From Coraliomargaritaceae bacterium (GTDB lineage Bacteria > Verrucomicrobiota > Verrucomicrobiia > Opitutales > Coraliomargaritaceae), in NCBI GenBank assembly GCA_965656495.1, contig CBFHKU010000004.1, positions 35,702 to 99,701 of the forward strand: a DNA stretch of 64,000 nt, read 5' to 3'. Numbering within the stretch: the first letter of the stretch is position 1; every line of letters begins with the position of its first letter. The notes beneath the pieces were generated by a model. The model saw only the letters and a list, made by a program, of their open reading frames with translations. It had not been told where the DNA came from and made no database searches. The position numbers and the translations under genes were made by a program. Below are positions 1 through 64,000 of this stretch, in pieces.

Positions 1-476
1 TTATTCTCCGGCAGGAGGTAAATCTTGAAATCACTCGGACGAAAAAATTCACTCCACGAAGCAGTGCTATCATTCCAATCATGATAGATTTTTCCATTAC
101 CGAGAGCGGTATATCCGGAACGCCGCAACCAGGTCGGGATGTCCGGAATCCCGGCGGCATCCTTGTCGGCACGGGTGTAGTAGGTCACGAAACGATCGGC
201 AGTGGGATACATTCCGGTCATCAAGCTCGCACGGGAAGCCCCACAGACCGGCACTTGGCAATAGGCACGCTCAAAAACCGTGCCCGATTCCGCGAGGCGA
301 TCGATGTTCGGCGAGAGCGCTACTTCGCTGCCGTAACACCCAAGCTCGGGCCGCAGATCATCCACCGCAATGAACAAAATATTGGGCTGCTCCCCTCCAA
401 ACAAACCCAGGGGTGCGCATATCGCGAGTGAAGTGAGAATCAGAAAGAAGCGTTTGCGTAGGGTATTTATAATCAT
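1..476 (-). CDS. S1-family sulfatase, 3' end cut by window edge
   Basis: Reverse-strand ORF runs off the window start, so it is absent from the ORF track. ATG at 476-474. Reads MIINTLRKRFFLILTSLAICAPLG...NILFIAVDDLRPELGCYG...CQVPVCGASRASLMTG, co-linear with the N-terminus of the sulfatase at 583-2286. Confidence 0.85.
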   Translation of the reverse strand, partial: MIINTLRKRFFLILTSLAICAPLGLFGGEQPNILFIAVDDLRPELGCYGSEVALSPNIDRLAESGTVFERAYCQVPVCGASRASLMTGMYPTADRFVTYYTRADKDAAGIPDIPTWLRRSGYTALGNGKIYHDWNDSTASWSEFFRPSDFKIYLLPEN

Positions 477-582
477 TGGTGACAGCAGTATTAATCCTTC
501 AATTTAGAGAAAATCAAAAGGTTCGTAAATGGTAAGCTTTGATGCTGTAATACAAATCACCGAAACTCAATGCCCGCCTCCA

Positions 583-2286
583 TTAAGGGGCGCCCTCCAC
601 TACCACTTTCATTGTCGCTTCAACCGGTTCGTTGACCCCATCGGAGACTGTTACCTTTAAAATATTCTCTCCGACATCCCCGGCGCCCGGCGTGCCCTGA
701 AATCGCCCATAACCGGTGTTGGTCAACTCAATCCATTCGGGCCCCGAAACCTTCGCATAGACGAGTCCATCCTCCTCGGGATCACTGGCGCGGAAATTGA
801 CATAGGTACTGTAGGCTTCGCCGACCTTGGCAGGTTTCTGTGAGAAGGTACCCGGTCGCCAGGTGGGCGGCTTGTTGTTATTGATCATTTCACTGCCAAA
901 GACCGAGGCGGCGTAGGCGTCATCCGCCTCGCGAACCTTTTGACGGTGGGTTTTCAAGAGCGCGGAAATCTTGCTCAGGACCGCTGCATATTTGGGGTCG
1001 TCGACCCGGTTGATATTCTCATCGATGTCAATGCGGTGATTGTAAAGCATGCGTCCCCCACTCCGCCATTCGGCGTAGCTCAAGTTACGGGTTTTGACGG
1101 CCTCCCCGCTGTGGTAACGACTGTACACTGCCATCTTGAAGGGCGCCTCCGGATTTTCGAGAAGGGGCCTCAGGCTTCTGCCCTGCAGGTGTGCGGGCGC
1201 TTCGATGCCCGCGAGATCGCAGAGGGTTGGGTAAATATCGACAAACTCGACCAGGGAATTTGATTTTTGCCCGCCCTTATAACCCGGAGCGCTGACGATC
1301 AGGGGCGCGTTCAGGGAAGTCCTGAAGAGCGCATGCTTGCACCAGAGGGTATGCTCGCCCAATTGCCAGCCATGATCGCCCCACAAGATGACGATGGTGT
1401 TGTCTGCCATCTCAAGACGTTCCAACGCATCGAGCACTTTTCCAATCATGGCATCGGCATAGGAAACGGTGGCATAGTAACCGTGAATGAGATGGAGGGC
1501 GAGCGCATCGGAAACAGGCCCCTCCTGCGGCACGCCACCGTATTGACCCCGCAATTCATTCCACTGGTGCATCGCCTCGCGCGGCGCACCCTCCGGAACG
1601 AAGTAATTATCCGGCAGGGAAAAATCCTCCCGTTGATAAAGATCCCAATATTTAGAGGGGGCATTAAAGGGCAGGTGCGGCTTGGTGAAACCTGCCGTGA
1701 TAAAGAAAGGGGTACCCGCAGCCTTGGCGCGCTCGAGGTCGCGAATCACCTTGTCCGCGATTTCACCGTCGGGATAGGCATTGTCGGGAACATCCGCTTT
1801 TTCGAAGGGCGGTTGTTGGTTATTGGGCAGCTTGATATTTTCCGCCAATACATAGCGTCGAAAGGTTCCGGGGTGTTCGATCTCGCTCCAGGAGCGCTTG
1901 AAGTCGTCTTTTTGATGATAGATTTTCCCGTTTGAAATCGTGGTATATCCTTGTTCCTTGAGCCAACCGGGGAGGTCATAAATGCCACGCACTTCCGCAT
2001 CGGCCTTCGTGTGGTAACTCAGGAAACGTTGCGGGGTTGGATAGAGCCCGGTCATCAGACTGGCACGCGAGGCACCGCAAACCGGCACCTGACAATAAGC
2101 TTCCTTAAAAACCGTGCCACTCGCTGCGAGGCGGTCGATGTGGGGCGAAACGATCTTGGTGTTGCCATAGCAACCCAACTCGGGCCGCAGGTCATCCACC
2201 GCGATAAAAAGAATATGCGGTTTTTCGGCAAGGCTTAGACTAGTGATCAGTAAACTGACCCATGCGATGAGAAGCGTGGATTTCAT
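583..2286 (-). CDS. S1-family sulfatase (iduronate-2-sulfatase-like) with C-terminal Ig-like/beta-sandwich extension
   Basis: 567-aa ORF with signal peptide MKSTLLIAWVSLLITSLSLA. Has FIAVDDLRPELGCYG and the C-x-A-x-R formylglycine motif (VCGASRASLMTG). The extra C-terminal segment YAKVSGPEWIELTNTGYGRFQGTPGAGDVGENILKVTVSDG looks like a putative-Ig/cadherin-like repeat. Confidence 0.9.
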   Translation of the reverse strand: MKSTLLIAWVSLLITSLSLAEKPHILFIAVDDLRPELGCYGNTKIVSPHIDRLAASGTVFKEAYCQVPVCGASRASLMTGLYPTPQRFLSYHTKADAEVRGIYDLPGWLKEQGYTTISNGKIYHQKDDFKRSWSEIEHPGTFRRYVLAENIKLPNNQQPPFEKADVPDNAYPDGEIADKVIRDLERAKAAGTPFFITAGFTKPHLPFNAPSKYWDLYQREDFSLPDNYFVPEGAPREAMHQWNELRGQYGGVPQEGPVSDALALHLIHGYYATVSYADAMIGKVLDALERLEMADNTIVILWGDHGWQLGEHTLWCKHALFRTSLNAPLIVSAPGYKGGQKSNSLVEFVDIYPTLCDLAGIEAPAHLQGRSLRPLLENPEAPFKMAVYSRYHSGEAVKTRNLSYAEWRSGGRMLYNHRIDIDENINRVDDPKYAAVLSKISALLKTHRQKVREADDAYAASVFGSEMINNNKPPTWRPGTFSQKPAKVGEAYSTYVNFRASDPEEDGLVYAKVSGPEWIELTNTGYGRFQGTPGAGDVGENILKVTVSDGVNEPVEATMKVVVEGAP

Positions 2287-2313
2287 TATTTGTTTCAGGG
2301 ATTCGTATTTTAA

Positions 2314-3774
2314 TCAATCGGCGTAAATCTTTTGGACGAGTTTTCCGGTATCGAGGAAATGCTTGTAGGGCATGCGGTCATAACTGCGGATTTCCGCCGC
2401 CACTTTGGGGTCGGCGCGATCGGGCCAGGGATTCTTTTTGAGGATTGCCATGATTTCGGCATGCGCAGCGCGTTCCTCTTCGGTTTTCGCATCGCCCACC
2501 AAAGTGTAGCGCGAGCGGCGGTAATCCCCGTTGGTGCGATAGAGACGTCCCTCGCCTGAACCGTAAACCGGATCGACTGCCTCCAACATCCAGTCCTTGG
2601 TACGCGCCATGCGGGCAGTTGCGATGTAACTCATAATCCATTCACGGTGTGTCGCTTTCGCCCCGCTCAAAAAAGGACGGAGGCTTTTACCGTCAAGGGC
2701 GTGACCACTTGGTAATCGCACACCGGCGTAATCAATTAGAGTTGGGAAAATATCGGAGAACTCAACCAGCTCGCCACTGGAACCACGGGGCTTCACCAGC
2801 CCCGGCCCATCGATAATGAGCGGAACCCGCGGTCCGTCCTCGGTGGCGTGCATCTTCATCCCGTCTTTTGAATCACCGTTGTCCGCCGTAAAAATAACGA
2901 TGGTGTTGTCCCGCACCCCCGCGTCTTCGAGGGCGTCTACAAGGCGCCCCATTGTCGCATCAATATATCGAAACATATCCCCTAAACTGCCGCCTTTATT
3001 TGTGCCGGGGCGACCGCGAAACGGCATGGTCGGCAATCCGCCACCCGCAATGTCGTGCACGAGGTTCAGCGGATAATACGCCAGGAAAGGCTGATCCCGT
3101 TCGCGCTTGATAAAATCGACGAGGTAATCGGTGAAAATGTCCGGCCCGAAATCTTCGGGACCGGTTTCCTTTAAGCGCCCGTTTTCAATGACACAGGGAT
3201 GCCAGTAGCGCGAGGGAATGCGCGGGGCGTTGGGAAAATTATACCGGCCCTCGTAAAGACCGCTAAAGACTTCGCCGGCGGGGATCGCGCTCGGATGATC
3301 GGCGCGATGACAAAATTCATCGAAACCGACTGTGCCATCGACCTGCCCGCCCAGCGCCATATTGTTCCCAACCAAAACGGTACGGTAGCCGTTGTCGCGC
3401 AAGGCCTGGGCAAAGGTCAGGTGACGGGTGGTCCAGTTGTAGCGGTCGCTGCTTTTTTCATTGATGCGCAAGTCATTGTGCCAAACCCCGGTTCGGGAGG
3501 CATAGCGCCCGGTCGTCAGGAGGGCGCGCGAGGAGGAACACATCGGGGTTGCCCAGGCAGTCCGAAACATGACCCCGCTTTCCGCGAGCGCATCGATGTG
3601 TGGGGTCTCCGCCGCGCTGGCATCATAACAACTGAAATTGCGGGGACTGAGATCATCGACCACCACGATTAAAAAATTGGGGCGGCTTTCCGTGGCACCG
3701 ACCGGCGCGAGACACCACAAAACCGCAACGATAAGGGCATGGAATACGAGATTTGATTTCATGATTGGGAACAA
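2314..3774 (-). CDS. S1-family sulfatase (arylsulfatase-like)
   Basis: 486-aa ORF with signal peptide. Has NFLIVVVDDLS, PMCSSSRALLTTGRY at the formylglycine site position, and FTADNGD later. Lies 27 bp upstream of the next sulfatase. Confidence 0.9.
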   Translation of the reverse strand: MFPIMKSNLVFHALIVAVLWCLAPVGATESRPNFLIVVVDDLSPRNFSCYDASAAETPHIDALAESGVMFRTAWATPMCSSSRALLTTGRYASRTGVWHNDLRINEKSSDRYNWTTRHLTFAQALRDNGYRTVLVGNNMALGGQVDGTVGFDEFCHRADHPSAIPAGEVFSGLYEGRYNFPNAPRIPSRYWHPCVIENGRLKETGPEDFGPDIFTDYLVDFIKRERDQPFLAYYPLNLVHDIAGGGLPTMPFRGRPGTNKGGSLGDMFRYIDATMGRLVDALEDAGVRDNTIVIFTADNGDSKDGMKMHATEDGPRVPLIIDGPGLVKPRGSSGELVEFSDIFPTLIDYAGVRLPSGHALDGKSLRPFLSGAKATHREWIMSYIATARMARTKDWMLEAVDPVYGSGEGRLYRTNGDYRRSRYTLVGDAKTEEERAAHAEIMAILKKNPWPDRADPKVAAEIRSYDRMPYKHFLDTGKLVQKIYAD

Positions 3775-3777
3775 GGG

Positions 3778-4962
3778 TTAGTGCTGTGTTTGGCTTGAGA
3801 AATAATCCAAGGCGGCGCGGTTCGCCTCCATGACGGCTTCCTGCAGAACGGGATATGCCGAGCCGTCCTCGCGCAGCATCCCCTGCTTCAAAACACCCTG
3901 GTGTTCATTGAAGCGGTCGATATACTGACAGCGATGATAGCCGATGATGTAGGGCCTGGCACTCGCCTCCGCCAAATAATTGCGATACATCGTCGCGACT
4001 GCTTGCTCGCTCTCTAGTTGCTTCCACATCGTCTTGTCATACTGCGGCGTCGCGAAACTGCATTGATGATCACAAATGAGGATCGGTTTTCCGTATTTCG
4101 CATAGAGCGCATCAAAATATTCTGCCTCAAAACGATCACTGCCGGGCTGAATCGAAAGCACGTCAATATACGGCAAGGCCGCCTCGACCACCACCTCGGG
4201 GTGATCACCCAAAAGATAACGCTCACCAAAAATCAAAACGCCGGGATGCAGACTGCGGGTCGCCTCCCCGATCAATTTATAATGTGCCTGCGCAATGAGC
4301 GCGAGGAATCCCTCGTCCGTGGCAGCTTTGCCCTCGCTCGCACAGTCATCGAGATATTGCTCGTAGCGGATGCGACCCGGTGCATTGGCGGGCAGTTCGC
4401 GAATCGCAATTACCCAATTCGTGCCCCGGGTTCGCAGGGAACGCTCCAAGTCCCACTGCGGGGTGTCCGTCCAATAATACCCGATCAGATTGGGATTGCC
4501 GGGATTGCGGCACATCCAGCGCAGTTGCTTCAACTTCTCCGCCTGCACCTTTGGATCAAAGACATCGGGGTAAAAGAATTCCGCATCGGGAAGGAAATTG
4601 GAATTCCGCTCAAGAAAGGAATCCTCCATGTAGGGCATGCGGGGGTAAATTTCCTGCGGCGAACCATAACCGGCGGTGTTGTAATGCCAGCCTTCCAAGT
4701 CTTCAGCCGCGGCTTCTGAATAACGCGACCAGTCACCCCCGTATGCTTCCGCGAAAATATCGGGCTCGGCAGCTTCCTGCACCGCATTGATGTGATTGAT
4801 CCCCAGCGTGAAAAAGGGCTCGCCCTCCGGATCCAGCAAAACGTGGCGCGCGCCTATTTTGTCCAATCGAAAACGGCCCTCCGCGGCAGAATCGGCCGGG
4901 GCGGATGCATTCGCGGATATGATAGCAGCAGTCATGATGGTATTGAATGATTTGGTTTTCAT
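3778..4962 (-). CDS. secreted putative glycoside hydrolase (TIM-barrel-like; family not recognised, resembles proteins annotated agarase-like)
   Basis: 394-aa ORF with an N-terminal signal-like segment. Contains LLDPEGEPFFTLGINHINAV and YYWTDTPQWDL, patterns typical of GH-clan enzymes. Embedded in the sulfatase operon, with a 3-bp gap to the downstream gene and a 4-bp overlap with the upstream gene. Confidence 0.5.
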   Translation of the reverse strand: MKTKSFNTIMTAAIISANASAPADSAAEGRFRLDKIGARHVLLDPEGEPFFTLGINHINAVQEAAEPDIFAEAYGGDWSRYSEAAAEDLEGWHYNTAGYGSPQEIYPRMPYMEDSFLERNSNFLPDAEFFYPDVFDPKVQAEKLKQLRWMCRNPGNPNLIGYYWTDTPQWDLERSLRTRGTNWVIAIRELPANAPGRIRYEQYLDDCASEGKAATDEGFLALIAQAHYKLIGEATRSLHPGVLIFGERYLLGDHPEVVVEAALPYIDVLSIQPGSDRFEAEYFDALYAKYGKPILICDHQCSFATPQYDKTMWKQLESEQAVATMYRNYLAEASARPYIIGYHRCQYIDRFNEHQGVLKQGMLREDGSAYPVLQEAVMEANRAALDYFSSQTQH

Positions 4963-6296
4963 TTAAGACGCGCGGTATCGTGTTGCCGAAGTAGCGTTTC
5001 CATTTTCAGGCGCACTGCCGCAAGCTCGGCTCCGCATTCGGTCGCAGCGAGCGGCTTTTCTTCCAGCTCATCCTGAGCGAGGTCGTAAAAATCGCCATTC
5101 CGGTAAAGTTTGTAGCGCTCATTACGCGCAAAGGATACATCCACAACCCCGGGATATCGCCGCTTCATAAAGTTGGGAATTTCATACCAACAATAGATAA
5201 ACTCGCGGGGCGCGCCCGCCTTGCCCTCCAACTGCGGCAAGAAGCTCTGTCCGTTGAATCGTTCCATCCCAACAGGTTTAACCCCCGCAAGCTCGCAGAA
5301 GGTCGGAAGGAAATCGCTGAAATCCACAAGGTCGGCGCTCACCGCGCCCTGCACCACCCCAGGACCGGCAACCACTAGTGGTACGTGCGTGCCGGCATTG
5401 GTGGTCTCGCCCTTCCCGCCGCGCACCTTGCGTCCCTTGATTTCCGAGACGGTATTGCCCAGGCTACCGTTGTCGGATGTGAAGAAAATATAAGTCTGCT
5501 CACTCAAACCCGCCGCCGCGACCTGCGCCATCACGCGACCCACCATTTTGTCCGTATATCGCACCATATCGTCAAAATACTCGGGATCCATGCTCCCGCG
5601 TTTCGCGCCGGGGCTCTCGGGGTTCCAGTCCTCCGAGTCCGGATTCGGGACAAAAGGCGAGTGCGGCAAGAGCATGGGATAGTAAACCAGGAAGGGTTCG
5701 TCCTTGTGCGCCTCGATGAATTCCCCGATGAAATCGACGATCAAGTCCGGCCCAAATTCACCGTTGCGATAATCCAGCTCCACTCCGTTCCGTTCCAGTT
5801 GAGGATTCTCATACCGCGTATCGGTCCCGGTCGCATTGCTGAAGTTACTGCGCGTGTGCTGCCAAAGCAGGGACGACTCAAAACCAAAATGTTGCGGCGC
5901 ATCACGCGTTTGCCCCAATTGCCATTTGCCCGCGATACAGGTGGCGTAGCCAGCATCCCGCAAAAGATGCGCAAAGGTGGTCTCCCCGCGTTTCAGCTGC
6001 GCAAATCGCGTGTAATTATAAACATTATAACGACCCGTCATGATCTGCACCCGCGAGGGCGTGCACGCCGGATTCGAATAACAATGCTCAAAACACAGCC
6101 CCCGCTCCGCCAAGCGGTCAATATTCGGAGTGGAATAGGATGTCCCCCCGTTGGCGCCAATACATTCATACCCCATATCATCCGCCATTATGAGGATGAT
6201 ATTCGGAGGACGCTCAGCGCCAGCCGCGCCAGCCGCGATCAAAACGGCTCCTATGAAAAGAACCATCCGCATCAAAAATATCCAAATCTGTTTCAT
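4959..6296 (-). CDS. S1-family sulfatase
   Basis: The ORF track gives 4959-6368. The likely start is the internal MKQIWIFLMRMVLFIGAVLIAAGAAGA signal peptide (ATG at 6296-6294), which forms an ATGA overlap with the stop of the upstream gene. Has canonical IILIMADDMGYE and CTPSRVQIMTGR. Confidence 0.9.
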   Translation of the reverse strand: MKQIWIFLMRMVLFIGAVLIAAGAAGAERPPNIILIMADDMGYECIGANGGTSYSTPNIDRLAERGLCFEHCYSNPACTPSRVQIMTGRYNVYNYTRFAQLKRGETTFAHLLRDAGYATCIAGKWQLGQTRDAPQHFGFESSLLWQHTRSNFSNATGTDTRYENPQLERNGVELDYRNGEFGPDLIVDFIGEFIEAHKDEPFLVYYPMLLPHSPFVPNPDSEDWNPESPGAKRGSMDPEYFDDMVRYTDKMVGRVMAQVAAAGLSEQTYIFFTSDNGSLGNTVSEIKGRKVRGGKGETTNAGTHVPLVVAGPGVVQGAVSADLVDFSDFLPTFCELAGVKPVGMERFNGQSFLPQLEGKAGAPREFIYCWYEIPNFMKRRYPGVVDVSFARNERYKLYRNGDFYDLAQDELEEKPLAATECGAELAAVRLKMETLLRQHDTARLK

Positions 6297-8299
6297 TCGT
6301 AGTGTAGCGCGACCGCGCAGTGACAGGAAAATTGAGGAATCACAACCGAACCGCAGTCCCCCTCCCACGTAATCGGGAGATCAATTCCGTCCGGAACGAG
6401 CCTCGCGTGCGTGATCTTTTCGGGCAAATCAAACCGCAGCGGCACCTCGTGGAGCGGCGGCATGTCTTCAATGATTTCACAATTCCCACGCCGCATCGGC
6501 GGAGCGTAAAGCAAATGCGCGACATAACGCCCCTCCCCCGCTTGATGCAGAAAGGTTAGACGCCCCGCGCTCGGGAGCTTTGCTGCTACCATTGGACGCC
6601 TTCGCAAGCGCTGCAAAACATTGTAGAACAAGTCGCGGTGCAGTCGCGCTCCGTGCTTGAGATACATCCAGTCCAATTCCGGAACAATCGTGATTATATT
6701 TCCCTTGCGAATGATCGCGGGATGCTCGGCCGGTTCCAACCGATGCGGAGTGTTCTGATGCGAGCAATAATGCTCTGCAGTACGGCTGAAAAAAGGCTCG
6801 TGAAGCTGCGCCAAAACTTCTGCATCTGCATGCGCTTTAAAACGCCGCGCCGGTTTATAATTCAAGAACGGGCTAGCCACCAGACCCTCCGCCAAAGTAC
6901 CCTCCACTGAGAGGTAATCCCGGTCGTAGTTCGCCTCACCTAAATAATCCGCACCGATATCGAGCAAGACCTTGCCTTCCGCATCCAGCGCCCCGCTCCC
7001 CAATACCAGCAAATTGCCCCCCGCCTTCGCAAAGGCGTTCAGGCGGTCGGCCGTCGCCGCATCGAGGCAAGCCGCGCCGGGAATCAGAATGCATTCGTAT
7101 GCACGCAGGTCTTTCGAAAAATTCGCGACCTCGAAGTTGATCTGTTTATCGAGCAGCATTTTGGCAAGGCCCTCGTCATGCGCGGCGCTGAAGCTGCGCC
7201 AAAAACCCAATCGCGCGACCGGTTGCCCACCGATCCCGTAAGCCTCGATTTCCTTAACATAGGCATAGGCTTCCCCGATGTTACGATACGTCGCTGAATC
7301 CATTTTCCCACTTGGATGCAACTGGTCGCCAAAATTACAAGCGGCACCCCAGGCGATCATCGAGGCGGCCTCATAACGCAAGGCCTCGGGGTGCTTGAAG
7401 CCGCCAAACTCCCCCCACGCGGTGTGGAATTTGCCACTCATCGCGGTTATGCCATAGCCAGCCTGCAGGAAGTATTTCGATTGCAGCGGCAATTTATCAT
7501 ACCCGCCCCAAACCGTGGGCAAGTCTTCCAAATCCTGCACGGTGTTGCTTCCAAACATCCGGTGCCGAAAATTCGCGCCGCTCTCAATCGCTGTGGTTCC
7601 GTTAAAGAAAACCTGCGCGGTGGGATGATACCGCGAAATCAATTCCCGCAGTGCCTTGCAATGCCCTTGCATCGTATCGGCAGTGAACCCTTCAACCGCA
7701 GACGCATCCTCGAAATCAATGCCTGCCGCTATCATATCGCGGCGACAGGATTCGCAAAAACAATGCCGCTCCACCTGATAAATATCGAACCAGAAGCCAT
7801 CGCTGACATAGCGTTCACAGAGTTCCTCAACCTGCGCCATAATGTGCTCGTGATAAGCGGTGTTGGCGCAGAGAAACTTCCAGTAAAAATCCGGCAGCGG
7901 ATCCTCCGCCTTGGCGTCCCCGGAACGGCTTCCGCTCGTGACATACTGGCCCTCCCGGTCGCGCACGCACCATTCGGGGTGCGCCTCCGCGTCATTCGCA
8001 GACCATCCAAAGGTGTAATAGATCTGGGTCCTGACCCCGATCTCACGACAGGCTTCCAGTTGCGCACCCAGCAAATCAAAATCGAGGTTCGGGTGCATCC
8101 GCCCCACTTTGGTTGGATAGTAGCTCCAACTGTGATGACATTTCGCAAATAGATTGATCGAATCAATATGCCCCACGCGCAGGGCCGCTTGAAAATCCTC
8201 TTTCTTAAATCCCCTCCCAATCTCCATCAAATGCTCGGAGGTGTGAAAATCCAAATGCACTTGGCGGCGACCGGGAGGATATTTTGAAGGGGTTTGCAT
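6293..8299 (-). CDS. GHL6-like / beta-galactosidase-trimerisation-domain glycoside hydrolase-like protein (no signal peptide)
   Basis: The ORF is 6293-8347; I favour the start at MQTPSKYPPGRRQVHLDFHTSE (8299). HLDFHTSE...INLFAKCHHSWSYYPTKVGRMHP is the pattern I recall for hypothetical glycosyl hydrolase family 6 proteins. It is the first gene of the sulfatase operon. Confidence 0.6.
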   Translation of the reverse strand: MQTPSKYPPGRRQVHLDFHTSEHLMEIGRGFKKEDFQAALRVGHIDSINLFAKCHHSWSYYPTKVGRMHPNLDFDLLGAQLEACREIGVRTQIYYTFGWSANDAEAHPEWCVRDREGQYVTSGSRSGDAKAEDPLPDFYWKFLCANTAYHEHIMAQVEELCERYVSDGFWFDIYQVERHCFCESCRRDMIAAGIDFEDASAVEGFTADTMQGHCKALRELISRYHPTAQVFFNGTTAIESGANFRHRMFGSNTVQDLEDLPTVWGGYDKLPLQSKYFLQAGYGITAMSGKFHTAWGEFGGFKHPEALRYEAASMIAWGAACNFGDQLHPSGKMDSATYRNIGEAYAYVKEIEAYGIGGQPVARLGFWRSFSAAHDEGLAKMLLDKQINFEVANFSKDLRAYECILIPGAACLDAATADRLNAFAKAGGNLLVLGSGALDAEGKVLLDIGADYLGEANYDRDYLSVEGTLAEGLVASPFLNYKPARRFKAHADAEVLAQLHEPFFSRTAEHYCSHQNTPHRLEPAEHPAIIRKGNIITIVPELDWMYLKHGARLHRDLFYNVLQRLRRRPMVAAKLPSAGRLTFLHQAGEGRYVAHLLYAPPMRRGNCEIIEDMPPLHEVPLRFDLPEKITHARLVPDGIDLPITWEGDCGSVVIPQFSCHCAVALHYE

Positions 8300-8364
8300 C
8301 AATAATGAATATCGCTGAAGCAGATGTAACTCTAAAATATAAGCCAATCAATCTGCCAAAACAA

Positions 8365-8402
8365 GCGACACAAATGAAGCCATCATCCTAAAGGATGAAA
8401 CC
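8365..8402 (-). promoter_or_regulatory. candidate AraC/XylR-type operator: direct repeats ATGAAGCC-N13-ATGAAACC (plus-strand reading)
   Basis: The same two 8-mers at an identical 21-bp spacing, plus a shared ACAAATGAAGCC 12-mer, recur upstream of the GH52 operon (15201-15238). This copy lies upstream of the first gene of the sulfatase operon. Confidence 0.4.
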
Positions 8403-8472
8403 GACTCTACCAAGGGTATAAGTTCCTACCTCGAGGGCTAACAGCAAGCCCGTAGAATCAGAAAGGATGCAC

Positions 8473-9207
8473 CTAAAGCGTTATCTCTGCGGAGGGTGTT
8501 ACAGGCGGTAATTGCATGAACCCCATCTCCTTGATCGTCACCGTGCTTTGTGTTGACCATTTGCTGTCGGTAAAGAACTTGATTTGCGCGATGCTGCTGG
8601 CGTTGAAATCGGAGATGGTCTTAATCGCGGTGCCGTTGACAAAATAAGTGACGGTGTCGTTATCGAGGTCGAAGTCGATGGTGAAACGCATGGGACGGCT
8701 CTCCTTTAGATCCGCCAAATGCCCGGCATAGTCGAAGCCCTTGCCCTGCCAACCGGTCGCGGAGGTCGCGGAAAAGCGGATCTTCGCATCGGTGCCTTTC
8801 TCGGCGTAGAGGTTCAAACCCGTGATACGGCGATTATTGGCACCGGAGACCTCAAAAGCAATCGAGCCGTCATTACTTGGATCGAGACTCCAGGAAGCAA
8901 ATTCTATCACGAGGCGATAACGTCCGCTATTGTAACGAGTCGGGGCATAGTCCTGCGCGGGCACCCGCCGATAAGAACTCCCGGTATTTGACACCACAAA
9001 ATGCCCGAGACCATCGGCTTCCATTCCCTTCACTTTGCCAAAATTCCAATTATTGGCATTGGTACCGCTATTTAGAATACCACCCTTTCCATCGTCAAAT
9101 GAGACACCGGCAGTGTCGGTCTCAAAATTCCAGTATTCGAGTTTGGTTTCCCCAAATGAAAGACCAAACGAAGTGCTCAAAGTTAAAAGAAGTAGTTTCG
9201 CTTTCAT
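8473..9207 (-). CDS. secreted beta-sandwich/lectin-like hypothetical protein
   Basis: 244-aa ORF with signal peptide MKAKLLLLTLSTSFGLSFG. The N-terminal EYWNFETDTAG and overall layout parallel the PEP-CTERM protein next door. No PEP-CTERM tail; the protein ends ...PPVTPSAEITL. Confidence 0.6.
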   Translation of the reverse strand: MKAKLLLLTLSTSFGLSFGETKLEYWNFETDTAGVSFDDGKGGILNSGTNANNWNFGKVKGMEADGLGHFVVSNTGSSYRRVPAQDYAPTRYNSGRYRLVIEFASWSLDPSNDGSIAFEVSGANNRRITGLNLYAEKGTDAKIRFSATSATGWQGKGFDYAGHLADLKESRPMRFTIDFDLDNDTVTYFVNGTAIKTISDFNASSIAQIKFFTDSKWSTQSTVTIKEMGFMQLPPVTPSAEITL

Positions 9208-9246
9208 GAAATCAAAAGAATGAAATTTGTGGTATAATGAGATCTG

Positions 9247-9273
9247 AAAAAAAAAGCGCAGCCTAAGCCGCGC
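9247..9273 (-). terminator. rho-independent terminator of the 9298-10233 gene
   Basis: On the minus strand: GCGCGGC-TTAG-GCTGCGC stem (7 bp with one G-U pair) followed by T9. Sits 25 bp downstream of the stop codon. Confidence 0.6.
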
Positions 9274-9297
9274 CGTGATTTAGTGATTTCCAATAGA

Positions 9298-10233
9298 TTA
9301 CTTGCGGCGACGTATCATCACATAACCTAATGCGAGCAAACCAGCAATTATTGAGATAGTTTGCGGCTCGGGAACAATTGCATTTGCCGTAAGCGTAAGG
9401 GAATCAATATTAAAATAATCACCACTTGTTGTTGGATCAGTAGTCCAAGGACCACCCGCTACACCACCCCAAGAACCAAGTGATGGCGATTTTGCTGCAA
9501 TGCGAATACTAGCGATGTCGGACAAACCGGTACCGCTTTGAATTTCGCTGTAACCATGATTCGTATCACCCGCGTATGCAGTCCAGCTACCGTCGGTGAG
9601 ATCACCCGTTATCTTCAGGCTGATTCCAGGATTATTACTTCCACCAAAACGACTGGGTGTTTTGGTATTATCGTCATTATCGGTGTCAAAAGCGCCACCA
9701 TTAAGACCTCCAAAAGAACCGCCTTCTGAATTATTGAACGCCTGAACACCACCGTTGTTGGTCGTTTGGTAACCCACAACCACTTCCTCGCTTTGAGCGG
9801 TGTTTCGCAATGAAAACTGAATTCCCTTGCTGGCATCTGATGTGTTGCTGGAATCCCAATTTTGTCGAATATCAAAGGTTGGGATGACGATTTCAAAGGT
9901 GTAAGTACTATAGCCCGTATTTGTGAGGCCACTTGTCAAAGTATATTCACGATGGCCACGTGTGCCCGCTCCTTGGTCAACATACAAAGTAGTGCCTGTT
10001 GATCCGCGCCAGTTTGCAGTATAACCATAATTTAATTTGCCGTTTTGTACTCGCGCTTGAACACCACTGTTCCAGCTGCCTTTAATTGTACCAGCGTCTT
10101 GTATTTGCGAGCCGTTTGACCCGCCAAGGTAAGCACCATTCGTATCATTAAATTGGTAGTCTACAATCGCAGTTTGCGCCAGCGCCGTTGTTGCAGATGC
10201 CAACAATGCAAGAGATAAAGTTCTTAATTTCAT
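9298..10233 (-). CDS. PEP-CTERM-anchored secreted lectin-like protein
   Basis: 311-aa ORF with signal peptide MKLRTLSLALLASATTALA. The C-terminus VPEPQTISIIAGLLALGYVMIRRRK is a classic PEP-CTERM sorting signal (PEP motif, TM helix, Arg cluster). Confidence 0.8.
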   Translation of the reverse strand: MKLRTLSLALLASATTALAQTAIVDYQFNDTNGAYLGGSNGSQIQDAGTIKGSWNSGVQARVQNGKLNYGYTANWRGSTGTTLYVDQGAGTRGHREYTLTSGLTNTGYSTYTFEIVIPTFDIRQNWDSSNTSDASKGIQFSLRNTAQSEEVVVGYQTTNNGGVQAFNNSEGGSFGGLNGGAFDTDNDDNTKTPSRFGGSNNPGISLKITGDLTDGSWTAYAGDTNHGYSEIQSGTGLSDIASIRIAAKSPSLGSWGGVAGGPWTTDPTTSGDYFNIDSLTLTANAIVPEPQTISIIAGLLALGYVMIRRRK

Positions 10234-10405
10234 AATAGGGTATGGGGTTGATGAATTGCTTCTATTTCTAATAAGTTACATCATAACCGTTTATTTAACA
10301 ATTGTGTTTTTTGAGTAAAAAATCATAAAATATGAAAATAAGAGTATTGCATAACCCCCTTAAGACCCTTTTATTGGCACCTAATTAGCCCAAACCTCTA
10401 TATAA

Positions 10406-11590
10406 ATGCTCAAAAGAAAACACATCATGCTCCTCTTGGAGTGGTATGACTACCGCATTCACCGCGGGGTTGCGAAAGTGGCACGCCAAAACGGCTGGCA
10501 ATTGAATTGCCCCAAGGATCTCGCCGCCAATGAAGGCATCCTTAAGGACTGGAAGGGAGACGGTTGCATTGCCCTTCTCGAAAATGATGGAACCCTCGAG
10601 CATTTTCGGAAACTTAAAATCCCGCTCGTGGACCTCGGCCTGCGCAATCACAAGCTCAAGGTACCTCGCGTTATTACTGACAATGCCGCAATCGGTCGAC
10701 TGGCCGCTGAGCATTTCAGGGATTTTGGGCACCGGGAAGTCTTCGCCATCGATCCGGGCGACAAGGCGATGTATCGGGAACGCTTGGAGGGTTTGCGCAC
10801 GCACCTTGAATCCGATGGCGGTCGAGTGCATGTTTTAAAAAGCTCGGTGGCGATCCAACACGACATCATTCATGAAATGAAGGCACTTGCGGCAGAGCGC
10901 GGCCATGCCCTTCATGAACTTTCACTCGGATTCTTTGCCTATCAGGACACGATGGCCTCCGAGATGATCTCGCTCTGCCTGCGGCATGATTTGAAGGTTC
11001 CCGAAAATGTTGCGGTTTTGGGCGTTGATAACGATGACTTGATCAACAGCGGTCTCATGATGGGGCTGAGCAGTGTGGACAGCGATCAGGAAGGCCTGGG
11101 GGCGGAAGCTGCCCACCTCCTGCAAACCATGCTCGACGACCCCAACAAATCCATTTCAACCAAAATCCACCGCCACAAACCCATTGGGGTAGTGGCGCGG
11201 CGCAGTACCGATTGCTTCGCGGTTCGCAATCCCCTCGTCGCCAGTGCCCTCCACTGGATCCAGAAAAATTATTACAAAGGCATTCAGGCGACCGACGTCG
11301 CGGAAGCGATGGGTGTCACGCAACAGGGTCTCCAAAAAGCCTTTGCCAGTTCCTACAGCCGTTCTCCGGGTCAGGAGATTCGCCATCAACGGGTGCAGGC
11401 GGTGGCACACCTCCTGAGCACTACCAACGCGAAACTGGAGGATATCGCCGCCAATTGCGGCTATTATTCCGTCAACTCCCTCATCAATAGCTTTCGTAGC
11501 ACTCACAAGACCACTCCGGGCAAATTCCGCCAACAGAAACGCTCGGAACACGGCATTGGCAACCGCAACCAAACCAAGACCGCGCGATAA
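10406..11590 (+). CDS. XylR-like transcriptional regulator (periplasmic-binding-protein-like sensor + AraC-type HTH)
   Basis: 394-aa ORF. The N-terminal sugar-binding-like domain has IMLLLEWYDYRIHRGVAKVA and VDNDDL. The C-terminal AraC HTH has ALHWIQKNYYKGIQATDVAEAMGVTQQGLQKAF...STTNAKLEDIAANCGYYSVNSLINSFR. Confidence 0.85.
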   Translation: MLKRKHIMLLLEWYDYRIHRGVAKVARQNGWQLNCPKDLAANEGILKDWKGDGCIALLENDGTLEHFRKLKIPLVDLGLRNHKLKVPRVITDNAAIGRLAAEHFRDFGHREVFAIDPGDKAMYRERLEGLRTHLESDGGRVHVLKSSVAIQHDIIHEMKALAAERGHALHELSLGFFAYQDTMASEMISLCLRHDLKVPENVAVLGVDNDDLINSGLMMGLSSVDSDQEGLGAEAAHLLQTMLDDPNKSISTKIHRHKPIGVVARRSTDCFAVRNPLVASALHWIQKNYYKGIQATDVAEAMGVTQQGLQKAFASSYSRSPGQEIRHQRVQAVAHLLSTTNAKLEDIAANCGYYSVNSLINSFRSTHKTTPGKFRQQKRSEHGIGNRNQTKTAR

Positions 11591-11624
11591 GCAAAGGTTC
11601 GTCCCTGTAATCCTACCGGTTGCC

Positions 11625-12980
11625 CTAGGCTCCCGTGGAGGGCCGGGCATCTGACTCACGCGCCTCAAGGTCGGCGAGCACCTGCGAGAATTTCTCCCCG
11701 TCCAAACGGTAGAACAACAGTGCCACCATACAGGCGAGCGAGAAACCCGCTGGTACGATGTTGAAAAGCCACACGATTGCGGTCTGCGCTGATTCGGTCA
11801 ATTCGGTGTTGGCGACATAACCGGAAAAGGAAAGCACGATCGCCGCAAAACTACCGCCGAGCGCCATGCCCGCCTTAAAGGTAAACGAGAAAAAGGCGAA
11901 GGGGATGCCCTCCGAGCGAATCCCGCTTTTCCATTGTCCGTATTCCACCGTGTCGGGGACCATCCCCCATTGGCAAATTGAGCAGAACATCATGGTGGTG
12001 GAAGCCACCATCGAAATACCCGTGAAGAGCATGAAGGAATCGCCCGCCACAAAATGCCGGGTCAGATTTGCAATTACCACCACCGCGCTTCCAAAAATAA
12101 AGATATTCCGTTTCCCGTATTTGCCGGTCAAAAGCGGAGTCAGGACGACTCCTAAAACATTCGCAGGTAACATCCATTGAAAGAAGACCGATTGCAGGTC
12201 GGCATTCCCAAGGATGTATTTAAAGTAATACAAACTCACCGAATTCGCGATGACCCAGATGCAGGTGTTCAGGAACATTGCCAGCGAGAGAATTAACAGC
12301 GACTCGTTCTTCAGGATGATGGGTATGATATCCTTGAGGTGATACTTTTCGGTGGGCGGAGCGAGGCGTTCCTTCGATTTTAAACCCGCGTAGATCAGTA
12401 GCGCGCTGGAGGCAATGGCATAACAGACTGCCAGGGCAAAGAAACCCTCGGCCTCGGTCTCGAAATTCTTTAGGAAGGGACGCGTCCCGATACTGACGAC
12501 GCTCATCGCGATAATGACCGCGAAGAACATGCGCAGGGTGGAAATCCAGGCGCGCTCCTGCTGGTCCTGCGTCATCACCGCAGAGATGGAGGAATAAGGC
12601 AGACCCACCGCGGTAAAGACCATCCCGTGCAGGATATAAGTGACATAGGCATACACCACCTTCATGGAGGGTGAGATGTCCGGAACAAAGAAGCAGGCCA
12701 ATAAAAGCAGATTCAGAGGAATCGCACCAAAGAAGACATAGGGACGAAAGCGACCCCAGCGGGTGCGGGTGTGGTCCGCGATATAACCCATAATGGGATC
12801 ATTGACCGCATCCCAAATACGGGCCGCCAAGAAAAGCCCCGCCACGTGCGCCGGAGAAATCCCGAAAACATCCGTATAAAAATAAGCGAGAAAGAACCCA
12901 ATGAGTTGGAAGTTCAGATTGATTCCGAGATCTCCAATACTATAATTGAAGAGCTCTGTCTTTTTCAGAGGGCGTAGCAT
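11625..12980 (-). CDS. glycoside-pentoside-hexuronide (GPH):cation symporter, MFS superfamily
   Basis: 451-aa ORF. YSIGDLGINLNFQLIGFFLAYFYTDVFGISPAHVAGLFLAARIWDAVNDPIMGYIADHTRTRWGRFRPY is the canonical MelB/XylP-type N-terminus. About 12 TM segments. Confidence 0.9.
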   Translation of the reverse strand: MLRPLKKTELFNYSIGDLGINLNFQLIGFFLAYFYTDVFGISPAHVAGLFLAARIWDAVNDPIMGYIADHTRTRWGRFRPYVFFGAIPLNLLLLACFFVPDISPSMKVVYAYVTYILHGMVFTAVGLPYSSISAVMTQDQQERAWISTLRMFFAVIIAMSVVSIGTRPFLKNFETEAEGFFALAVCYAIASSALLIYAGLKSKERLAPPTEKYHLKDIIPIILKNESLLILSLAMFLNTCIWVIANSVSLYYFKYILGNADLQSVFFQWMLPANVLGVVLTPLLTGKYGKRNIFIFGSAVVVIANLTRHFVAGDSFMLFTGISMVASTTMMFCSICQWGMVPDTVEYGQWKSGIRSEGIPFAFFSFTFKAGMALGGSFAAIVLSFSGYVANTELTESAQTAIVWLFNIVPAGFSLACMVALLFYRLDGEKFSQVLADLEARESDARPSTGA

Positions 12981-13010
12981 AAATGATGGGGTTGGGATTG
13001 GGGTTGGGTG

Positions 13011-15149
13011 CTAAGCGCTGCAACTCGCGACCGTCTCCTCGGCAGCTGCCGGAGCGCCGGATTTCATCGCTGCCGAATCCATCCATAGAATATTGGTCAC
13101 GATGCGCGGATAGTAAAGACTGCCGATCGGTTTGCCCGATGCAAATTGATCGGAACAGGCCTGAAACTTGGATCCATTGATCTCCCAATAGACGTGCGCC
13201 GCATCTGCCCGCGCTTCCTCTCCGTATTGAATGCCGAGGATTTCGCGAACTACATATTGATTCAGGCATATCTTACTCATCCAGGAATTGTCGGCGCTAC
13301 TGGAAAGTTTCCAGCCGCCATCCTCATACAAACAAACTCCCGGCTTCAATACGTAGCCGATGTGCTCCTTCAGCATTTGGATGTACGAGCCGAATTCGCC
13401 CTCCTCCGTAAGCAGATCCCCCAAACCCATCTTCCAGGGATAGATCAAGGCCTCCACCGCCGGAATGATGGCACTCTTGTTCTTTCCGTCCAAAACCGCC
13501 GGTATGAAACCATGCTGCGTGTCAAATGATGCTGTGAGGGTCGAAGCACAACGAACCGCCGCCGCGTGCGCTTCCTTCGCGAGGCCCCTGTCTCCCAATT
13601 CCGCAAACATCATTTCCAATGCCAGATAGGAAGCCCAGCATTTGCCACCGAGGTACACATTCCGGCGTGCCTGCCCCAGCGAATGATCCAAAGAATCGTA
13701 GGTCGTGATCTCACCCCCACCCTTAGTCCGCGAGCTTTCGAAACTCATCAAGCCGTCCCGTTGCGCCGGATCAGGGTGATCGCGGTTCAACAGACTTTGC
13801 AAACAACGTCCGAGCAAATCCTTGTGCTGCCGGAGGAAATCCGCATCCCCGGTCTGGTTGACATACAGGCCCGCGCATAAAACCCAGTTGGTTAACTGCT
13901 CGCAGGTCATATAAGAGAAACACTTGCGGTCGATCCCCACACACTCATAACAGGAATACTGCGCCGGACTAAAGTGATTCCCCACGCCCATGTCGTGCGT
14001 GAATGAAACCCCGCCCTCGAGCAAGCTCGCGGGATCTTCCGGCGCGAAGACCTGATCTTCGTATTGATAGCGATTGACGAATTGCTCCAGGACATTCCGC
14101 ACCGTCCATGGATTCAGCTTCAACTCGAAAAAGATCATATCCACCGTCAAATCGAGGGTGTTCATCATTAAGTATTCGCCCTCGTTGATCACCCACAAAG
14201 GCTTCCCCGATTCGTCGATCAACCACTCGCTGGAGCCGTAGTAACTGCGGGTGGCATGCGCAATCAGGAATTGCTGCGATTCGCTCAAACCACTTGCCAG
14301 TAATTCCGCGTCGCGGTCTGCCGCCAGTTTCAAATACTTCGCCTCGTGCTCAAAGGCATAATCAAACACCTCGTGAATATTGGAAAAGTGGCGTGTGTAC
14401 CAATAACGGGCTTTCAAATTAAAAGTAGCCTGCCCCTCGATGAAGTAGCCCAGGACGATGCGTACTGTTTTCGAAGCACCGGGCTCGACCACAAAGGAAA
14501 TACCCGCCACTGGCCCCAGTGCGAAATTCGGGGTGCGCTGCTCACGCTCAAGGGCCTGCTCTACCCCAAACTCCACAAATTCCGAAACGCCCGCTGTATC
14601 ACTCGCAAAGCCCATGCGTTCACGCGTCACTGCTCCTTTGTACGACCCGTGCTGCGAAAGCGGCGACCAGGGAGTCGATCCCTCCAACGCGAAAAACCCT
14701 TCCCAGGATTCCTCGCTCTCATTGCGAAGCTCCAGTTCCAAAAAAGTGGCGGGCAAACTCGCAAATTTGAGTTCCTCCGCCTCGGAATGAGCCGGGTCCG
14801 GAATTTCGAAAAACGGCGTGCTCACTTTAAAACGTATCCCTTTCGCTTTAAACTGATCCGTCGCCCAATCGTAGCGGCGCTCAATCAAGGATTCATCCAG
14901 AATCGTCAGCCCTTTGTCGGCGGCTTCATCCGGTTTGCTATAGCGCTCCGCCTCGTTCGAAATCCCCTTGTAAAATGGCAGCGTCACCATTTGCCCCGAA
15001 GCGGTCCGATACCCGACAAAAACCGCACTGTCGGCGGGGCTGCCCCGCTCGAGTGCCATGCCACCCTCGGCGCCATGCATTCCAACGGTAAAGGAAGCGT
15101 GCGCTCCCATTGGTGAGTGCTGTGCGTGAAAGGAACTTGAGGGTAACAT
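13011..15149 (-). CDS. glycoside hydrolase family 52-like protein (beta-xylosidase family), cytoplasmic
   Basis: 712-aa ORF. The N-terminus FHAQHSPMGAHASFTVGMHGAEGGMALE matches my recollection of the FNAHHSPVGAFASFTLG opening of Geobacillus GH52 xylosidases. No signal peptide. A 30-bp gap separates it from the downstream GPH symporter. Confidence 0.75.
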   Translation of the reverse strand: MLPSSSFHAQHSPMGAHASFTVGMHGAEGGMALERGSPADSAVFVGYRTASGQMVTLPFYKGISNEAERYSKPDEAADKGLTILDESLIERRYDWATDQFKAKGIRFKVSTPFFEIPDPAHSEAEELKFASLPATFLELELRNESEESWEGFFALEGSTPWSPLSQHGSYKGAVTRERMGFASDTAGVSEFVEFGVEQALEREQRTPNFALGPVAGISFVVEPGASKTVRIVLGYFIEGQATFNLKARYWYTRHFSNIHEVFDYAFEHEAKYLKLAADRDAELLASGLSESQQFLIAHATRSYYGSSEWLIDESGKPLWVINEGEYLMMNTLDLTVDMIFFELKLNPWTVRNVLEQFVNRYQYEDQVFAPEDPASLLEGGVSFTHDMGVGNHFSPAQYSCYECVGIDRKCFSYMTCEQLTNWVLCAGLYVNQTGDADFLRQHKDLLGRCLQSLLNRDHPDPAQRDGLMSFESSRTKGGGEITTYDSLDHSLGQARRNVYLGGKCWASYLALEMMFAELGDRGLAKEAHAAAVRCASTLTASFDTQHGFIPAVLDGKNKSAIIPAVEALIYPWKMGLGDLLTEEGEFGSYIQMLKEHIGYVLKPGVCLYEDGGWKLSSSADNSWMSKICLNQYVVREILGIQYGEEARADAAHVYWEINGSKFQACSDQFASGKPIGSLYYPRIVTNILWMDSAAMKSGAPAAAEETVASCSA

Positions 15150-15200
15150 AAGCTATTAAAATAAGCTCAACAAATTATCAAAATACAGCCCTTGAGCCAA

Positions 15201-15238
15201 GCACGACAAATGAAGCCTATATTAAAACTAATGAAACC
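15201..15238 (-). promoter_or_regulatory. candidate AraC/XylR-type operator, second copy of ATGAAGCC-N13-ATGAAACC
   Basis: Identical half-sites and 21-bp spacing as at 8365-8402. Lies 57-89 bp upstream of the GH52 start codon. Confidence 0.4.
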
Positions 15239-15389
15239 ACCACATCCGCAGAAACCTTAAAAATGCACGCTTCCTGAGCACTCCCTACTCGCATAAGTTC
15301 AGGATTTTGAACTTACACAACCATATTCAGTTCATCTCCAATAACAAAAAATCATTGCTCAAAAACATTCTCTCACCTACATAAATCAT

Positions 15390-15602
15390 ATGCCATATTT
15401 CTTGACCATCATCGCTCTCATTTTCACGACCAGCCTCGCTCAGGCGCATTCCACTGGCGGGCATCACGAAGGCACTGCAGCCAACACCGTTCATTTCCTG
15501 ACCGAGTTCAGCCATTTCGGCCCGGTATTATTAATTGCTGCCCTGCTTGTTATTGCCGGATTCGCCAGTCTGCGCTTCCGGAAATCGGAACGGTCCAATT
15601 AA
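15390..15602 (+). CDS. small His-rich bitopic membrane protein (hypothetical)
   Basis: 70-aa ORF. Has an N-terminal signal/TM segment (YFLTIIALIFTTSLAQA), then HSTGGHHEG, then a C-terminal TM (GPVLLIAALLVIAGFASL) and a basic tail. No opposing gene. Coding status is unproven. Confidence 0.35.
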   Translation: MPYFLTIIALIFTTSLAQAHSTGGHHEGTAANTVHFLTEFSHFGPVLLIAALLVIAGFASLRFRKSERSN

Positions 15603-15659
15603 ACGCAATCCACGGATGGCGCGTATACTCATGGCCACCGTGATATTAGCGACACCCTC

Positions 15660-16511
15660 ATGAATCCTCTACTGATTCTGGGAGCGGCGGGGGCGGCATG
15701 CCTCTATGCCACCGGTTCACTGCAAATCAAACGCGGCCTCAACAATGGTGCCAGCCTGCGGCGCACCGTTGCCACCACCAATGTTTTCATGGCGCTTTGG
15801 TCCCTGCCGCTTTTCTTTGTCGCGCGTGGCGATTTTGAGCTCGTCTCCTGGCTCACTGCCATGCTCGCCGGGGTCGCCCTTTTTCTGGGACGCATCCTCT
15901 CCGTCAAAGCCCTTGAAGTAGGTGACCTCTCGATCGTGGGCCCCCTCCTCGGTCTCAAAACCCTCCTCGTCGCGATTTTCTCCTTCGCCACCGGTCAGGC
16001 CGAACTCAACACCTGGCTCTGGACCGCCGCCATAACCGCCACCCTCGGCGTCATTCTCATTCAACGCGGTCCCCGCAAGCTCTCCACGAATCGACGCCAG
16101 GCCGCCGCCTACGCCGCCGGGGCAAGCATCCTTTTCGCAGGCTGTGATATCCTCGTCGTTGAAGCGCGTTCCCAACTCGGTATCGGCTGGCTCTCTCCGA
16201 CCCTTTTTATTACCCTTGCGCTCCTTGTTCCCTGCCTCGGTAAACTCACCCCGCCTGCCCCGGAGGCGCGCAAACCGATGTATCTCGGTTCCGTCATCAT
16301 GGGATTCCAAACGACCTTCGTTATCTTCCTCATCGGCCTCACCGGACAGGCCGTCATGATTAATATTATCTACGCTTCCCGCGCTATCTGGACCGTTGTT
16401 ATTGACCGTTTCTATGGACGCGGCGAAGACGTTGCGGCCTTCTTCGTCTGGCGACTCCTCGGTGCCGCCCTGCTGGTCTTCTCGATTATACTGGTTATTT
16501 TTCTCCGCTAG
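15660..16511 (+). CDS. EamA/DMT-superfamily transporter
   Basis: 283-aa ORF of about 10 TM segments with two EamA-like halves. Its 3' end overlaps the larE 3' end by 17 bp (convergent). Confidence 0.75.
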   Translation: MNPLLILGAAGAACLYATGSLQIKRGLNNGASLRRTVATTNVFMALWSLPLFFVARGDFELVSWLTAMLAGVALFLGRILSVKALEVGDLSIVGPLLGLKTLLVAIFSFATGQAELNTWLWTAAITATLGVILIQRGPRKLSTNRRQAAAYAAGASILFAGCDILVVEARSQLGIGWLSPTLFITLALLVPCLGKLTPPAPEARKPMYLGSVIMGFQTTFVIFLIGLTGQAVMINIIYASRAIWTVVIDRFYGRGEDVAAFFVWRLLGAALLVFSIILVIFLR

Positions 16512-17304
16512 ATAAAATTGCGCGGTTCAGCTTCCCTGAAACAAATCCCTCCGCATCGAATTCAACCTCGCGGAAACCCAAGCCCTGAATCGCCGCCGTC
16601 AATTTTTCCCGCTGCGTCTCTAATTGATCCAAGGCATCTGCCTCCACTTCCACCCGCGCGGTCTCGCCATAATGGCGCACGCGGTTGATGCGAAAACCCG
16701 CTTCAGTCAACAGCGCCTCCGCCGCCTCAATCTGACGCAATTTCTCAATCGTTATACGTTCACCATAGGGCACCCGTGAGGATAAACATGGACTCGCGGG
16801 CTTATCCCAGCAAACCAAATTAAAGTGTTCCGCCAGTGCCCGCACCCCCGCTTTGTCCACCCCGCAATCCACCAAAGGCGAGCGCACCTTAAATTCCTCC
16901 GCCGCCGCCAAGCCGGGCCGGTAATCCCCCGTATCATCCGTGTTGGTTCCGTTCAAAACCCACCAGTCCGGATAATCCCCCGCCAACCCAAGCATTTCAT
17001 CGTAAAGGGTGTGCTTGCAAAAATAACAACGGTTGGTCGGATTCTCGAAATAATTGGGGTTCTCCATTTCGGCAGTCGCAATCACCCGGAGCGGCAAATC
17101 CATCCCGCCCGCAAAATTTTTTGCGGCTTCCAGATCCGACAATTTTAAACTCGGAGACGCCGAGATCACCGCAAGGACGCGCTCCTTTCCCAAAAAATGC
17201 CGCGCCAAATACGCTACCAGCGAACTGTCCACCCCACCGGAAAAAGCCACCAAGGCACCGGGACATTGCCCATACCAAGCCTTGAGTGCTTCCAGCGCTT
17301 TCAT
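16495..17304 (-). CDS. larE: ATP-dependent sacrificial sulfur transferase LarE
   Basis: 269-aa ORF. PP-loop ALVAFSGGVDSSLVAYLA, CYFCK, and a conserved Cys region (PASPCLSSRVPYG) typical of LarE / the TIGR00268 family. Confidence 0.85.
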   Translation of the reverse strand: MKALEALKAWYGQCPGALVAFSGGVDSSLVAYLARHFLGKERVLAVISASPSLKLSDLEAAKNFAGGMDLPLRVIATAEMENPNYFENPTNRCYFCKHTLYDEMLGLAGDYPDWWVLNGTNTDDTGDYRPGLAAAEEFKVRSPLVDCGVDKAGVRALAEHFNLVCWDKPASPCLSSRVPYGERITIEKLRQIEAAEALLTEAGFRINRVRHYGETARVEVEADALDQLETQREKLTAAIQGLGFREVEFDAEGFVSGKLNRAILSSGEK

Positions 17305-17376
17305 GTTGTTTTGCTAAGACCCATTAACCAATCTGTCAACTTGCCCTCACCACCCTTTTAATTAAAAAGAACCCCT

Positions 17377-18600
17377 ATGCGTATTTTGCACTACCATTGC
17401 CCCGCCGGAATCAGCGGCGATATGAATCTCGCTGCAATGGTGGCGCTCGGCGTAGACCCCGCCGCCCTCGAAGCCGAACTGCGCAAACTCCCCTATACCG
17501 GTTGGTCGCTCCAATTCGAAACCACTCAACGCGGCGGCATCAGCGGCCTCAGCTGCAAGGTCATCCTCGATCACGATCACGACCACCAGCACAGTCACGA
17601 CTACGAATCCGGGCACTCCCATCACCGTACCTATCGCGAAATTCGCGAGGCCATCGAATCCAGCGCCCTCGCGGCGCCCATCCAAAAGGATGCCCTCGCC
17701 TGCTTTGGCGCCCTCGCGGAAGCGGAGGCGGCCGTGCATGGCATTGAACCGGAAGCGGTGCACTTCCATGAAGTCGGGGCCCTCGATTCCATTATCGATA
17801 TCGTAGGTGCCGCCATCGCCTGGCATTTGCTCGGCATCGACCGCATTGCCTGCTCCACCCTCGAGGTCGGGGGAGGCACCGTAAAATGCGCCCACGGCGT
17901 CATGCCGGTCCCCGCGCCCGCCACCGCTCGACTCCTCGAAGGCGTCCCCTTCACATCCGGAGCCACCGACCAGGAATGCACCACCCCGACCGGTGCCACC
18001 CTCCTCATCGGCAAAGCCTGCGCCTTCGGAACCCGCCTGCAAGGCACCCAAGTCAAAACCGCCATCGCGACCGGACACCGCGACGACCCCAATCTCCCCA
18101 ACGCCCTCTACCTCTCCCTCTTTGAAACAGCCGGGGAAAGCCCCGCCCTCGAATCCACTGAAACGATCTGGGAACTCGCCGCCAACATCGATGACATGAC
18201 CGCAGAGGCCATCGCATTTCTCTGCGAGACGATCCTGGAGGCGGGCGCAGTGGATTGTTGGCAAAGCCCCGCCACCTTCAAAAAGGGCCGCCTCGGTTCC
18301 ATTGTCCACGCCCTTGTCGCCGCCGAACAAATCCAATCGGTCGAAGCCTGCTTCTTTAAACATAGCCGGACCCTTGGCGTGCGCCGCAAACCCTGGGAAC
18401 GTTCCATCCTTCAACGCGAAATCCAATCCCTCGAAACCCCCTTCGGTTCGGTCCGCGTTAAAACCGCACAAGGTCCCGATGGTTCGACCCACCGGAAAAT
18501 CGAATACGAGGACTGCGCCCGTATCGCCCGCGAGCAAAAAGAATCCCTCGAATGGGTCCACGCCCAAATCGATCCCCTCCTTGACGAACCTCAATCCTAA
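17377..18600 (+). CDS. larC: nickel-pincer cofactor nickel-insertion protein LarC
   Basis: 407-aa ORF. N-terminus MRILHYHCPAGISGDM, His-rich DHDHDHQHSHDYESGHSHH, and HFHEVGALDSIIDIVG are hallmarks of LarC (UPF0272). Confidence 0.85.
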   Translation: MRILHYHCPAGISGDMNLAAMVALGVDPAALEAELRKLPYTGWSLQFETTQRGGISGLSCKVILDHDHDHQHSHDYESGHSHHRTYREIREAIESSALAAPIQKDALACFGALAEAEAAVHGIEPEAVHFHEVGALDSIIDIVGAAIAWHLLGIDRIACSTLEVGGGTVKCAHGVMPVPAPATARLLEGVPFTSGATDQECTTPTGATLLIGKACAFGTRLQGTQVKTAIATGHRDDPNLPNALYLSLFETAGESPALESTETIWELAANIDDMTAEAIAFLCETILEAGAVDCWQSPATFKKGRLGSIVHALVAAEQIQSVEACFFKHSRTLGVRRKPWERSILQREIQSLETPFGSVRVKTAQGPDGSTHRKIEYEDCARIAREQKESLEWVHAQIDPLLDEPQS

Positions 18601-18603
18601 GCC

Positions 18604-19335
18604 ATGAAAGCACGCGAAATCCTCGAACAAGTCCAACGCGGCGAACTCGACCTCGACGCCGCCCTCGCCGAATTGCAGGGCTTTGAAGATCTCGGCCACA
18701 GCCGCGTCGACCTCGCCCGCGAGCAACGCAACGGGGCCCCCGAGGTGATCTACGGTGAAGGAAAAACCGCCGACCAAATCCGTGAAATCATGCAAAGCAT
18801 GGCAAAGCGGGAACAGAATACCCTCGTGACCCGCCTCGATCCCGCCAGCGCTGAGGCGCTGCGCCAAACCTTTCCGGATGCCAACTATTGCCCGCAGGCA
18901 CGAATCCTCACGCGCCTCCATTCCGCCCCGGCGCCCGCCGCTACAAAAATCGCCCTCGTCTGCGCCGGTACCTCCGACCTGCCCGTTGCCGAGGAAGCAC
19001 GCCTCACCGCCGAATTTTACGGCAACCCCGTTGAAACAATCTACGACGCCGGAGTCGCTGGTCTCCATCGCCTCCTTGCCAGCGTTGATACGATCCGGGC
19101 CTGCCGCGTCGTCATCGTGGTGGCGGGCATGGAAGGCGCCCTCCCCAGCGTGGTGGGCGGACTCGTGGATGCCCCCGTTATCGCAGTCCCCACCAGCGTC
19201 GGTTACGGCTCCAGTTTTGAAGGCCTCTCCGCCCTCCTCGGGATGCTCAATTCCTGCGCGAGCGGACTGAGCGTTGTCAATATCGACAACGGATTCGGCG
19301 CGGGCTTCCTCGCCAACCGTATCAATCGGCTTTAG
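18604..19335 (+). CDS. larB: nickel-pincer cofactor biosynthesis protein LarB (PurE-like NaAD carboxylase/hydrolase)
   Basis: 243-aa ORF. Has an AIR-carboxylase-like core (IALVCAGTSDLPVAEEA...VVIVVAGMEGALPSVVGGLV...VIAVPTSVGYG). Starts 4 bp after the larC stop. Confidence 0.85.
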   Translation: MKAREILEQVQRGELDLDAALAELQGFEDLGHSRVDLAREQRNGAPEVIYGEGKTADQIREIMQSMAKREQNTLVTRLDPASAEALRQTFPDANYCPQARILTRLHSAPAPAATKIALVCAGTSDLPVAEEARLTAEFYGNPVETIYDAGVAGLHRLLASVDTIRACRVVIVVAGMEGALPSVVGGLVDAPVIAVPTSVGYGSSFEGLSALLGMLNSCASGLSVVNIDNGFGAGFLANRINRL

Positions 19336-20336
19336 GCATTGTGCTGCCTGCGGTGACAGCAGTCCGCCTCGTAGTGTTTCGCGCCGTGCTGCAGCGCAGC
19401 GTAGTCCGGTGAATCCGGCGCATCATTCACCGCAAAGCGCGCGCGTTCCTCGGCCTTGAAGGGTTGCGCCGCACAACCGGCTACCGCCTGATCGACGTAT
19501 TCTACCTTGTCTGCTCCGACCACGTGACAGCAGACCTGCGGATAACTCAAAGAATACTGCAAGACTTCCTGGGCATTGGTCGTTTCGTGCAGATGGGTGC
19601 GACGGCTCCCGCCAAATCCCTTCATGCCCAAGACCGCGATTTCATGCTTTTCACACAAGGGCATGATTTCGTTTTCAAAAGCGCGGGATTGCAAAGCACC
19701 CACCACCGAGACCGGCATCAGCGTCGCGTCCCATTGATAACCCCCCTCAATAATATCGCGATGAACCTTGGGATCGGTGTGACCCGTAAACCCGGTGTAG
19801 CGAATCTTGCCCTGCTGCTTCGCCAACTCCAGCGCTTCGATCGCGCCCTCTTTGCGATAAGCATCATGGGCATCGTCCTTGCTCACATGATGCAGCATCC
19901 ATAGATCCAAGTGATCCGTCTTCAGGCGGCGCAGGGAATCCTCCAGCATCCGCATTGCACCCGCCACATCCGGGGTGTAATGATCACTGTGGTAATTGCA
20001 AAATTTCGTCATCAGGAAGATCTCGTCCCGCCTCCCCTTCAACGCTTCACCCATGTATTCCTCAGCTTTCCCGCCATGGTAATCCCAGGCATTCTCAAAG
20101 AAATTCACCCCCAGATCCAGCGCGCGGTGCGCGATCGCATTGGCCTCTTTTTGCGAGCCCGCCATATACAGCGTGTGCCCTCCGAAACCCACCACCGTCA
20201 ACATGTCGGCGTGGCGGCCAAATTTCCGCTTCGGAATCACCACCTTAGCGGCGGCTTCCGCCCAGGCCGTGCTGCTCTTTAAAGCCGCAGCCGATCCAAG
20301 TGAAAATTTGAGGAAGTTGCGACGTGAAAGACTCAT
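19332..20336 (-). CDS. aldo/keto reductase with twin-arginine (Tat) signal peptide
   Basis: The ORF track gives 19332-20417. The likely start is MSLSRRNFLKFSLGSAAALKSSTAWA (ATG 20336-20334). The AKR core has FENAWDYHGGKAEEYMGEAL. The tail is Cys-containing: EADCCHRRQHNA. Confidence 0.85.
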   Translation of the reverse strand: MSLSRRNFLKFSLGSAAALKSSTAWAEAAAKVVIPKRKFGRHADMLTVVGFGGHTLYMAGSQKEANAIAHRALDLGVNFFENAWDYHGGKAEEYMGEALKGRRDEIFLMTKFCNYHSDHYTPDVAGAMRMLEDSLRRLKTDHLDLWMLHHVSKDDAHDAYRKEGAIEALELAKQQGKIRYTGFTGHTDPKVHRDIIEGGYQWDATLMPVSVVGALQSRAFENEIMPLCEKHEIAVLGMKGFGGSRRTHLHETTNAQEVLQYSLSYPQVCCHVVGADKVEYVDQAVAGCAAQPFKAEERARFAVNDAPDSPDYAALQHGAKHYEADCCHRRQHNA

Positions 20337-20502
20337 GACTTTTGGGGTGTTGACTGAAATGCTGCGTGTTGCCGATATTAACAACTTGAGAATGTCCAAA
20401 ACATAGCTTGGAACCATCCGATTTCAAGCATGGATGCTCCAAATACCCCATGTCTGGAATCCAAACCGACCGCGACCCCGGAAGCGCATCCGAGCCAAGC
20501 CT

Positions 20503-21174
20503 TTAAGGTTGCACGAAGACAAACAAAGTCTTTTCCCCGACTACCATACCCGAGGAATTCAACGCCCTGACCACCACTTTTTCCCGCATTCCCGCACCGT
20601 AAGCGACCGGTTCCACCATCAACACATACTGCCCCGACTTTTGTGAATCGGGCGCGGCCTTTACCTGCAAAACCTCCCCATTGAAGCCCAGCGCACCCAG
20701 CTTCACCGCATGATCGGGATGCAACTGTACCCGCACCTCCCGTGGCCCCACCGCCCCGCGCTTCCAATAAAGGATTTCCGGCTGCAACTGCATCGCCTCC
20801 ACAATATTCACCGCTAATTTCAAATACGCCACCGGTTCCGGCATCCCCTCGAGAAAAACCCGCAGCACACTCTCATTCCGCCCCTGCCGTTTACCCTTCT
20901 CGAAAACCGCCGCCACAACCGTCGATTCCCCCGCAGCCAGCACCCGCTTCGCCGGCAAAGCAGCCGTGCAACCACAACTGCTCTCCACCCGATTAAACCG
21001 CAACTCCGCAGCGCCCGTGTTCCTGACGCGGTATTCCACCCGCACCTCCGCATCCCCCGGCCCCATTTCCACTTCCGTCTCAGTCCGTTCCCATTCCAAT
21101 TCCACTTCTGGCGCAGCCGATGCCAGACCCGCAAGAACTAGGACCATCAAAAGCATCCATCCATACCGCTTCAA
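20503..21174 (-). CDS. DUF1573 domain protein (secreted)
   Basis: 223-aa ORF with a signal peptide. FNRVESSCGCTAA matches the DUF1573 CGCT signature. The annotated first codon is TTG, overlapping the upstream stop (TTGA). An ATG lies 6 codons downstream. Confidence 0.75.
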   Translation of the reverse strand: MKRYGWMLLMVLVLAGLASAAPEVELEWERTETEVEMGPGDAEVRVEYRVRNTGAAELRFNRVESSCGCTAALPAKRVLAAGESTVVAAVFEKGKRQGRNESVLRVFLEGMPEPVAYLKLAVNIVEAMQLQPEILYWKRGAVGPREVRVQLHPDHAVKLGALGFNGEVLQVKAAPDSQKSGQYVLMVEPVAYGAGMREKVVVRALNSSGMVVGEKTLFVFVQP

Positions 21175-21611
21175 CGCTCCACCTCGCCTTCAATCCCCCG
21201 CTCACCATCCCAACAAATCAAAATCACCGCCCCCAGGAGCAACAGACCGTTCCGTACCAACAAAACCGCATAAGGCGCCATCAAACCCATCGATCCAAAA
21301 CATCCACAGTCAACCTCCAGACCCCGTAGCCACGCGCTCAGGTGCAGACCCATAAAGCACAACAAAAGCAGACCGATCACCCAGGCACTCCCCCGCCGCA
21401 CACCCGGAAACAAGAGACCCAGCCCCGCCCACAATTCCAGCCAGGGCAAACCCAACGCCACCCAGCGCGCCCAGTCCGCTCCCACCACCTGATAGGATTC
21501 CACCGCCGTTGCAAACGCCAGCGGATCGCGCAACTTCGATGCCGCCGCCCACACAAACGCCACCCCCAGCACCACCCGCAAAAGCAAGCCTATCCAAAAC
21601 CTCGGCTTCAT
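21171..21611 (-). CDS. MauE/DoxX-family membrane protein
   Basis: The ORF is 21171-21644. The likely start is MKPRFWIGLLLRVVLGVAFVWAAASKLRDPLAFATAVESYQVV (ATG 21611-21609), an ATGA overlap with the rhodanese stop. Four TM segments and a C-terminal CGCFG. Confidence 0.7.
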   Translation of the reverse strand: MKPRFWIGLLLRVVLGVAFVWAAASKLRDPLAFATAVESYQVVGADWARWVALGLPWLELWAGLGLLFPGVRRGSAWVIGLLLLCFMGLHLSAWLRGLEVDCGCFGSMGLMAPYAVLLVRNGLLLLGAVILICWDGERGIEGEVER

Positions 21612-22039
21612 TCCTGCAAGGCCTCCCAGCCACCCTTCAACCAATAAACCTCCGCTCCCGTCACCGCTTCCCGCAAACGCATTGCCAATCGCTTACTCGA
21701 CCCACAGCCCGCCTCCGCGCAATACACCACCATCACCCTCGGTTCCTCCAGCCAAACCATCATCAATTCCATCACCCCCGTTCCCCAATTCGTTTCATTC
21801 AAATGAATCGCACCCGGTTCATGCCCCTCCGCATACTCAGCCGCAGTCCGCGCATCCACCCACAGCACCGCCTGCCCCCGCGCCGCCGACACTGAAATCT
21901 CCTCCTTGTCCACCCATTCACCCGCCGCCCACGGCACCGGTGACCAGCCCACTAAAACCGACAACACACTGCCCCCCAAAGTCAGTAGCAACAAGATCCA
22001 GCATTGGCGCACAATCAACATCCACCCAGCCTGAACCAT
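21608..22039 (-). CDS. membrane-anchored rhodanese-domain protein
   Basis: 143-aa ORF with an N-terminal TM. Rhodanese core VLWVDARTAAEYAEGHEPGAIHL...VVYCAEAGCGSSKRLA with an active-site Cys loop. Confidence 0.8.
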   Translation of the reverse strand: MVQAGWMLIVRQCWILLLLTLGGSVLSVLVGWSPVPWAAGEWVDKEEISVSAARGQAVLWVDARTAAEYAEGHEPGAIHLNETNWGTGVMELMMVWLEEPRVMVVYCAEAGCGSSKRLAMRLREAVTGAEVYWLKGGWEALQE

Positions 22040-22145
22040 TTAGCGCAAAAAACAAACCACGAATGAAACAAAAGAGGCGCACGTTGCAAGTTGTGGGTTG
22101 TTGGATCGGCACCGTGAAGGCTCAATGGACATCTTCTACTTTTCC

Positions 22146-22730
22146 GGCAGAGCCGGGAACCGCTTATCTTCGCTTATAAACACTAATATTTTTATCGTAT
22201 TGTTTTTAGCATTAGTGGATATAAGCGCCCATTAGCGGTCGCCAGCTAAGCTGGCCTCAGGGCAGATTGTAGGAAACTACGAATCACGCCGATCACGCGA
22301 ATAAAGCATTGCCCGCGAAGGTACGCGAAGGGGAGCTGAAAGGTTAGGAAATGAAACCACGAACGACACGAAAAACACGAACCCGACTGAGCCGGGAACC
22401 ACTGATCTTCGCTTATAAACACCAATATTTTTATCGTATTGTTTTTAGCATTAGTGGATATAAGCACCCATTAGTGGTCGCCAGCTAAGCTGGCCTAAGG
22501 GCAGATTATAGGAAACTACGAATCACGCCGATCACGCGAATAAAGCATTGCCCGCGAAGAGGAGCAGGAAGGTTGGGAAATGGAACCACGAACGACACAA
22601 AAACCACGAACCCGGCAGAGCCGGGAACCGCTTATCTTTGCTTATAAACACTAATATTTTTGCTTTAAGGATAAGCGAAAATTAGCGCCCATTAGCGGTC
22701 GCCAGCTAAGCTGGCCTCAGTGCAGCGCAC
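22146..22730. repeat. tandem repeat, ~229-239-bp unit, about 2.5 copies
   Basis: Units start at 22146, 22385 and 22614 (GGCAGAGCCGGGAACCGCTTATCTTCGCTTATAAACAC...). Copies 1 and 2 are collinear with scattered substitutions and one ~9-bp indel. Copy 3 is rearranged and truncated. Each unit holds the GCCAGC-TAA-GCTGGC hairpin and a CACGAA-iteron segment. Confidence 0.85.
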
Positions 22731-22747
22731 CGGAAAACGTCCGACAT

Positions 22748-23000
22748 CGAACCCCGAACGCTGAAGCGATTTAGTGGTGGGAAGGTATGAAGGTGGAAAA
22801 GTGGGAATGTTTGAAATATGCTGCATCACCACTCCGTGTACTCGCTGCCTCTGTGGTGAGTTCGATGTTCAGCGTTCGATGCTCAATGTTCAAAGTTCCC
22901 TAACCTTCCAACCACTAAATCCCTTCAACGTTCAATGTTCGATGTTCAATGTTCAAAGTTCCCTAACCTTCCCACTTTCCCACCTTCCCACTTTCCCACC
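22748..23000. repeat. long imperfect inverted repeat plus GTTCRA / GGTGGGAA low-complexity repeats
   Basis: The left arm 22748-22807 (CGAACCCCGAACGCTGAAGCGATTTAGTGGTGGGAAGG...) pairs imperfectly with the reverse complement of 22896-22940. TTCCCACTTTCCCACCTTCCCACTTTCCCACC at 22969-23000 is the complement of the left-arm GGTGGGAA motifs. Confidence 0.6.
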
Positions 23001-23168
23001 CCTAAAACGGCATCACTGGTACACATGCTATTGCTTGGCGCGTGGGTTACTTTGATGCTGTGCCCACGGGGTGAGTTGATTTTTTGAAAAAAGGACTGAG
23101 CGTTTTCTTGAGGAGTGTGAAAGCCTTGGATTGACGCGGGGGTGTTTTGGGCGTTTAACACCCTTTTA

Positions 23169-23912
23169 ATGAGTGCCAGTGATTCCGAAAAACCCAAACC
23201 GAAATATAAACGTATCGTTCTGAAGCTGAGCGGTGAAGTCCTGCGAAATACGGAGGACGGCGAACCGATCAGTCCGGCGATTTTGACGGAAATATGCACG
23301 GAGGTTAAAAAGGTTTACGATATCGGGGTGCAGGTCGGTCTGGTGATCGGCGGTGGAAATATTTTCCGGGGCCTGAGTGGTTCGGAGTTGAAGGGGGTGG
23401 ATCGCACCACCGGTGATTATATGGGGATGCTGGCGACCGTGATCAACGGCCTGGCGATCATGGATTGCCTCGAGAAAATGGGGGTGACGGTGCGTCTGCA
23501 GAGTGCGATCCCGATGGATAAACTGGCGGAACCTTTCATTGTGCGTCGTGCCACGCGGCATTTGGAACGCGGACGGGTCGTGATTTTCGCGGGGGGCACC
23601 GGGAATCCGTATTTTTCAACCGACACCTGCGCGGCCTTGCGGGCGAGTGAAATCGGGGCGAATATGCTGATGAAAGCCACGAAGGTGGACGGCATATACG
23701 ACAAGGATCCGGCGAAGCACAAGGACGCGGTGAAATACGAAAGCCTGCGCTACATCGACGCGCTGCGCGAGCAGTTGAACGTAATGGATTCGACGGCCTT
23801 CTCGCTCTGCATGGAAAACAAGATGCCGGTCTTGGTCTTCAGTATGCGCGAACCCGGCTCGATTTACCGCGCCGTGATGGGCGAGTCGATCGGCACGCGG
23901 GTCGACGATTAG
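23169..23912 (+). CDS. pyrH: UMP kinase
   Basis: [19 protein letters not shown] and [13 protein letters not shown] are canonical PyrH motifs. The ORF track starts at GTG 23142; ATG 23169 gives the usual N-terminal length. Confidence 0.95.
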
Positions 23913-23959
23913 GAATTTCCCAAACCCTACCCTTTTTAAATATTAACCGATAAGTAATC

Positions 23960-24517
23960 ATGGAACCCAAAGAAATCCTCGCCGCACTCAAAGCCGATCT
24001 GGAAAAGGCCATCGAGTATACCTTAAGTCAATTTGGCAGCCTCCACACCGGCAAGGCCAGTCCGGCGATGCTGGACAGTGTGAAGGTGGACGCCTACGGG
24101 AGCACGGTCTCGCTGAAGGAAGTGGCGGCCGTCACGACCCCCGACGCCCGCACTATCATGGTGCAACCCTGGGACAAGAGCGTGGTGCGCGAGGTCGAAA
24201 AAGGGATCATCGATGCGAACCTCGGATTCAATCCGCTGGTGGACGGCGGCATCCTGCGGGTACCGGTACCGGAATTGACCGGTGAGCGCCGCGCAAACCT
24301 CGCCAAGCAGGCGGGCGGGATGGCGGAAGACGGCCGCGTGCGGGTCCGGCAGGCGCGTCGCGACGCCCTCGACCTCCTGAAAGCCGCCAAAGAGGACGGT
24401 CTCTCGGAGGATGATGTGAAACGCCACGAGAAGGACATCCAAAACGAGCACGACGCGTTCATTGCCAAAATCAATGAACAATTGGCGAAGAAGGAGGCGG
24501 ATTTAAAATCGGTCTAA
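23960..24517 (+). CDS. frr: ribosome recycling factor
   Basis: 185-aa ORF. Has LHTGKASPAMLDSVKVDAYGS...VQPWDKS...IDANLGFNP...IRVPVPELTGERR. Follows pyrH, as in many bacteria. Confidence 0.95.
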   Translation: MEPKEILAALKADLEKAIEYTLSQFGSLHTGKASPAMLDSVKVDAYGSTVSLKEVAAVTTPDARTIMVQPWDKSVVREVEKGIIDANLGFNPLVDGGILRVPVPELTGERRANLAKQAGGMAEDGRVRVRQARRDALDLLKAAKEDGLSEDDVKRHEKDIQNEHDAFIAKINEQLAKKEADLKSV

Positions 24518-24551
24518 GGCGGGTCACGCCATTGGCATTGGCATAGTTATT

Positions 24552-25634
24552 TTGAACGCTTTCTCACAGTCAAAACGGGTCGTCATCAAACTGGGCACCG
24601 GCGTGCTCACCTCCGGGATTGGGCAACTCGACACGACGCGCATTGCGACCCTGTGCCGGCAAGTGGGGCAACTGCGGGAGCAGGGCATGGAAGTGGTGCT
24701 GGTGAGTTCCGGCTCGATTGGATTGGGCATGGGGAAACTCGGTCTGGAGACCCGTCCCAAGGATTTGGCGACCTTGCAGGCCTGCGCTTCGATCGGGCAA
24801 ACCATTCTGATCAATACCTGGCAGCAGGGCTTTGACCCGCAGGGCCTGACGGTGGCGCAAATACTTTTGACGCGGGAGGACTTGCGGACCCGTCACCGCC
24901 ACAATGCCATTTGCAACACCCTCGAGCAATTGCTGCAGCGCGGGATCGTTCCGGTGGTGAACGAAAACGACACCGTCAGCGCGAGCGAAATCCAATTTGG
25001 CGACAACGACACCCTCTCGGCGCTGGTGGCAAGCGTGATGCATGCCGACCGGCTCTGCATCCTTTCCAACATTCCCGGACTGATGGATCTGGAGCATGGC
25101 GGTGCGGTGATTCCGGAAGTGCCCACGATCACGCCTGAAATCGAGGCGATGGCGAAGGGCACCCAACAAACGACCTCGGTGGGTGGAATGGTCAGCAAAC
25201 TCTCCGCCGCCAAGATCGCACAACGCGCGGGCTGTGGTGTTATTATCACGAGTGGCGAGAACGACCGCCTGGTCGATCAACTCCTGGCGGGCGAAGCGGT
25301 GGGGACATTCTTTCCGCCCAGCGAAAAACCGGTTCAGGCTCACAAACGCTGGATTGCGATTCTGGATCAGGTAAATGGCACCCTCTGCATTGATGCCGGT
25401 GCCGCTGAGGCAGTCCAAAACGGGGGCAAAAGCCTGCTCGCAGTTGGCATTGTTGAATGCGAGGGCGAGTTTGAAGCCGGGGATCTGGTACATGTCGAGG
25501 ATGCGGACGGCAAGGGAATCGCTCAGGGCCTCAGCCGAATCGGTCGCCCGAGTCTGCAAACGATGCTGGACGAGGGAAAGACCAGCGCCGAAGTGGTGAT
25601 TCACCGCGACGAGTTGGTCCTGCTGGGCCAATAA
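24552..25634 (+). CDS. proB: glutamate 5-kinase (with PUA domain)
   Basis: 360-aa ORF. Has VVIKLGTGVLT, VVLVSSGSIGLG, VPVVNENDTVS and a C-terminal PUA domain (LLAVGIVECEGEFEAGDLV). The first codon is TTG. Confidence 0.93.
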   Translation: MNAFSQSKRVVIKLGTGVLTSGIGQLDTTRIATLCRQVGQLREQGMEVVLVSSGSIGLGMGKLGLETRPKDLATLQACASIGQTILINTWQQGFDPQGLTVAQILLTREDLRTRHRHNAICNTLEQLLQRGIVPVVNENDTVSASEIQFGDNDTLSALVASVMHADRLCILSNIPGLMDLEHGGAVIPEVPTITPEIEAMAKGTQQTTSVGGMVSKLSAAKIAQRAGCGVIITSGENDRLVDQLLAGEAVGTFFPPSEKPVQAHKRWIAILDQVNGTLCIDAGAAEAVQNGGKSLLAVGIVECEGEFEAGDLVHVEDADGKGIAQGLSRIGRPSLQTMLDEGKTSAEVVIHRDELVLLGQ

Positions 25635-25710
25635 GAACGCTTCCAGCCGATATGAACGGCTGAGAATCAGCGGCTGCCTACTGCGTGGTTTCAATTGCAA
25701 CAAACTGGCA

Positions 25711-26147
25711 CATTCGTGCTTATTCGTTTCTATTCGTGGTTACCTTCAGTGTTCGGTGTTTAATGTTCGAGGTTCAATGTTCGAGATTCAGCGTTCGGCT
25801 ATCGCGCTACTGCTTTTCAAGCCACGAAAAGCGACAGGATTGTCGCTTCCACGTTTAATCTTATTCGTTTCTATTCGTAGTTAACCTTCGGCGTTCGACC
25901 TCCCCGACTGCTTTCCGACCGCACGAAAAGCGACAGGATTGTCGCTTCCACGTTTAATCTTATTCGTTTCTATTCGTGGTAAACCTTCAACGTTCGGTGT
26001 TCAATGTTCGAGGTTCAGCGTTCGGCTATCGCGCTACTGCTTTCCGATACCACGAAAAGCGACAGGATTGTCGCTTCCACGTTTAATCCCATTCGTGCTT
26101 ATTCGTTTCTATTCGTGGTTAAGCTTCAGCGTTCGGCTATCGCGCTA
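25711..26147. repeat. array of four solo CACGAA-iteron arms interleaved with three REP-like hairpins and GTTCRA repeats
   Basis: Arms (C)ATTCGTGCTTATTCGTTTCTATTCGTGGTTA at 25711, 25860, 25959 and 26090, all in the same orientation. Hairpins CCACGAAAAGCGACA-GGAT-TGTCGCTTCCACG at 25822, 25922 and 26050. The 23-mer TTCAGCGTTCGGCTATCGCGCTA occurs three times; the last copy contains the uvrB stop codon. Confidence 0.8.
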
Positions 26148-28280
26148 GCGTTTCCGTTTTTTTGGAAGACCGGCGGCGTTGTATATCCCGGAGCGTTTGC
26201 GGCCTTTTTTGGATTTCCCGGCAGGAGACGGCGCTTGATCGGCGCCACCTTGTAGTTGTTCGATCTGGTCGCGGATGATGGCGGCTTTTTCGAAGGCGAG
26301 GTTGCGGGCGGCCTCCAGCATTTCCTCCTCCAGTTCCGCAATCACGGCGGCGCGATCGCGTCCATCGCCCTCCTCCACCAAATCGTTGGCATCGGTTTCC
26401 TCGTCGTATTTTTTACCGGGGGCTTGCAGACTTTCGTCGAGCCCGCGCTCCACACTGCGGGGGATGATCTTGTGTTCGGTATTATAGGCCAACTGTTTCT
26501 CGCGGCGGTAGGCGGTGGTGTCGAGGGTTTGACGAATCGAATCGGTAATAACATCGGCGTAGAGCAGGACGCGGCCCTTGACATGCCGCGCGGCACGGCC
26601 CGCGGTCTGAATCAAACTGGTGGCACTGCGGAGGAAGCCCTCCTTGTCGGCATCGAGGATCGCCACAAGGGCCACTTCCGGGAGGTCGAGCCCCTCGCGG
26701 AGCAAATTCACCCCCACCAATACATCGAAATCGCCCTTGCGGAGCCGACGCAGAATTTCAACCCGTTCAATCGCATCGATATCACTGTGGAGGTATTCAA
26801 CCTTGAGGCCCGCTTCGCGCAGGTATTCCGAGAGGTCCTCGGACATGCGCTTGGTGAGGGTCGTGATGAGGGTTCGCTCGCCGGCGGCAGTGGCATCGCG
26901 CACCGCCCCCATCACATCCTCGACCTGACCCTTGATGGGGCGGATCTCGAGTTCCGGATCCAGGAGTCCGGTGGGACGAATGACCTGCTCCGCGACGGTT
27001 TTGGAGACTTCCATTTCATGCTTCGCGGGGGTCGCGGAAACATAGATCGTCTGCCCCGTGATGGATTCAAATTCCTCAAAGGTTTGGGGGCGGTTATCGA
27101 GGGCGGAGGGCAAGCGGAAGCCGTAATCGACGAGGCGTTCCTTGCGGGCGCGGTCGCCATTATACATGGCGCGCACCTGCGGGAGCGTGGCGTGGCTTTC
27201 ATCGACAAAAAGGAGGAAATCATCCGGGAAGAAATCCACGAGGCAAAAGGGTCGCTCGCCGGGTTTGCGGTCGGCGAGGTAACGGGAATAATTCTCGATG
27301 CCGGTGCAGAAGCCCATCTCCTGAAGCAATTCGATATCATACTCGGTTCGCATTTTGATGCGCTGCGCTTCGAGGAGGCGGTTTTCCGACTCGAACCACG
27401 CGACCCGTTGGTCGAGTTCGGCACGGATCCCCTGAATCGCTTTTTTGATTTTATCCTTGGGGGTGACATACTGCGTGGCGGGGTATAGATGGAATTGCTC
27501 AAGGGCGGCACCGGTCTCCCCGGTGAGGGGATCCAGTTCGCGAATGGATTCGATCTCATCGCCCCAGAAGTCGATTCGGATGGCGGTCTCGAGATAGGCG
27601 GGGAAGACATCCACGACATCGCCCCGCGCCCGGAAGGTGCAGCGTTTGAAATCGATGTCGTTGCGGTTGTAGAGGATTTCAACGAGGCGTTCGAGGAGGT
27701 CGTCGCGGGAGATTTCCATTCCGGGGGTGAGCGGGAGCATCATGTCCTTAAAATCCTCGGGCGAACCGAGGCCATAGATGCAGGAGACCGATGCCACCAC
27801 GATAACGTCGCGACGGCTTATGAGGGAGGAGGAGGCCGCGATGCGCAGGCGTTCAATCTCCTCATTGATGGAGGAGTCCTTCTCGATATAGGTATCGGTT
27901 TGCGGGATGTATGCCTCGGGTTGGTAGTAGTCGTAATAACTGACGAAATACTCGACGGCGTTGTCGGGAAAGAAGGCTTTGAATTCAGAGTAGAGTTGGG
28001 CGGCGAGGGTTTTGTTATGGGAGATAATGAGGGCGGGTCGCTGGAGTTCCTGAATGACGTTTGCCATCGTAAAGGTTTTGCCGGATCCGGTCACCCCCAG
28101 GAGGGTTTGGCGCGCCTGCCCTGCCCTTGCGCCCTGCACAAGGGTTTGGATCGCCTCGGGTTGATCCCCCTGCGGTGAGTATGCACTTTGTAATTTAAAC
28201 TCCACCCAACTGAGGGTGTCGAGCAAACGGGGTTCTGCAAGCGGAAGCCGTGAAAATAACGGCGGGGTTGGACAATTCAA
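26145..28280 (-). CDS. uvrB: excinuclease ABC subunit B
   Basis: 711-aa ORF. Has [23 protein letters not shown] and DESH, helicase motifs, and a C-terminal UVR domain ([26 protein letters not shown]). The annotated first codon is TTG, so the exact start is uncertain. Confidence 0.95.
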
Positions 28281-28284
28281 GGCG

Positions 28285-28668
28285 ATGCCCTATCTTTGCG
28301 GGATGGGAGGGACCTTTTTTTATGATGGCGAATGCGGCTTGTGCGCCGGTGCAGTCGATTTTTTGCGGCGCCGCGACAAGCAGGGACGCCTGAAATTTTG
28401 CGCCCTGCAAAGCCCCGAGGCCGCCGCGCGCTTACCGGTCGATTTGACAACGGATTTGAAGACCGCGGTTTATCTGAGCGAAGCCGACCCCCCGGAATTG
28501 CTGGTGCGTTCGGATGCGGTGCTGCGCGCCTTGAGCGAGGTCGGCGTATTCTGGCGCTGCTTGGCGCGTGTCATTCGGCTTATACCGCAGGCGTTGCGCG
28601 ACGCGGTTTATGAGCGCGTCGCCGCCAACCGCCACCATTGCCAGTGGAACAAATCGGACGCGGCCTGA
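28285..28668 (+). CDS. thiol-disulfide oxidoreductase DCC family protein (DUF393)
   Basis: FFYDGECGLCAGAVDFLRRRD is the DCC motif. The ORF track start 28216 would overlap uvrB; ATG 28285 or 28303 is more plausible. Confidence 0.8.
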   Translation: MPYLCGMGGTFFYDGECGLCAGAVDFLRRRDKQGRLKFCALQSPEAAARLPVDLTTDLKTAVYLSEADPPELLVRSDAVLRALSEVGVFWRCLARVIRLIPQALRDAVYERVAANRHHCQWNKSDAA

Positions 28669-28687
28669 GCAATGGCGCGTTCTGCGC

Positions 28688-30268
28688 TTAATGAGGCAGC
28701 ACCATGAACATCACCGCCATCACGAGGGTCGGAAAGAGCGCTCCCAGCAAAAGCTTCAAGGGTGAGACCCCTCCGGAGAAATATTTGCTGAGGATGCTTT
28801 GACCGGCGGGATTCGGCGCATTCGCGATCACCGTTAAACCGCCCCCGCTTACTGCTCCCGCGACGACCGCATATTGCAGCGCGGTTGCGCCATCCACTCC
28901 ATTTGCGAAAGCGGGTACCTGCGCCGCGAGGAAGGTAATGGCGGCATTGTCATTAAAGGCCGTCAATACGGTGGCACCGATAAAGAGTGGAATTTCCCCA
29001 AGGGAGGATAGGACCGGCGCGATCCACCAACCCTGCATCCCGCCATGCGTAACGAGTCCCGCGAGGAAGAAGCCCACTAAGATGGGGCCTTTGAGACTAA
29101 TGGCGTATTGGTGATGTACCGTCGCGATATTGAAGGCGACAAAGATGAGGAAGCCGCCGATGAAAAGCGCGGGGTGATGGAGCGTGAAAACCGTCCAAGC
29201 CAAAAATGCGAGGTGGATGCCCACGATCCACGCAGGCACCGGCTCCACCGGTTCCTGAGTTCGGTTGGCTTTCTCGGCCTCCGCTTTCTCCTTCAAATGC
29301 ACGAAGTTTTTGCGGAAGATCAGGAAATAGATCGCGGTTACCACCAGAATACCCAGAACCGCGCGCCAGCCGAAGTGCGTAAACATGAAGGGCATATTCC
29401 AGTCCCATTTCCCCGCGACCATGAGCACCGGCGGAGCGGCGAAGTGCGTGAGGGTTCCACCGACCGAGATATTAACAAAGAGCAAGCCGAGGGTGGCGTA
29501 TTTAAAGGTATTGGAGGGGTTGTAATGATAAAATTGTTGGCCCAGCAAGAGCGCGGCAATCGTCATTGCGGCGGGTTCCGTGATAAAGGAACCCAAGAGC
29601 GGCGCGATGATGAGAATGGAGAGCCACCATGCGGCGGGGGATTGTTTCCCGATTGATGCCACCGAGCGGAGGGCGCCCTCCGCAAACACCACCACCGGGC
29701 GTGATGCGGCGATCGCCATAATCACCACCACGAAGAGCGGTTCTGTGAAATTGCGGGTGTCGATATAGGCAGCGGCATCATGCCAACCATAAGTCAGCGT
29801 CATCGCCAATAGCAATGGGATCACCCAGATTCCAAAAATAGCCTCCACTTCACCCAGGAAATGCAGGGCGGTGGCTTTGAAACTAACCGGGGCTTTACCG
29901 CCGTGATAGCGACGAGGGTCTGCCTCGATCATTTGTTGGTGGCGATGTTCTACCTTGTGGGCGAGATTCATGAGCGGGCCCGCCGCGAAGGTGTGGATGA
30001 TCGCGAGGAAGAAAATAAGGGTCGCGATCCAATTCATGGGGTCATCAACGGCGCGCGCACTCAAGCGCTGCATGAGGCTCAGTTCGTCCGTGGCGATCCC
30101 GATTTCAGCGGCATAGCCAGCTTCGACCTCTGAATATTGGTCGAGCGGTTTGGGCAGTGCCGACTCGACGGCACCGGCGGGTTTACCACCCGCGCAGAGA
30201 ACCGACGAGGCGAGCAAAGATAATATGAGAAACAATACTAGAGGGCGTAAGTGCTGCATAGGGCGCAT
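28688..30268 (-). CDS. polytopic membrane transporter, putative Na+/H+ antiporter-like (ion-transporter superfamily)
   Basis: 526-aa ORF with a signal peptide and about 12 TM segments. Repeated GG(T/L)LT...A(A)PP / GGLTVIANAPNPAG motifs resemble NhaD/ArsB-type folds. The family assignment is from memory only. Confidence 0.55.
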   Translation of the reverse strand: MRPMQHLRPLVLFLILSLLASSVLCAGGKPAGAVESALPKPLDQYSEVEAGYAAEIGIATDELSLMQRLSARAVDDPMNWIATLIFFLAIIHTFAAGPLMNLAHKVEHRHQQMIEADPRRYHGGKAPVSFKATALHFLGEVEAIFGIWVIPLLLAMTLTYGWHDAAAYIDTRNFTEPLFVVVIMAIAASRPVVVFAEGALRSVASIGKQSPAAWWLSILIIAPLLGSFITEPAAMTIAALLLGQQFYHYNPSNTFKYATLGLLFVNISVGGTLTHFAAPPVLMVAGKWDWNMPFMFTHFGWRAVLGILVVTAIYFLIFRKNFVHLKEKAEAEKANRTQEPVEPVPAWIVGIHLAFLAWTVFTLHHPALFIGGFLIFVAFNIATVHHQYAISLKGPILVGFFLAGLVTHGGMQGWWIAPVLSSLGEIPLFIGATVLTAFNDNAAITFLAAQVPAFANGVDGATALQYAVVAGAVSGGGLTVIANAPNPAGQSILSKYFSGGVSPLKLLLGALFPTLVMAVMFMVLPH

Positions 30269-30321
30269 TTATTACGAGCTTTCTCGCCGCTTCAAAGAAA
30301 AAAACGACGCCCAAGGGCAGT

Positions 30322-30872
30322 TTAACGCTCCCCGCTGCCCGCCTGCTTGACCGGCACCGCCGCATCACTGCGATTGCGGCGAAATTGAAAACGGTTTAAA
30401 TCACGCAAACTCAATTGTTTACCCATCTCCTCCTCGAAGGCTTTTCCCTGAAGCATCATGGCATAAACCTGGTGGTCCCGCAAAAGCAGCGGTGTATCTT
30501 TTTTTCCGATGCGCGCCTCGCCTTCAATGTCGGCCATCTGCTGATCCATGCGGGACATTTCACGGCTGCGGATCGGGAATGTTTTGCGTTCGGTCTGAAC
30601 GGTGCGGCGCTCCCCCGACTTCATCTCAATCGGGGCACGCTTGCTGCCCACCGAACTGAAATGCTTGGACCATTGATCCATTGAGATGCGTTTATCCGTC
30701 AGGGGAAGTGCTGCTCCGGAACTCCACTGCTTCACCGGGGCGCGTTTTTCCTGAATCGCTCCCGCCTGGCGGCCCACCGTCTCAAGCGGGCTCTTGACGG
30801 TTTCCTCCGCCTGCAGGACTACCATCCCCCAAACGCACAGACCGGCGACCCAAGTTGTTTTCATAAAGCGCA
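30322..30872 (-). CDS. hypothetical secreted protein
   Basis: This is the 3' portion of the track ORF 30322-32451. Only the part downstream of [22 protein letters not shown] (a signal peptide, ATG 30872-30870) lies outside leuS. The remainder of that ORF is antisense to leuS. Confidence 0.45.
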
Positions 30873-30993
30873 TCGTTTTATGAATAAACCCATGATCGGA
30901 GCGGGTTTCAAACGAAAAGCGCTCCGGGCAAGCGGTAATTTTGAGGCGTTGACGCCTTGGCAGGGATCGCTCTTTATTGCGGATTCTCTGATT

Positions 30994-33567
<2,574 letters not shown>

Positions 33568-33587
33568 TATTCCATCCCTCAATCATC

Positions 33588-34388
33588 ATGCCGCGCTTCA
33601 CGCTATACCTCCTTCTCGCATTGACCGCCACAAGCGTACTTAGCGCGCTGGAGATGCAACCCGGATTCGGCTTCGTCACCAGCATGCGTGGTTCCGTGGA
33701 AGTCCGCAACGAGGAGGGCAAAAAACTGACCTTGGGATTACACGAAAGTCACTCGGTCGATGGATTGACTCTTAAGACCAAAAAAGACAGCACCCTCTTT
33801 CTCGTCCTCAGCAATGGCGTCGCAATCGCCCTTAGCGAAAACACCCATATCGATATCCAAAACTTCCGACAAATCCCCTTTGGTCCGGAAAGTCATAGCT
33901 TCGAACATGAACCCACGATTTCAAATCTGCAAATCCACTTGATTGAAGGCACGATGGGCCTGAGTTGCGACCACATCTCGCCCTTGTCCAACTTGAAAAT
34001 AGCAATGAATAGTGGTCACCTGCGCGTCCATTCCACGACCTCGGTGCTATCCATCAACCCCCTCGGCATGAACATTTCCGCCTATGAGGGAACCCTGACC
34101 TTTTATTATCCGGACGGGGAAGAGCGCGAATTTATCGCCCATCCGCAAAGCGTCCGCATCAGTGAACAAAGCGCGGCGCGCGGCATCGTCACCGAAAGCG
34201 GCACCGTCGATAAAAAGGAAGTGCTCGCCCGCCGCCTCGCCGATGCCGTCAGTTTTGCGCGCAAACGCGTCATCTACCGCAGCGTCAATGGGCAGGCCGA
34301 GCCCCAAGCGCTCTTGCTGGTCTCGGATGACTACCACGAACAAGAGCCCGCGCGGCCTTTCTCATTCAAATCTTCCCAACTACCCTGA
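33588..34388 (+). CDS. hypothetical secreted protein (FecR-like beta-rich fold suspected)
   Basis: 266-aa ORF with signal peptide MPRFTLYLLLALTATSVLSA. No motif that I can assign with confidence. Confidence 0.5.
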   Translation: MPRFTLYLLLALTATSVLSALEMQPGFGFVTSMRGSVEVRNEEGKKLTLGLHESHSVDGLTLKTKKDSTLFLVLSNGVAIALSENTHIDIQNFRQIPFGPESHSFEHEPTISNLQIHLIEGTMGLSCDHISPLSNLKIAMNSGHLRVHSTTSVLSINPLGMNISAYEGTLTFYYPDGEEREFIAHPQSVRISEQSAARGIVTESGTVDKKEVLARRLADAVSFARKRVIYRSVNGQAEPQALLLVSDDYHEQEPARPFSFKSSQLP

Positions 34389-34393
34389 GCCGT

Positions 34394-35230
34394 ATGTCTT
34401 CCCAATTCCTGCCACCTGACTTCGATGGTCAACCCCTTGGATTGATTGCGGGCAAGGGCGACTACCCCATCATCGTAGCGGAGCGTTTTCGGTCGATGGG
34501 CCTCCCGATTCGTCTCATCGCATTTGAGGGCGAAACCGAATCCAGCCTCATCGATTCCTTTGATGCCCATGAACGCGCCACCGTTAAAGTCGGTCAGCTC
34601 GGCAAACTGCTCAAAGCCCTCGGCAAACTCGAATGCCGCTACGCCATGATGGCGGGACAAGTGACCCCCAGACGGCTCTTTCACGGTCTGCATCCCGACC
34701 TCAAGGCCCTTGCGATTTTAAACAGCCTCAAGGTGCGCAATGCCGAAACCATCTTCGGCGCGATCGCTGCAGAAATTCAAAAAATCGGCATTGAGATGCT
34801 CGACGCCCGCGCGGGTCTCGATGACCAACTCGCCAGCCCCGGACTCATGACGCCCGGTAAATTGAAGGCACCCCTTGAATACCTCGAACACGGCATTCGC
34901 ATTGCCGAGGGCGCAGCCGACCTCGACATCGGTCAAGGCTGCGTGGTGCGCAAAGGCACCGTGCTCGCGGTCGAGGCCTATGAGGGCACCGACCCCATGC
35001 TGCAACGCGCCGGTGCTTTTAAAACTGAAGGCCTGATCTTCGTAAAAACCGTCAAACGCGAACAGGACTATCGTTTCGACGTGCCGGTCTTTGGATCCCG
35101 TACCCTCGAAGTCATGCACGCCAGCGGCATCCTTACCGCCGCCCTTAAAGCCGGGAGCGTTATCCTCCTCAACAAGGAACAACTCTGCGCCGATGCTGCC
35201 CGACTCGGAATTGAACTCTACGGTTTTTAA
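34394..35230 (+). CDS. lpxI: UDP-2,3-diacylglucosamine diphosphatase LpxI (DUF1009)
   Basis: 278-aa ORF. Has LGLIAGKGDYPIIVAE and DIGQGCVVRKGTVLAVEAYEGTDPMLQRAG, typical of the LpxI family. Confidence 0.8.
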   Translation: MSSQFLPPDFDGQPLGLIAGKGDYPIIVAERFRSMGLPIRLIAFEGETESSLIDSFDAHERATVKVGQLGKLLKALGKLECRYAMMAGQVTPRRLFHGLHPDLKALAILNSLKVRNAETIFGAIAAEIQKIGIEMLDARAGLDDQLASPGLMTPGKLKAPLEYLEHGIRIAEGAADLDIGQGCVVRKGTVLAVEAYEGTDPMLQRAGAFKTEGLIFVKTVKREQDYRFDVPVFGSRTLEVMHASGILTAALKAGSVILLNKEQLCADAARLGIELYGF

Positions 35231-35279
35231 AAACCCGCACAAAGTGGACTTTTAGCTTTACGCATCAAGATATCATTAT

Positions 35280-36182
35280 ATGTTGATACGTAATATGGCC
35301 CATACGCATCCAATCGACTCCCGCGCCTCCACGCCGCGCATTTCGGTGGAGTTTTTTCCGCCCAAATCGGAAAAAGCGGCGGAACAACTCCTGCAAGCCG
35401 CCTCGGAACTGCGCTCCATCCAGCCTGATTTTGCTTCGATCACTTACGGGGCGGGCGGCAGCACCCGCAGTCGTACCCTTGAATACGCCCGCCGCCTCAA
35501 GGACGATCTGGGGTATACCATCATGCCCCACCTCACCTGCGTCGGTCACTCCCGCGGTGAATTGAAGCAGATCATCGCCGAATTCAAAGACGCCGGACTC
35601 AGTCAAATCATGGCGCTCCGTGGCGACCCGCCTCAGGATGCCGAAGACTTCACCCCCCACCCCGACGGACTCGCCTACGCCAACGAACTCGTCAGCCTCA
35701 TCAGCGAACACTACCCGGACTGTGAGGTCGCGGTTGCCGGTTACCCGGAAAAACATCCCCAGGCACCCGATTTGGAGACCGATCTGCAAAACCTCAAACG
35801 CAAGGTCGACGCCGGCGCGGACTTCATCACAACCCAGCTTTTCTTCGATAATCAGGTCTATTACAACTTCGTGGATCGCTGCCGCGCCATCGGCATCGAA
35901 GTTCCGATTCTCCCCGGTCTCCTGACCATCACCTCCCGCCAACAAGCCCAGCGCTTTTGCGCGATGTGCGAGGCGGTCCTCCCCGAGGCACTGGATCAAG
36001 CCCTCGCCGCCGCCGGAGACGACCCCGACGCGGTGGAAGCGGCCGGACTCGATTGGATCCACCAGCAAGCCCGGGAATTGCTGCAGCACGGCGCCCCCGG
36101 TCTCCACCTTTACCTGCTCAACCGCGCCGGCATCGCCCTGCAATTGATCGAACGCCTCAAAGCCGACGGATTGCTAACATAG
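35280..36182 (+). CDS. metF: methylenetetrahydrofolate reductase
   Basis: 300-aa ORF. Has ISVEFFPPKSEKA, SITYGAGGSTR, TCVG, ALRGDPP and ITQLFFD motifs. Confidence 0.9.
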   Translation: MLIRNMAHTHPIDSRASTPRISVEFFPPKSEKAAEQLLQAASELRSIQPDFASITYGAGGSTRSRTLEYARRLKDDLGYTIMPHLTCVGHSRGELKQIIAEFKDAGLSQIMALRGDPPQDAEDFTPHPDGLAYANELVSLISEHYPDCEVAVAGYPEKHPQAPDLETDLQNLKRKVDAGADFITTQLFFDNQVYYNFVDRCRAIGIEVPILPGLLTITSRQQAQRFCAMCEAVLPEALDQALAAAGDDPDAVEAAGLDWIHQQARELLQHGAPGLHLYLLNRAGIALQLIERLKADGLLT

Positions 36183-36212
36183 CAAGATTCAACCCAGACT
36201 TGCCGCCGACTT

Positions 36213-36278
36213 AATCTTGCCAAATTGCGGCTATAGCTCACTCTCGCAGCTGCATGTGGGCGTAGCTCAGTTGGATAG
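36213..36278 (+). pseudogene. duplicated tRNA-Arg 5' fragment (23 nt) with 43 bp of its upstream region
   Basis: The 66 bp match 36371-36436 with one mismatch. The copy ends after GGATAG (D-loop) and does not continue into a cloverleaf. Confidence 0.7.
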
Positions 36279-36410
36279 GTTCGAGGCGCGGAGCGCCGAC
36301 AGCGCCGGTCAATGCGAAGCATTGAGCCGGAAACATCGGATGTATAAATCCGATGCTCGTAAGGAGGGAAAATCTTGCCAAATTGCGGCTATAGCTCACT
36401 CTCGCAACTG

Positions 36411-36490
<80 letters not shown>

Positions 36491-36543
36491 TTTTTAAGTA
36501 CGTTTTTAATAGCCTTTATGGGGCTTCGGCCTAAACTAATACT

Positions 36544-36897
36544 ATGATTATCAAGGTAGATGCCGTCATACCGGAAGTAGCTGAAAACGTGCGCGAGGGG
36601 GTCGGCACGGTAACGGCCCACAAACTCCTCGATTTATTCCCCGGGAGCGCCATCAAGAGCGTCGGTCTGGTGCGCCTCGAACCGGGCGCGAGTGTGGGGT
36701 CGCATTCCCACCACGGCGAGGAGGATTTCTATTACTGCCTCTCCGGCGAGGGCGTGGTGGTCGATAATGGCGCGGAACATGCCTTCACTCCCGGCACCCT
36801 CCAGATTACCCGCGACGGGGAAACCCAGGCGATCCGCAACACCGGCGAGACCGAACTCGTCTTTCTCGGTGCGCTGGTGGCAACGATTCAGGGCTAG
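36544..36897 (+). CDS. cupin domain protein
   Basis: 117-aa ORF. G-x5-HxH-x-E (GASVGSHSHHGEEDFYY) followed by G..H (NGAEHAF...IRNTG) is the two-motif cupin signature. Confidence 0.8.
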   Translation: MIIKVDAVIPEVAENVREGVGTVTAHKLLDLFPGSAIKSVGLVRLEPGASVGSHSHHGEEDFYYCLSGEGVVVDNGAEHAFTPGTLQITRDGETQAIRNTGETELVFLGALVATIQG

Positions 36898-37061
36898 CCC
36901 GAATATCGTACACGCTTCAGAACTGTCTCCAGCGAGGCGCGAGCGGTGTTCGCCAAAAGAGTGCGCCCTCAGGTGGGTGACTGAAAAGCTTACGCACCCG
37001 GAACAGGGCCAGAGCCACTGGTGCACTCGATCTAGTTCGGTGTCTCAAAAGGGACACTACC

Positions 37062-37250
37062 GCTTTTTCTCTCCTGCCACGCAAAGCGACAAGAATGTCG
37101 CTTCCACTAAAGCATCATATGTGGAAGCAGCATACGTGGAAGCGGCAATCCTGCCGCTTTTTCTCTCCTGCCACGCAAAGCGACAAGAGTGTCGCTTCCA
37201 CTAAAGCGCCATACGTGGAAGCGGCAATCCTGCCGCTTTTCCACGAAAAC
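37062..37250. repeat. REP-like hairpin array (two ~80-95-bp units)
   Basis: Alternating hairpins AAGCGACA-AGAR-TGTCGCTT and GAAGCGGCA-ATCC-TGCCGCTT. Same stem family as the hairpins at 25822-26081, in the opposite orientation. Confidence 0.75.
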
Positions 37251-37326
37251 CCGGAAACAATTCGCATGTGATGACTTACCAATCGACCCCAACAAACAAG
37301 TGCAACATTAGGGTTTGCGAGGCTTG

Positions 37327-37692
37327 CTAGAGGCGATAGGGTTCGCGAATGTCGGGCCACTCCGCCTTGAAATCTTTGACATTGCGCGTGAGCAGGGCGC
37401 AACCCAATTGCCGCGCAGAGGCATAGACGATGGCATCGGGTAGCTTGAGTTTTTTCTCGCGGCGCAGGTGAACGGCGCGCTCGGAAACCGCCGTATTCAA
37501 CTCCATCGTTTTAAAAGCCGCGAGGAATCTACGCACAATGACCGCTTCTTCGGGCGACTCAACTCCTGCCAGCACCTCCATGAAAGTTATCACGCTGATC
37601 CATTTTTCCTCGTAACGCTCCACCTCCGCAGCGGCCTGCGGAATGCCCTTCAGATAGTCGATGAGGATGTTCGTGTCGAAGACCGCCCTCAT
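37327..37692 (-). CDS. vapC: type II toxin VapC (PIN domain)
   Basis: MRAVFDTNILIDYL...ITFMEVL...LPDAIVYASA...LLTRNVKDF carries the PIN acidic residues. The start MRAV (37692) abuts the vapB stop. The track ORF starts 4 codons earlier. Confidence 0.85.
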   Translation of the reverse strand: MRAVFDTNILIDYLKGIPQAAAEVERYEEKWISVITFMEVLAGVESPEEAVIVRRFLAAFKTMELNTAVSERAVHLRREKKLKLPDAIVYASARQLGCALLTRNVKDFKAEWPDIREPYRL

Positions 37693-37913
37693 TCCTGTTT
37701 CCATTCATTCCTCAAGCGTGCCTGATAATTTAAAGCATCAGTTTTTTTGTCTTTCCAAATTCCGTATGCGGCCTGCGAGTCCTGCACCGCCAGTGCCCCG
37801 GTGTAAGCTTCCAATGCTTCACGAATGAGCGCCGCACGCGAACAACCGCGCTCCTCACGTTCTGAATCCAAAACTGCGAGCACCGACTCCGGTATATCGA
37901 CTATCGTTCGCAT
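37689..37913 (-). CDS. vapB: type II antitoxin VapB (ribbon-helix-helix)
   Basis: MRTIVDIPESVLAVLDSEREERGCSRAALIREALEAY is a CopG/RHH-type N-terminus. Lies immediately upstream of vapC. Confidence 0.75.
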   Translation of the reverse strand: MRTIVDIPESVLAVLDSEREERGCSRAALIREALEAYTGALAVQDSQAAYGIWKDKKTDALNYQARLRNEWKQE

Positions 37914-38037
37914 CGTGTTATCATGCCACGTTATCACTTTTCGTCAAGCTTGCATCCGGCAAATCCCGACAAAGCGACTCCCGAAAAGGCTTGAAGCAAA
38001 CGGTGGGAAATCCAGTCTCCTTAATTTCCCATCTTAT

Positions 38038-39138
38038 ATGAAAACTTTGAAATTTGCAGTTCTACCAGGCGATGGCATCGGCCCGGAAGTCATGGATGTC
38101 GCGCTTGATGTCCTCAAAGCGACAGGCGATACCTTCGGCTTTGCGCTCGAATACGAGCACGCTGACATCGGTGGCATCGCCATCGACAACCACGGAGAAG
38201 CTTTCCCAGAGGTCACCAAGAACATCTGTGATGCCAGTGAAGCCATTCTTTTTGGTTCAGTTGGAGGCCCAAAATGGGAAACCCTACCTCCGAAGGATCA
38301 ACCCGAGCGCGCCGCCCTCCTCCCAATCCGGCAAGCCTACAAACTCTACGCCAATGTGCGCCCCGGCCTCCTCTATTCCGAATTGACCGACGCCTCCCCA
38401 CTCAAGGCGGAGCGCATCCCCAACGGCATCGACATCGTCTGCATCCGTGAACTCACCGGCGGAATCTATTTCGGGCAACCCAAAGCCACCACCACCCTTG
38501 AGAACGGCGAACAACAAGCAATCGACACGATGGTCTATCAAACCAGCGAAATCGAGCGCATCGCCCAAGTCGCAATCGATACCGCCAAGGCCCGCGGCGG
38601 CAAAGTCTGCTCCGTTGATAAAGCCAATGTTCTCGAAACTTCCGTCCTCTGGCGGCAGGTCGTCACGGAATACTTCGCGAAGCACGCCCCTGAGATTGAA
38701 CTCAGCCACATGTATGTCGACAACGCCGCCATGCAACTCGCGCGTGACCCCAACCAATTCGACGTCCTCTTCACCGAGAATATGTTCGGCGATATTCTCT
38801 CTGATGAAATGGGTGTGATCTGCGGCTCCCTCGGGATGCTCGCCTCCGCCAGTCTCGGCGCGCAAAACAATTCCCTCGGCTTGCCCTTCGGGCTCTACGA
38901 ACCCTCCGGCGGTACCGCCCCCGACATCGCCGGACAAGGCATCGCCAACCCCTGCGCCCAAATCCTCTCCGCCGCCATGATGCTCCGTTACAGCTTCGGC
39001 GAAAACGAAGCCGCCGACGCTATTGAAGCCGCCGTTAAAAACGCCGTCACCTCCGGCGTCCGCACCGGAGACATCGCCTTCGGCCTCAAGGCAGTCGGCA
39101 CCCAAGAAATGGGCGCCGCGGTACTCAAAAATCTGTAA
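38038..39138 (+). CDS. leuB: 3-isopropylmalate dehydrogenase
   Basis: Has MKTLKFAVLPGDGIGPEV, LFGSVGGPKW, RELTGGIYFG and NMFGDILSDE. The upstream 71 codons of the track ORF overlap vapB antisense and are not part of the gene. Confidence 0.95.
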   Translation: MKTLKFAVLPGDGIGPEVMDVALDVLKATGDTFGFALEYEHADIGGIAIDNHGEAFPEVTKNICDASEAILFGSVGGPKWETLPPKDQPERAALLPIRQAYKLYANVRPGLLYSELTDASPLKAERIPNGIDIVCIRELTGGIYFGQPKATTTLENGEQQAIDTMVYQTSEIERIAQVAIDTAKARGGKVCSVDKANVLETSVLWRQVVTEYFAKHAPEIELSHMYVDNAAMQLARDPNQFDVLFTENMFGDILSDEMGVICGSLGMLASASLGAQNNSLGLPFGLYEPSGGTAPDIAGQGIANPCAQILSAAMMLRYSFGENEAADAIEAAVKNAVTSGVRTGDIAFGLKAVGTQEMGAAVLKNL

Positions 39139-39143
39139 TCATT

Positions 39144-39333
39144 TTAACCACGAATGGACACGAATAATCACGAATTTGAAGGCCCTATTGTACAAGAGGC
39201 GTTTTCGAGATGAATTATCTAAAAATCACTGGCCTCAAAGTTGGCCTTATTTTAAACTTCAAGCACCCAAAACTTGAGTGGGAACGTCTTATCATTTGAA
39301 CATTCGAGTCTATTCGTGTCCATTCGTGGTTAA
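39144..39333 (+). mobile_element. 190-bp TIR-bounded cassette, internally deleted GxxExxY derivative (copy 1)
   Basis: Perfect 23-bp TIRs: TTAACCACGAATGGACACGAATA (39144-39166) and its reverse complement (39311-39333). Retains the N-terminal ~16 codons and C-terminal ~25 codons of the GxxExxY ORF, with an in-frame TGA at the deletion joint. Confidence 0.7.
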
Positions 39334-39439
39334 CTCAATAATCCTTGCCCATGACCTCCGCTGAGATCCGCCAGTCCTTCCTTGATTCCATTTTCACCAA
39401 AAAAATGGGCGTTGCGGTACTCAAAAATCTGTAATCATT

Positions 39440-39873
39440 TTAACCACGAATGGACACGAATAATCACGAATTTGAAGGCCCTCTCGCAAAAGAAGTGTTT
39501 TCGATCGTGGGCGCTGCCTTCGAAGTTTCCAACCAATTGGGCTGTGGTCTTTTGGAAAAACCCTACGAGAACGCTTTAACAGTTGAATTCAAATTGCGTG
39601 AGATTCCCTTTTCCCAACAACCGCGTTTTAAAGTTCATTATAAATCTGTCCCAGTGGGTGAATATATCCCTGACCTCGTTGCCTTTAAAGAAGTTGTGGT
39701 CGACATAAAAACAATAAACCAGATAGGCAATAATGAGCGGGCTCAGATGCTAAATTATCTAAAAATCACCGGCCTCAAAGTTGGCCTTATTTTAAACTTC
39801 AAGCACTCAAAACTTGAGTGGGAACGTCTTATCATTTGAACATTCGAGTCTATTCGTGTCCATTCGTGGTTAA
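39440..39873 (+). mobile_element. 434-bp TIR-bounded cassette carrying an intact GxxExxY gene (copy 2)
   Basis: Same perfect 23-bp TIRs at 39440-39462 and 39851-39873. The ORF start codon lies inside the left TIR. Confidence 0.7.
39450..39839 (+). CDS. GxxExxY family protein (PD-(D/E)XK nuclease superfamily)
   Basis: 129-aa ORF. GLLEKPYENAL is the G-x-x-E-x-x-Y signature. IPDLVAF...VVVDIKT fits a D...(D/E)xK core. Size and layout are typical of the family. Confidence 0.85.
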   Translation: MDTNNHEFEGPLAKEVFSIVGAAFEVSNQLGCGLLEKPYENALTVEFKLREIPFSQQPRFKVHYKSVPVGEYIPDLVAFKEVVVDIKTINQIGNNERAQMLNYLKITGLKVGLILNFKHSKLEWERLII

Positions 39874-39979
39874 CTCAATAATCCTTGCCCATGACCTCCG
39901 CTGAGATCCGCCAGTCCTTCCTTGATTCCATTTTCACCAAAAAAATGGGCGCCGCGGTACTCAAAAATCTGTAATCATT

Positions 39980-40169
39980 TTAACCACGAATGGACACGAA
40001 TAATCACGAATTTGAAGGCCCTATTGTACAAGAGGCGTTTTCGAGATGAATTATCTAAAAATCACCGGCCTCAAAGTTGGCCTTATTTTAAACTTCAAGC
40101 ACCCAAAACTTGAGTGGGAACGTCTTATCATTTGAACATTCGAGTCTATTCGTGTCCATTCGTGGTTAA
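39980..40169 (+). mobile_element. 190-bp TIR-bounded cassette, internally deleted GxxExxY derivative (copy 3)
   Basis: TIRs at 39980-40002 and 40147-40169. Identical to copy 1 except for one substitution seen by eye (CACTGG vs CACCGG). Confidence 0.7.
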
Positions 40170-40186
40170 CTCAATAATCCTTGCCC

Positions 40187-42922
40187 ATGACCTCCGCTGA
40201 GATCCGCCAGTCCTTTCTCGATTTTTTTGAATCCAAAGCGCACACCTCCGTGCCTTCGGCGTCCCTTATGCCGACTTCCCCGAATCTGCTTTTCACGAAC
40301 GCGGGGATGAATCAGTTTGTGCCTTTCTTCCTCGGTACCGAGAAGGCACCCTACTCGCCGCCGCGCGCCGCTGATACCCAGAAATGCATTCGCGCGGGCG
40401 GTAAACATAACGACCTTGAAGACGTGGGTTATGATACCTACCACCATACCTTCTTCGAAATGCTCGGGAATTGGTCCTTCGGCGATTACTTCAAGGCGGA
40501 GGCGATTGAATGGGGTTGGGAATTGTTAACTCAAGTTTGGGGATTTCCACCCGCCCGTCTTTACGCCACGGTTTACGCGCCCGGCGATGGCGATCCCGCC
40601 GAGTTCGATCAGGAAGCCTACGACCTTTGGAAGGTCTTGTTTGAGAAAGCAGGGCTCGACCCCGAGGTCCATATCATCAACGGCAACAAAAAGGACAACT
40701 TCTGGATGATGGGTGAAACCGGCCCCTGCGGTCCCTGCTCCGAACTGCATGTTGACCTCACTCCCGAGGGCGACAGCAAGGGCGCCCTTGTGAACATGGA
40801 TTCCGACCTCTGTATCGAGATTTGGAACCTCGTCTTCATTCAATTCAACGCGAATGCCGACGGCACCTTCTCCGATCTTCCCGCCAAGCATGTCGATACC
40901 GGCATGGGCTTTGAACGCGCCTGCTCCATCATCCAAAACACCAAAGGCCTCACCGATTTCTCGCAGAAACCCACCAACTACGCCACCGATGTTTTTCAGC
41001 CCCTCTTCCGCACCCTCGAATCCCTGAGCGGCAAAACCTATCAGGACATCTACCCCGCCGCCGATACCGAGCCGAGCCAAGCCCTCACCGAAGCGATCGC
41101 CTTCCGAGTGGTCGCCGACCATATCCGCACCCTCGCCTTCTCGATTGCCGACGGCATTCTCCCCGGCAACAACGGCCGCAACTACGTCCTCCGCCGCATC
41201 CTTCGCCGCGCCGTCAAATACGGTCGCAACCTCGGCTTCGACGGTTCCGAACCCTTCCTCCCGAAATTGGTCGATACCCTCGTCGCGGAATTCAGCGCGG
41301 TCTTCCCGGAAATCAAGACCCGCGCCGCCGCGGTCAAAGAAACCCTCGCCGCCGAAGAAAGCAGCTTCAACAAGACCCTCGATCGCGGCCTCCAACTCTT
41401 TGAAAAGCAATGCCAGGACGGCGCGATCTCCGGCGAAGAAGCCTTCACCCTTTACGATACCTACGGTTTCCCGCTCGACCTCACCGAACTCCTCGCCCGC
41501 GAGCGGGGCCTTGAAGTCGATACCGCCGGTTTTGAAGCCTGCATGGAAACCCAACGCACCCGCGCCCGCGCCGCCCAAAAGAAGACCGTTGTCAAAGCGA
41601 TCGAGCTCGAGACCGACGCCCTCACGGAATTCCTCGGCTTCGATCACGACCACTGCGAGGCTCAAATCCTCGAAGTGCACACTCAGGACGGACAAGCATG
41701 GATCATCCCCGACAAAACCGTTCTGTTTACCGAGATGGGCGGACAGGACGGCGACTGCGGCAGCCTCGAGATTGAGGGGGCACACTACCCGATTAGCGCG
41801 ACCCAAAAAGCCGGTCACGCCGTGGCGCATATTTTGCAAGGCAAACTCCCCGAAGGAATCGCGGCGGGCGCAAAGGTTAAGCTCCACCTCGACCGCGACC
41901 GCCGGGCGCCCATCGAAGCACACCACACCGCCACCCACCTCTTGCACTGGGCGCTCCATCAGCACGTCTCGCCCGACGCCACCCAGCAGGGCTCCAGCGT
42001 TTCTCCCGAACGCCTGCGCTTCGATTTCAATTCCAAAGCCCTCAATGCGGATCAGCTCGCAGCCCTCGAGACCGCCGTGAACACCTGCATCGAAAAAGCA
42101 GAAACCGTCTCCTGGAGCGAAGTCCCCCACGCTGAAGTCAAGGATCGCGCCGACGTGATGCAATTCTTTGGCGACAAATACGGCGAGCAGGTGCGGGTCG
42201 TTCAAATCGGCGGCACCGCCCATGCCCTCGACGGTTATTCCATGGAATTATGCGGCGGCACCCACGTGCGCAATACCAGCGAAATCGGCCCTTTTAAAAT
42301 AAAATCCGAAGGCGCAATTGCGGCGGGCATCCGTCGCATTGAAGCGCTCTGCGGTAAAGCCGCCGAAGACTACCTCAAGGAACAAGCGGCGCTGGAAGCA
42401 GACGCCAAAGCCCAACAACTTGAAAAAATCGAGCATCTGAACGCCGCGCTAGCGAAGCTCGGCCTCGACCCCCTTAAAATCCCGGCGGAAGCCAGCCCGG
42501 AAGCGCTTAAAGCACTGGCGGTCGAAGCCGACAAAGCGCTCAAGAAGGCACAGGCCTCCGCGGCTGCCGGTCAAGCGAACGCCCTCCTCGACGCTGCCCG
42601 CACCGGCGATAACGGCGTGAAGGTGCTGGTGGCGGTCGTCGAAGCACCCGACCCCAACGCCCTTAAGACCATGACCAGCCACCTCGCCGGACAACTGGGC
42701 GAATCCCTCGTGGTGCTCGGAGCGGCCTTCGATGGCAAAGTAAGCCTTTGCGCCCAGGCGAGTCCCGCCGCGATTGCCGCCGGACACGAAGCCGGCACCA
42801 TCATTCGCGAGCTCACCGGAAAACTCGGCGGCAAGGGCGGCGGCAAACCGAACTTCGCAATGGGCGGCGCCCCCGACAACCGCGCACTCGCGGAAGTCCT
42901 CGCGGCCTTTGAACCGTCCTAG
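40187..42922 (+). CDS. alaS: alanine--tRNA ligase
   Basis: Has MTSAEIRQSFLDFFESKAH, FTNAGMNQF, WFEMLGNWSFGDYFK-type motifs, the HxxxH editing-domain motif (HHTATHLLH), and a C-terminal DHHA1 region. ATG 40187 is preferred to TTG 40181. Confidence 0.95.
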   Translation: MTSAEIRQSFLDFFESKAHTSVPSASLMPTSPNLLFTNAGMNQFVPFFLGTEKAPYSPPRAADTQKCIRAGGKHNDLEDVGYDTYHHTFFEMLGNWSFGDYFKAEAIEWGWELLTQVWGFPPARLYATVYAPGDGDPAEFDQEAYDLWKVLFEKAGLDPEVHIINGNKKDNFWMMGETGPCGPCSELHVDLTPEGDSKGALVNMDSDLCIEIWNLVFIQFNANADGTFSDLPAKHVDTGMGFERACSIIQNTKGLTDFSQKPTNYATDVFQPLFRTLESLSGKTYQDIYPAADTEPSQALTEAIAFRVVADHIRTLAFSIADGILPGNNGRNYVLRRILRRAVKYGRNLGFDGSEPFLPKLVDTLVAEFSAVFPEIKTRAAAVKETLAAEESSFNKTLDRGLQLFEKQCQDGAISGEEAFTLYDTYGFPLDLTELLARERGLEVDTAGFEACMETQRTRARAAQKKTVVKAIELETDALTEFLGFDHDHCEAQILEVHTQDGQAWIIPDKTVLFTEMGGQDGDCGSLEIEGAHYPISATQKAGHAVAHILQGKLPEGIAAGAKVKLHLDRDRRAPIEAHHTATHLLHWALHQHVSPDATQQGSSVSPERLRFDFNSKALNADQLAALETAVNTCIEKAETVSWSEVPHAEVKDRADVMQFFGDKYGEQVRVVQIGGTAHALDGYSMELCGGTHVRNTSEIGPFKIKSEGAIAAGIRRIEALCGKAAEDYLKEQAALEADAKAQQLEKIEHLNAALAKLGLDPLKIPAEASPEALKALAVEADKALKKAQASAAAGQANALLDAARTGDNGVKVLVAVVEAPDPNALKTMTSHLAGQLGESLVVLGAAFDGKVSLCAQASPAAIAAGHEAGTIIRELTGKLGGKGGGKPNFAMGGAPDNRALAEVLAAFEPS

Positions 42923-43392
42923 CGCCCCCGCATATCGCGCTCCGCTTCGCGCATCGCGACCTTGCGTTTGAGGGTCTCGCGCTTGTCGTGGAGTTTCTTA
43001 CCGGTACAGAGCGCGATCTCGACCTTGATGAGGCCATGCTTCATAAATACCCGCAGGGGGACAAGGGTTTTGCCGCCCTGTTCAATCGCCCCGAGGAGTT
43101 TATCGATCTCGCGGCGGTGCAGGAGGAGTTTGCGTTTGCGGCGGGGTTCGTGGTTTTGAAGGTTCCCGAATTTGTATTCCCCGATGTGGCTGTTGTAGAG
43201 CCAGACCTGCCCTTTTTCGATTCGGCAAAAGGATTCCCCGATTTGGGCATTGCCCTCACGGATCGCCTTCACCTCCGTGCCGAGCAGGACAACCCCCGCC
43301 TCAAAGCGATCGCCCACGAAGTAATTGTGCGTGGCTTTGGCGTTGCGGACTTCCCGATAACGGGAATCGCTGGATTTTTTTTTGGCAGACAC
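42919..43392 (-). CDS. smpB: SsrA-binding protein
   Basis: 157-aa ORF. Has NAKATHNYFV...GVVLLGTEVKAIREG...LYNSHIGEYKFGN...HEPRRKRKLLLHRREI. A 4-bp convergent overlap with alaS. Confidence 0.95.
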   Translation of the reverse strand: MSAKKKSSDSRYREVRNAKATHNYFVGDRFEAGVVLLGTEVKAIREGNAQIGESFCRIEKGQVWLYNSHIGEYKFGNLQNHEPRRKRKLLLHRREIDKLLGAIEQGGKTLVPLRVFMKHGLIKVEIALCTGKKLHDKRETLKRKVAMREAERDMRGR

Positions 43393-43501
43393 GGTGAAAG
43401 GAGTTGGGCGAAGCTAAGCAGGACAAACTCAGAATCGCAAGCACGCGCACTGCCGCACTTGAAATGCCCGCCAGTGAAAGGGTCGAGTGACCGCCGCGCG
43501 G

Positions 43502-43720
43502 CTAAACTGCCGCTTCGTCTTCGGTCTCGTCGAGCTGATAGGTGATCTTGCCCTCGATGATTTCACGCAGGGCCATATCCTCGGCGGACAGGCGCTCCAA
43601 TGACTCAATCAGGGGCTTGTAACCGCTTTTAAGCTGTTTGGCGCGGCGTGAAACAACATTGATCAGGATCATAGGATCGGTGATCACCTGCTGTGCTTGG
43701 TGTAGGTAGTCGTCTCTCAA
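43502..43720 (-). CDS. rpoZ: DNA-directed RNA polymerase subunit omega
   Basis: 72-aa ORF. ILINVVSRRAKQL is the conserved omega helix. The first codon is TTG. Confidence 0.75.
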   Translation of the reverse strand: MRDDYLHQAQQVITDPMILINVVSRRAKQLKSGYKPLIESLERLSAEDMALREIIEGKITYQLDETEDEAAV

Positions 43721-43868
43721 AGGTATAGTCTCCGCTGTAGGTTGAAATTAAAGAATGTTTGAAAATGAAGCTGTAAACTCGTTTGGCAATAACAATTTGT
43801 GCACTTAATTAACGGTTGAAGATGAATCCGGCTCGACCCAGAGACCATAAAAAGCACACTTGGAAACC

Positions 43869-45413
43869 ATGAGTGAGGCTCCACTATATAATTGGCTCAA
43901 TGAACGCGCGGCGGGGGTCTTGCTGCACCCGACCTCCCTGCCCTCGCCCACCGGGATTGGTAATTTTGGGCAGAGCGCGTATCAGTTCGTCGATTTACTT
44001 GCGGATAGCGGCTTGAGCATTTGGCAGCTATGCCCGCTTGGGCCGACCGGATATGGCGATTCGCCCTATCAATGTTTTTCGGCCTTTGCGGGGAATCCCT
44101 ATTTGATTGATTGCGTCCCATTGCTGGAGGCGGGCTTGGTGCAGTCTGAGGATTTGGAGGGCTTGCGCGGGCTTTCGGCACAACGTTGTGACTTTGGCGC
44201 GCTCTACGAGCGCTTCTGGCCGGTGCTGGAAACAGCGCATCGCCGTTTCGTGGCGAGTGCGGCGGGCAGCGTTCTGGATTACGGTTCCTTTGAGGCATTT
44301 TGCTCCGATGAGGCTGCCTGGCTTGAAAGCTACAGCGTGTTCATGGGCCTGAAGGCGCATTTCGGGGGCAAGTGCTGGCTCGAGTGGCCGGAGGAATTTC
44401 GCGATGCGAAGCAGAGCGCAAAAGGCACCCTACCCGCCGAAGCCGAAGCCGCGAAGGAACTGCATGCCTTCGCGCAATACCTCTTCAGCGCCCAGTATAA
44501 AAAGTTTCGTTCTTATGCCGCCAAAAAGGGCGTCCGGATCATGGGCGACCTTCCGATCTTCGTGGCGCTCGACAGCGCCGACGTCTGGGCAAACCGAGCG
44601 CTCTTTCAACTCAATAAGGACGGCCATCCCCGCTCGGTGGCAGGGGTACCGCCCGATTATTTCGCAGCGGACGGTCAGCTTTGGGGCAATCCGCTCTTCG
44701 AATGGTCGGTGCACAAAGCGGAGGGCTTCGCCTGGTGGCTGGAGCGCATCGAAGCAAACCTCGCACTCTACGACTTCCTCCGGATCGATCACTTCCGGGG
44801 CTTTGAATCCTACTGGGCGGTACCGGGGGATGCGGAAACAGCACGTAAGGGAAACTGGGAGCCCGCCCCCGGCTTGGCACTCTTTCAAGCAATCGCGAAA
44901 GCCTTCCCCGAAGCGCGCATCATCGCAGAAGACTTGGGCGTCATCACGCCCGAGGTCGAGGCCCTGCTGGCGGCGACCGGTCTGCCGGGCATGGCAGTGC
45001 TGCAATTTGCCTTTGGAGGGGAAGCGGACAATGCCTACCTGCCGCACAACCTCCGCCAGAACACGGTGCTCTATACCGGTACCCACGACAACGACACCAG
45101 CCTCGGCTGGTATGCGCAGACCGATTCAACAACGCGCGACCACGTGCGGCGTTATTATGGTATTTCCGGTGAAAACATTGGCTGGGATCTCATTCGCTCG
45201 GCACTGCGCTCCAGCGCGAAGCTCGCGATCCTCCCGCTGCAGGACCTCCTCAGTCTTGGCTCTGAGGCGCGTCTCAACACCCCCGGTCAAGCGCAGGGCA
45301 ATTGGCAATGGCGGGTGCATCCTGAACAACTCCTGCAATTCCGTAATGAGAGTGGCGCCTACCTCAAGGAACTGAACGCGCTTTACGGGCGCTTGCCCCC
45401 ATCAGGCCCATAG
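43869..45413 (+). CDS. malQ: 4-alpha-glucanotransferase (GH77 amylomaltase)
   Basis: Has GVLLHPTSLPS..GIG, SPYQCFSAFAGNPYLI, LRIDHFRGF, IAEDLG and YTGTHDNDT motifs. ATG 43869 is preferred over TTG 43860. Confidence 0.9.
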   Translation: MSEAPLYNWLNERAAGVLLHPTSLPSPTGIGNFGQSAYQFVDLLADSGLSIWQLCPLGPTGYGDSPYQCFSAFAGNPYLIDCVPLLEAGLVQSEDLEGLRGLSAQRCDFGALYERFWPVLETAHRRFVASAAGSVLDYGSFEAFCSDEAAWLESYSVFMGLKAHFGGKCWLEWPEEFRDAKQSAKGTLPAEAEAAKELHAFAQYLFSAQYKKFRSYAAKKGVRIMGDLPIFVALDSADVWANRALFQLNKDGHPRSVAGVPPDYFAADGQLWGNPLFEWSVHKAEGFAWWLERIEANLALYDFLRIDHFRGFESYWAVPGDAETARKGNWEPAPGLALFQAIAKAFPEARIIAEDLGVITPEVEALLAATGLPGMAVLQFAFGGEADNAYLPHNLRQNTVLYTGTHDNDTSLGWYAQTDSTTRDHVRRYYGISGENIGWDLIRSALRSSAKLAILPLQDLLSLGSEARLNTPGQAQGNWQWRVHPEQLLQFRNESGAYLKELNALYGRLPPSGP

Positions 45414-45824
45414 GCCGAGGAAAAAGACCCCGGTCCATGCCGCGGTGCGAATCCAATTGGTGAGGACCAGTCGTCGAATCATCGCTGCATCAAAACCGGA
45501 CTTCTGAAGGGCACGGTGCGCCGGCACGGAAAACACTGCGGTGGCGAGCCACGCCAGCGCCACGAGCGCCGCCGCCGTTACGTGGAATAGGTTCACCTCG
45601 AGCCACAACTGCAGCCCGATCAAGAACGGCTGGGTCAGCATCAGCGGCCCCACGATGAAGCCCATGCGGTTCATGTAGGATTCATGCCATTGCGGGAAGG
45701 CCTCGGGGCGCAGGTGTGCAAAGCCGGGATAAATCGTGAGCTGCACCAACCAGATCAGCACCAGCATGCCCAAATCCACGCAACGCCGGATCGCGTCGAG
45801 ATCATTGAGCCAGTCGATTTCCAT
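45402..45824 (-). CDS. four-TM membrane protein, family not recognised
   Basis: 140-aa ORF with four hydrophobic segments. A 12-bp convergent overlap with malQ. Directly downstream of asd. Confidence 0.45.
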   Translation of the reverse strand: MEIDWLNDLDAIRRCVDLGMLVLIWLVQLTIYPGFAHLRPEAFPQWHESYMNRMGFIVGPLMLTQPFLIGLQLWLEVNLFHVTAAALVALAWLATAVFSVPAHRALQKSGFDAAMIRRLVLTNWIRTAAWTGVFFLGLWA

Positions 45825-45828
45825 TGGA

Positions 45829-46845
45829 TTAGTGCTTTACGAGGCCACGGTCGTGCAACAACTCCGCGATTTGAACAGCGTTGAGGGCGGCGCCCTTCCA
45901 GATTTGGTCACCGGTCACCCACAGCGCCAAACCGTTCTCAAAGACGCGGTCCCGCCGGATGCGCCCCACCCCGCAAGGTATCACCTCGGAATACTCAAGC
46001 GGCATGGGATAACGGCCCTGCTCGGGATCGTCCACCAATTCCGCGCCTTCAAAACCTACAATCGCTTCACGGGCTGCCTCGACCGAAACCGGGCGCTCGA
46101 ATTCCGCGCTGATCGAGATGCTGTGTGCCCGGAAGACCGGCACCCGCACGCAGGTACAAGTGACTTCCAAGTCGCCCAAGCCGAGTATCTTGCGGCCCTC
46201 GTTGAGCATTTTCATCTCTTCACGCGTGTAGCCATCTTCCAGAAAAGCATCGACATGCGGAATGAGGTTAAAGGCGATTTGATGGGGATAGACTTCCTTC
46301 TGTAGGGTCTCGCCCTTCGCCCAGGCACGGGTCTGTTGCTCCAGCTCGATGAGCCCGCCCGCCCCGCTACCAGAGACGGCCTGATAGGTGGACGCAATGA
46401 AACGCTTCAGGCCAAAAGCCTGATGTAAGGGATAGAGTCCCATCAAGGCAATCGCAGTGGAGCAATTGGGGTTTGCAATGATGCCCTTGTGCGCCTCGAC
46501 CGCCTCGGGATTAATTTCCGGGACGACCAGCGGCACTTCCGGGTCATTGCGAAACGCGGAACTGTTATCGACCACAATGCACCCGCTCGCGACCGCTGCT
46601 TGCGCGAAGGCGTTCGACTGCGAACCGCCCGCGCTGAAAATACAAATATCGAGATCTTTGAAGCTCGCCTCGGTCGCTTCTTCGATGACCCAGCTGCGGC
46701 CCTCGTAACTAATGCTTTTGCCCGCCGAACGGGCGGACGCGAGCAGGCGCAAATCCGACATTGGAAAGTTGCGTTCATGCAACAACCTAATGAGTTCTTG
46801 ACCGACCGCACCGGTCGCTCCGAGGATGCCTATAGAATATGCCAT
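45829..46845 (-). CDS. asd: aspartate-semialdehyde dehydrogenase
   Basis: 338-aa ORF. Has IGILGATGAVGQE, NPNCSTI (IIANPNCSTAIAL, active-site Cys) and SGAG motifs. Confidence 0.95.
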   Translation of the reverse strand: MAYSIGILGATGAVGQELIRLLHERNFPMSDLRLLASARSAGKSISYEGRSWVIEEATEASFKDLDICIFSAGGSQSNAFAQAAVASGCIVVDNSSAFRNDPEVPLVVPEINPEAVEAHKGIIANPNCSTAIALMGLYPLHQAFGLKRFIASTYQAVSGSGAGGLIELEQQTRAWAKGETLQKEVYPHQIAFNLIPHVDAFLEDGYTREEMKMLNEGRKILGLGDLEVTCTCVRVPVFRAHSISISAEFERPVSVEAAREAIVGFEGAELVDDPEQGRYPMPLEYSEVIPCGVGRIRRDRVFENGLALWVTGDQIWKGAALNAVQIAELLHDRGLVKH

Positions 46846-47387
46846 TCGATTTAAATCAGGAGAAAGCTAACCTAGAGCAAAGCTGCACAGCCTTGTCAAT
46901 CATACCCACCCCGCGGGTTTTGATTGTCAGCATCGGTCAACAAAAGCTCTATTACCTTTCCGGCGAACAAGAGGCAGCGGTCCTGCCGATCTCGACCTCC
47001 AAAAACCCGCCGTCCTGCATAGCGGAATCGTATGGCACGCCCCTGGGTCTGCACGCGATTGCGGATCGCATCGGTGAGGGGGAAGCGGAAGGGACGGTTT
47101 TTAAAGGCCGCGTTCCGCAGGGGCATTACCGCGATTTACCCGAAGCGGAGCAGTCCCGAAATCTGATCACCTCCCGCATTCTGCGCCTGCGGGGTCTGCA
47201 AGCGGGAAAAAACTGCGGGCGGGGTTGCGATTCGTATGACCGCTACATCTATATACACGGCACGAATCACGAAGACCGGATCGGTGAACCCTTCAGCGGG
47301 GGTTGCATCGAACTGCGAAACAAGGCTATGATTCAGCTATTCAATGAAGTGGCGACTGGCGACCTCGTATGGATTACCTTAAACTAA
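46839..47387 (+). CDS. L,D-transpeptidase (YkuD) family protein
   Basis: 182-aa ORF. IYIHGTNHEDRIGEPFSGGCIELRN is the H-G...S-x-G-C-(I/V)-(R/E) catalytic motif. The annotated ATG overlaps the asd ATG divergently, so the start is uncertain. Confidence 0.75.
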   Translation: MPFDLNQEKANLEQSCTALSIIPTPRVLIVSIGQQKLYYLSGEQEAAVLPISTSKNPPSCIAESYGTPLGLHAIADRIGEGEAEGTVFKGRVPQGHYRDLPEAEQSRNLITSRILRLRGLQAGKNCGRGCDSYDRYIYIHGTNHEDRIGEPFSGGCIELRNKAMIQLFNEVATGDLVWITLN

Positions 47388-47397
47388 AATTTTAAAT

Positions 47398-47919
47398 ATG
47401 TCCGACGAATCCAATCATCCATCCTGGTTTTGCCTGAAAACCCAAACAAAGCGCGAACACATTGCCGCCGGGATGCTTGCGGGGCAATATGAAGTGGAGG
47501 TCTTCTGCCCGCGCATCAGTCAGATCAAAAAGACCCGCGCCGGGAAAAAACGGTTCACGGAAGCGCTCTTCCCGAGCTACATCTTCGCCCGCTTTCATTA
47601 CGAGACCCAGTTCCGAAAAATCATGCACGCGCAAGGCGTGCTCCAGATTGTCGCGACCGGGGATCGCCGCGTCATTCCCGAGCATATTATCGATTCCCTC
47701 AAAGCGAGCCTACCGGAGGACGTCATCGAAGCGCCCGACCTGAGCATTGAACCCGGCGCGGAAATCGAAATTCTAACGGGCTCCCTCAAGGGCTTGAACG
47801 GCAAGGTCCTCGCAGCTATGCCCGCAAAAAAACGAGTGGAGGTACTCCTCGATTTTCTGGGCCGCGAGATCACGGTGGCGATTCATCCGGACGATGTAAT
47901 CCTGAAGGAAAAGGATTAG
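47398..47919 (+). CDS. NusG-family transcription antitermination paralog (RfaH/UpxY-like)
   Basis: 173-aa ORF. NGN domain (WFCLKTQTKREH...FCPRI...EALFPSYIFARF) followed by a KOW-like GAEIEILTGSLKGLNGKVLA. Confidence 0.7.
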   Translation: MSDESNHPSWFCLKTQTKREHIAAGMLAGQYEVEVFCPRISQIKKTRAGKKRFTEALFPSYIFARFHYETQFRKIMHAQGVLQIVATGDRRVIPEHIIDSLKASLPEDVIEAPDLSIEPGAEIEILTGSLKGLNGKVLAAMPAKKRVEVLLDFLGREITVAIHPDDVILKEKD

Positions 47920-47928
47920 AGCGCTGCC

Positions 47929-49398
47929 CTAGCCTTCGCTTTCAATCAATTTTCGCAGAATTTCGTCGAGGGTGGCGGGATTTGCCTGACCCTTGGTTGC
48001 TTTCATGACCGGTCCCTTCAAGGCGTTGAGGGCTTTGGCGTTGCCCTCCTTAAACTGCGCCACCGCCTTGGCATTACCCGCGATGGCCTCGCGGCAGAGC
48101 GCTTCGATTTCATCGGAGTTATCGCTTTGTTCCAGACCTTCCTTTTCGACGATTGCGGCGGGCATCTCACCACTGGCATACATCGCCGCAAAAACCTCCT
48201 TACCGATTTGCTTCGTGATCACACCCTCCTCAATGAGTTTCGCCAATTCCGCGATGTGCGCCGGAGTGAGCGGGCAATCCGTGATTGAAAGGGCACTTTC
48301 CCCGTGGGCGGCACTCGCGGAGAGTTCGCGCAGCAAATCGTTGGCGATGTAATTGGCGATCGCTTTGGGGGCGTCGTGAACCGCGAGCGCTGCCTCGAAG
48401 AAGGCAGACAATTCCGGATCCGGACAGAGCACCGAGGTGATCGTAAAGGGCAAACCCAGTGCTTCCTGAAAACGGCGTTGTTTATCGTAGGGCCGCTCGG
48501 GGAGTTCCGCCTCGATTGCTGCAACGCGGGCACGGTCGAGGCGCACCGGCATGAGGTCGGGGTCCGGGAAATAACGGTAGTCGTGCGCTTCCTCTTTACT
48601 GCGAAGCGAGCTGCTGCTGCCTTTTTCGGCATTCCAGCGGCGGGTCTCCTGCGTGATGCTTTCCCCCGCATCGAGCAATTCCGCCTGCCGCGCGATTTCG
48701 TATTCAATCGCGGCCCGCACGTTTGAAATGGAATTGAGATTTTTCATCTCGGTGCGGGTTCCAAGTTGTTCGCTACCGGCGGGCTTGAGGGAAACATTGG
48801 CATCACAGCGCAATTGCCCCTTTTCCATGTCGCAATCCGAGACCCCGGTGTAATGGATCAATTGGATAAGGGCGTTGAGGAAGGCAACCGCTTCCTCCGA
48901 GGAATGGAGGTCGGGTTCGGTCACGATTTCCGCGAGGGGTACCCCGGCGCGATTGAAATCAATGACGGTATCGAAGGCCTCGTGGCTGAGTTTGCCGGGG
49001 TCTTCCTCCAAGTGAATCCGGTTGAGTTTTACGCTGCGGTGTTCGCCCTGCACATTCCGCGAGGGGCCGGGCAACTCGATCTCAACGAGCCCCCCCAGGC
49101 AAAGCGGTTCCTCGTTTTGCGTGAGCTGATAGTTCTTCGGGGAGTCGGGATAAAAGTAATTTTTGCGGTCCCATTTACAGACTTCTGCGATTTCACACCC
49201 GAGCATGAGGCCCAACTTCGCGCAGGCCTCAATCGCGGCGTGGTTGAGCACCGGCAAGGTTCCCGGCAGACCCAGCACCACTGCGTCGGTCAGGGTATTG
49301 GGTTCCGCGCCGTAGCTATAGGGCGCCGCGGTGAACATCTTCGTGCGCGTTTTGAGCTGCACGTGGATTTCAAGACCGATGACTACGTCGTATTCCAT
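47929..49398 (-). CDS. gatB: Asp/Glu-tRNA amidotransferase subunit B
   Basis: 489-aa ORF. Has MEYDVVIGLEIHVQL, NRAGVPL(A)EIV and a C-terminal YqeY-like domain. Confidence 0.95.
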   Translation of the reverse strand: MEYDVVIGLEIHVQLKTRTKMFTAAPYSYGAEPNTLTDAVVLGLPGTLPVLNHAAIEACAKLGLMLGCEIAEVCKWDRKNYFYPDSPKNYQLTQNEEPLCLGGLVEIELPGPSRNVQGEHRSVKLNRIHLEEDPGKLSHEAFDTVIDFNRAGVPLAEIVTEPDLHSSEEAVAFLNALIQLIHYTGVSDCDMEKGQLRCDANVSLKPAGSEQLGTRTEMKNLNSISNVRAAIEYEIARQAELLDAGESITQETRRWNAEKGSSSSLRSKEEAHDYRYFPDPDLMPVRLDRARVAAIEAELPERPYDKQRRFQEALGLPFTITSVLCPDPELSAFFEAALAVHDAPKAIANYIANDLLRELSASAAHGESALSITDCPLTPAHIAELAKLIEEGVITKQIGKEVFAAMYASGEMPAAIVEKEGLEQSDNSDEIEALCREAIAGNAKAVAQFKEGNAKALNALKGPVMKATKGQANPATLDEILRKLIESEG

Positions 49399-49403
49399 GA
49401 TTC

Positions 49404-50870
49404 CTAAATTGCTGCTACCTGCCGGTGATAATCGTGTGCTTGTTCAAAGGCGTGCGCCACCGCAAAGAGATCCGCCTCGCCAAATGCTTTTCCGATGACC
49501 TGCAACCCAATCGGCAGGCCCGCACTCGTCAGGCCGCTGGGAAGCGACAGCGCCGGCAAGCCCGCAAGATTCACCGCAATGGTGTAGATATCACTCAGAT
49601 ACATCGCGAGGGGATCGTCGCTGCGCTCCCCGCGCTTAAAGGCGGGGGTCGGTGAGGTCGGTGAGAGGATTGCGTCCACCTGTTCAAAAGCGGTTTCAAA
49701 ATCGCGGCGAATCAAGGTGCGCACTTTTTGCGCGCGCAGGTAATAGGCATCGTAGTAACCCGAACTGAGGACATAGGTTCCGAGAATGATGCGGCGCTTG
49801 ACCTCATCGCCAAAGCCCTCGCCCCGACTCTTCGTGAAAAGACTGAGGGCATCATTTGCCTCCGCGCTGCGGTGACCATAGCGCACCCCGTCAAAGCGGG
49901 CGAGATTCGAGGAAGCCTCCGCCGTTGCGATGATATAATAAACCGGCACGGAGAGGTGGGCATGCGGAAGGGAAATATCCACGATTTCCGATCCCTGTTG
50001 GCGATACCAATCGATTGCGGCCTCGATATTGGCCTTCACCTCCGGGTCGATCCCCTCCGCAAGAAATTCGCGCGGCACGCCGAGTTTCCACGGCCCCTTG
50101 CGGGTTTTGAGCTCGGCGCGGAAATCCGGGACTTCCGGCATCGCAATGGAAGTTGAATCAAGGGGATCCTTGCCCAGCATTGCCTGAAACAGGATGGCGG
50201 CATCCTCCACGGTGCGCGACATCGGCCCCGCCTGATCCAGCGAGGAGGCAAATGCTACCAGCCCGCAACGGGAGACGAGCCCGTAAGTGGGTTTCATTCC
50301 GACGACCCCGCACAGCGCTGCCGGTTGGCGGATCGAGCCCCCGGTGTCGGTGCCGATCGTCGCGATGGCCTCCCCTGCCGCGAGGGCGGCGGCACTACCT
50401 CCGGAAGAACCACCGGGAATGCGTTCGAGATCCCAGGGGTTGGCGGTGGTGGCGTAAGCGGAATTTTCGGTGGAAGAACCCATTGCGAATTCGTCCATGT
50501 TGAGACGACCCCAGAGCACCGCGCCGGCTGCCTTGAGCTTCGCAATCACGGTCGCATCGTAAGGGGAAACAAAATTATCGAGGATTTTAGAGGCACAGCG
50601 CAGGGGTTGCCCTTCAACCGCGAGAATGTCCTTAATGCCAAGCGGGATGCCGTCCAGCGGACCCAGCGCTTTTCCGGCGGCACGGCGTTCGTCCGAGGCG
50701 CGCGCCTGCGCGAGGGCGTCCTCCGCATCATAATGAATAAAGGCCTGCACTTTGGCTTCGACCGCCTCGGTGCGGGCGATGACCGCTTCGGTCAGCACGA
50801 CGGAACTGAGGGAACCCGCCTCCAAGGCAGCGGATAGCTCAGCAATGGTTTGATGGTATAACTCGGGCAT
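49404..50870 (-). CDS. gatA: Asp/Glu-tRNA amidotransferase subunit A
   Basis: Amidase signature GGSSGGSAAALAAG. The start is placed at MPELYHQTIAELSAAL (ATG 50870). The 43-codon Arg-rich extension in the track ORF overlaps gatC. Confidence 0.95.
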   Translation of the reverse strand: MPELYHQTIAELSAALEAGSLSSVVLTEAVIARTEAVEAKVQAFIHYDAEDALAQARASDERRAAGKALGPLDGIPLGIKDILAVEGQPLRCASKILDNFVSPYDATVIAKLKAAGAVLWGRLNMDEFAMGSSTENSAYATTANPWDLERIPGGSSGGSAAALAAGEAIATIGTDTGGSIRQPAALCGVVGMKPTYGLVSRCGLVAFASSLDQAGPMSRTVEDAAILFQAMLGKDPLDSTSIAMPEVPDFRAELKTRKGPWKLGVPREFLAEGIDPEVKANIEAAIDWYRQQGSEIVDISLPHAHLSVPVYYIIATAEASSNLARFDGVRYGHRSAEANDALSLFTKSRGEGFGDEVKRRIILGTYVLSSGYYDAYYLRAQKVRTLIRRDFETAFEQVDAILSPTSPTPAFKRGERSDDPLAMYLSDIYTIAVNLAGLPALSLPSGLTSAGLPIGLQVIGKAFGEADLFAVAHAFEQAHDYHRQVAAI

Positions 50871-50890
50871 CGCAGCTTTTTCCAATGTAG

Positions 50891-51184
50891 TTATTCCACA
50901 ACCTTTGGCACAACGACCTGCTGGTCGCGCGACTCGGGCGCCATCGCGGTGAGCGTCTCCGGCGCGTAAACCGGCCCGGCGTTGTCGCCTTCGCGCCAAA
51001 TATTTTCCACGGGATGCGCATGGGCGGTCGGTTCGACCCCGGACACGTCGACCCCCTTGAGGGCTTCAAAATGTTCAAGGATGGCGTCCAGTTGCCCGCC
51101 CAGTTTTTTCTTTTCGGCATCGTTGAGTTCGATGCGGGCAAGACGGGCGACGTAATCAATATCGAGATGGGCGTGATCGGTCAT
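50891..51184 (-). CDS. gatC: Asp/Glu-tRNA amidotransferase subunit C
   Basis: 97-aa reading from MTDHAHLDIDYVARLARIELNDAEKKKLGGQLDAILEHFEAL. Typical GatC length and sequence. Confidence 0.9.
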   Translation of the reverse strand: MTDHAHLDIDYVARLARIELNDAEKKKLGGQLDAILEHFEALKGVDVSGVEPTAHAHPVENIWREGDNAGPVYAPETLTAMAPESRDQQVVVPKVVE

Positions 51185-51197
51185 GAGAATTAAAATG

Positions 51198-52430
51198 CTA
51201 TTCGGAAGGCCCCCAACGCTTGGTAAAGGGATAATAGATAAAGATGGCGCGTCCAATAACCGATTTCTGCGGGACGTAGCCCCAGTAGCGACTGTCCGCC
51301 GAGTTGGCGGAATTATCGCCCAAGGCCACAAACTCATTTTCGGGCACTTTCATAGTGGCACCCACTCCCAACAGGCCAACATTCTTATAGCCGACGTATT
51401 CACCCTCCTGCGCGGCGTTGCGCTCAAAAGCCGCGACCTCATCGCGGGGCTGTCCGTCCACCAAGAGGGCGTGATCTTTTATCTCCAGAGTCTCGCCCTC
51501 TTTTCCGGCGAGCCGTTTGATGTAATATTTCGGCGTGTAGTCGTTGGTCGCCCTACCCACCGCGTCCAATATTTGATCCGTGCGAAACACAAAGGGATCG
51601 CCCACTTTCGGTTTGCGGAAATGATACGTAAGGCGGTCCACAAATAGCGCATCTCCCAAACGGATATCAAAGGAGAGAATCGATTCGCCCGCCTTAATTT
51701 GGCGTCCGGTAGCCCAGCGCTCGAGTCGGGGATCGATGCTGGCGATGCGCCGAGGGTTTTCCCCCGCACTTAGGCTATCGATCACCTGATCCATCTGAAA
51801 TTCCGCAGGCACGCGCAAACGATGCGGGGTATCGCCTACAAAAAGTGTGTATTCCTTGAATTGGGCGGGCAAAAGACCGAACCATTTGCGGCCCTTAACC
51901 ACTTGATAGAAAGCAATGCTGTCATTGCTTTGCGTGCGGGCCTTTTGGATCGATAGCTCGCCGGAAGCAGTCGCCACCAAATTATGATGGCGGGCGCCCT
52001 GCGTCAGGAAATTGAAAACTTTTTGCGGGGCAGAAGGTGCTTCCCCTGTACTGTAAATTCGCTCTTTCATTCCACTGTAGGTCGGATACATGGAATTGGT
52101 GGGAATGATGAACGGTTGAAAAAAGAAGGAACGGATCCCGATCACCACAATTGCCGCGACCAGGATGACTTCGATATTGTCACTGAGAAAGGTCTTCGGG
52201 TAAATCTTGCCACCGATTTTCTTCAAATGCGCGTGGAGCGGTTCCATCGCGGCGTGGCAAGCTTCATCCCCCGCGGCTTTATCGGCAAGGACCGCCTTCA
52301 AATCTTCCATGAGCGCATCCAACCGGGCGAGATCCTCTGAGGAGGTAAGATCGCGCCGGTAATGGTAAATCTTACCTGCAGCGTGCAAGAGCTCCCGAGC
52401 TTGTTTGTGAAGCTTTTTCATATCTTTCAT
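51198..52430 (-). CDS. lepB: signal peptidase I
   Basis: Has PTNSMYPT (catalytic Ser), GDALFVDR, and GDNSANSADSRYWGYV box E. The start is placed at MKDMKKLHK (52430), downstream of the lepA stop. Confidence 0.85.
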   Translation of the reverse strand: MKDMKKLHKQARELLHAAGKIYHYRRDLTSSEDLARLDALMEDLKAVLADKAAGDEACHAAMEPLHAHLKKIGGKIYPKTFLSDNIEVILVAAIVVIGIRSFFFQPFIIPTNSMYPTYSGMKERIYSTGEAPSAPQKVFNFLTQGARHHNLVATASGELSIQKARTQSNDSIAFYQVVKGRKWFGLLPAQFKEYTLFVGDTPHRLRVPAEFQMDQVIDSLSAGENPRRIASIDPRLERWATGRQIKAGESILSFDIRLGDALFVDRLTYHFRKPKVGDPFVFRTDQILDAVGRATNDYTPKYYIKRLAGKEGETLEIKDHALLVDGQPRDEVAAFERNAAQEGEYVGYKNVGLLGVGATMKVPENEFVALGDNSANSADSRYWGYVPQKSVIGRAIFIYYPFTKRWGPSE

Positions 52431-52464
52431 TACATCAAGGGTGCAGATGCCGGCTTTGCAAACC

Positions 52465-54273
52465 CTAACCGCCGTCCGAGGTTTTAAGAATCTTAATAAA
52501 GGCATCCTGCGGAATCGAAACACTGCCGATATTCTTCATCCGTTTCTTACCCTCCTTTTGTTTTTCAAGGAGTTTGCGTTTGCGGGAAATATCGCCGCCA
52601 TAACACTTTGCGGTCACGTCCTTCCGGTAAGCACTGATGGTTTCACGCGCCACGACCTTGCCCCCAATCGCCGCCTGCACCGCGATCTTAAACATTTGCC
52701 GAGGAAGGATTTCCTTGAGGCGTTTACAAAGAGCACGCCCCCGACCCTCCGCTTTCTCGATGTGCACAATCGAAGAAAACGCGTCGACCTGTTCCTGATT
52801 CACCAAAATGTCCAGACGGCACAGCTTCGCGCGTTCATATCCGTCCATCTCGTAATCCATCGAGCCGTAGCCGTGGGTGATGCTCTTGAGACGATCGTTG
52901 AAGTCCACGAGGATTTCATTCAGCGGGACACGACACACCAGCATGACGCGGGAATTGTCAATGGTCTCGGTGTGTTCACAGATGCCGCGCTTTTCGCTCA
53001 TCAAAGCCAGCACATCGCCAATCGAATCGCTCGGGATGTGGACCGAGGCCTTGATCATGGGTTCTTCAATAAAGTCGATCTCCGCCGGTTCCGGCAAATG
53101 CACGGGATTGTGCACCTCGATCATGGTTCCATCCGTTTGGGTGACATGATACACAACACTGGGATAGGTTGAAATAACATCGAGGTCGTATTCCCGCCGG
53201 ATGCGTTCCTGAATAATCTCCATGTGCAGGAGGCCGAGGAATCCACAGCGGAAGCCAAAACCCAGCGCTACCGAATTTTCCGACTGATACACAAAGGCGG
53301 CATCATTCAAGCGCAGCTTACCCATCGAGGCCTTGAGTTTGTTGTAATCATTCGTGTCGATCGGGTAAATTCCACTGAAGACCATCGGGCTCACCGCCTT
53401 GTAACCCGGCAACATCTCCTGCGCGAGGGCGTTGCTGTGGGTGATCGTGTCACCGAGCTTGATTTCCGCCACGTCACGGATGTTCGTAACGATATAGCCC
53501 ACGTCTCCCGCTTGCAGGCTTTCCTGTTTCGTCATTGCCGGTGAAAATTTCCCCACCTCCTTGACCTGCGCCTTTCGGCCATCGCTCATCGTCACAATCG
53601 CATCGCTCGCTTTAACCTGCCCCGAGAAGACCCGCACATAACAAATCACGCCCTTAAAGGCATCATAGACGCAGTCAAAGATGAGCACCCGCAAACCCTC
53701 GACCTCCGCCCAGCGCGGCTTTGGCACCCGCGCCACCGCTGCCGCCATGAGATCCTCGACCCCGAGCCCGGACTTGCCGCTCGTCAGAATCGCCTCATCT
53801 GCCGGGATCGCCAGCACGTCCTCCAGTTGCGCCTGAATCGCCGGCACATCCGCACTCGGTAAATCCACCTTGTTGATGACCGGAATAATCTCCAAGCCCT
53901 GTTCCAGCGCCAAATGCGCATTGGCCACCGTCTGCGCCTCAATCCCCTGCGCGGCATCAATCAAAAGCATCGCGCCCTCACAGGCCGCCAAACTGCGCGA
54001 GACCTCATACGAGAAATCCACGTGCCCGGGGGTGTCGATCAAGTTGAAAGTATAATCCTGCCCATCCGCAGCCTTGTATACCATCGAAACCGGATGGCTC
54101 TTAATCGTGATCCCCCGTTCCCGCTCCAAATCCATTGAATCCAGCAACTGGTCCTTCATCTCCCGCAGTTCCACCGTCCGCGTCAATTCCAGGATGCGGT
54201 CCGACAAAGTGGTCTTACCGTGATCCACGTGGGCGATGATGCAAAAATTGCGGGTGTGTTCTAAATCGGGCAT
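52465..54273 (-). CDS. lepA: translation elongation factor 4
   Basis: 602-aa ORF. Has [32 protein letters not shown] and the LepA C-terminal domain. Confidence 0.95.
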   Translation of the reverse strand: MPDLEHTRNFCIIAHVDHGKTTLSDRILELTRTVELREMKDQLLDSMDLERERGITIKSHPVSMVYKAADGQDYTFNLIDTPGHVDFSYEVSRSLAACEGAMLLIDAAQGIEAQTVANAHLALEQGLEIIPVINKVDLPSADVPAIQAQLEDVLAIPADEAILTSGKSGLGVEDLMAAAVARVPKPRWAEVEGLRVLIFDCVYDAFKGVICYVRVFSGQVKASDAIVTMSDGRKAQVKEVGKFSPAMTKQESLQAGDVGYIVTNIRDVAEIKLGDTITHSNALAQEMLPGYKAVSPMVFSGIYPIDTNDYNKLKASMGKLRLNDAAFVYQSENSVALGFGFRCGFLGLLHMEIIQERIRREYDLDVISTYPSVVYHVTQTDGTMIEVHNPVHLPEPAEIDFIEEPMIKASVHIPSDSIGDVLALMSEKRGICEHTETIDNSRVMLVCRVPLNEILVDFNDRLKSITHGYGSMDYEMDGYERAKLCRLDILVNQEQVDAFSSIVHIEKAEGRGRALCKRLKEILPRQMFKIAVQAAIGGKVVARETISAYRKDVTAKCYGGDISRKRKLLEKQKEGKKRMKNIGSVSIPQDAFIKILKTSDGG

Positions 54274-54446
54274 GGCGCAGTCAAACCCTCTACCTTCGTT
54301 CTGGTAGCGGAAAACTCAATCTCTTTGTTCCTCAATATTTCTGGCTTGCTGAAATCGACAAAAAGTAATGCCCTGCAAATAATATGAACAAAATACATTT
54401 TACAGTGTATATTCGTATTTAAGCTATCCTTACACTAACAATTCGC

Positions 54447-55112
54447 ATGATCCGATTCCTACTCTTCCTCAACGCCCTGGTTTTCATTCAACTTCAGGCA
54501 GACAAAATTACGGAATTTACTTTCGATGGCCATCTCTATCAGGTGTATGACGATTTAGAAAGCTGGAACGACGCTCGAGTCGACGCGGCAAGCAAAATAT
54601 ATAGCGGAGTATCCGGCTATCTAGCAGAAATCAACAGTGCTGCGGAAAACACTGCAATTTTCAATGCCCTTCAAGCCAACGACAGCAGCTTTACTCAAAC
54701 GGCTGGTGACGGCGGTGGCGCGCGCTACGTTTGGATCGGTGCCAACGATAGCCTGAACGAAGGCACCTGGGTCTGGGACAATAGCGGCACTAATTTTTGG
54801 ACCGGAGACGGGCAAACCGGTTCCGCACAGGGTGGTAACTACGAGAACTGGGGCAGCAGGGATAACTGGTATGAGCCCGACGATTATCTAGGCAATCAGG
54901 ACGCCGGCGCCATTGCATTGGATGATTGGCCTGTAGGTACAGCCGGAGAATGGAACGATATAGATGGCAATAATACGATGCCCTACATCGTCGAATTTGA
55001 CACCGTGCCCGAATACTCCCAGTTGGGTTTGGTACTAGGGCTGGGTAGCCTTGGCACCCTTCTCTTGCGCAGGCACCGCTCCCGCTCCAAATCCATCGAA
55101 TCCAGCAACTAG
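54447..55112 (+). CDS. cysteine-free C-type lectin-domain protein with PEP-CTERM-like tail
   Basis: 221-aa ORF with a signal peptide. CTLD pattern: W..A...A...[14 protein letters not shown]...[19 protein letters not shown]...NYENW...GEWNDI....YIVEF. The tail is [23 protein letters not shown]. The last ~12 codons are read from the antisense of a duplicated lepA fragment. Confidence 0.75.
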
Positions 55113-55272
55113 TCCTGCATCTCCCGCAGTACCACCGTCCGCGTCAATTCCAGGATGCGGTCCGACAAAGTGGTCTTACCGTGATCCACGTGGGCGATGA
55201 TGCAAAAATTGCGGGTGTGTTCTAAATCGGGCATGGCGCAGTCAAACCCTCTACCTTCGTTCAGGTAGCGGA
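55076..55272 (-). pseudogene. duplicated lepA 5' fragment (about 38 bp upstream plus the first ~53 codons) with an in-frame stop
   Basis: 197 bp collinear with 54115-54311, with about 5 substitutions. Reads [41 protein letters not shown]-stop (TAG from the ACTGG>ACTAG change). Confidence 0.85.
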
Positions 55273-55376
55273 TAGCTTGAGCCCTGACGCTGGTAAATCA
55301 ATCAACGCATCCTGATTCTCCTTTGAATTTGCGCTTTCCATGAATTTTAAAAGGTGTTATTCAATTTTATAAATTA

Positions 55377-56078
55377 ATGAAATTTTTGACTTATTTAATA
55401 AAGATAAGCCGATGGTTCAGGATCATGGTATTTATCGTCCTCGCGTGGAACATGGGCGTTTCTGAACTGCACGCTCGCGAATGGGTAAACCATGAGGGCC
55501 AAAAATTAATCGCGGATCTCCTCGAAGTCGTTGATGCCAAAACGATCAAACTTCGCTCTGCAGTAAACGGACGCATCTATAACTATCCCATCGAAAAGCT
55601 TTGCGCTGATGATCAAAAGTTTGTGCGGGATTACATCCAGGCGAAATCACAAAAAGCGGCTACTTTACTAACTGAGAAATCCGGCCCGAAACCAAGCAAG
55701 CGCCGAGCGAAATGGACAGAGGATTATAAGGAAGCTCAAAATGAAGCAAAGGAGCACGATCTCCCCATTCTATTACTTTTCACCGGCTCGGATTGGTGTG
55801 GGTATTGTATAAGGCTGGAGGATGCAGTCTTCAGCGAGCGGGACTTCGAGAAATTTGCGGACCAGAATATTGTCTTGATGAAAGCTGATTTTCCCCGAGC
55901 TAAGCAAAAGTCCGCAATCAAAAAACAGAATGCTGAACTCAAAAAAGAATTCAAAGCATCAGGCTATCCCAGCGTTTTCATCCTCAGCCCTAGAGGAAAA
56001 ACACTCGGGCGTATTCACGGCTATGGGGGATGGTCGGTAGATGAGTATATCGATAAAATCGAAAAAATTATTCGCTAA
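55377..56078 (+). CDS. secreted SHD1-domain + thioredoxin-fold (DUF255/TlpA-like) protein
   Basis: 233-aa ORF. REWVNHEGQKLIADLLEVVDAKTIKLRSAVNGRIYNYPIEKLCADDQKFV resembles the SLA1-homology SHD1 domain common in Planctomycetota/Verrucomicrobiota. The thioredoxin-like FTGSDWCGYC motif follows. Confidence 0.7.
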   Translation: MKFLTYLIKISRWFRIMVFIVLAWNMGVSELHAREWVNHEGQKLIADLLEVVDAKTIKLRSAVNGRIYNYPIEKLCADDQKFVRDYIQAKSQKAATLLTEKSGPKPSKRRAKWTEDYKEAQNEAKEHDLPILLLFTGSDWCGYCIRLEDAVFSERDFEKFADQNIVLMKADFPRAKQKSAIKKQNAELKKEFKASGYPSVFILSPRGKTLGRIHGYGGWSVDEYIDKIEKIIR

Positions 56079-56143
56079 ATTAAAAGACGGCATTTCCGCA
56101 AATCTTAACCTTCAATACTTCAGCACCCCATAATCCTCCGCCC

Positions 56144-56884
56144 ATGAAAAACAAACCACTCCGCATCGCCTTTCTTTCGACTTTCATCAGCCTATTGCCG
56201 CTCCAAATAGCCAGTGCTCAAGCTGCCAACGAAACGCCCCACATCGAAGTAAGCGGTCAGGGGCTCATGGAGGCGGAACCGGAACTCCTGCGCTGGGATA
56301 TTGAGGTCGAGAACCGGGGCCCCGATATTGCGCAGTTGGCGGAGGTGCACGCCAACGAGGTTGCCCGAATTTTAAAAGCCATTGAAAAACTGGGAGTCCC
56401 CAAAGACCGCATTCAGACCAGCCGGCCAAAACTAAGCGAGCACTATACCCGCAAGAACAACAGCAACGTAAAGGATGGCTACGAGGCCTCGACCCGTATC
56501 GCCTTTGAACTAACCAACATCAATCAATACGATGCGGTTTGGCGCGACTTGTCCAAATTCGAAAGCCTCCGGATTCGCAATTCCACTTGGGGTCTCGACC
56601 ACGAGACCCTCGCACAGATTCAGGCAAAAGCCCGCCTCAAGGCGATCGAGGACGCCCGCCTCAAAGCGATCGAAATGGCGGGAGCCCTTGGAATGGAAGT
56701 CGGATCACCCCTGCGTATCAGCGAAAGCCGCGGAGCCCGCCCCTACCCGATGGCAGATGCCATGGTACTATCAGCAGCCCCGCGCAATGGCGGCTCGGGC
56801 CCTGCTCACGCTGCCGGAATGCTGGCGGTGCGCGCCGAGGTCACGATCGTCTTTGCCATTCACGCGGCAGAGCTTGAGCACTGA
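56144..56884 (+). CDS. SIMPL-domain (DUF541) periplasmic protein
   Basis: 246-aa ORF with a signal peptide. Has IEVSGQGLMEAEPELLRWDIEVE...AKARLKAIEDARLKAIEMAGALG and a typical SIMPL layout. Confidence 0.75.
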   Translation: MKNKPLRIAFLSTFISLLPLQIASAQAANETPHIEVSGQGLMEAEPELLRWDIEVENRGPDIAQLAEVHANEVARILKAIEKLGVPKDRIQTSRPKLSEHYTRKNNSNVKDGYEASTRIAFELTNINQYDAVWRDLSKFESLRIRNSTWGLDHETLAQIQAKARLKAIEDARLKAIEMAGALGMEVGSPLRISESRGARPYPMADAMVLSAAPRNGGSGPAHAAGMLAVRAEVTIVFAIHAAELEH

Positions 56885-57149
56885 TACCCTCCCGCTTTTT
56901 TCGGGATTTTGCCTTCCCCCGCGTCATTGCGGCAAAGCCACAATGCATTTGCCCGGCCTCCCCTTCCGGTCCCGCCAATGCCCGAACAATGAACCGCGCC
57001 TGCTCGCATTCCCATTGAACGAGCTTCCCCGCCTTGGGTTTAGCCTGAATATCGGTCCGCTATCTTTTAAAATAACGTGAAAATAATTTAAAAAATAATA
57101 ATTTTTCACTTGCTAATTTATTTAGTAGGCCATAAAAGCTAATTTAGCA

Positions 57150-57896
57150 ATGAACGTATATCTAGCTGAGGCAACGGGAACTGCCATTCTTATTCTACTG
57201 GGTAATGGGGTGGTCGCCAATGTGGTGCTCAATCAATCCAAGGGACAAAAGAGCGGATGGATCGTCATAACAGCCGGCTGGGGCATGGCGGTCGCGCTGG
57301 CGGTTTATACCGTGGGTCGAATTTCCGGCGCGCACATTAATCCAGCGGAGACGGTGGCACTCGCTTCAATTGACGCCTTTGAATGGGCCAAAGTACCGGG
57401 TTATATCGCGGCGCAGATGCTCGGAGCTTTTGTTGGCTCGGTGCTGGTCTATCTTGCTTACTTTGCCCACTGGGCGGTTACCGAAGATGAAAAAAGCAAA
57501 CTGGCGTGTCATTGCACCGCCCCTGCCATCCGTAAAAACGGCCCCGCTTTTATGACAGAGGTCATTGGGACCGCGATGCTGATTTTCGGTGTCCTTGCAC
57601 TCGGGAAGGTCGCCCTTGGCGCGCAAGACGGGCAAGAAGCCTGGACCCTCGCAGTGGGCACCTGGTTTGGCCCCCTCTTGGTGGGCCTCCTCGTCTTTGC
57701 GATTGGTCTCTCCCTCGGCGGTCCCACCGGATATGCCATCAATCCCGCCCGCGACCTCGGCCCCCGCCTCGCGCATTTCCTCCTGCCCATTCCCGGAAAA
57801 GGCGACTCTGATTGGTCCTATGCCTGGATTCCTGTCGTAGCTCCCCTTCTGGGTGGCATTCTGGGCGCTAACCTATTTATCATACTCCAACTTTAA
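57150..57896 (+). CDS. glpF: aquaglyceroporin (MIP family)
   Basis: 248-aa ORF with two NPA boxes (GAHINPAETVA and YAINPARDLGPR). Confidence 0.9.
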   Translation: MNVYLAEATGTAILILLGNGVVANVVLNQSKGQKSGWIVITAGWGMAVALAVYTVGRISGAHINPAETVALASIDAFEWAKVPGYIAAQMLGAFVGSVLVYLAYFAHWAVTEDEKSKLACHCTAPAIRKNGPAFMTEVIGTAMLIFGVLALGKVALGAQDGQEAWTLAVGTWFGPLLVGLLVFAIGLSLGGPTGYAINPARDLGPRLAHFLLPIPGKGDSDWSYAWIPVVAPLLGGILGANLFIILQL

Positions 57897-57928
57897 CCCA
57901 ACCCCCCAGCCCACTTGCAAACTGAAAC

Positions 57929-59437
57929 ATGACTACTGAGCAAAAATATATCCTCGCAATCGATCAGGGTACCACCAGTTCACGCACCATTATCTTTAAC
58001 CATGACGCTGAAATCGTCGCAGTGGCCCAGCAGGAATTTCAACAACTCTACCCAAATCCCGGCTGGGTGGAGCACAACCCGGAGGAAATCTGGAGCAGCC
58101 AAAAAGCCACTATTGAGGAAGCGATGCAAAAAGCGAACCTCGATAAAAGCAGGGTCGCCGCAATTGGCATCACCAACCAACGCGAAACGACTGTCATCTG
58201 GGATCGCGACACCGGCAAACCGATCCACAACGCTATTGTCTGGCAGGACCGCCGCACCGCCGACTTCTGCAGCCAACTCAAACAAGATCAGCACGAGGAT
58301 AGGATCCGCGAAAAAACCGGCCTCTGTCTCGACCCCTATTTTTCCGGCACAAAACTCCGCTGGATTCTTGAAAACGTGGAAGGTGCGCGGCAACGAGCCA
58401 AGGATGGCAAACTTTGTTTTGGCACAATTGATAGCTGGCTCCTCTGGCAACTCACCGATGGCCGGGTTCATGCCACCGACCTCAGCAACGCCAGCCGAAC
58501 CCTCCTTTGTAATATCAAAACCGGCGATTGGGATCCGGATTTGCTGCAACTCCTCGATATACCCGAGGCCATTCTGCCTGAAATTCGCTCCTGCTCAGAA
58601 GTCTACGGCTGTGTAGACACGATCCCCGAACTGAGCGGAATTCCGGTTGCCGCGATGGCGGGCGACCAACAAGCCGCTCTCTTCGGGCAGGCCTGCTTCG
58701 AGCCCGGTATGGTTAAAAATACCTACGGTACCGGTTGTTTCATGCTCATGAATACCGGCGAAAAACCCATCCCTTCAGAAAACAATCTCCTTACTACCGT
58801 AGCCTGGCGTATTGGCAACCATACGGAGTACGCCTTAGAGGGATCCATCTTTATTGGTGGCGCGGTGGTGCAATGGCTGCGCGACGAACTCAAGCTGGTG
58901 CAGGATGCCAAAGAACTCAACAAACTCGCCGCCTCGGTCGATGACGCCGGAGGCACTTATATTGTCCCCGCCTTCACCGGACTCGGAGCACCGCATTGGG
59001 ATCCCTACGCCCGAGGCACCATCATCGGCCTGACCCGTGGTACCAACCGTGCCCAGATCTGCCGCGCCGCCCTTGATTCAATCGCCTACCAAAGCGCGGA
59101 TCTCATTCAAATAATGGAAAAAGACAGCGGGCTTAAACTGCGTGAACTCCGCGTCGATGGCGGCGCCGCCCGCAGCAACCTCCTCCTGCAATTCCAAGCG
59201 GACCTCCTACAGACCCCGGTCATTCGTCCCCAATGTATCGAGACTACCGCCCTCGGAGCTGCCTACCTCGCCGGTCTTGCAGTCGACTTTTGGAATGACC
59301 GCCAAAGTATCACCCAAAACTGGACCTCTGACCTAAGCTTCAAGCCCATGCGCTCAACCCAACAAATGTCAGGGTGGCACGCAGGCTGGAAGAAGGCCGT
59401 CAATCGGTCCCTCCACTGGGCTAAACCGGATGAATAA
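57929..59437 (+). CDS. glpK: glycerol kinase
   Basis: 502-aa ORF. Has [38 protein letters not shown] and VDGGA motifs. Confidence 0.95.
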
Positions 59438-59492
59438 TCCAGCACCATAACCACGCGGGCCACCCCAATGCCCGCCAAACCAAGAGAGCTCC

Positions 59493-60734
59493 ATGAAAAT
59501 CAACTATCATTTTATATGGACCCTTATCCTGACACCACTATCTGCTCTCTTGTTTGCCAACGATTACACCGAGACTCTTCTCGGCGATTTCAACGGTACA
59601 CGCACCTCCCTCGCTGACAGCGGCTTAGAAATTAAAGCCAAACATATTCTTGATGTATATGATGATATCAGCGGGGCGCCCAAAACCGGGGCCTCGTATT
59701 TCGGTCGCCTACAGGTCGATGCCAGCCTTGATCTCGACAAATACTTCGGATTCTCCGGAGCCACCCTCGCAATTGGGGGCATCCATCAATATGGGCACCA
59801 TTTTTACAACCGGCGCACCTTTGATGTCTTGACGAATCCGAGCACCATCGAGAGCCGGCAATTCACACGCTTAACGAACCTCAGCCTTAATCAAGAATTA
59901 ATGGATGGGATGCTTTCCTATAAGATCGGTAAAATTGACGGGGTGGCAGAATTTGGCCTGCAGGAATACAGCACGGTGTTCATGAATTTGGAGTTGGACT
60001 ACGTGTCACGCATCATTCTACAGCCACCAACTGGAACCAATCTCCCCTTTCATCCCGGAGAAAAATGGGGTGCTGTAGTTGAATACCGAACCGGTATTGA
60101 TCCGAACAACACCAGCTATCTGAAAATCGGCCTCTTTGATACCAACAACTACAATGTCTATGAAGATGATTCCAACGGTCTAAACTTCGACTATAGCGGC
60201 CCCTTGGCCTATGCACTTGAAATGGGGATTCGGCAACCCGGCCCTGCCACCAGTTACGTCAAGATCGGAGCCCATTTCAACGAAGGCAGTTTTCCTGATT
60301 TATCCTCGGTTAATACAAGCACCCGAGTAAACAATAACTATCTCGTTTATATCGGCGCGGGCAAAACCATTGCACAATTTGGTACAAATCCAGCGCGCCA
60401 CCTGAATGGATCGGTCATGTGGAGCTACGCACCCGCAAACCGCAACCTTTATCACCAACAGCTCACCGCACTCCTCCGCGCGGTCGGCCCTTTTGAAAAC
60501 CGCCCACTAGACGAGCTCGGCTTTGGTGCAGTGGTAAGCTTCCTCAGTGATCATTATGCGAGACGAAACCAACTTAGGATGAACGAGGAATATATTCTCG
60601 AACTCTCCTATAAAACAAAGCTGACACCCTACTTCACAATTCAACCGGGGCTTCAAGCCATTCATCACCCCAAAGGCGACAAGAACCGTGATACCATTTA
60701 CCTCGCCACCTTACGCACCGTAATTACATTTTAA
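59493..60734 (+). CDS. outer-membrane porin, OprB-like carbohydrate-selective family (tentative)
   Basis: 413-aa ORF with a signal peptide. Has a TLLGDFNGTRTSLADSGLEI opening, alternating beta-strand pattern, and a C-terminal aromatic residue (..TVITF). Confidence 0.55.
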   Translation: MKINYHFIWTLILTPLSALLFANDYTETLLGDFNGTRTSLADSGLEIKAKHILDVYDDISGAPKTGASYFGRLQVDASLDLDKYFGFSGATLAIGGIHQYGHHFYNRRTFDVLTNPSTIESRQFTRLTNLSLNQELMDGMLSYKIGKIDGVAEFGLQEYSTVFMNLELDYVSRIILQPPTGTNLPFHPGEKWGAVVEYRTGIDPNNTSYLKIGLFDTNNYNVYEDDSNGLNFDYSGPLAYALEMGIRQPGPATSYVKIGAHFNEGSFPDLSSVNTSTRVNNNYLVYIGAGKTIAQFGTNPARHLNGSVMWSYAPANRNLYHQQLTALLRAVGPFENRPLDELGFGAVVSFLSDHYARRNQLRMNEEYILELSYKTKLTPYFTIQPGLQAIHHPKGDKNRDTIYLATLRTVITF

Positions 60735-60764
60735 TTTTAACCATCAAAATAAAAGTAGAATAAA

Positions 60765-62348
60765 ATAAAACGCTCCCATCAAATCGACCGAGCCCAATCT
60801 GCAAAAACTCCTTTTGATATTGCGGTAATCGGCGGCGGTGCATCCGGACTAGGTGCAGCACTTGACGCAGCTGCCCGCGGCCACCGGGTTGCGCTCTTCG
60901 AGCAAGCTGATTTTGCAAAGGGCACCTCCAGCCGTTCCACCAAACTGGTTCATGGAGGCGTGCGTTACCTGCAACAGGGAAATGTCTCGCTGGTTCTGGA
61001 AGCACTGCGCGAGCGCGGGCGCCTCGCTGCAAATGCCCCCCATCTGGTTCACCCACAGTCCTTTGTTATTCCAAATTACGCTTGGTGGGAAGGCCCCTTC
61101 TATGGCATTGGTATGAAAGTCTATGATCGACTCGCCGGCAAACTCGGCCTTGCGCCCTCACGGCACCTTAATATCGATGAAACCCTCGAGGCGATCCCGA
61201 CGATCGAACAGGCCAAACTCCTCGGCGGAGTTATTTATCAGGATGGGCAGTTCGACGACGCACGCCTTGCCATCAACCTCGCCCAAACCGCCGAATCCCT
61301 CGGCGCAGTAGTCCTAAACTATACCCGCTGTGTTGGCCTCGTCAAAGAACACGGCCTCCTTTGCGGAGTCGAAATCGAGGATCTGGAATCCGGCCAAACC
61401 TTCACCGTTCGCGCGAAATCAGTCATTAATGCAACCGGTGTTTTCGCAGACTCACTCCGCCAAATAGACGAACCCAAAGCAGGCTCCATTATCGCGGTGA
61501 GCCAAGGAATCCATATTGTCCTCCCCAGGCATTTCCTTCCGGGAGAAGCAGCCATCATGGTTCCCAAGACCGAAGATGGGCGCGTCCTTTTCGCAGTACC
61601 ATGGCATGACCATGTCGTCGTCGGCACCACCGATACGCCCATTGCGACGGCAAAACTGGAACCGCGCGCGCTCAGCGAGGAACGTGAGTTTGTAATGACT
61701 CATGCCTGCAAATACTTAAACCATAATCCCCAACCCGAAGATGTTTGCAGTATCTTTGCGGGGCTCAGGCCGCTCGTGCGCTCCGATGATTCAAACGGAA
61801 ACACCGCAGCCCTTTCACGGGATCACAGTATTATTATCAGCCAAAGCGGTCTCATCACTCTAACCGGCGGAAAGTGGACGACCTATCGAAAAATGGCTGA
61901 AGACGTCATCGATCACGCCGAAACCCTTGCAGGACTGGAACATCAACCCTGCCCCACCGTTAATTTGCAAATCCACGGTTGGACCCATGAGCCCATCAAA
62001 GCAAAAAACCTCCAAGTCTATGGATCGGATGCACGTGAAATAGAAAACCTCATAGAGAGCACACCTGCGCTCGCGGAAAAGATACACCCTGATCTACCAT
62101 ACCAAAAAGCCGAAATCTTTTGGCACGCTCAGGAAGAAATGGCGCGCACCGTGGAAGATGTACTGGCACGACGGACGCGGGCCCTCCTGCTGAATGCACG
62201 CGCATCCATGGAGGCGGCGCCCATAGTGGCGAGCATGCTTGCAAAGGTTTTTAACCATGGCAGCGATTGGCAGAAAAAACAGATAGAAGCTTACTTAGAC
62301 TTAGCCAGAGGTTATGATTTCCTGTCCTCCGAAAGTGTTGGCAACTGA
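60765..62348 (+). CDS. glpD: FAD-dependent glycerol-3-phosphate dehydrogenase (start codon unresolved)
   Basis: The frame is open from 60759 and encodes FDIAVIGGGASGLGAALDAAARG...TSSRSTKLVHGGVRYL upstream of the first canonical start (GTG 60960). No in-frame ATG/GTG/TTG precedes the FAD fold. ATA 60765, ATC 60783 and ATT 60819 are the only candidates. Confidence 0.8.
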   Translation: MKRSHQIDRAQSAKTPFDIAVIGGGASGLGAALDAAARGHRVALFEQADFAKGTSSRSTKLVHGGVRYLQQGNVSLVLEALRERGRLAANAPHLVHPQSFVIPNYAWWEGPFYGIGMKVYDRLAGKLGLAPSRHLNIDETLEAIPTIEQAKLLGGVIYQDGQFDDARLAINLAQTAESLGAVVLNYTRCVGLVKEHGLLCGVEIEDLESGQTFTVRAKSVINATGVFADSLRQIDEPKAGSIIAVSQGIHIVLPRHFLPGEAAIMVPKTEDGRVLFAVPWHDHVVVGTTDTPIATAKLEPRALSEEREFVMTHACKYLNHNPQPEDVCSIFAGLRPLVRSDDSNGNTAALSRDHSIIISQSGLITLTGGKWTTYRKMAEDVIDHAETLAGLEHQPCPTVNLQIHGWTHEPIKAKNLQVYGSDAREIENLIESTPALAEKIHPDLPYQKAEIFWHAQEEMARTVEDVLARRTRALLLNARASMEAAPIVASMLAKVFNHGSDWQKKQIEAYLDLARGYDFLSSESVGN

Positions 62349-62504
62349 AAACGGCCCCACAATTAGAACCTACTTGTTCAATTTTATACCCTTTTAATAC
62401 CAAATTTAAAATTATTTTATATTGATTCTAAATGTTTAATTTGTACATTTATAAACCATTGCTAAAAAGCATTAACCCTAAATATTAACTCAAAATAAAA
62501 AGTA

Positions 62505-63302
62505 ATGGAAGATTGGAATTACAAAGACATAGAAGTGTGCTGCAACGAGTGTGGTAAGATCGCAACCTTGCATCCGGATCAAAACCTTATCAAAGGCAAA
62601 GATATAAAATGGCCGCCGCCGGAGCTGACCCGTAAAATTTCTCAAAAGTCAATGGATTCATGCCACTCCGGCAATGTACATCTCCTAAATGACAACTGGA
62701 AACTAGGCTATTTTTGTGAACTTCAGGCCATCAACAATGTATCAGCACTAGTGTGGTCTGCCTTCGGAACAGTAATGAAAACCAAGAAGGAAATCCTTGA
62801 AAGCTGGACTTCCGAATTATTCAAGCAACTGAAGATTGATGATGCTAGCGCTGAAGACACACAGATGTTCCTCTGGCGAAAGCTACCACCTTGCAAAAAT
62901 CTAACCGTGCCAAATTCCGAGTTGGATGTCATCCTCTCGACTCGTAATTGCATCTTGTTTTTCATCGCTTCATGGAGCGAAAAACAGGGCAGTGCTTTAA
63001 GAGAGGAAATCCGCCAAAAGCTTACCGCCTTGAGCGAATTCCTAAAATCCGATTCGCCCTTCAATCTTTTAAGAAATAAGATCTACGGCATCGTCGGTGT
63101 AAGTTATAATGACGACATCTGGGATGGAATCGATTTACCAGCAGAGTGTCGCACTTTTGGCCTCACTTGGCATCAATTATGTGCCCTCAAAAATCATCCC
63201 TACGCCCTCGAGTTACAGCATTATTATAAGTGGAAGGAAAAATACTCCTACATCACTGATGGCAATGAGGCTCATGTTGCCCAAACCAAGCTCATCGCTT
63301 GA
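62505..63302 (+). CDS. hypothetical protein, low-GC orphan (possible PD-(D/E)XK-like fold, speculative)
   Basis: 265-aa ORF in a visibly AT-rich segment with a 156-bp AT-rich leader. Has N-terminal CCNECGK / SCHSG Cys-His clusters. ELDVILS...ILFFIASWSEKQ could be a D...ExK/Q nuclease core. No family recognised. Confidence 0.55.
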   Translation: MEDWNYKDIEVCCNECGKIATLHPDQNLIKGKDIKWPPPELTRKISQKSMDSCHSGNVHLLNDNWKLGYFCELQAINNVSALVWSAFGTVMKTKKEILESWTSELFKQLKIDDASAEDTQMFLWRKLPPCKNLTVPNSELDVILSTRNCILFFIASWSEKQGSALREEIRQKLTALSEFLKSDSPFNLLRNKIYGIVGVSYNDDIWDGIDLPAECRTFGLTWHQLCALKNHPYALELQHYYKWKEKYSYITDGNEAHVAQTKLIA

Positions 63303-63314
63303 ACTGAGGAAATT

Positions 63315-64000
63315 TTAGACCGGCAGGTCTTCATACCCGAAAACCGGGATCACGTCGATCGACTTGTCGGTTCGCCGGGCAAGCCCGGAGAGCACCTTGC
63401 CCGGCCCGCACTCATAAAATTGCTCTACCGCGTTTTCAGCAGCGGCGTTACGCAGGCAATCTTCAAACTTCACCGATGAGACCACCTGCTGCACGAGACA
63501 TTCCTTTATTTGCGCCGGCTCACTTACCTTTTGCCCGGTTACGTTGGTGTAAACGGCAAGACTAGGTGCCTTAAACTCAAAATCCTCAATATAACCAGCA
63601 AAAGCATCGCGGGCGGAGACCATCAAACGACTGTGATAGGCACCGGCTACATTGAGCGGTTTCACCAGCTTAAAGCCACGACCCGAGGAATTCGCGACCG
63701 CATCCAGAACTTTCTCATTTTCTCCGGAAATCACAATCTGGCCCGGGCAATTCAAATTCGCGATTTCAATATCAAATTCTTCACAGAGTTGCTGCACTGC
63801 CTCCGGTTCTCCCCCGATCACACTCGCCATACCACCTTTCGTTGTATCACAAGCCAATTGCATCAAACGACCCCGTTCCGCCACCAGACGCAAACCGGTT
63901 TCAAAGTCAAACACCCCTGCGCAGGCTAGAGCGGTCAATTCTCCCAAACTCAAGCCGCAGGCCGTTACCAAATTATCGAGCAATCCCCGCTCCTTGAGCA
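63315..64000 (-). CDS. fabD: malonyl CoA-ACP transacylase, 5' end beyond window
   Basis: GLSLGELTALA (GxSxG nucleophile elbow), NCPGQIVISG and VAGAYHS motifs. The frame stays open to the window end. Confidence 0.9.
   Translation of the reverse strand, partial: LKERGLLDNLVTACGLSLGELTALACAGVFDFETGLRLVAERGRLMQLACDTTKGGMASVIGGEPEAVQQLCEEFDIEIANLNCPGQIVISGENEKVLDAVANSSGRGFKLVKPLNVAGAYHSRLMVSARDAFAGYIEDFEFKAPSLAVYTNVTGQKVSEPAQIKECLVQQVVSSVKFEDCLRNAAAENAVEQFYECGPGKVLSGLARRTDKSIDVIPVFGYEDLPV

Follow-up and report, generated by a model that had tools for sequence, protein, structure and literature searches.

Hairpin-bounded GxxExxY cassettes form a duplicated array between leuB and alaS in a Coraliomargaritaceae bacterium

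In the window, that is, the whole 64,000-nt stretch of Coraliomargaritaceae DNA that was analysed, the spacer between leuB and alaS consists of three tandem cassettes, one of them intact and two internally deleted, arranged as follows:

38038-39138 (+): leuB, 3-isopropylmalate dehydrogenase (TIGR00169, 3.4e-141); the first left arm begins 5 nt past its stop codon
39099-39394 (+): tandem unit 1, 296 bp, made up of the leuB end, a short cassette and an alaS-like start (direct-repeat families, alignment)
39144-39333 (+): short cassette 1, 190 bp, with arms at 39144-39175 and 39302-39333
39334-39439 (+): junction 1, with a chimeric 27-codon ORF at 39351-39434
39440-39873 (+): full cassette, 434 bp, with arms at 39440-39471 and 39842-39873
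39450-39839 (+): intact GxxExxY / PDDEXK_3 gene, 129 aa (PF13366, TIGR04256), its ATG within the left arm
39874-39979 (+): junction 2, with a chimeric ORF at 39891-39974; 2 nt differ from junction 1
39980-40169 (+): short cassette 3, 190 bp, with arms at 39980-40011 and 40138-40169
40187-42922 (+): alaS, alanine-tRNA ligase (TIGR00344, 2.1e-245); its ATG lies 17 nt past the last right arm

The 23-mer TTAACCACGAATGGACACGAATA occurs in six mismatch-free copies, on the + strand at 39144, 39440 and 39980 and on the - strand at 39311, 39851 and 40147, against 0.00 matches expected in shuffles. A sequence-only reading of this DNA had already delimited the three cassettes and their perfect 23-bp inverted repeat, and both the coordinates and the repeat hold. 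The pairing that it extended to about 35 bp measures 91% over 32 nt in each cassette, and the ATG does lie inside the left arm, although it is followed there by fewer than the nine or so codons first counted: because the ATG stands at arm base 11, only about 7-8 codons fit. Both outer cassettes are 190 bp long, are 98% identical to each other and lack 244 bp of the ORF, much as the earlier description of near-identical forms missing about 250 bp had it. Short cassette 1 contains a truncated ORF at 39154-39213 (encoding MDTNNHEFEGPIVQEAFSR and a stop) and also keeps the last 27 GxxExxY codons, out of frame, and the short-cassette remnant still matches the full ORF in phmmer at 4.2e-14. Short and full cassettes are about 98% identical in their 3' part, whereas the 5' codons kept by the short copies (PIVQEAFS, as opposed to PLAKEVFS in the full copy) differ at 7 of 17 nt, which bears out the claim that they are not decay products of their intact neighbour; they come from a different allele, via recombination.

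Each of the two junctions joins 17 nt from upstream of alaS and alaS codons 1-12, through an 18-nt stretch (SIFTKK), to the last 9 codons and stop of leuB, giving one unbroken in-frame alaS-5'/leuB-3' ORF of 27 codons. The co-duplication of gene ends between cassettes had been recognized before; the SIFTKK stretch is an addition. Direct repeats of families D1 and D2 in the spacer have spacings of 296 and 540, and the three copies arose by segmental tandem duplication, in units of 296 and 540 bp. The in-situ expansion put forward earlier is therefore retained in the sense of a segmental duplication in which the gene ends were copied too, and set aside as repeated insertion. The first event of the array joined alaS codon ~12-18 to leuB codon -9; unequal exchange and recombination between alleles came after it, and strains differ in copy content. 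The best reading is that the array arose by segmental tandem duplication and allelic recombination, not by transposition.

The junction sequence is real, because it is present in independent assemblies, and copy number and order differ between strains. One of these loci (L002) is 100% identical to the window over 731 nt in the order short cassette, junction, full cassette; another (L001) has the order junction, full cassette, alaS, so that, unlike in the window, the full cassette adjoins the true alaS. Such a difference in order, together with repeat units (296 bp) longer than typical k-mers, is what one might expect if the three-copy array were partly an assembly artefact, produced from a mixture of short- and full-allele strains or from a two-copy locus joined via repeats exceeding the k-mer. 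We judge this very improbable: mis-joining cannot create the chimeric junction, which is found in three independent assemblies; the L002 match spans a short cassette, a junction and the full cassette; and the junctions differ from each other by 2 nt and the short copies by a few nt, as expected of real paralogous copies.

The middle ORF scores 129.7 bits against TIGR04256 (cut-off 35; 6.3e-38) and 123.1 bits against PF13366 (cut-off 22; 1e-35), so that the GxxExxY / PDDEXK_3 assignment first made from its signature, here GLLEKPY, is upheld by both family models, above their curated cut-offs. Across 37 homologues, the catalytic positions E36, D75 and K87 never vary and D85 hardly does, and the N-terminus MDTNxHE is conserved; MDTN[KN]HE corresponds to the first 7 codons, inside the left arm. 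An AF2 model of the 129-aa protein is alpha/beta with a pLDDT of 82, and in a fold search it matched lambda exonuclease, Cas4 and Hjc weakly, all of these being generic PD-(D/E)XK matches with E above 2e-3. A PDB sequence search found no match to a solved structure, and neither did PADLOC or PHROGs, as defence and phage libraries, return a match. In literature full text we found no description of the genomic behaviour or mobility of GxxExxY, PF13366 or TIGR04256, and nothing on mobility for the arm sequence itself.

When the leuB-alaS spacer was compared in sister genomes, as had been proposed, the site proved to be occupied throughout the family of genomes compared: L122 has one cassette, L123 a solo hairpin of 45 bp, L127 a remnant in decay, and L124 (6.6e-14 at the orthologous site) and L125 have cassettes with GTTCGAT-type arms that carry PF05635, the 23S-rRNA-IVS protein. 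A PF05635 cassette stands at the orthologous site in Coraliomargarita algicola, and a search of the fetched loci for further PF05635 cassettes returned only L124 and a fragment in L095. L122 is 390 bp longer than L123 at the site, with flanks that are 99.1-99.8% identical, a presence/absence polymorphism that may be a simple, imprecise deletion; among the sites compared, no truly empty site or recent insertion was found. Decay is frequent (L127, L125, L091).

Against L122, the ORF has a dN/dS of 0.08 and a dS of 1.28, compared with 1.14 for leuB and 1.16 for alaS, values at which synonymous sites are near saturation. Because the dS of the ORF is close to that of leuB and alaS, with a dN/dS of 0.08, the cassette looks, on these alignments, like an old and vertically inherited resident of the leuB-alaS site, not a fresh insertion. 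The right arm is identical at 30 of 32 positions at a dS of ~1.2, and this non-coding arm is thus conserved far past neutral expectation. Since the catalytic residues vary little or not at all, purifying selection is strong and the non-coding right arm is over-conserved, we infer that the GxxExxY protein is probably an active nuclease whose substrate would be its own palindromic arms.

The same architecture is widespread. Exact copies of the end module, with unrelated flanks and a sharp outer boundary, are present in no fewer than 119 genome stretches, which among the matches listed belong to more than 20 phyla; this dispersal agrees with the selfish cassette of the sequence-only reading. Among the matches listed, a partner arm is present for 74 of 123 modules, element length is mostly 60-300 bp, and short ORF-less forms are more numerous than ORF-bearing ones; a few elements of 430-455 bp hold an intact ORF starting in the arm (L067, L107), and L091 is an independent internal deletion. 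Internally deleted and ORF-less hairpin elements are common, in keeping with the deletion forms suggested earlier. The link between inverted arms and the GxxExxY gene is also general: of 69 GxxExxY genes drawn by protein similarity, 50 have flanking arms, whose scores exceed those of every shuffle (shuffled maximum 10). Tandem arrays are found at other loci too and are a trait of the family.

Each arm, of about 30 bp, is built from three CACGAAT heptamers at 10-bp spacing. Heptamer variants occur in the protein-anchored sample (CACGAAT, CACAGAT, CGCGAAT and CACGGAT), and the two arms of one element match, with an arm-arm complementarity of 85.5% versus 80.4% when right arms are permuted (6.5 sd). 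Protein clade tracks arm type (73.4% versus 68.8% identity; 0 of 2000 permutations as high), and at its base the stem is lengthened by 1-2 complementary nt just outside AACC/GGTT, where the bases co-vary (64% versus 34%). Some elements carry unrelated cargo, namely a 316-aa ORF in L007 and a non-coding cargo in L034, which argues against GxxExxY as the sole mobility factor; an Rfam scan of four loci with unknown cargo gave no match. No 23S rRNA k-mers were present in any fetched locus. The 30-mer arm was found in 4 viral contigs only, and phages are therefore not an obvious main vector.

Elsewhere in the window, between proB and uvrB (25711-26122, - strand), there are four right-arm-like modules (ATTCGTGCTTATTCGTTTCTATTCGTGGTTAA) in a single orientation and without a partner arm, among which GTTCGAG heptad repeats and a GCGACAGGATTGTCGC hairpin are interspersed. 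As regards other known cassette types, an integron cassette was ruled out by the presence of two inverted arms instead of one attC and by the lack of a GTTRRRY core.

At the RNA level, the arm stem is the predicted minimum-energy structure, with z of -6.5 for the short cassette and -4.4 for the full cassette, which it closes. This modelled fold agrees with the long stem suggested earlier for each pair of inverted repeats, and it has a parallel in the stems of rRNA intervening sequences (IVSs), which RNase III processes (PMC4990558). Co-orientation with both neighbours is seen for 28 of 37 cassettes, and the upstream stop is usually within ~35 nt of the ATG. On the + strand of the leuB-alaS spacer there is no sigma-70-like promoter, the spacer contains no convincing terminator (two weak 5-bp terminator-like matches are at chance level), and an Rfam scan of it gave solely chance microRNA matches far below threshold. 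Because the genes are co-oriented, the first cassette begins 5 nt past a stop codon and the spacer holds neither such a promoter nor a convincing terminator, the cassettes would be co-transcribed with leuB and alaS. To judge from the fold and from the parallel with IVSs, the arms may pair as a 23-32-bp stem that RNase III would cleave and that would mask the ATG; synthesis of the nuclease might then stay low and occur, for instance, when the stem is melted by a ribosome that terminates just upstream. Complementarity is lacking in the 2-3-nt linkers that separate the heptamers, and the arm mismatches show no enrichment of G-U wobbles on the sense strand (GT+TG 75 versus AC+CA 60), and for these reasons the arms could be protein-binding sites and not a selected RNA stem.

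On balance, we lean, with somewhat better than even confidence, towards a reading in which these are IVS-like, hairpin-bounded cassettes that are co-transcribed with their neighbours, with an RNase III-type stem and an active nuclease as probable components, and in which the array was born by duplication. They might spread without target-site duplication, by a break-and-copy (homing-like) conversion of ORF-less hairpins or by some other hairpin-dependent route, and we would hold, with low confidence, such hairpin-dependent spread to be likelier than DDE-type transposition. The flanks are unrelated, and the ORF-less palindrome of arms is the sole candidate homing target. A bolder proposal, possible but doubtful in our view, is that GxxExxY cassettes are undescribed, pan-bacterial, autonomous selfish elements that target hairpins: the nuclease would recognize and cut an ORF-less palindrome of two adjacent phased-heptamer arms, and repair from a filled copy, with the ~30-bp arms providing the homology, would install the ORF. 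If this were true, the S23p/Avd-like rRNA IVSs would be a sister class on the same plan, and both classes would explain a large share of the intergenic short palindromic repeats in Verrucomicrobiota, Planctomycetota and many other phyla.

Target-site duplication is absent, with a 2-8-bp direct repeat at the boundary of 0-1 of 55 elements, and the cassettes are therefore not classical MITEs; of the MITE-like character first ascribed to them, the inverted ends and the dispersed deletion forms stand, and the classical identity does not. A non-autonomous terminal-inverted-repeat transposon, moved in trans by a transposase encoded elsewhere and with GxxExxY as a passenger, would account for those inverted ends, the excess of ORF-less short forms over ORF-bearing ones, the varying cargo of L007 and L034 and the dispersal of copies among unrelated flanks. 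It is nevertheless made quite improbable by the missing duplications, by outermost arm bases that are less conserved than the inner heptamers, by a start codon and first 7 codons that are built into the arm family-wide, and by the correlation of protein clade with arm type. Moreover, no transposase was seen adjoining any of the elements examined, and where the autonomous form of a MITE or TIR transposon encodes a transposase, the only ORF here is that of the 129-aa PD-(D/E)XK protein.

A host-serving module, in which the arms would act as operon punctuation or as a REP-like signal for mRNA processing and stability and GxxExxY would be a domesticated housekeeping nuclease that does not move, seems rather unlikely to us, although several observations suit it. 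The low dN/dS of 0.08 with a dS equal to that of the flanking genes, the retention of 30 of 32 positions in a non-coding arm, the tight co-oriented placement directly after stop codons and the filling of the leuB-alaS site across the whole family of genomes would all be expected of such a module, but the ORF comes and goes between strains with near-identical flanks and decays frequently, the element is multi-copy and patchy over more than 20 phyla among the matches listed while its arms remain near-identical, an unrelated protein family can replace the cargo at the same site, and the defence and phage libraries gave no match hinting at a known host function.

Under the IVS-like reading that we prefer, the cassettes tie GxxExxY / PDDEXK_3, a very large multi-copy family, to the puzzle of the origin and mobility of rRNA intervening sequences. 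That the gene travels, at most of the loci sampled, with a specific pair of inverted arms whose nucleotide sequence is kept across phyla, and that these arms bear its start codon, suggests a nuclease acting on its own arms. The arms further explain recurring spurious peptides (for example, NHEWTRI and IRVHSWL) and annotated N-terminal extensions, and they lie behind a class of intergenic repeats at which metagenome assemblies break. The cassettes are also markers of hot spots between essential genes.

Several known systems share parts of this organization. The Correia or NEMIS elements of Neisseria are intergenic MITEs of 100-200 bp with inverted ends of ~26 bp that are co-transcribed with their neighbours and form RNase III-processed hairpins; they duplicate TA at the target and are limited to a single genus, and we know of no coding version. 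The cassettes resemble them in their intergenic location, inverted ends and probable co-transcription, and differ in having cross-phylum arms, no target duplication and an ORF-bearing form. REPIN-RAYT systems consist of intergenic hairpin doublets and a single-copy HUH/Y1 transposase, RAYT, with species-specific REPs. Spread hairpin doublets and a protein gene flanked by the same repeats are common to both, whereas the repeat-flanked gene of the cassettes encodes no RAYT-type HUH/Y1 transposase but a multi-copy PD-(D/E)XK nuclease, and its repeat is conserved across phyla. The PD-(D/E)XK homing endonucleases, free-standing or intron-borne, of which I-Ssp6803I is an example, are similar to the cassettes as small nucleases on a selfish insert, with presence and absence between close strains and no target-site duplication; unlike them, the cassettes lack an intron or intein as well as a conserved host target sequence, only their own arms being conserved, and the likeness of the cassette protein to solved nucleases in sequence and fold is generic.

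The 23S rRNA IVS of Coxiella is a 428-nt selfish element whose ATG is preceded by tandem heptamers (GACAGAT) and whose stem RNase III cuts (PMC4990558). IVSs with an S23p/PF05635 ORF, as in Coxiella and Leptospira (PMC4990558), and the GxxExxY cassette both measure ~430 nt, have inverted repeats that form a long stem, carry short tandem (heptamer) repeats at the ATG of a small ORF, either right in front of it or around it, are co-transcribed with a host gene (inferred for the cassette) and show strain-level decay or deletion of the ORF and a sporadic, horizontal-looking distribution. They differ in location, the cassette lying in the mRNA spacer between leuB and alaS and the IVS in helix 25 or 45 of 23S rRNA; in cargo, a PD-(D/E)XK nuclease (PF13366) as opposed to a four-helix-bundle protein (S23p / PF05635); and in heptamer layout, CACGAAT at 10-bp spacing as opposed to tandem 7-mers. 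RNase III processes the IVS stem, and it may also process the stem predicted for the cassette. Judged by analogy of plan, the cassette is an architectural counterpart of the 23S rRNA IVS, with other cargo and outside rRNA.

The leuB-alaS spacer of the window consists of three units, and the sequence-only reading had described it accurately, with three cassettes, perfect 23-bp inverted repeats, a 129-aa ORF and intervening junctions. Profile searches bore out its assignment of the ORF to the GxxExxY family:

leuB, ending at 39138 (TIGR00169, 3.4e-141)
short cassette 1, 39144-39333, 190 bp
full (middle) cassette, 39440-39873, 434 bp
GxxExxY ORF of the full cassette, 39450-39839, 129 aa (PF13366, 1e-35; TIGR04256, 6.3e-38)
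short cassette 3, 39980-40169, 190 bp
alaS, ATG at 40187 (TIGR00344, 2.1e-245)

The 23-mer TTAACCACGAATGGACACGAATA occurs in six perfect copies in the spacer, three per strand (0 expected from shuffles); the arm pairs reach 32 nt at 91% complementarity, and the ATG of the ORF begins at base 11 of the left arm. Short cassettes 1 and 3 are 98% identical and both lack 244 bp of the ORF. In the 5' codons that they keep, 7 of 17 nt are different from the full copy, and several positions are closer to the allele found in L122, a sister strain; their 3' part is ~98% identical to the full copy, so the array is a mosaic of alleles.

Both junctions are built of four segments. The 17 nt that precede alaS come first, then the first 12 alaS codons, then 18 nt (SIFTKK) that may be a decayed form of alaS codons 13-18, and finally the end of leuB, with its last 9 codons and its stop. 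They form intact 27-codon ORFs (MTSAEIRQSFLDSIFTKKMG[VA]AVLKNL*), so that ahead of each cassette, as at the end of leuB, a stop codon closes an ORF 5 nt short of the stem. The junction is real, since it is carried by two independent metagenome contigs: L002, which shares 731 nt with the window at 100% identity in the order short-junction-full, and L001, in the order junction-full-true alaS. Copy content varies from strain to strain, and the three-copy order here is as assembled. The array is segmental in nature, and the earlier idea that it expanded in situ by the element's own action finds no support at this locus. Its construction would need only three steps: a single illegitimate join of alaS codon ~12-18 to leuB codon -9, or a re-integrating circle with an identical product; unequal exchange; and recombination with another allele. 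The proposal of a selfish nuclease cassette with non-autonomous forms holds at the family level; its MITE-like part is not supported here.

The source organism is close to Coraliomargarita (its LeuB shares 89% identity with the C. algicola protein), and the same spacer in sister genomes contains a full cassette, a solo hairpin, a decayed remnant or a PF05635 cassette (LeuB identities are to the window):

L122, LeuB 95%, one full cassette
L123, LeuB 95%, a 45-bp solo hairpin, TTAACCACGAATTGACACGAATGCGCATTGTCCATTCGTGGTTAA
L127, LeuB 89%, a decayed right half
L124 (Coraliomargarita algicola CP138858), LeuB 89%, 4102-4668, a PF05635 gene (6.6e-14)
L125 (4138-4508) and L126, LeuB 90%, a decayed cassette of the L124 type

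The PF05635 gene, for a 23S rRNA intervening sequence protein, lies within 42-nt arms of GAACATC/GTTCGAT heptamers. The flanks of L122 and L123 are 99.1-99.8% identical, so strains that are otherwise nearly the same differ in having the ORF. When the window is compared with L122, the dS of the ORF (1.28; dN 0.10, dN/dS 0.08) is close to that of leuB (1.14) and alaS (1.16), with synonymous sites near saturation, and the non-coding right arm is still identical at 30 of 32 positions. The cassette has thus long been resident at this site. Purifying selection acts on both its protein and its arms, yet the ORF is readily lost. On these sequence comparisons, the leuB-alaS site is a hot spot, occupied over time by cassettes of two different classes.

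In an exact search of one genome per species, the 23-mer was found in at least 119 genome stretches. Among the matches listed, many hosts are Verrucomicrobiota; others belong to Planctomycetota, Chlamydiota, WOR-3, Alpha- and Betaproteobacteria, Nitrospirota, Desulfobacterota, Spirochaetota, Bacteroidota and Chloroflexota, and include a Halonatronum and a Nitrosomonas isolate, and a single isolate, Opitutaceae D2-102, has at least 6 loci. The arms are a pan-bacterial module, with a sharp outer edge at TTAACC, continuing as TTAACCACGAATGGACACGAATA[AG]ACACGAAT, and with flanks on either side that are unrelated from locus to locus. An inverted partner lies within 2.5 kb for 74 of 123 modules, and the elements are mostly 60-300 bp and non-coding (both among the matches listed). 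Elements of 430-455 bp in L067 (Methylomirabilota) and L107 hold an intact GxxExxY gene starting MDTNKHE within the arm, and L091 is an independent internal deletion. The cargo can differ: in a WOR-3 MAG (L007), CACGAAT arms enclose, in a 1012-bp element, an unrelated 316-aa ORF without a Pfam match, which likewise begins within the arm (MNTNKHK), and the 400 bp of non-coding cargo in the L034 element have no Rfam match. Separately, an Opitutaceae sub-family (L020, L025, L030, L065, L069, L089, L115, L119) shares a different interior directly after the 23-mer, for example GGCCTCACTACCGTTCGGC, in place of the third heptamer.

The link between gene and arms is general. Among 80 metagenome loci fetched by protein, 69 had enough flank for arm scoring, and inverted arms scoring at least 14 (shuffled maximum 10) bracket the gene in 50 of them. 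A full-text literature search returned no published description of this association, and we know of none. The heptamer type differs among elements (CACGAAT, CACAGAT, CGCGAAT, CACGGAT) but is shared by the left and right arm of each element; pairing over 30 positions is 85.5%, against 80.4% once right arms are permuted across elements (6.5 sd). Just beyond AACC/GGTT, the first one or two bases also co-vary (64% versus 34%; 0 of 1,000 permutations as high), and there is no target-site duplication (0-1 of 55 elements). The 2-3-nt linkers between heptamers are unpaired, with purines in the left arm and pyrimidines in the right chosen independently, and mismatches of the G-T and A-C kinds are similarly numerous (75 and 60), a pattern with no specific sign of RNA-level over DNA-level constraint. 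Proteins compared without the arm-encoded N-terminus are more alike when their elements share an arm type than when they do not (73.4% versus 68.8%; 0 of 2,000 permutations as high).

In 28 of 37 loci both neighbours point the same way as the gene. The stop codon upstream mostly falls within ~35 nt of the ATG, in some cases in the arm itself, which supplies stop codons in two frames. Arms and hairpins often form clusters or tandem arrays (30 of 213 loci); in L109, hairpin and gene alternate three times. In loci L130-L209, the sequence that borders the left arm on its outer side is often rich in purines and resembles a Shine-Dalgarno site (GGAGG, GAAGG), and several right flanks read CAAAGGAG, so the element may provide ribosome-binding sites to its own ORF as well as to the host gene downstream.

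Across 37 homologues from many phyla (63-84% identity), nearly all proteins begin MDTNxHE; E36 (the GxxE glutamate), D75 (PD) and K87 are the same in all, and D85 in nearly all. The AlphaFold model (pLDDT 82) has an alpha/beta nuclease fold that matches lambda exonuclease, Cas4 and Hjc only weakly and in a generic way, and the 129-aa protein has no sequence match in PDB, PADLOC or PHROGs.

Other repeats occur in the window. Four right-arm-like modules (ATTCGTGCTTATTCGTTTCTATTCGTGGTTAA) at 25711-26122, in the gap between the convergent genes proB and uvrB, all face one way and lack a left partner; together with GTTCGAG/GTTCAAT heptad runs and a GCGACAGGATTGTCGC hairpin they make up a tandem mosaic. 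L191 and L160 contain similar tandem solo-arm runs. Three tandem units of ~230 bp at 22144-22975 carry CACGAAC-type and CATTAGCGG-type arm-like motifs and adjoin a 202-bp element, with no ORF within, whose 43-nt inverted GTTCGAT-heptad arms (22744-22786, 22903-22945) are of the type around the C. algicola PF05635 gene. At 37057-37240, a 76-94-nt repeat built around hairpins GCGACAAGAATGTCGC and GGAAGCGGCAATCCTGCCGCTT is present twice in tandem, and this hairpin motif returns inverted in the 25.8-26.1 kb repeats. Directly upstream of leuB, a two-gene pair (37327-37937, minus strand) looks, from its translations, like a PIN-domain (VapC-like) toxin and a short antitoxin. A second gene end duplicated around inserted DNA lies at 54115-55277, where a 202-bp direct duplication (96% identity) of the lepA 5' end and upstream region brackets a 759-bp insert:

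lepA, 52465-54273, minus strand
C-type-lectin-domain protein encoded by the insert, 54447-55112 (PF00059, 1.9e-06)

A third 5'-end duplication (36213-36436) involves a 66-nt segment, repeated 158 bp upstream at 98% identity, that spans the upstream region and first ~23 nt of tRNA-Arg(TCT) (36414-36490).

Predicted folds of the short (z -6.5) and full (z -4.4) cassettes are closed by the 23-bp stem. The plus strand of the spacer has no sigma-70-like promoter, and the spacer has no convincing terminator, the two plus-strand hits being 5-bp stems in cassette coding remnants, within chance. We propose that the cassettes are co-transcribed with leuB and alaS, that the arm stem would hide the ATG and be processed by RNase III, and that the GxxExxY protein may act as a nuclease on the arms, with spread perhaps by a break-and-copy or hairpin-dependent mode.

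The Coxiella IVS is a 428-nt selfish element within 23S rRNA, in which tandem heptamers (GACAGAT) precede a decaying S23p ORF and RNase III cuts the stem; it has been viewed as a transposition remnant or as having an ORF-encoded mobility function (PMC4990558). The GxxExxY cassettes, with their predicted stem, share this plan but differ from the Coxiella IVS in cargo, repeat phase and location.
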